In this document: one piece after another, positions 1-21,116 of the stretch
How positions within the stretch are numbered: position 1 is the stretch's first letter
How the letters are laid out: every line of letters begins with the position of its first letter
NCBI GenBank assembly: GCA_016839365.1
Contig: JAEOUH010000064.1
Span: forward strand, 1 to 21,116
Length of the DNA: 21,116 nt
Direction of reading: 5' to 3'
From: Candidatus Hermodarchaeota archaeon
GTDB lineage: Archaea; Asgardarchaeota; Hermodarchaeia; Hermodarchaeales; Hermodarchaeaceae
Position numbers and translations under genes: made by a program
Notes under the pieces: model-generated
Told to the model about the DNA's origin: nothing
Databases searched by the model: none
What the model saw: the letters and a program-made list of their open reading frames with translations, nothing else

Positions 1-469
1 CAGGTCCGCCATGCCATGGCGCGTCTTTCCAAGTGAGATCCCATAAATCTTCTTCAGTGAGGGTCTCTCTTTCGATAACGAGTTTGTAAAGCTGGGTGAG
101 GAGCTTGTGGTGGCGTTTTTCATCCTCAAGAATGTATTGGATGACTTGTTTGGACCCAGGATCCTCCATTTCGGGGATGAGCTCTTCGTAGGTGTTAATT
201 GCTTCAGCTTCTAGTTCAATGTGAGTCTGGATATCCTTACCTAGTTCATCTCGTTTGGTCTCTTCAATAAAGGGGGTTTTCGATTCGACACGGGCGAGGA
301 TGGCATTGAGCATAAGGGCGTGCTTGTTAGAGTCGATGGCAATGGCTTGGATGAGGTTCTTCACTAGTTGGTTTTTAGTGTCTTTGACACTCTTTTGAGC
401 CATTCGCACGATTCTCCCTTCAAGCGCGACTTGATTCTTCAGGAAGGCTTTGAGTTGGTCAGTATCCAT
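1..469 (-). CDS. Ferritin-like/rubrerythrin-like four-helix-bundle protein (3' end runs off the window; absent from the ORF track)
   Basis: Hand translation: MDTDQLKAFLKNQVALEGRIV...AIAIDSNKHA...HIELEAEAINTYEEL...YILEDEKRHHKLL...LWDLTWKDAPWHGGP. It shows duplicated E...(D/E)xxH diiron-type motifs and no stop to the window edge. A GGTGA SD precedes the ATG at 469; an alternative in-frame ATG is at 520. Confidence 0.85.
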   Translation of the reverse strand, partial: MDTDQLKAFLKNQVALEGRIVRMAQKSVKDTKNQLVKNLIQAIAIDSNKHALMLNAILARVESKTPFIEETKRDELGKDIQTHIELEAEAINTYEELIPEMEDPGSKQVIQYILEDEKRHHKLLTQLYKLVIERETLTEEDLWDLTWKDAPWHGGP

Positions 470-564
470 GATGTGGTCACCGCCGCCCCTTCTTTCGTCC
501 TTCCTTTTCTGTGTTGTCATTTTCTCACGTTCCCCACACCTCACTTTTCCGAATGGGGTCCAAG

Positions 565-571
565 TTTTTAT
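565..571 (+). promoter_or_regulatory. Putative archaeal TATA box for the radical SAM gene
   Basis: TTTTTAT about 34 nt upstream of the TTG start at 605; the same motif recurs before several genes in the window. Confidence 0.45.
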
Positions 572-604
572 TACACCGTAAACAGCATGTGAACCTGAGG
601 AATC

Positions 605-1435
605 TTGTCCCCACAAATCCGCATCAACGAAGTCACCGCAAAAAGCATCCTGAATCCCAGCCGTATTAGCGGGGTCACCTATGCCATCAACCCGTACGTG
701 GGATGCCAACATGCTTGTTCCTATTGTTATGCCCGATTCATGAGTAGATACTCAGGCCATCTCGGAGAAGAATGGGGCAGTTTCGTGGATATTAAAATCA
801 ATGCGCCACGGGTGTTGCAGCAACAGTTGCGACGCCGGAAGAAGACTCGTAGGGATCCTGTACTCTTTTCTAGCGTAACGGACGCCTATCAGCCGTTGGA
901 ACGTCGATATGAGATTACCCGCGCATGCATCGAGTTACTATCGCGAAATGAATATCCAATTTCTGTTTTAACGAAATCGGATTTGGTTCTGCGCGATGCC
1001 AACTTACTTGGTCGATCCGCTGAGAATGAGGTGGGGATGACCATCATTACGTTAGATGCCAAAGTTGGTCAGGTCTTTGAATCGGGAGCCGTGCCTAGTC
1101 ATCGTCGTCTTGATGCGTTAAAGGAACTGAACGCGCAGGGGATACGTACCTATGGCTTTGTTGGCCCCATTATTCCGGAATTGTGTACGGTGCACCTCGA
1201 AGAGTTGGTTCGAAAACTCGCCGATAGTGGTGTAGCCTATGCGTTATTCGATCGGTTAAACGTGAAGTATGGGAACCGACCGGTCATTGAACAGGTATTA
1301 CATACCCACTTTAGTAATCAAGCCAAGTCCATTCTCGATGCCCTGAGTCCTGGTAGCCGTTATTACAATGAGGTTCGAACCCAAATTATAGAGTTTGCCA
1401 TCGATTATGGGTTGGAAGCAGACATCATCTTCTAA
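605..1435 (+). CDS. Radical SAM protein, SplB/spore photoproduct lyase-like family (COG1533-like)
   Basis: NPYVGCQHACSYCYA (CxxxCxxC), SSVTDAYQPLE and LTKS motifs typical of the family; GAGG SD before the TTG start. Confidence 0.9.
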   Translation: MSPQIRINEVTAKSILNPSRISGVTYAINPYVGCQHACSYCYARFMSRYSGHLGEEWGSFVDIKINAPRVLQQQLRRRKKTRRDPVLFSSVTDAYQPLERRYEITRACIELLSRNEYPISVLTKSDLVLRDANLLGRSAENEVGMTIITLDAKVGQVFESGAVPSHRRLDALKELNAQGIRTYGFVGPIIPELCTVHLEELVRKLADSGVAYALFDRLNVKYGNRPVIEQVLHTHFSNQAKSILDALSPGSRYYNEVRTQIIEFAIDYGLEADIIF

Positions 1436-1446
1436 AAATCGAGCAT

Positions 1447-1725
1447 TTACACGTCCATGGGTTCTTCAACTTCAGGTGCCCACCACAACCAGGTCTTCTT
1501 TTTGATGCTCAGTTTTCCATAGATCTTGCCTTCTTGCCGTAGCTGATTGAGCAAACGACTAGGAGAGTCAGGACACCCAATTTCATGGAATAAGCGGGTG
1601 ACTTCGAAGGTTGTCAGGGGACGTTTTGCATCGCTGAGGATCATCTCTACTGCCAGAGCTGATTGAGATTCCTTCCGCTTGGGTTTAGCAGTGTGTTCTT
1701 CGTGCAAGTTGATTCTCCCAGACAA
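1447..1725 (-). CDS. Small winged-helix domain protein, putative DNA-binding
   Basis: 92 aa with an ILSDAKRPLTTFEV...CPD...LLNQLRQEGKI...WLWW wHTH-like pattern; TTG start; TTTTTAT on the minus strand at 1758-1764. Confidence 0.7.
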   Translation of the reverse strand: MSGRINLHEEHTAKPKRKESQSALAVEMILSDAKRPLTTFEVTRLFHEIGCPDSPSRLLNQLRQEGKIYGKLSIKKKTWLWWAPEVEEPMDV

Positions 1726-1727
1726 TG

Positions 1728-1752
1728 TAATCCTGTGTAAAAAGAAGGATTA
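1728..1752. promoter_or_regulatory. Inverted repeat TAATCCT-N11-AGGATTA, candidate operator
   Basis: Perfect 7-bp arms located between the minus-strand TATA-like box (1758-1764) and the wHTH start codon (1725). Confidence 0.4.
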
Positions 1753-1798
1753 GGGACATAAAAATCCCCATTCTAGTTGTAATCTTGACATAGAAAGC

Positions 1799-2272
1799 TT
1801 AGATTGTCTTAAGGTCACCCTCGATCATCTCGCGGGTTTCCTTATCTTTAACTTCAATCATGGCTTTTTTGGCAAGCTTAAGGTATTTCTCCTTGTTTTT
1901 GTCATCGCCTTTGACTGCATACCCGCGAGCGAGGGCTTCATAAGCATAGGCAAGGTCCCAGTCTCTAATACCTTCTTTCTCACAAATAGCAAGATAGGAT
2001 TTACCATAATAGATGGCGCGGTTTCCATCACCGATAGCAGCGTAGACACGGGATAGTTGCCAGTCACCACGGCCAAGGTTAATCGGTGTGGCATCCCATG
2101 CGTTTACGACGCGAACGCCCCAATGGTACCGCGAAGCATGAGATGAGTTGACCATTGAGTCTTTTTCTTCGTCGGTCAGGTCTTTTCTGTCTAAGTAGTT
2201 CCAGGTGTTGTTGAAGAGGTCAACAGCCATCTTTCTATGCCATTTTTCAAGAGTGAGTTCTTCATATGCCAT
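1799..2272 (-). CDS. Conserved hypothetical alpha-helical (TPR-like) protein
   Basis: 157 aa; FNNTW...HASRYHW...RGDWQLSRVYA...AYAYEALARGY helical-repeat pattern; strong GGAGGT SD. Confidence 0.8.
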   Translation of the reverse strand: MAYEELTLEKWHRKMAVDLFNNTWNYLDRKDLTDEEKDSMVNSSHASRYHWGVRVVNAWDATPINLGRGDWQLSRVYAAIGDGNRAIYYGKSYLAICEKEGIRDWDLAYAYEALARGYAVKGDDKNKEKYLKLAKKAMIEVKDKETREMIEGDLKTI

Positions 2273-2400
2273 GTTTATCGACCTCCTATTAGCTATTCAA
2301 TAATTTAGGCGCACTTAAAAATGGATAAGGTTTTGCTAGCAAGCCCGTTTCTATCACTTGCAATGAGAGAGTATAAACAGAAATGCTTGATTATCCTGTG

Positions 2401-2416
2401 AAACGAAATTTTTATT
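2401..2416 (+). promoter_or_regulatory. Putative BRE + TATA for the longin gene
   Basis: Purine-rich AAACGAAA followed by TTTTTATT, about 110 nt upstream of the ATG at 2527. Confidence 0.45.
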
Positions 2417-2526
2417 CGGAACGGTGCCAACTCCTAGAAGGAAACTAGGAATTCCGACGGAATTAAGAAGCGGAAGCCTTGGTAGGGAGTTCGCAACTAC
2501 TACATAGTTAGTGGAAACCGGAGAAG

Positions 2527-3294
2527 ATGATTAAAGCTATATTCATCGTGCTCAATGGTGCCTATGCATTTTCGAGGCAGTATACTGACCAAATCGACCC
2601 ACACATGCTCTCTGGGCTGCTGACCGCGTTTCGAGTTTCATCGAAGGAATTCGCCACTGGCGAGTTTCGAGAAGCAAAATTTGAGGGCTCGGAAGTCATA
2701 GTTGATGGACTCACTGAAAGACCGAATGATTTTGTAGCAATTTTTGCTACACCCGAGGAAAGACCTGCGGATTTGACAAATCTGATGGCATTAATCAAAA
2801 CGGCTTTTATCAGCGATTATGGTGATCGCATCCATACTTGGAATAGTCTACAAGGACCCTTTGCAGAGTTTGAACCGACCATTGACCAACTGATTGCCGG
2901 GTGTATTTGGTGCGATACCGAAGAAATATTGGAACCACCAAGGGTTACCTTTACCACCGATTTGGTGCCGCCCAAGGAAATCGTGAACCGCGGCAATTCC
3001 CTTAACGTCAAATACTACATCCACAACAATAGCAGCAACCCCATCCGCCTAACCGCCATTGTTAATGCCATTCCCCACTTGTTCGAACTCGACGGATTAA
3101 CCAAGAACGTAATACTCCGCAACACCACATTCCTCCGCAACCGACAACTCAACCCCAACGAAGCTCATGAATCCGTCATCCCCATCAAAGCGCGGCGAAT
3201 CGGACACACCGAAGTCGCTCCTATTCTTTTTATCACTCAGGGTAATCAGGCCTTTACTGTTCTGGGTGACAACCGAGAAATCGACATCATCTAG
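2527..3294 (+). CDS. Longin-like domain protein with a C-terminal Ig-like beta-sandwich (eukaryotic signature protein candidate)
   Basis: The N-terminal ~125 aa (MIKAIFIVLNG..FSRQY..DPHMLSGLLTAF..SKE...F...Y...W...F.EFEPTIDQLI) match the pattern of Asgard longin-like domains. The C-terminal ~120 aa are beta-rich (V.RG.SL.VKYYIHN...IP..F.L...L.P.E....IPIKA...G). No signal peptide or TM segment is visible. Confidence 0.75.
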   Translation: MIKAIFIVLNGAYAFSRQYTDQIDPHMLSGLLTAFRVSSKEFATGEFREAKFEGSEVIVDGLTERPNDFVAIFATPEERPADLTNLMALIKTAFISDYGDRIHTWNSLQGPFAEFEPTIDQLIAGCIWCDTEEILEPPRVTFTTDLVPPKEIVNRGNSLNVKYYIHNNSSNPIRLTAIVNAIPHLFELDGLTKNVILRNTTFLRNRQLNPNEAHESVIPIKARRIGHTEVAPILFITQGNQAFTVLGDNREIDII

Positions 3295-3350
3295 ATGTCT
3301 TGGAGCCAACGATGGCAATGAATTTTTATCCTCCAGGCTGAAGTAAAAAT

Positions 3351-3536
3351 ATGTTTCAGCTCTTACTAACACTTCTTTTAATCAGTAGCATGGTCGTTTT
3401 TGCATTGCTACTTACGAGAATTCAGTATCAGTTATGTGAGAAGCTGGTAGCAGTATTTGTTCCTTTCATATGGGTGGGAATGACGATGTTAAAATGGGTT
3501 TGGCGAGGACCCAAGCCAAATAGTTTTTCTAGCTGA
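3351..3536 (+). CDS. Possible small membrane protein
   Basis: 61 aa with two hydrophobic stretches; fills the intergenic gap without overlap; TTTTTAT at 3323-3329 is spaced as for a leaderless transcript. No recognisable family. Confidence 0.35.
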   Translation: MFQLLLTLLLISSMVVFALLLTRIQYQLCEKLVAVFVPFIWVGMTMLKWVWRGPKPNSFSS

Positions 3537-3545
3537 TATTGAGGT

Positions 3546-4916
3546 CTATTGAATCAACTCGATGAAATGAACCGAACAACTAATGCAAGGATCGTAGGCC
3601 CTAACTAAGGGCTCTAGCTTAGTAGCAACTGTTTTGTGGCTCTCTGGAGCGGGTTTGAGGAGTTCTGGGAGAAGCTCTTGGGCTTTAGCTTGGATGGCAT
3701 GCTCAATGGTTCGTACGTTCTGTCCAGTGGCTATCATACAGTTGACTTTGGTGATAATGCCATCTTCGTTGGTCCAGTAGTTGTGGAAAAGAGTGCCGCG
3801 TGGGGCTTCGACGACGCCAACGCCTTCACCGGCACGGGGTTCAGCGGGGATGCGGTAATTGTCTTCTTGGAGGGTGGAGTCTTCGATGAGGGTGATGGCT
3901 TGTTCAACGACGCTGACTAGCTCTGCAGAGCGTGCAAGGTTGTAAGCCATGGGGTCGTGGACCGGTTTGCCACCGAACATTTCGTAGAGTTTGTCATGAT
4001 ATCCCTGGGCGAGTTCGCTCGCCATGGTTTTAGCTACGTTAAGGCGGGCAAGGGGTCCAACCCGGTAGTTTCCCTTTTTGGGCCCAAGCTCTTTGATGAA
4101 TGGGTATTTGACCGTGGTGTAGGGCATCGCATCTTCAGCGATATAATGGGCATAGTCCTTGGGAGCGAAGTCATGAAGTTTTTTCCCCTCGGGAGTGACG
4201 AAGCGAAGGGTGCCGTCATAAATATCGTGAACGCCTTTGTTGTGTAGGCCGAAGTAATGAGTGGGATCACTGAGATAGTATCCCACTTTGGCGTCCTCTT
4301 GTTTGGCGAGTTTGAAGTAGAGATCGGCGATTGTCTGGGCGGTTTTCAGGGCTGTGGGAGCGCGTTTAGCGAGTTTATTTCGTTCTTCTTCTGGTAGGGG
4401 GCCTGCCATGCCACCGGGAATGGCGGTACAGGGGTGAATCATACGTCCTCCAACGGCTTTGATAAGGCTTTGTCCAAACATTCGAAGTTCAATCCCCGCT
4501 TTCGCAAGCTTAGGATTCTTCGCCGCGACCTCAAGAACGTTGGGTGTATCAGGGGTGAGGAAATCGGGGAGTGCCAGATAGACTTGGTGGAGTGCGTGAC
4601 TGTGGATGTATTCACCAAAGTTTTCGAGATGGCGGAGCTTGACCGCTTGTTTAGGTGGGGTAACGCCCCAGGCTGCTTCGACGGCCTTGACAGAGCCCAA
4701 GTGGTGGGCAACTGAGCAGATACCACAGATACGTTCAGAGAGTTGCGGGGCATCTTCAGCCGGGATGCCTTCCATGAAGCGTTCAAACATCCGTGGGGAC
4801 TCGATAATGTGGAAATGGCATTGATTAAGTTTGCCTCCGGTGACATCCAAAGTGATCTTAGCATGACCTTCCAAGCGGGTCATGGGCTCAATTTCGATAT
4901 GTTTTGGTTTGCTCAT
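3546..4916 (-). CDS. mvhA: [NiFe] hydrogenase large subunit, group 3c (MvhA-type)
   Basis: EPMTRLEGHAKI, L1 RICGICSVAHH, YRVGPLARLN, EAPRGTLFH, L2 RAYDPCISCSVH; 4-nt overlap with mvhG. Confidence 0.92.
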   Translation of the reverse strand: MSKPKHIEIEPMTRLEGHAKITLDVTGGKLNQCHFHIIESPRMFERFMEGIPAEDAPQLSERICGICSVAHHLGSVKAVEAAWGVTPPKQAVKLRHLENFGEYIHSHALHQVYLALPDFLTPDTPNVLEVAAKNPKLAKAGIELRMFGQSLIKAVGGRMIHPCTAIPGGMAGPLPEEERNKLAKRAPTALKTAQTIADLYFKLAKQEDAKVGYYLSDPTHYFGLHNKGVHDIYDGTLRFVTPEGKKLHDFAPKDYAHYIAEDAMPYTTVKYPFIKELGPKKGNYRVGPLARLNVAKTMASELAQGYHDKLYEMFGGKPVHDPMAYNLARSAELVSVVEQAITLIEDSTLQEDNYRIPAEPRAGEGVGVVEAPRGTLFHNYWTNEDGIITKVNCMIATGQNVRTIEHAIQAKAQELLPELLKPAPESHKTVATKLEPLVRAYDPCISCSVHFIELIQ

Positions 4917-5794
4917 TTTTTCTTCACTCCTTTGCGTAGATTATCGAGTTTTGAAGAAGCATAGGTGTACCTTGCGAAAGTTCCGGCAAGACGAGGTAAT
5001 TTGAAGTTGGCGACTTGATCCTCCTCCATCGCCGCTAGTGCATCAAGCATGGCGATGCCTTGATCCCAGACCGTTTCGGCGGGTCCACGGCAGCCGGTGC
5101 AAGGCATGTTGCGGTGAGTGCATTCGGCATTGCAGCCTGCACGAGTAGCGGGCCCCATGCAAAGAAAGCCCTGAGAGAGGAGACAGGTGCCGAGTTCTGG
5201 AATTTCGTGGGTTCGGCGCAGTTTCTTTGGTATCTCGGTTAACCGTTCAAGAGGACATTCGTCACAGACACTTTTCTTGGAAAGTTGGGGGGTTTCTCCA
5301 GCTAGCAATGTTGTGATGACTTTGGCGATTTCATCAGGATTGGGGGGGCAGCCTGGGATGACGAAATCAACTTTGACAACGTCACTGAGGCGAAGGTCCG
5401 CGGGAAGGACTTGTGGCACATTTTCGTGTGGGACTATCTTCTGAGCCATCAGCACCGTTTTATGATAAACATATTCAACACCTTCCTGAGCGTTGAAGGT
5501 GTTGGCGAGGCCATTCACTCCACCGTGGGCTGAGCAGGCGCCGAGGGCGATGAGGCATTTTGCCTGTTTACGCATGGCTTTCGCCATTTCTTGGTCATGG
5601 TCTGTGCGAATACTACCTTCAACGAGAGCTACATCTATGTTGGGGGGAATGGGATTCTTCGTATCTACGATCGGATATGAGTAGACGAGTTCGACATCCT
5701 TGAGCAAATCGAGAAGCGCTGTGCCAGTATCGAGTAAGGCAATATGGCAGCCACTGCAGCCTGCCATGCCCATAGTTGCGATGCGGACGGTCAT
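4913..5794 (-). CDS. mvhG: [NiFe] hydrogenase small subunit (MvhG-type)
   Basis: GCSGC, EGS, GACS, PGCPP, SVCDECP, CLLSQGFLCMGPATRAGC, PCTGCRGP. Confidence 0.93.
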   Translation of the reverse strand: MTVRIATMGMAGCSGCHIALLDTGTALLDLLKDVELVYSYPIVDTKNPIPPNIDVALVEGSIRTDHDQEMAKAMRKQAKCLIALGACSAHGGVNGLANTFNAQEGVEYVYHKTVLMAQKIVPHENVPQVLPADLRLSDVVKVDFVIPGCPPNPDEIAKVITTLLAGETPQLSKKSVCDECPLERLTEIPKKLRRTHEIPELGTCLLSQGFLCMGPATRAGCNAECTHRNMPCTGCRGPAETVWDQGIAMLDALAAMEEDQVANFKLPRLAGTFARYTYASSKLDNLRKGVKKK

Positions 5795-6267
5795 TCACAC
5801 TTCACCTCTGGTTTCATTTTCTTCAGCGGATTAGGCCCGAGCTGCAAGATGTGTTCATAAAACGATGACGCAGTTTCTACCCATTTACCAGCCATTCCGG
5901 CACTCATCAGTTCAAAGACCAGACGTCCACCAAGCCCAATGTCTTCGAGATCTTTGGCCAATTTCTGCATTCGTTTTTCGGCGTGGTAGTTTCCAGTGAC
6001 GAAGTGGCATTGATCTTTTAGACAGCCAGTCACCATGACACCATCCGCGCCTTCTCGAAGGGCTTCAAGGACATGAAGCGGATCAACCCTTCCCGAACAG
6101 GGAACACGGATGATCTCCACATTCACGGGATATGGCATTTTACTTGTTCCAGCAAGATCAGCCGCGCCATAGGAGCAATAGTGGCAGCAGAAACTGACGA
6201 TCCTTGGCTGAAAGGATGGTTTAGACTTTGCAGATGCTTTTGCGGGGCTAGTTTTGGTTTTACTCAT
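5791..6267 (-). CDS. mvhD: Hydrogenase [2Fe-2S] subunit MvhD
   Basis: FCCHYCSYGAAD, RVPCSGRVD, GADGV, GCLKDQCHF; 4-nt overlaps with both neighbours. Confidence 0.95.
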   Translation of the reverse strand: MSKTKTSPAKASAKSKPSFQPRIVSFCCHYCSYGAADLAGTSKMPYPVNVEIIRVPCSGRVDPLHVLEALREGADGVMVTGCLKDQCHFVTGNYHAEKRMQKLAKDLEDIGLGGRLVFELMSAGMAGKWVETASSFYEHILQLGPNPLKKMKPEVKCE

Positions 6268-8252
6268 TTTTTCGACGCCCCAATGTTTGCTAGTAGACCC
6301 TCGATTTGGGAGTAGATCTGTTTATCACGGTAGTGTCGGAGCTGAATGGCTTCGGCGGGGCATTCAACGACACAGATGCCGCAGCCCTTACAGGCGACTT
6401 CAATAGTTTTAGCAACACCACCTTCCATGTAGATGGCACTATAAGGGCAGACTGCATAGCAGTTGGCACAACCGATACAGAGGGATTCATCGACGATGGA
6501 TTTAGCAAGATCCACTTCAACTTCCCCTTTGCTCATTGGGATGGCGGCGTGAGAAGCTGCAGCAGCACCCATAAAGGAGGCTTCAGCGATGTCTCGTGGA
6601 CTGCTACAAGCGCCAGCGAGGAATATTCCATTAGTTGTTGTGTCAACTGGGGCGAGTTTCAGATGATATTCCCGGAAGAATCCATCTAAATCCACTTCTA
6701 AGTTCATGGTTCGGGCGAGTTCCTTTGCCCCACGGGCAGGAATCATGGCAGCGGATAATACGAGTAAGTCTACTGGGAATTGCTCCTGTGTGCCATTATG
6801 ATGGTCGACGGTTAGGTTCAGACTCTTGTTATTATCCTCTTTGACATCTGTAATATCTGCACGATGGAATTCTACACCTAGGCGTTGTGCGTCCAGATAA
6901 TATCGTTCATACTCCTTACCTTGCAAGCGGATGTCTTTGTAAAACACGGTAACTTGGGTGTCGGGCCAGTGTTCTTTAATATAGACCGCATGTTTCATCG
7001 CGACTTGACAACAAACGCGAGAACAGTGAGAATAGTAATTCGGATCACGACTGCCAACACACTGAATCATCCCGACCCGTTTTGGTAATCTTTTATCTGA
7101 AATACGTCGTAACTGTCCATCAGTAGGACTCATAGGATCGAGGATCCGGGCAAGCATGAATTGAGAAATCACATTGGGGTATTCACCATACCCATACAAT
7201 CCTTCTGGTTTGAAGACGTCAAAACCTGTGGCAACAATCACTGTCCCCACATTAATTTCGGTCTCTTTTGGTTGTTGGTCAAGATGAATTGCGTTAACGG
7301 GGCAGATTTGTTGACATTTGCCACATTTCGTGCAGGTGTCAAAATCAATCACAGGGGCTCTTGGAACAGCTTGAGAGTAGGGATAGAAGATGGCTTTCCG
7401 ATTGTCTAATCCATAATTATGTTCGTTAGGAACTTCAACCGGACAGACTTCCATACATTTGCCACAAAGTGTGCAAGTATCGATGTTCACACCTCGAGGT
7501 TTGCTATGAAGTCGAGCTTGGAAGTTGCCAATATAGCCACTGAATTGGGTAACCTCAGTTTGTGTATACACGTTGATTTTAGGGTCATTGAGAAGGATTC
7601 GCTTTGACAAACATTTACGAGCCATTTCTCCATGGCGCGGTGGAACACACACTCCACAAGTATCAGTCATGAAGACAAAGCCTAATTGTGCTGATTTTCC
7701 ACCAAGTGCCGGACTACGTTCAACCAAATGCACTTCATAACCATTATCAGCGAGCAGTGTTGTCGCTGCAATTCCAGCGATTCCTGCCCCAATTACCATA
7801 CAAACGGGAGGTACTTTTTGTGTTGTTGAACCAATGGACTCAAGTTCTGCTGCGCGATAGACTCCAGCACGGATGAGGTCTTTAGCCTTTTCAGTTGCCT
7901 CACCATAGTCGTCCTTTTGTTTCATGTGGGCCCAAGAGACTTGTTCGCGAATATTGACCATTTCAAAAAAGAACGGGTTGATTCCAGCGTCTATTACGGT
8001 TCGACGGAACGTGGGCTCATGTAATTTTGGACTACAAGAGGCTACAATGACTCGATTAAGCTTATGTTTCTTGATGTGCTTCTTGATGATATTTTGCCCT
8101 TCCTCTGAACAGGTAAAAAGTTGCCATCCTGCATAAGCAACATGAGGAAGGTCCTTTGCATATTCTGCAACGGCAGGAACATCAACGACTTTAGCAATAT
8201 TGGTACCACATTTACAGACAAAAACACCGATTCGTGGTTCTTCGTTCTTCAT
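6264..8252 (-). CDS. hdrA: Heterodisulfide reductase subunit A-like flavoprotein (copy 2)
   Basis: RIGVFVCKCG, VASCSP, NIREQVSW, FAD motif IGAGIAG, inserted and C-terminal ferredoxin pairs, IQCVGSRD...CSRVCC. The start is moved to the ATG at 8252 (GGAGG SD, no overlap with the upstream gene). Confidence 0.93.
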   Translation of the reverse strand: MKNEEPRIGVFVCKCGTNIAKVVDVPAVAEYAKDLPHVAYAGWQLFTCSEEGQNIIKKHIKKHKLNRVIVASCSPKLHEPTFRRTVIDAGINPFFFEMVNIREQVSWAHMKQKDDYGEATEKAKDLIRAGVYRAAELESIGSTTQKVPPVCMVIGAGIAGIAATTLLADNGYEVHLVERSPALGGKSAQLGFVFMTDTCGVCVPPRHGEMARKCLSKRILLNDPKINVYTQTEVTQFSGYIGNFQARLHSKPRGVNIDTCTLCGKCMEVCPVEVPNEHNYGLDNRKAIFYPYSQAVPRAPVIDFDTCTKCGKCQQICPVNAIHLDQQPKETEINVGTVIVATGFDVFKPEGLYGYGEYPNVISQFMLARILDPMSPTDGQLRRISDKRLPKRVGMIQCVGSRDPNYYSHCSRVCCQVAMKHAVYIKEHWPDTQVTVFYKDIRLQGKEYERYYLDAQRLGVEFHRADITDVKEDNNKSLNLTVDHHNGTQEQFPVDLLVLSAAMIPARGAKELARTMNLEVDLDGFFREYHLKLAPVDTTTNGIFLAGACSSPRDIAEASFMGAAAASHAAIPMSKGEVEVDLAKSIVDESLCIGCANCYAVCPYSAIYMEGGVAKTIEVACKGCGICVVECPAEAIQLRHYRDKQIYSQIEGLLANIGASKK

Positions 8253-8256
8253 CTTC

Positions 8257-10608
8257 CTAGCCTCCAATACTCGCTTTGATATTTGCAACCGCCTCTCGAG
8301 CAAAGGCAGCAAACTCTTTTGCATCTCGTCCGATTAACTGTACAACTTGAACTTTGTTTGGATTCATACCTGATTGGGTGAGGAGATTTTGGACTACGTG
8401 AGCCCGGCTGTTGGCCATTCGAGCTCCACGTCCATAATGACAGAGTTTTGAATCACACGCAAAAAGAATCACACCATCAGCACCAGCTTCAAGTGTCTGA
8501 AGAAGTGTAGGTGTCGAAATACTGCCTGTACATGGAACTTCAAGAATGTGCAGATCAGCAGGATATTGAAGGCGTTCCTCACCTGCTTCATCAATAGCTC
8601 GATAAACACATTCGTTACAAGCGAATCCGACGATTATGTTCTCAGTTCCTTCAATACTATTACTTAATAAACCCTGGAGCGCGGAATCAATAACTGTGGG
8701 ATTCGTATTAAGCGGTCCGATAGCCGCTACGGGACAAATAGCCATGCATTCGCCACATGCTTGGCAACGAACTTCATCTACAACAACACAATCTCCTGTA
8801 ATGTCCAAGGTTACCGCTTGAGAAGGACAGGCCGGAATGCACAGCCCACATCCATTACAGAGATCCTTATTTACAACGGCAATATCCAAATCCTTGGTCA
8901 TCGATTGTGTAGCCAGCCATACGGATGCCTGTTCTGCTGCAGCACCCGCGAGCTCAACCGATTCCGGAATATCCTTGGGGCCATGACACGTGCCTGCAAG
9001 ATAAACACCATTAACATCGGTTCTCGCTAATGCAACTTTTTCATCTAAGGCTTTGAAGAACCCGAGTGAACCTAAGGGCACACCAAACATCTCGGCAAGC
9101 TCTTTGGTTCCTGGCGAAGGAGTCATTGCACAAGAGAGTACAACTAAATCAGTTTCAATGGATTTCATTACACCGTCTGAATCAGAGTATTTTACTATAG
9201 GTTTATCATTGACACGACTAATTTCGACAGTATCACCACGGTAAACGACTTTGATATTATATTCATCACAAGCTCGCACATAGAATTCATCAAACCCCTT
9301 TCCACCAGCCCGGATATCCCGCGCCACAATGGTGATATCGATATTCGGGTCATATTCAAGTTTTGCCAGTTCAGCATGCTTAATCGCAGCCATACAGCAA
9401 TAAGCTGAACATTGCCAGCTAAACCGCTCATCGCGACTCCCCACACATTGTATCATCACAATATTCTGAGGCTTCCGACCATCAGAGGGCACCTCTAATT
9501 TCCCACCAAAGGGTCCAACGGAGTCCATCATTCGAATAAACTGCATTTGCGTAATAACGTCCTGATTCTCCTCATAATGTAACTCGGGAACCACGGACGG
9601 ATCAAATTCCTTGAATCCCGTGGCGAAAACCACGCTGCCCACCCGCACTTGAACCATCTCATCCTTCATCTCATAATCAATAGCATTCGCCGGACAGATT
9701 TTTTCACAAACACCGCATTTATCGGTGGTCAGCTTCTTACAATGTTCAGCATCAATTGTAACCTTCCTCGGCACACTCTGAGAAAACGGCATATAGATGG
9801 CTTTCCGCTTCGCAATTCCCCACGACCAATCATCGTCAACTTTGGTTGGGCATTTCTCGATACACTGCATACATCCTGTGCATCTATCCCAATTCACATA
9901 GGTCGCTTTCTTGTTCAGCATCAGCAACCAATCCTTCCCAGTATGTTCAGCAGCCACTAAATCCGTATACGGATACAATCCAATATTCGGATGTGTTGCC
10001 GCTTCCGCCATCTTCGGACCTAAAATACAAATCGAACAATCTAAAGTGGGATATGTTTTGTTAAGGACAGCCATGTGTCCGCCGATGGTAGGTTCTTTAT
10101 CGACGAGGTGGACTTTGATGCCCCGGTCGGCTAGGTCAAGAGCAGCCTGGATGCCTGCGACGCCTGCACCAAGCACGAGGACTTCTTGGGTGATGGGGAA
10201 GGTTTTGGTAACGATTGGGCTTTGAGCACCGATTCGGAATACTGCGGCCCGGATAAGACGTTTGGCTTTAGCCGTGGCTCCTTTGGGGTCGTTTTGGTGG
10301 ACCCAAGCGCAGTGTTCGCGAATATTGGCAAATGTGATTTGACCACGGCTCATACCTGCTTCTTTTGCGGCTTGGAAAAAGCGGGGTCCAAAAAATTGAG
10401 GACTGCAGGCTGCAATAACAAGCCGATCTAGTTTCTTTTTGGAGATAGTCTGCGTGAGGGCTTGGAGGGGTTCGTGTTGACACCAATCACCGCGGGCTTC
10501 GACGTGTTTCACCTGGGGGAGGGTTTCAGTGAAGGTGGTGAGGGCTTCGTAGTCGAGGGTGCTGCTAGTGGTGTCGCCGCAGTTACAGAGGAGGACGCCG
10601 ATTTTCAT
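8257..10608 (-). CDS. hdrA: HdrA-like flavoprotein fused to a C-terminal MvhD domain (copy 1)
   Basis: KIGVLLCNCG, LGAGVAG, KTYPTLDCSIC, IQCVGSRD...CSAYCC and ferredoxin motifs. The last ~125 aa (FACNECVY...VPCTG...GADGV...C...CHY) form an MvhD domain. Confidence 0.94.
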   Translation of the reverse strand: MKIGVLLCNCGDTTSSTLDYEALTTFTETLPQVKHVEARGDWCQHEPLQALTQTISKKKLDRLVIAACSPQFFGPRFFQAAKEAGMSRGQITFANIREHCAWVHQNDPKGATAKAKRLIRAAVFRIGAQSPIVTKTFPITQEVLVLGAGVAGIQAALDLADRGIKVHLVDKEPTIGGHMAVLNKTYPTLDCSICILGPKMAEAATHPNIGLYPYTDLVAAEHTGKDWLLMLNKKATYVNWDRCTGCMQCIEKCPTKVDDDWSWGIAKRKAIYMPFSQSVPRKVTIDAEHCKKLTTDKCGVCEKICPANAIDYEMKDEMVQVRVGSVVFATGFKEFDPSVVPELHYEENQDVITQMQFIRMMDSVGPFGGKLEVPSDGRKPQNIVMIQCVGSRDERFSWQCSAYCCMAAIKHAELAKLEYDPNIDITIVARDIRAGGKGFDEFYVRACDEYNIKVVYRGDTVEISRVNDKPIVKYSDSDGVMKSIETDLVVLSCAMTPSPGTKELAEMFGVPLGSLGFFKALDEKVALARTDVNGVYLAGTCHGPKDIPESVELAGAAAEQASVWLATQSMTKDLDIAVVNKDLCNGCGLCIPACPSQAVTLDITGDCVVVDEVRCQACGECMAICPVAAIGPLNTNPTVIDSALQGLLSNSIEGTENIIVGFACNECVYRAIDEAGEERLQYPADLHILEVPCTGSISTPTLLQTLEAGADGVILFACDSKLCHYGRGARMANSRAHVVQNLLTQSGMNPNKVQVVQLIGRDAKEFAAFAREAVANIKASIGG

Positions 10609-10657
10609 CGTGTGGCACCTAGGCTAGGAGGAGTAGGATAGCGGTTATTGAAGCCAC

Positions 10658-10665
10658 ATATATAT
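10658..10665. promoter_or_regulatory. ATATATAT, candidate TATA box in the divergent hdrA / MBL intergenic region
   Basis: Symmetric TA run about 50 nt from both start codons (10608 and 10717). Confidence 0.4.
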
Positions 10666-10716
10666 TCATCACTCATACGATAGTTTCTTCATGCACTACC
10701 ACGTTGAGGTGGGTAT

Positions 10717-11523
10717 ATGATTGAGATTGAGCGATTCGGTGACGAGGTTACTTGTGTTAAGACGGCGTCTCCAATGGGTGACCGGGCTATCATGTGGGTG
10801 TATGCCTATCAGCTTGGTGATGTGGTCTTTGATGCGGGGTGTGGGAACGCAATTGATGAGCTGCGAGCCTACGCAAAAGCCCATTCTGTGAAGAGGGTGT
10901 ACGTCACGCACGATCATGAGGATCATATTGGTGGATGTACCGCGTTTGTGCCGGAAGCAGAAGTGTTTGCTGGACCTGTAACGCTGGAATCGGTTCATAA
11001 GCCTTATCCGTTGCCTGAGTTTTTCCAGTTTGTCTGGGGGAATCTTACGCCTGTTCCTCAAGCGAAGGTGCTTGATATTTCCTCAATTGTCGTGGGTGAT
11101 GCGACCTTTGAGGTGGTGGATTTGTCAGGGCATAGTCGGGAAATGTTCGGTTTTTGGGACCCAGAGCAACGGTGGTTGTTCTCTTCGGATGCGGTACCCC
11201 TCCCGTCTCAGAAGCAGATGTCGATGTATGATGAGAATATTCCGAAGATGATTCAGCGGATGCAAGAAATCCAAGATATGAATGTGGCGGTTCTGTTTGA
11301 TGGGCATAGGGGCCCGATAGTGGACCCCCACGACCATATTGAAACCCGGATTCGATTTCTTGCTGATCTGGGTGTTCAGGTGCGGGAGTTGGCAGCCGAA
11401 GGGAAATCGATTCCCGAGATAAAAGATATACTTAAGTTTCCTGAGCCTTGGTACCTTCCAAACACTGAGGAACGCTTTGGGATTGACCATCTGATTCGCT
11501 CACTGATTGAAGACCAGGTCTGA
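10717..11523 (+). CDS. MBL-fold metallo-hydrolase
   Basis: DAG, THDHEDHIGG (HxHxDH), SGHS, FSSD and GHRG motifs; GAGGTG SD. Confidence 0.92.
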   Translation: MIEIERFGDEVTCVKTASPMGDRAIMWVYAYQLGDVVFDAGCGNAIDELRAYAKAHSVKRVYVTHDHEDHIGGCTAFVPEAEVFAGPVTLESVHKPYPLPEFFQFVWGNLTPVPQAKVLDISSIVVGDATFEVVDLSGHSREMFGFWDPEQRWLFSSDAVPLPSQKQMSMYDENIPKMIQRMQEIQDMNVAVLFDGHRGPIVDPHDHIETRIRFLADLGVQVRELAAEGKSIPEIKDILKFPEPWYLPNTEERFGIDHLIRSLIEDQV

Positions 11524-11568
11524 TGTATTGTAAAATCTACAATGAAGTTGGTTTTTGAGAGAACGGAT

Positions 11569-11582
11569 GAAAAGATTTTATA
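11569..11582 (+). promoter_or_regulatory. Putative BRE + TATA for the histidine kinase operon
   Basis: GAAAAGA followed by TTTTATA upstream of 11684. Confidence 0.45.
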
Positions 11583-11683
11583 CCGTTTAATGAGCGGGAT
11601 TGAATGCGGGGTTTGAAGCCAGACAAGTACTTTTTCCTGGCATACTCAGCTTACCTGCTCCCTTATGACACGAGGAATCACCC

Positions 11684-13162
11684 ATGTCGCCACCAAATGA
11701 GACTCAGAAGAATCAAGACCGATTTAATCGTCTTGTTGATGCGACTGGGGCTTTGGTGGTAGGAGTAGATACGCTGGGTTGTATAACTCTCTTTAACAAG
11801 CGCTGCCAAGAGGTTACAGGATATTCTACAGAGGAAGTCCTTGGAAAGAACATCGTTGAACTATTCATTCCTGTGGATGAACGGCCTAATCTGATTGATC
11901 GGTTCCAGAATCTGGTGCAAGGAAAATTACCAGCATACTCACCAGAAGTCCATTGGATCACCAAATCAGGTGAACAGCGCCTTGTGCGATGGAATAACAC
12001 TTTCATTACCGATGAGGCAGGAGAAGTCGTGGAAATTTTTGGAATTGGAATCGATATCACTGATTGGAAAGAGACACAGCACGCTTTAGAAGAATCAGAA
12101 GCAAAGTATCGCAGCCTCTTTGATAGTGTTCCTGTGGGGCTGTACAGGACCACTCCAGAAGGACAGATTCATGATGTCAATCCAGCTTTAGTCGAAATGC
12201 TTGGCTTTGAGTCAAAAGCAGAGTTACTGAAACACAAAGCTTCCGAATTCTATGTCCATGCTGAGGCGCGGAAACAATTTGAAGCACATATTAAAGAGGA
12301 GGAAGTTGTCCGAGGTTTCGAAGCTCAGTTTCAACGTCGAGATGGGGAGATCATTTGGATTGAACTAAACACCCGAGCGATTCGCGATGCAAATGGGGAT
12401 ATCTACTGCTATGAGGGAAGTCTGGAAGACATCACTAAACGAAAGGAAGCTGAGATCAAACTGTTAGCAGCTCATCAACGGTCTGAATTCCTCGTCGACC
12501 TTATGGCCCATGACTTGAACAACATTAACCAAGGTATCATGATGACCTTGGAGCTCATCGAAAGCGATGAACAGCTTCCAAAACATCTTCGTGAAGGATT
12601 GGAGGCTTCACTCAATCAAGTGGAACGTAGCGCCGAATTAATAGCAAATGTTAAACGTTTCCAATCCTTGGAAACTGAACCCCGCAGATTATCAACACGC
12701 GATCTTTCTCCTTCATTTCATGCTGCAGTCCGTGCCGTCGAAAGGGCATTTCCGAATAAACAGATATTCTTGTCTACAAACATCCAAGACCAAACCTATT
12801 GGGTCTACAGCGATGGATTCCTCACGGAACTATTCTTCAACATCCTTCATAATGCTGCTAAGATGGATCGCAATCCAATGGTCAAAATCGAAGTGCAAGC
12901 CAGCAAAAATACTACGAACGATTTTGTGAAAGTCGAAGTGCAGGACCAAGGGCCAGGTGTACCTGATTCGGAGAAGAATCGGATTTTCAACCGGTATCTT
13001 AACGGAGCCGAAGGAGTGCGTGGGTCGGGAATAGGATTAACATTGGTCCAGCGGATCCTCCAACGTTATGGCGGTCAGATTTGGGTTGAAGATCGGGTTG
13101 CTGGTGACCACACACAAGGGGCAAACTTTGTTGTGCTCTTACCGAGGGGGGAACGAGAATGA
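11684..13162 (+). CDS. Cytoplasmic PAS-PAS sensor histidine kinase
   Basis: Two PAS/PAC domains ending in DITDWK and DITKRK; H-box MAHDLNN; N-box NILHNAAK; DQGPG; GSGIGL; no TM segment. Confidence 0.95.
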   Translation: MSPPNETQKNQDRFNRLVDATGALVVGVDTLGCITLFNKRCQEVTGYSTEEVLGKNIVELFIPVDERPNLIDRFQNLVQGKLPAYSPEVHWITKSGEQRLVRWNNTFITDEAGEVVEIFGIGIDITDWKETQHALEESEAKYRSLFDSVPVGLYRTTPEGQIHDVNPALVEMLGFESKAELLKHKASEFYVHAEARKQFEAHIKEEEVVRGFEAQFQRRDGEIIWIELNTRAIRDANGDIYCYEGSLEDITKRKEAEIKLLAAHQRSEFLVDLMAHDLNNINQGIMMTLELIESDEQLPKHLREGLEASLNQVERSAELIANVKRFQSLETEPRRLSTRDLSPSFHAAVRAVERAFPNKQIFLSTNIQDQTYWVYSDGFLTELFFNILHNAAKMDRNPMVKIEVQASKNTTNDFVKVEVQDQGPGVPDSEKNRIFNRYLNGAEGVRGSGIGLTLVQRILQRYGGQIWVEDRVAGDHTQGANFVVLLPRGERE

Positions 13163-13524
13163 TTTCCATTTTTATCGTTGATGACGATGAGAACCTCCAT
13201 CGGGTGTATCGATCCTTCTTCTCGATGAAAGGATTCAACGTGGTTGGCAGCGCCTTTGATGGCGACGAAGCCGTGAAACTATTTGGAGCCCTCAACCCTC
13301 GACCAGACGTGTTACTGATGGACTACCGGATGCCCATCAAAGACGGCGTAACTGCCACCAAAGAAATCCGAGTCATTGACCCCGCAAGCAAGATCATCTT
13401 TTTAAGTGCTGACGAAACCGCACGGGAACAGGCGCTGGAAGCAGGAGCCATCTCATTTCTGATAAAGCCCGTACGGTTTGCCCACCTCCTCCAAACTATC
13501 AATCAAGTTTTGGACAACCACTAA
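13159..13524 (+). CDS. Stand-alone response regulator receiver (CheY-like)
   Basis: IVDDD, LMDYRMPIKDG, FLSA, IKP motifs; no output domain; ATGA overlap with the kinase. Confidence 0.95.
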   Translation: MISIFIVDDDENLHRVYRSFFSMKGFNVVGSAFDGDEAVKLFGALNPRPDVLLMDYRMPIKDGVTATKEIRVIDPASKIIFLSADETAREQALEAGAISFLIKPVRFAHLLQTINQVLDNH

Positions 13525-13554
13525 GCATTTTTGTACTCAGGCATTTTCCGAAAG

Positions 13555-13571
13555 AGGGGAAATCGTATATA
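13555..13571 (+). promoter_or_regulatory. Putative promoter of metVF
   Basis: Purine-rich run followed by TATATA (13566-13571), about 65 nt upstream of metV. Confidence 0.45.
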
Positions 13572-13636
13572 CCCTAACCCTATACGATTAGCCTACCTTC
13601 CAATCATTTGTGTCGATTCAAGTTTGGTGAATCAAC

Positions 13637-14293
13637 GTGATCATTCCAAAACAGATGCCCGTCGAGAAGATCTTGAAAACCATCGAAGGCGTTGAAAATC
13701 TCCTCATCGTTGGTTGTGATGGTTGTTCAGGAATTTATCAGGTGGGCGGCGAAAAGCAGGCCGAAATGCTGGCAAAGCTCATTAAGATGCATCGTCAACT
13801 TAACAACGTACCAGGTGAAGTGCGTCACACCCTTGTGCTGCGACAATGTGATCGTCAACTCGTCGCAACAACCCTACGCCCCCAAATAGAAGGGATTGAG
13901 GCCATGATTTCTCTCGCTTGTGGCGTTGGCCCCCAGACTCTCATTGATGTATTCCCCGAAATGAAAGTATTCACCGCGGTTGACACCTATGGCATGGGGG
14001 GAAAAGACCGCGAACTCGGCCACTTCTTCGAGTACTGTAGTGGCTGCGGGGATTGCCTCCTGAATGAAACTGGAGGCATTTGTCCCATGACCCGTTGCCC
14101 CAAAGCCCTGGTCAATGGTCCATGTGGCGGAATGCTGGAAGGGAAATGTGAAGTCGGGGACTACAAGAATGATTGCGCATGGTATCTGATCTACGAACGT
14201 TTGAAACAATTGGGCCGACTAGATTTGTATAAGAAGTACCGTGAGCCCCGCGACTGGCGTGTTGCCCAATCGCCCCGGAAACTGGAAATCTAA
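13637..14293 (+). CDS. metV: Methylenetetrahydrofolate reductase Fe-S/Zn subunit MetV
   Basis: VGCDGC, RQCD, ACGVG, CSGCGDC, GICPMTRCPKALVNGPCGG, KCEV, CAWYLIY; directly upstream of metF; GGTGA SD before the GTG start. Confidence 0.92.
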   Translation: MIIPKQMPVEKILKTIEGVENLLIVGCDGCSGIYQVGGEKQAEMLAKLIKMHRQLNNVPGEVRHTLVLRQCDRQLVATTLRPQIEGIEAMISLACGVGPQTLIDVFPEMKVFTAVDTYGMGGKDRELGHFFEYCSGCGDCLLNETGGICPMTRCPKALVNGPCGGMLEGKCEVGDYKNDCAWYLIYERLKQLGRLDLYKKYREPRDWRVAQSPRKLEI

Positions 14294-14309
14294 GAGACGG
14301 TGAAAACCT

Positions 14310-15239
14310 ATGGCAAAACGTGAAGCATACAGTAAACTCATGGAAGAAATCAATGCAGGGAAATTCGTGTACACCGGTGAACTTGAACCCGAAAAAATCG
14401 GCGACATGGAAGAAGTCATTGAAGGCGCCAAGAAACTGGTCGGCCATGTTGTCGCCGCCAACGTGACTGATATCCCCCAAAGTTTCGCCTACATGAACTC
14501 ACTAGGGCCCTCATATATGATCCAAGAAAAAGCTGGACTGGAAGCTGTCTGCCAAATGACCTGCCGTGACCGGAACCGACTAGCAATGTTTGCTGACCTG
14601 CTTGCCGCTGGTGCGCTGGGCATTGTTAACATCTTGGCATTAACTGGTGACCATCCTAGCCTAGGTGATCAACCCGAGGCTAAGCCTGTCTTTGACCTCG
14701 ATTCCGCCAGCCTCACAGCCTTGATTCGCAAAATTACTGATGAGGGGGTTGACCTCAATGGACATGAAATTCACAACCCTCCGAAATTCCATGTGGGCGT
14801 TGCCATCAACCCTGGCGCCGTCCCCCTCGACCCCGAGATATTAAAGCTCGAACGAAAGGAAGCCGTCGGTGCAGAATTTGCCCAGACCCAAGTCGTCTTT
14901 GAGATTGAAAAAGCCAAGGAGTTCATGAACGCAATCAAGCATGTCAAAGTTCCTACCCTTGTCGGCATCTTTCCTCTAAAATCGTTTAAAATTGCTGATT
15001 GGATGGAAAAATTCGTTCCCGGTGTTAAGATTCCGGAGCCGATGATGACTCGGCTTAGAGAGCTTAATGGCATCGAGGATAAAGGGATGCGGAAGGAGAA
15101 GATAGCGGAGTATAACGTGGAGTATTATGGTGAGTTTCTCCGTGAGCTGAGAAAAACAACGAACGCTGCGGGTTGTCATATCATGGCGGTGAAGTGGGAA
15201 GAACTCATCCCGCTTATTATTAAAGCATCAGGAAGTTAG
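14310..15239 (+). CDS. metF: Methylenetetrahydrofolate reductase MetF (MetVF type)
   Basis: TGELEP, NVTD, QMTCRDRNR, ALTGDHP, AQTQ, GCHIM; GGTGA SD. Confidence 0.95.
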   Translation: MAKREAYSKLMEEINAGKFVYTGELEPEKIGDMEEVIEGAKKLVGHVVAANVTDIPQSFAYMNSLGPSYMIQEKAGLEAVCQMTCRDRNRLAMFADLLAAGALGIVNILALTGDHPSLGDQPEAKPVFDLDSASLTALIRKITDEGVDLNGHEIHNPPKFHVGVAINPGAVPLDPEILKLERKEAVGAEFAQTQVVFEIEKAKEFMNAIKHVKVPTLVGIFPLKSFKIADWMEKFVPGVKIPEPMMTRLRELNGIEDKGMRKEKIAEYNVEYYGEFLRELRKTTNAAGCHIMAVKWEELIPLIIKASGS

Positions 15240-15357
15240 GTTGAGTCATCATCTATGAGTGCGTGGATTCTAGTTTGGTTTTGACGGTAGTTTGGAAGCT
15301 AAAAACTGATTATGAACGAGAGTATCAATTATTGATCTCCATCTTTGGTGAGGCCTG

Positions 15358-16497
15358 TTAGAGTTCGTGTGCTTGGTTGAACCGCGTAACGACCTGTTGG
15401 AGATTCTTGAGGTTAGCGAGGACCATTTCCTCACCGTATTTCCAGGTCCATGGACCAAGTCCACATTCAGGACCCGCAAAGGGTAATCGGTCACTGCCAT
15501 AGCGGGTGACAACAGCTTCAAGATAATGCAGCATTTCTTCTTGTGGTTGGAGGTAGGCTAGGAAGTTCCCTGACTGGATTTCGTCCCAGGCTTTTCGTAG
15601 ATTAGCGTCTGATGAGAATGTCGGTCCGTCGGTTCGCATGACGGCGGCGCGAATGTATTTGTCGTGCTCCACGAGCCAAGATTTTGAAACAATGACGCTG
15701 TGGTGGGCTTCAAGCAGGTTCCAATTTGCATGAGCGAGTTGGTGGTAGGGAGAAGAATGGAGGTGTAGGCCACGGTAATAAGTAGATGGAATGGTTGAGA
15801 GTATTGTATTCCAGGTGGCGATGAGGTGATTGAGTCTAGCATCTGTGGCTGTATCCATGAAGAGATCACCGATGCCAGCGACGCCGATGGAGGGTTCATC
15901 CAGTGTGATGATGAGGGGCTTGAGGTGTTTGGTTTCGATTTGGGCGTTCTTCATGAAAGCATAAACGATGGTGGCGAAGGATTCGATGAGTGGTTCATCG
16001 TAGCGGGGACCAACGCCCATATCCCGCCAGATCCGGCTGGCCATTTCAAAGGGTCCAGTGATACAGGCTCGGTATTGAATGTAATCAATCTCGCATTCTT
16101 GGCAGATGGTTTTTGCCCCGTGTTTAAGCGCTAAGAGTTCGGCTACTTGAGCCTTTTCTGATGGTACCTGGATACGGGTTCCGTCCCAGAGATACCTGTC
16201 TGCTTGTTTTTGGAGGCCACTGCCATGATGGACGATTGGGTCAAGAAACTGGCTGAGCATATCCCGTTTGAAGCTGCTTTGCACATAGCAAGGCGTGCTG
16301 TTCGGTGGTCCCAGCGCTCTCATCTTACGTGTGAAGGCGGCATTGTGCTGTAGGGTGAAATACCTTGACGCTTCTGATTGTTGATCATCCTCAAGATCAG
16401 CAGCGCCTTGGGTGTATCGGGGCAAATCGATGGTGACGAGTGGAAAGCTTCCGACATCAGTTGTACGGATGACATTGGGAGAAATGGTATCCACCAC
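15358..16497 (-). CDS. Divergent single-domain ('core') cobalamin-independent methionine synthase-like protein, MetE catalytic domain / UROD-MetE superfamily
   Basis: TTDVGSFP, CITGPFE, TLDEPSIG and GPECGLG motifs of the MetE C-terminal barrel; HLH stands where HxC is usual; no N-terminal folate-binding half. Confidence 0.75.
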   Translation of the reverse strand: MVDTISPNVIRTTDVGSFPLVTIDLPRYTQGAADLEDDQQSEASRYFTLQHNAAFTRKMRALGPPNSTPCYVQSSFKRDMLSQFLDPIVHHGSGLQKQADRYLWDGTRIQVPSEKAQVAELLALKHGAKTICQECEIDYIQYRACITGPFEMASRIWRDMGVGPRYDEPLIESFATIVYAFMKNAQIETKHLKPLIITLDEPSIGVAGIGDLFMDTATDARLNHLIATWNTILSTIPSTYYRGLHLHSSPYHQLAHANWNLLEAHHSVIVSKSWLVEHDKYIRAAVMRTDGPTFSSDANLRKAWDEIQSGNFLAYLQPQEEMLHYLEAVVTRYGSDRLPFAGPECGLGPWTWKYGEEMVLANLKNLQQVVTRFNQAHEL

Positions 16498-16589
16498 GCT
16501 AACACAAGACCTAATTGCTAGTTGTCTTTACAAGTTGAATTGTACGCAAGAATTTGGGGTTGGAGCCTAAAGGGCTTTTCCACACTGGG

Positions 16590-17723
16590 CTAGACCTCTG
16601 CTTTGGTGGACTTCTTCTTTTTCGCTTTGGGAGGTTCCTTAGCGGGCCATCGACGATTTGTTTCGAGGGCTCGATCGATGGCAATTTCAGCTATAGCGCT
16701 GGAGTGTTCGAGGATTTTTCCAAAGGAATCGAAGATGTTTTCTAAGCAGAACATAGCCTTTTGGTGGGGGCCAAAGAGTGCGCAGCTTTCGGGAGTGAGT
16801 TTGGGTAGCATTTGTTCACAGAGTTTGACTAGGTGCTGTTCCATAAGCTCCTCGGCTTGTTGCCGCATGGGAACGAAATAATCGATCTCATTGATGACGT
16901 GATTAGCCGCTTTGTCATCACCCACCAGCATGGATTCTGCGGCCATGGTATAGACTCGGTGAACGTGGTTTCCCGTCTTTAACGCTAGGTTAAGGAGATC
17001 TTTCGGGCATTCTTCGTTTCCAAGCGTGATGACTGATTGAGCGACACCCTTTGCATGGTCGGCTACATTCTCAATGCGTTGGATGAACATTAGATAGGTG
17101 AGACAGTCCATTGAATCGATATTTAGCTCATTCATGAACCGAGGGTCCAGCAGAGCGGCTCGGAGTTGTTTGAACACTAGAAAGTAGAATTGGTTGACAT
17201 CTTCATCAAGGCCGATGACTGTTTGTGCAAGTTCGACATCTCGGATTTGAAGTGCTGAAAGGGCATCTACGAGCATGGTGGAGGTGATGCGATGGGCTAG
17301 GCGCATGCTTTTGGGTAAATCGAGTTGGTTGAGCTTCATCAGGGATTGGATGACGATTTCGTTGGTGCTGGCATCAATGATTTGTAAGCCTGTTAACATG
17401 CGCACTCGTTGCCGTACAAGTGATTGTTGTTCCGGAGTGAAAACACCTTTTGACCGTAGGTGGATGAGGCCAAAATTGTTTAGATAAGCGGCGATGAGGC
17501 GCCGTTCAAGAATACCAGGCTCATCCGTTGGATCAATGATAATTTCTTGTTCAGAGGGTGTATCAGTGAACTCTTTGACTGGATAAAGGGCCAAGGAACG
17601 GTCACGTTGTGGAATTAGAATGAGATGATCGCCGGAGTTCAGTTTGAATTCTTCCGTCCAGCTTTTAGGAATGGAAACGACTAGCGAGGATTTGCCTAGC
17701 CGCATAATCTTCCGTTTCTCCAT
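16590..17723 (-). CDS. phoU: Archaeal phosphate uptake regulator: AbrB-like DNA-binding domain + PhoU domains
   Basis: N-terminal RKIMRLGKSSLVVSIPKSW; RRLIAAYL; PhoU motifs VIGLDEDVN and RIENVADHA. Confidence 0.92.
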   Translation of the reverse strand: MEKRKIMRLGKSSLVVSIPKSWTEEFKLNSGDHLILIPQRDRSLALYPVKEFTDTPSEQEIIIDPTDEPGILERRLIAAYLNNFGLIHLRSKGVFTPEQQSLVRQRVRMLTGLQIIDASTNEIVIQSLMKLNQLDLPKSMRLAHRITSTMLVDALSALQIRDVELAQTVIGLDEDVNQFYFLVFKQLRAALLDPRFMNELNIDSMDCLTYLMFIQRIENVADHAKGVAQSVITLGNEECPKDLLNLALKTGNHVHRVYTMAAESMLVGDDKAANHVINEIDYFVPMRQQAEELMEQHLVKLCEQMLPKLTPESCALFGPHQKAMFCLENIFDSFGKILEHSSAIAEIAIDRALETNRRWPAKEPPKAKKKKSTKAEV

Positions 17724-17780
17724 AGCTCAACCCTTCTAGGCTTATTCTAGGACCGTGTAATTAGCCATCCTGCTTGTATC

Positions 17781-17813
17781 GTCTATATATCTTGCTCACC
17801 GTCAATATTTCTT
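17781..17813. repeat. Imperfect direct repeat GTCWATATWTCTT x2 with a 20-bp period
   Basis: GTCTATATATCTT at 17781 and GTCAATATTTCTT at 17801 (11/13 identical); a weaker ATCTAT follows at 17821. Confidence 0.5.
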
Positions 17814-17904
17814 ATATCAAATCTATGCTGACAATACTTTCTGAAATGAAATAAAGGAACGCTTTTTAGGTGAGACCGGCTGCCTGCTATCCGCATCAAG
17901 AGTT

Positions 17905-18216
17905 ATGCCAGGTGCAAAAGAAATGGGTCAGATGCAATATGTGGAAATCATCATTCGTGGAGATTTAATGCTACGGCAAATTATCCGGAAAATCGGTGAG
18001 TGGTTACAGGACACCGATATGGATGCCGATTTTAGTTCCACGATCATCGTACCGCCTTGGCGAATGGCGACAAAAATTGAATATCCGTCTCTGGCAGTTC
18101 TACATGCGGAGGTCACTGCGAAGGATATCCACCGGTTTAAAGCTTTGTTGCAAGAATTGCTTGAAGAGGAAAAGTGTCAGCTCATTGCTTGGAACAAATT
18201 AGAAAAACGTTGTTGA
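17905..18216 (+). CDS. Small hypothetical protein, possibly ACT/ferredoxin-like fold
   Basis: 103 aa (start may be at a later Met); alternating beta/alpha pattern; first gene of the plus-strand run; TTTTTAG upstream at 17863. Confidence 0.6.
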   Translation: MPGAKEMGQMQYVEIIIRGDLMLRQIIRKIGEWLQDTDMDADFSSTIIVPPWRMATKIEYPSLAVLHAEVTAKDIHRFKALLQELLEEEKCQLIAWNKLEKRC

Positions 18217-18243
18217 TTAACTTTTGAATGGAGGAGACAAGGG

Positions 18244-19698
18244 GTGGCAAATCGATTCGAAGATCAGGAGGAGGTCGCTAAAAACCCTGTCGATGCCACC
18301 GAAAATGAAGCAGCAGAGCGTCATTTCTCACTCCCGAAGTGGCGCCCTGGAAAGAACTTTGTCAAGCTTGTTGCTAGCTTGGTTGCGGCTACTGTCACTT
18401 ACCTTGTGACATATTCCCTTGAGCCACAGCTTAGGATGGCACTTGTGCTCCTCATTTTAGCCGCGGCTTTGTGGATTACCGAGTCAATTCCTTTGGCTGC
18501 AACTTCGTTATTGATTGCGCTTCTCCAGCCTTTGTGGGGCCTTCAAAGTTTTTCCGACGCGTTAGTGCCTTTCTTTAGTCCCGTCGTGGTGTTACTTCTT
18601 GGCGGATTTCTCTTAGCCATCGCTGTAGATAAACACGATTTAGATGAACGGATTGGAGAAGCCCTTCTCAAGCGGTTGGGGACTAACCCCCGCTGGATTG
18701 TCTTGGGGTTGATGCTAGGCACGGCTCTGCTCTCTATGTGGATATCCAATACGGCTGCGGCAGCTTTGATGATTACCATTGCGTTACCAGTAGCGAATCG
18801 TGTTGAAGACCCGGAAGGTAAGTTGCAAAAAATCATGGTACTTGCGGTGGCATATGCAGCAACAATTGGAGGTTTTATTACGCTCATTGGCAGTCCCCCG
18901 AATGCATTAGCGGCCGCGTTTCTAGCTATCTCCCCTGCGGCGACGCCCATTTCGTTTCTGGGCTGGTCATTGTATACGTTGCCTATGTCTTTCTTGTTAA
19001 TTTTCATCACGTGGATGGTTCTCTTTGCCCGGTTTCGGACAAAGGTCAAATATATTCCCCCAACGAAGACAATGGAGGCACGAAGCTTGACGGGGAAACA
19101 AAAAGGCACGCTCACTATTTTCCTTTTGGCGGTGATTCTCTGGCTAACCGAGCCTTTCCATCCTTTGAACTCATCGATGGTCGCCGTAGCTGTGGCAATT
19201 GTGTTGTTTGCTATTGGTTTGCTTAAAAAAGAAGATGTGAAAAAAGCTGACTGGAATACACTCCTTCTGTTTGGCGGGGGCCTAAGCCTTGGAGCGGCTT
19301 TGACTGTGTCTGGACTAGCGGATGTCATCACAAATGGGGTTCTCACTTTGGTCCCCGTGTTGGGTTATGCAGGAATCGTAATCCTATTAGCTATGAGTGC
19401 GCTGCTCTTCAGCATGGTGGCTAGCAATACGGCGAGTGCCAGTATTTTCATCCCCATCTCGATCAGCATTGCACTTGCCATCGGAGCCAACCCCGTGGTC
19501 TTTGCTGTACTAATTGCGATTGCCTGCAGTATTGACTTCATGCTTCCGATTGGAACACCTCCCAATGCCATTGCGTATAGTACTGAGCGGGTGACCATGA
19601 AAGACATGATTACTGCAGGTTTTGCCATCAACCTTCTTAGCCTCTTGATCGTTATGTTATTTGCCTTCTTCGTTTGGCCTTACATGCCTGTTATCTAA
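18244..19698 (+). CDS. DASS/SLC13 family anion transporter
   Basis: WITESIP, SMWISNTA, IGSPPNA, WNTLLLFGGGL, ASNTA, LPIGTPPNAI; many TM helices; GGAGG SD. Confidence 0.93.
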   Translation: MANRFEDQEEVAKNPVDATENEAAERHFSLPKWRPGKNFVKLVASLVAATVTYLVTYSLEPQLRMALVLLILAAALWITESIPLAATSLLIALLQPLWGLQSFSDALVPFFSPVVVLLLGGFLLAIAVDKHDLDERIGEALLKRLGTNPRWIVLGLMLGTALLSMWISNTAAAALMITIALPVANRVEDPEGKLQKIMVLAVAYAATIGGFITLIGSPPNALAAAFLAISPAATPISFLGWSLYTLPMSFLLIFITWMVLFARFRTKVKYIPPTKTMEARSLTGKQKGTLTIFLLAVILWLTEPFHPLNSSMVAVAVAIVLFAIGLLKKEDVKKADWNTLLLFGGGLSLGAALTVSGLADVITNGVLTLVPVLGYAGIVILLAMSALLFSMVASNTASASIFIPISISIALAIGANPVVFAVLIAIACSIDFMLPIGTPPNAIAYSTERVTMKDMITAGFAINLLSLLIVMLFAFFVWPYMPVI

Positions 19699-19718
19699 CC
19701 ATAAGGAAGAGAACATCG

Positions 19719-20492
19719 ATGTTTGCGAAATATGACCCCGAACGAATAATCAAACGGGTTTTTGGAGCAACGCCAGATCAAATTAGCTCCACGGTCCTTA
19801 TTGTGCCTGCGAAAGGCTATATCGCTGAACTAGTTGAGCAACTTCAACAGCCACAGCCATTTGGCACTTGGTTCACAGGAGTTTCTGGTTATTTAGAAGA
19901 TAATCTGTACATCACGGTGTTGGATAATATCCGGTATGCGCCTGGTATAGCAGATTGCGTATATTTTCTGCAATTTGCAGGAGTGAAGAACATCTTCTAC
20001 ACAGGTGCGATTGGCGGGCTAGCGAAGTGGATGGAAATCGGTGATTTTGTATTGGCTAAGGATTGCGAGCGAGGAGATGGGGCATCCGGATATTTTGCGT
20101 CTCTTTTTGAACGGGCCTGTGTGTGCACCGAGTTAGCTAGACATGTGCAGCCAATTCTTCAGTCTGTGGCTGACGAGGAGGGTTACCGGCTTTTCGTTGG
20201 AGATATTTTCACCACTGACTCGTTGGCAGCAGAAACGATCGAGTTTTTGTCAGCATTGTCGGAGAAGGGGTTTATGGGCATTGAAATGGAGACAAGTGCT
20301 CTGTATACTGTATCACATGCTGTGGGAATTAATGCGGTTGCGGCACATATTGTTTCGGATTTACCCCTCGAAGGCAAAAGTCTCTTTGATGACCTGACAA
20401 AGAAAGAAAAAGAAAGAAGGGCAAGCGCCCATTCAGCCATCATCCGAGCCCTAACCAAGGCCATCATGACCTTGCCTGATGCCGCTGAATAG
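19719..20492 (+). CDS. Nucleoside phosphorylase (PNP/UDP family 1)
   Basis: YTGAIGGL, IGDFVL, RGDGAS, IFTTDS, IEMETSAL, IVSD. The start is set at ATG 19719 to avoid overlap with the transporter. Confidence 0.88.
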   Translation: MFAKYDPERIIKRVFGATPDQISSTVLIVPAKGYIAELVEQLQQPQPFGTWFTGVSGYLEDNLYITVLDNIRYAPGIADCVYFLQFAGVKNIFYTGAIGGLAKWMEIGDFVLAKDCERGDGASGYFASLFERACVCTELARHVQPILQSVADEEGYRLFVGDIFTTDSLAAETIEFLSALSEKGFMGIEMETSALYTVSHAVGINAVAAHIVSDLPLEGKSLFDDLTKKEKERRASAHSAIIRALTKAIMTLPDAAE

Positions 20493-20502
20493 ATGCGCTC
20501 GA

Positions 20503-20820
20503 TTATGCTTTCGCAACAAAGAGTAGAATTACTCCAATGAGCATGAGAATTCCGACGAGAAATCCCCAGGTCCCAAGAACAAGGTAGGCCGCGACGAGGA
20601 AAATAATTGAAAACACCAGAAGTAGAATTGCATAAGTTTGGAAGTACCGCTTATAGATACGAAAGGTGAAGATGAGACACACTAGGCCGAGACCAAGATA
20701 GATGACGCCACTGATGAGGCTAAGAGCTACTAAATCTATCACACCGAGGATAACTGCAACAATTGATGCGACAAAGCAAAGGACAGTACCTGCGAGCACA
20801 AGACCAGAATCTTTTGCCAA
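20503..20820 (-). CDS. Small membrane protein with about four TM helices
   Basis: Four hydrophobic segments; probable TTG start at 20820 with a GGTGA SD (alternative ATG at 20844). Confidence 0.75.
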   Translation of the reverse strand: MAKDSGLVLAGTVLCFVASIVAVILGVIDLVALSLISGVIYLGLGLVCLIFTFRIYKRYFQTYAILLLVFSIIFLVAAYLVLGTWGFLVGILMLIGVILLFVAKA

Positions 20821-20924
20821 GGTTGTCACCAGACCCTCATGCATCGAAGCTTCCCTTAAAGTCTTCTGATGAAATTTCCATATCTCTTTTCTTATTGAAA
20901 AAATTCTGAATTTTGAACGATGGC

Positions 20925-20931
20925 TTTTTAT
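20925..20931 (+). promoter_or_regulatory. Putative TATA box for the transcript running off the right end
   Basis: TTTTTAT, the motif seen before other genes in the window. Confidence 0.4.
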
Positions 20932-21067
20932 CGACATTACCTGACTCACCTATCAACCTCTAATCCCGCAGCCCCCGAACCGTTCCCTGGGGGGCATGGA
21001 GTTGATGTAAATGAACACATGGAAGTATTTTGACATTACACACAAGCATCATGTACTCTGTAATCCA

Positions 21068-21116
21068 ATGAGTGAAGAGAAATTCGAACGTTTCTGTCAA
21101 CTTCTCAACCTTCCAA
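21068..21116 (+). CDS. Probable start of a CDS truncated by the window edge
   Basis: MSEEKFERFCQLLNLP is open to the end of the window; too short to identify. Confidence 0.45.
   Translation, partial: MSEEKFERFCQLLNLP

Follow-up and report, generated by a model that had tools for sequence, protein, structure and literature searches.

The window analysed here is a stretch of 21,116 nucleotides that makes up the entire contig C38 of the genome of a Candidatus Hermodarchaeota archaeon. It contains an operon with the order hdrA′::mvhD–hdrA*–mvhD–mvhG–mvhA and, on the other strand, the genes metV and metF. The features are the following.

3546-4916, minus strand: mvhA, group 3c-type [NiFe] hydrogenase large subunit; both CxxC metal motifs are present
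4913-5794, minus strand: mvhG, hydrogenase small subunit
5791-6267, minus strand: free mvhD, of canonical type, the probable hydrogenase port
6264-8252, minus strand: hdrA*, 662 aa, the marker gene of the module
8257-10608, minus strand: hdrA′::mvhD fusion, 783 aa, with PF02662 at residues 659-778
10657-10678, minus strand: candidate operator GTAYR-N11-YRTAY (post hoc motif), overlapping the hdr-mvh TATA box; present in 14 of 14 family promoters
10717-13524, plus strand: metallo-beta-lactamase-fold gene, PAS histidine kinase and receiver protein, between hdrA′ and metVF
13565-13586, plus strand: candidate operator of the same, post hoc motif, in the metVF promoter; present in 13 of 13 promoters
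13637-14293, plus strand: metV (PF12225)
14310-15239, plus strand: metF (PF02219), probable methylene-H4MPT reductase subunit
15358-16497: MetE-like core gene adjoining metVF, its match below cut-off

A preliminary description had proposed a coupled operon encoding two HdrA paralogues, a free and a fused MvhD and MvhAG, with metVF about 3 kb away and neither hdrB nor hdrC in 21 kb. All of this holds: the start of hdrA′ and metV are separated by 3,029 nt, and a search of the window for CCG (HdrB) or HdrC gave no match. The first junction of the operon is a 4-nt gap and the following three, down to mvhA, are ATGA overlaps. The hdrA* reading frame extends open to 8324, the real start being the ATG at 8252; databases give the same start, and in several relatives the extra upstream part contains a stop. 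A scan for sigma-70 promoters and terminators, a method ill-suited to archaea, remained at chance level.

The two HdrA subunits share only 35% identity, and each is a full-length match to chain A of 5ODC, with the N-terminal, flavin, inserted and C-terminal ferredoxin domains and the cluster cysteines all present. They belong to two separate clades that are tandem throughout, HdrA′::MvhD directly preceding each HdrA* at all loci with upstream DNA. The asymmetric HdrA heterodimer suggested earlier fits this constant arrangement of the paralogues, the pairing itself being what we infer. The HdrA* clade is marked by a CxxC-x11-C insert with invariant C199, C202 and C214 beside the Cys194/Cys197 pair; an AlphaFold model of HdrA* has a mean pLDDT of 84, with values below 50 in the insert (196-213). 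Whereas the free MvhD is of the canonical type, its fused counterpart has diverged strongly, with four [2Fe-2S] cysteines retained.

Flavin-based bifurcation is marked by HdrA Glu356 together with Lys409 and by MvhD His68/Asp71 (PMC9430772, PMC12054007, PMC13580544). The position of Glu356 is occupied by Ile358 in HdrA′ and by Ala368 in HdrA*, Lys409 being retained as Lys410 and Lys420, respectively, and both MvhDs are devoid of His68/Asp71. The glutamate is missing from all 39 HdrA* and from 28 of 31 HdrA′ sequences, and found in 36 of 40 outside sequences. Lys409 is mostly retained, and Gln at position 352 is nearly invariant. Three Thermoprotei-type HdrA′ proteins are the only ones with both Glu356 and Lys409, and their metagenome-assembled genomes (MAGs) are those without Mer. 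Loss of Glu356 as a trait unique to HdrBC-less modules was considered and rejected, since a wider clade that includes hdrBC-adjacent members has lost it too.

The metal motifs of MvhA lie at residues 62 and 442, followed by a 6-residue C-terminal extension; the best NCBIfam matches of the hydrogenase subunits are VhuA and VhuG, below their equivalog cut-offs. A single copy of metF was found in the host genome. The metV sub-type was seen in the sample only beside the HdrA* module; the MetV tree unites the module-linked sequences in one clade only weakly (0.71), the MetF tree did not resolve them as a single clade, and a search of solved structures gave no match to MetV. A complex prediction of HdrA′::MvhD (1-781) with MetV from 25-row alignments gave no answer (score 0.00 twice) and counts neither way.

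Synteny within the genus was rejected as evidence of linkage on its own, because unrelated genes are conserved equally. Beyond the host family, 19 clusters (loci of the free-MvhD type grouped at 88% identity) were informative, and in 18 of them no more than about 400 bp separates metVF from the operon. Of the control hdrA loci, 54 were 10 kb or longer; one of these has metVF and 47 have hdrB. The loci being related, the counts overstate their independence. The comparison of metVF with hdrBC as neighbours of the HdrA pair, suggested in the preliminary description, came out in favour of metVF. At the distant loci, metVF takes one of four arrangements: ahead of the operon and co-directional with it, divergent from it, behind mvhA, or fused as metV::metF. 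The hosts include Bathyarchaeia, Thermoprotei and Desulfurococcales, and the surroundings of the loci often include corrinoid genes together with fwd, mch, mtrH and mer-like genes. There are exceptions: metVF is missing from the vicinity of cluster L094/L096, and three clusters that do have the metVF link (L107, L109, L171) have no mvhGA beside them. Two genus relatives on separate branches, G006 and G014, are devoid of both operon and metVF and retain the three intervening genes. The link between metVF and the operon is not accidental.

A role of metVF in methionine synthesis with the adjacent MetE-like gene, as a mere neighbour of the operon, is accordingly very improbable. A MetE-like gene is also found near metF in two other Asgard families, and genus-wide synteny covers unrelated genes as well, but the operon link holds across phyla and rearrangements with no MetE-like gene nearby, and G006 and G014 keep this gene in the absence of metVF; the explanation is largely refuted. 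The PAS kinase and receiver were likewise considered as dedicated regulators of the module and rejected, both being retained where the module was lost. They and the metallo-beta-lactamase-fold gene are bystanders outside the module, since all three are kept in module-less G006 and G014 and none turned up between hdrA′ and metVF at the distant loci. The candidate operator was not found in distant Thermoproteota-type loci; upstream of mer, frhB and other hdr operons, the only match, with one mismatch, was at C63.

The preliminary description envisaged a system free of HdrBC. HdrBC is indeed missing from the operon, no hdrBC was found in the DNA examined at free-MvhD module loci, and HdrC was not found in four incomplete module-bearing MAGs (G400, G401, G402 and G404), in which the module pair are the sole HdrAs; a family search around G400 returned nothing but G400. 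However, the host genome encodes two hdrCB pairs (C24, C27) and a lone hdrB (C46) on other contigs. The HdrA pair and hydrogenase could then use HdrBC in trans as an ordinary Mvh-Hdr variant, with MetVF co-regulated and its electrons coming from soluble ferredoxin, a route that has been proposed for MetVF enzymes of the plain type. The intact HA4 cluster cysteines, the related Glu356-less HdrAs adjoining hdrBC in other Asgard archaea and the presence of MetVF in other Asgard genomes that have no HdrA* module are consistent with such borrowing. We consider it unlikely: both host hdrCB pairs lie in operons with their own Glu356-bearing hdrA, and neither HdrC in the incomplete MAGs above nor hdrBC at the free-MvhD loci was found.

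The host encodes Fwd, Ftr, Mch, Mtd, Mer and CODH/ACS; Mer was not found in G400, G401 and G404, all incomplete. Since neither Fhs nor FolD was found in 15 genomes of the genus (72-91% completeness), the carrier is probably H4MPT, and H4folate, initially mentioned as an alternative, is unlikely.

The gene set of HdrA′, HdrA*, hydrogenase and MetVF, maintained as a unit in several groups of uncultured archaea, points to a predicted enzyme complex linking H2 directly to the methyl step of carbon fixation. We propose, as the probable reading, that the seven genes encode one soluble system connecting H2/H+ with methylene/methyl-H4MPT, with the participation of neither HdrBC nor F420. In the model, HdrA′ and HdrA* would pair as a heterodimer, electrons from MvhAG would enter via the free MvhD on the HdrA* arm, pass both flavin domains and exit through MetV to the MetF flavin. 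The exit would most simply be the fused MvhD arm, a choice with somewhat less than an even chance; otherwise, electrons may leave by an inserted ferredoxin domain or through the unoccupied HdrC site. Support comes from the genes present, their cofactor ligands, the conserved linkage and joint loss of operon and metVF, the candidate operator common to both promoters and the module-bearing MAGs in which HdrC was not found. The earlier proposal that the HdrA pair and hydrogenase serve MetVF instead of HdrBC gains from the synteny, the co-loss and these same MAGs, and is weakened by the hdrCB remaining in trans in the host. Against a seven-gene system, metVF is a separate transcription unit in the host genome, the two hdrCB pairs are available in trans, and the fused MvhD is fast-evolving, which is unexpected in a fixed docking site.

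Because Glu356 is missing in both HdrAs, a near-equilibrium link is preferred, in which methylene-H4MPT would be reduced at high H2 and methyl-H4MPT oxidised with H2 release at low H2; either direction would be possible according to the H2 level. A ferredoxin-coupled complex of the same partners, converting methyl-H4MPT plus reduced ferredoxin to 2 H2 or running the reverse bifurcation, with Gln352/Lys409 as an alternative flavin environment, appears rather unlikely as an explanation in its own right; differing in energetics and not in membership, it overlaps the main one. The retention of Lys409 and Gln352, the inserted ferredoxin domains with every cysteine intact in both subunits and the Glu356 of the three Thermoprotei-type HdrA′ from MAGs with no Mer would agree with it, as would the calculation that methyl oxidation with H2 formation becomes endergonic once H2 exceeds about 100 Pa, for which the underlying value is −325 mV. 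Most members, however, have Glu356 in neither subunit and His68/Asp71 in neither MvhD, the HdrA′ of a fused sister form has lost its N-terminal cluster cysteines, and the calculated driving force of H2 is only about 17 kJ/mol at 1 bar. Between the two, the plain non-bifurcating relay is slightly favoured.

The module resembles the Hdr-type MetVF-HdrCBA-MvhD of the acetogens Moorella thermoacetica and Sporomusa ovata (PMC9430772; PMC5861303) in that MetV and MetF are encoded with HdrA and MvhD and that each unit has two HdrA flavin domains; in S. ovata, pull-downs connected MetV with HdrA and MvhD with MetF (PMC9430772; PMC5861303). It differs in that HdrB and HdrC are missing, the operon includes a cytoplasmic group 3c hydrogenase, the HdrAs are two separate proteins of full length, MvhD is present twice and the carrier is probably H4MPT; the Glu/Lys signature occurs at one flavin site in S. 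ovata and at neither in the window module. With MvhAGD-HdrABC (PDB 5ODC, 8RVU, 9SW2-6) it shares the hydrogenase type, MvhD and the HdrA domain order, whereas its HdrAs are unlike and not a homodimer, its operon has no HdrBC, Glu356 and MvhD His68/Asp71 are missing, and a cysteine insert is added by Cys194/Cys197. For the tandem HdrA paralogues of ANME archaea, a break in two-fold symmetry has been proposed (Chadwick et al. 2022, PMC9012536). Those pairs are complementary truncations, whereas both window subunits are full length and retain Cys197 and the N-terminal domain; loss of the N-terminal HdrA′ cysteines is confined to the sister form. For the metFV-hdrA-mvhD cluster of Ca. Syntrophoarchaeum, MetF was proposed to be plugged into HdrA and to use H4MPT, with bifurcation or confurcation and no hydrogenase named (PMC9012536). 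Earlier publications already describe HdrA heterodimers of the tandem kind and a metFV-hdrA-mvhD cluster in archaea, but were not found to contain the hydrogenase-linked form; a literature search covering few subscription papers turned up no account of metVF combined with an hdrA pair and mvhDGA.

In a sister form metVF is missing and, in 4 of 8 clusters, frhB directly follows the operon, which suggests an exchangeable terminal module. MvhD-type proteins are known exchangeable connectors for F420-binding/FrhB-like subunits (PMC12350162); ElpABC-Hdr and FdhB-MvhD-Hdr employ such a connector, as would the frhB-linked sister form, but serve as the input arms of a bifurcating complex that contains HdrBC (PMC12350162). 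Tentatively, the two forms might represent a new family of two-port HdrA heterodimers, a non-bifurcating adaptor from hydrogenase to an exchangeable enzyme, MetVF or FrhB, at its end.

The electron source of MetVF-type reductases and the replacement of Mer by an archaeal MetF acting on H4MPT are open questions (PMC9012536, PMC9430772). The module names a specific candidate electron partner for MetVF in Asgard archaea, Bathyarchaeia and Thermoprotei and, as a defined set of seven proteins, would take HdrBC out of the picture. The positions at which it naturally differs, Glu356, MvhD His68/Asp71 and the vicinity of Cys194/Cys197, concern that portion of the HdrA mechanism which the 2026 structures leave unsettled (PMC13580544, PMC13518236). 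If the adaptor proposal is true, its combination with MetVF would be a direct, F420-independent H2:methylene-H4MPT oxidoreductase able to replace Mer, and its combination with FrhB an F420-reducing hydrogenase made without FrhAG.

The operon that had been read from the window, with two different HdrA paralogues, a fused and a free MvhD, and MvhAG, is borne out by the gene calls, by the overlaps between genes and by the 35% identity of HdrA' to HdrA*. Its genes, and the promoter motif common to it and metVF, are as follows.

Window 8257-10608, minus strand: hdrA'::mvhD, the upstream fused gene
Window 6264-8252, minus strand: hdrA*, the paralogue with a cysteine insert
Downstream of hdrA*, minus strand: mvhD, mvhG, mvhA
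Window 10657-10678: imperfect palindrome over the TATA box of the hdr-mvh operon
Window 13565-13586: the same imperfect palindrome over the TATA box of metVF

From hdrA'::mvhD to mvhA the junctions are one 4-nt gap and then three ATGA overlaps. Both HdrA proteins align over their full length with solved HdrA, and both nickel motifs of MvhA are intact. As the preliminary description held, neither hdrB nor hdrC was found within the 21-kb window, and metV and metF lie about 3 kb away, starting 3,029 nt off on the opposite strand past three unrelated genes. A MetE-like core methionine synthase gene (15358-16497; NF004712, below cut-off) is convergent to metF and is retained where metVF has been lost. 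The entire window is contig C38 of a 2.2-Mb MAG, 84% complete, and close homologues carry Asgard labels in NCBI.

The insert of HdrA* directly follows a conserved CxxC and brings an invariant third cysteine (C199, C202, C214). All 39 dereplicated insert-bearing HdrA* sequences form one clade (support 0.999), and the 31 HdrA' partners encoded upstream of them form a separate one (support 1.0). Among 400 Asgard genomes searched HdrA* occurs in 14, of the host family only, and beyond Asgard in MAGs of Bathyarchaeia, Thermoprotei and Desulfurococcales. Glu356 and Lys409 together serve as a marker of bifurcating flavins (PMC9430772; PMC12054007); Glu356 is missing from both window HdrAs, from 39/39 HdrA* and from 28/31 HdrA', and is kept in all four other HdrAs of the host. 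At L095/L173 two HdrA'/HdrA* pairs stand in tandem ahead of mvhDGA-metVF, the first HdrA* being degenerate at Lys409. Thorarchaeia and other Asgard clusters (L067-L088, L031) contain three or four hdrA plus two hdrCB genes, and many of these hdrA are likewise without Glu356.

The rest of the host genome (G000) holds the following related loci.

C27 (7503-8943 and downstream): hdrCB, kor-type 2-oxoacid oxidoreductase genes, hdrA and mvhDGA, in this order in one operon
C24: hdrA::mvhD-hdrC-hdrB
C46 17301-24098: lone hdrB within a group 4 membrane hydrogenase operon
C79 2190-6783: HdrA::MvhD extended at its N terminus by a helix-turn-helix-like segment, then mvhG and a divergent mvhA
C91 46423-48402: stand-alone frhB immediately 5' of mtd

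Thus hdrBC is present elsewhere in the genome, as had been considered beforehand, each hdrCB pair with an hdrA of its own (C24, C27). Ordinary Hdr systems therefore exist there, and the operon in the window is a further one of a different kind. The C46 operon resembles Ehd/Ehe clusters (PMC9723716), and similar gene sets with embedded hdrB occur in three Thermoproteota MAGs (L184, L185, L186). No large subunit of G000 scores as FrhA in a profile search, and metVF is single-copy.

Within the genus the entire block is syntenic, which is weak evidence for a link to metVF because unrelated genes are equally conserved. Distant loci, whose HdrA* shares 46-60% identity with that of the window, are more telling: metVF lies no more than about 400 bp from the operon in 18 of the 19 free-MvhD clusters with enough flank, a count that overstates independent cases as these loci are kin to one another, and hdrBC was found in none of the available flanks. 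In the same scans 54 control hdrA loci have metVF in 1/54 and hdrB in 47/54. Mostly divergent from the operon, metVF is upstream on the same strand at L053 and L091 and 3' of mvhA at L095; L174:3108-4733 encodes a natural metV::metF fusion of 541 aa. The linkage thus survives several rearrangements. Three metVF-linked clusters are without adjacent mvhGA, two of them continuing into fwd genes and mch. At L107, L109 and L098 fwd genes follow the module in place of mvhGA, accompanied at L107 and L109 by mch and a corrinoid gene.

Two genus relatives on different branches of the tree, G006 and G014, are missing both operon and metVF and keep the three intervening genes. The absence is clean in G006; the G014 locus (C29; L176:5595-10154) is decayed, with a frameshifted mvhA remnant, the three-gene block inverted and a 5' fragment of hdrA', a state that can be explained by one inversion and one deletion. 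Bearing on independence from HdrBC, HdrC was not found in four incomplete module-bearing MAGs by a search that recovers both G000 copies; the HdrA'/HdrA* pair are their only HdrAs, and their only HdrB-sized protein, where present, is within a membrane hydrogenase operon. Co-loss, distant linkage and these MAGs are stronger evidence for the metVF link than genus synteny. Two weaker signs in the sequences agree with it: module-linked MetV has an N-terminal signature of its own, and the palindrome, about 50 nt 5' of the start codon, is in 14/14 hdr-mvh and 13/13 metVF promoters of the family and in 5/2,393 upstream windows genome-wide, as a motif defined after the fact with one arm being the TATA box.

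The one-carbon pathway of the host is of the H4MPT type, with Fwd, Ftr, Mch, Mtd, Mer and CODH/ACS all present. Searches recovered no Fhs from 19 family genomes and no FolD from any of 15 genus genomes, so that of the carriers initially suggested H4MPT is the probable one and H4folate is unlikely. Mer was not found in three of the four incomplete MAGs.

In Mvh-Hdr, a mobile arm (MvhD with the N- and C-terminal HdrA domains) hands electrons over to the flavin in the partner subunit, cluster HA4 leads on to HdrBC, and a CxxC pair with MvhD Asp71 and His68 holds an unknown ligand (PMC13580544; PMC12350162). His68/Asp71 are missing in both window MvhD units; the free one is otherwise canonical, and the fused one is strongly diverged with its four cluster cysteines kept. 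Two His-containing motifs are lost from the HdrA' arm and kept in HdrA*. We propose that the HdrA* arm and free MvhD would form the hydrogenase side, from which electrons would arrive at the flavin of HdrA', pass over to the other HdrA subunit and exit to MetV and then MetF. The two HA4 clusters are close together in the HdrA dimer. With a methylene-H4MPT potential near -325 mV, reduction by H2 was computed to yield about -17 kJ/mol at 1 bar H2 and to reverse near 100 Pa; so small a yield leaves little energy for bifurcation and makes the direction dependent on H2. Coupling to ferredoxin is a serious rival, since Glu356 is also lost in a wider HdrA clade that does adjoin hdrBC and is retained by three HdrA' proteins, and since both HdrAs have their inserted ferredoxin domains intact.

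The module is real and conserved. Of the H2-linked MetVF system originally put forward, the functional link of the HdrA-hydrogenase operon to MetVF is very probable, and a direct complex of the module proteins free of HdrBC, graded lower, is somewhat favoured. Moorella and Sporomusa have an Hdr-type MetVF with a similar working mode, but the module lacks HdrBC, the flavin signature and the folate branch of that system; with MvhAGD-HdrABC it has subunits in common, but neither HdrBC nor the markers of that system. Tandem HdrA heterodimers and a MetF using H4MPT were already proposed, and metFV-hdrA-mvhD clusters noted in Ca. Syntrophoarchaeum, by Chadwick et al. 2022; our literature search found no description of the HdrA* clade, its hydrogenase link or the sister form with frhB.

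In this sister form, eight clusters without metVF, the order is mvhG-mvhA-hdrA'::mvhD-hdrA*::mvhD as far as contigs reach, and HdrA' has lost its N-terminal cluster cysteines. In four of the eight frhB follows immediately 3'.

L055, L114, L100, L065/L118: frhB-linked sister operons with two fused HdrA::MvhD genes

The sister operon with frhB is a candidate F420-reducing hydrogenase without FrhAG. Given these frhB-linked, metVF-free clusters, the HdrA pair seems to be a core whose ends can be exchanged.
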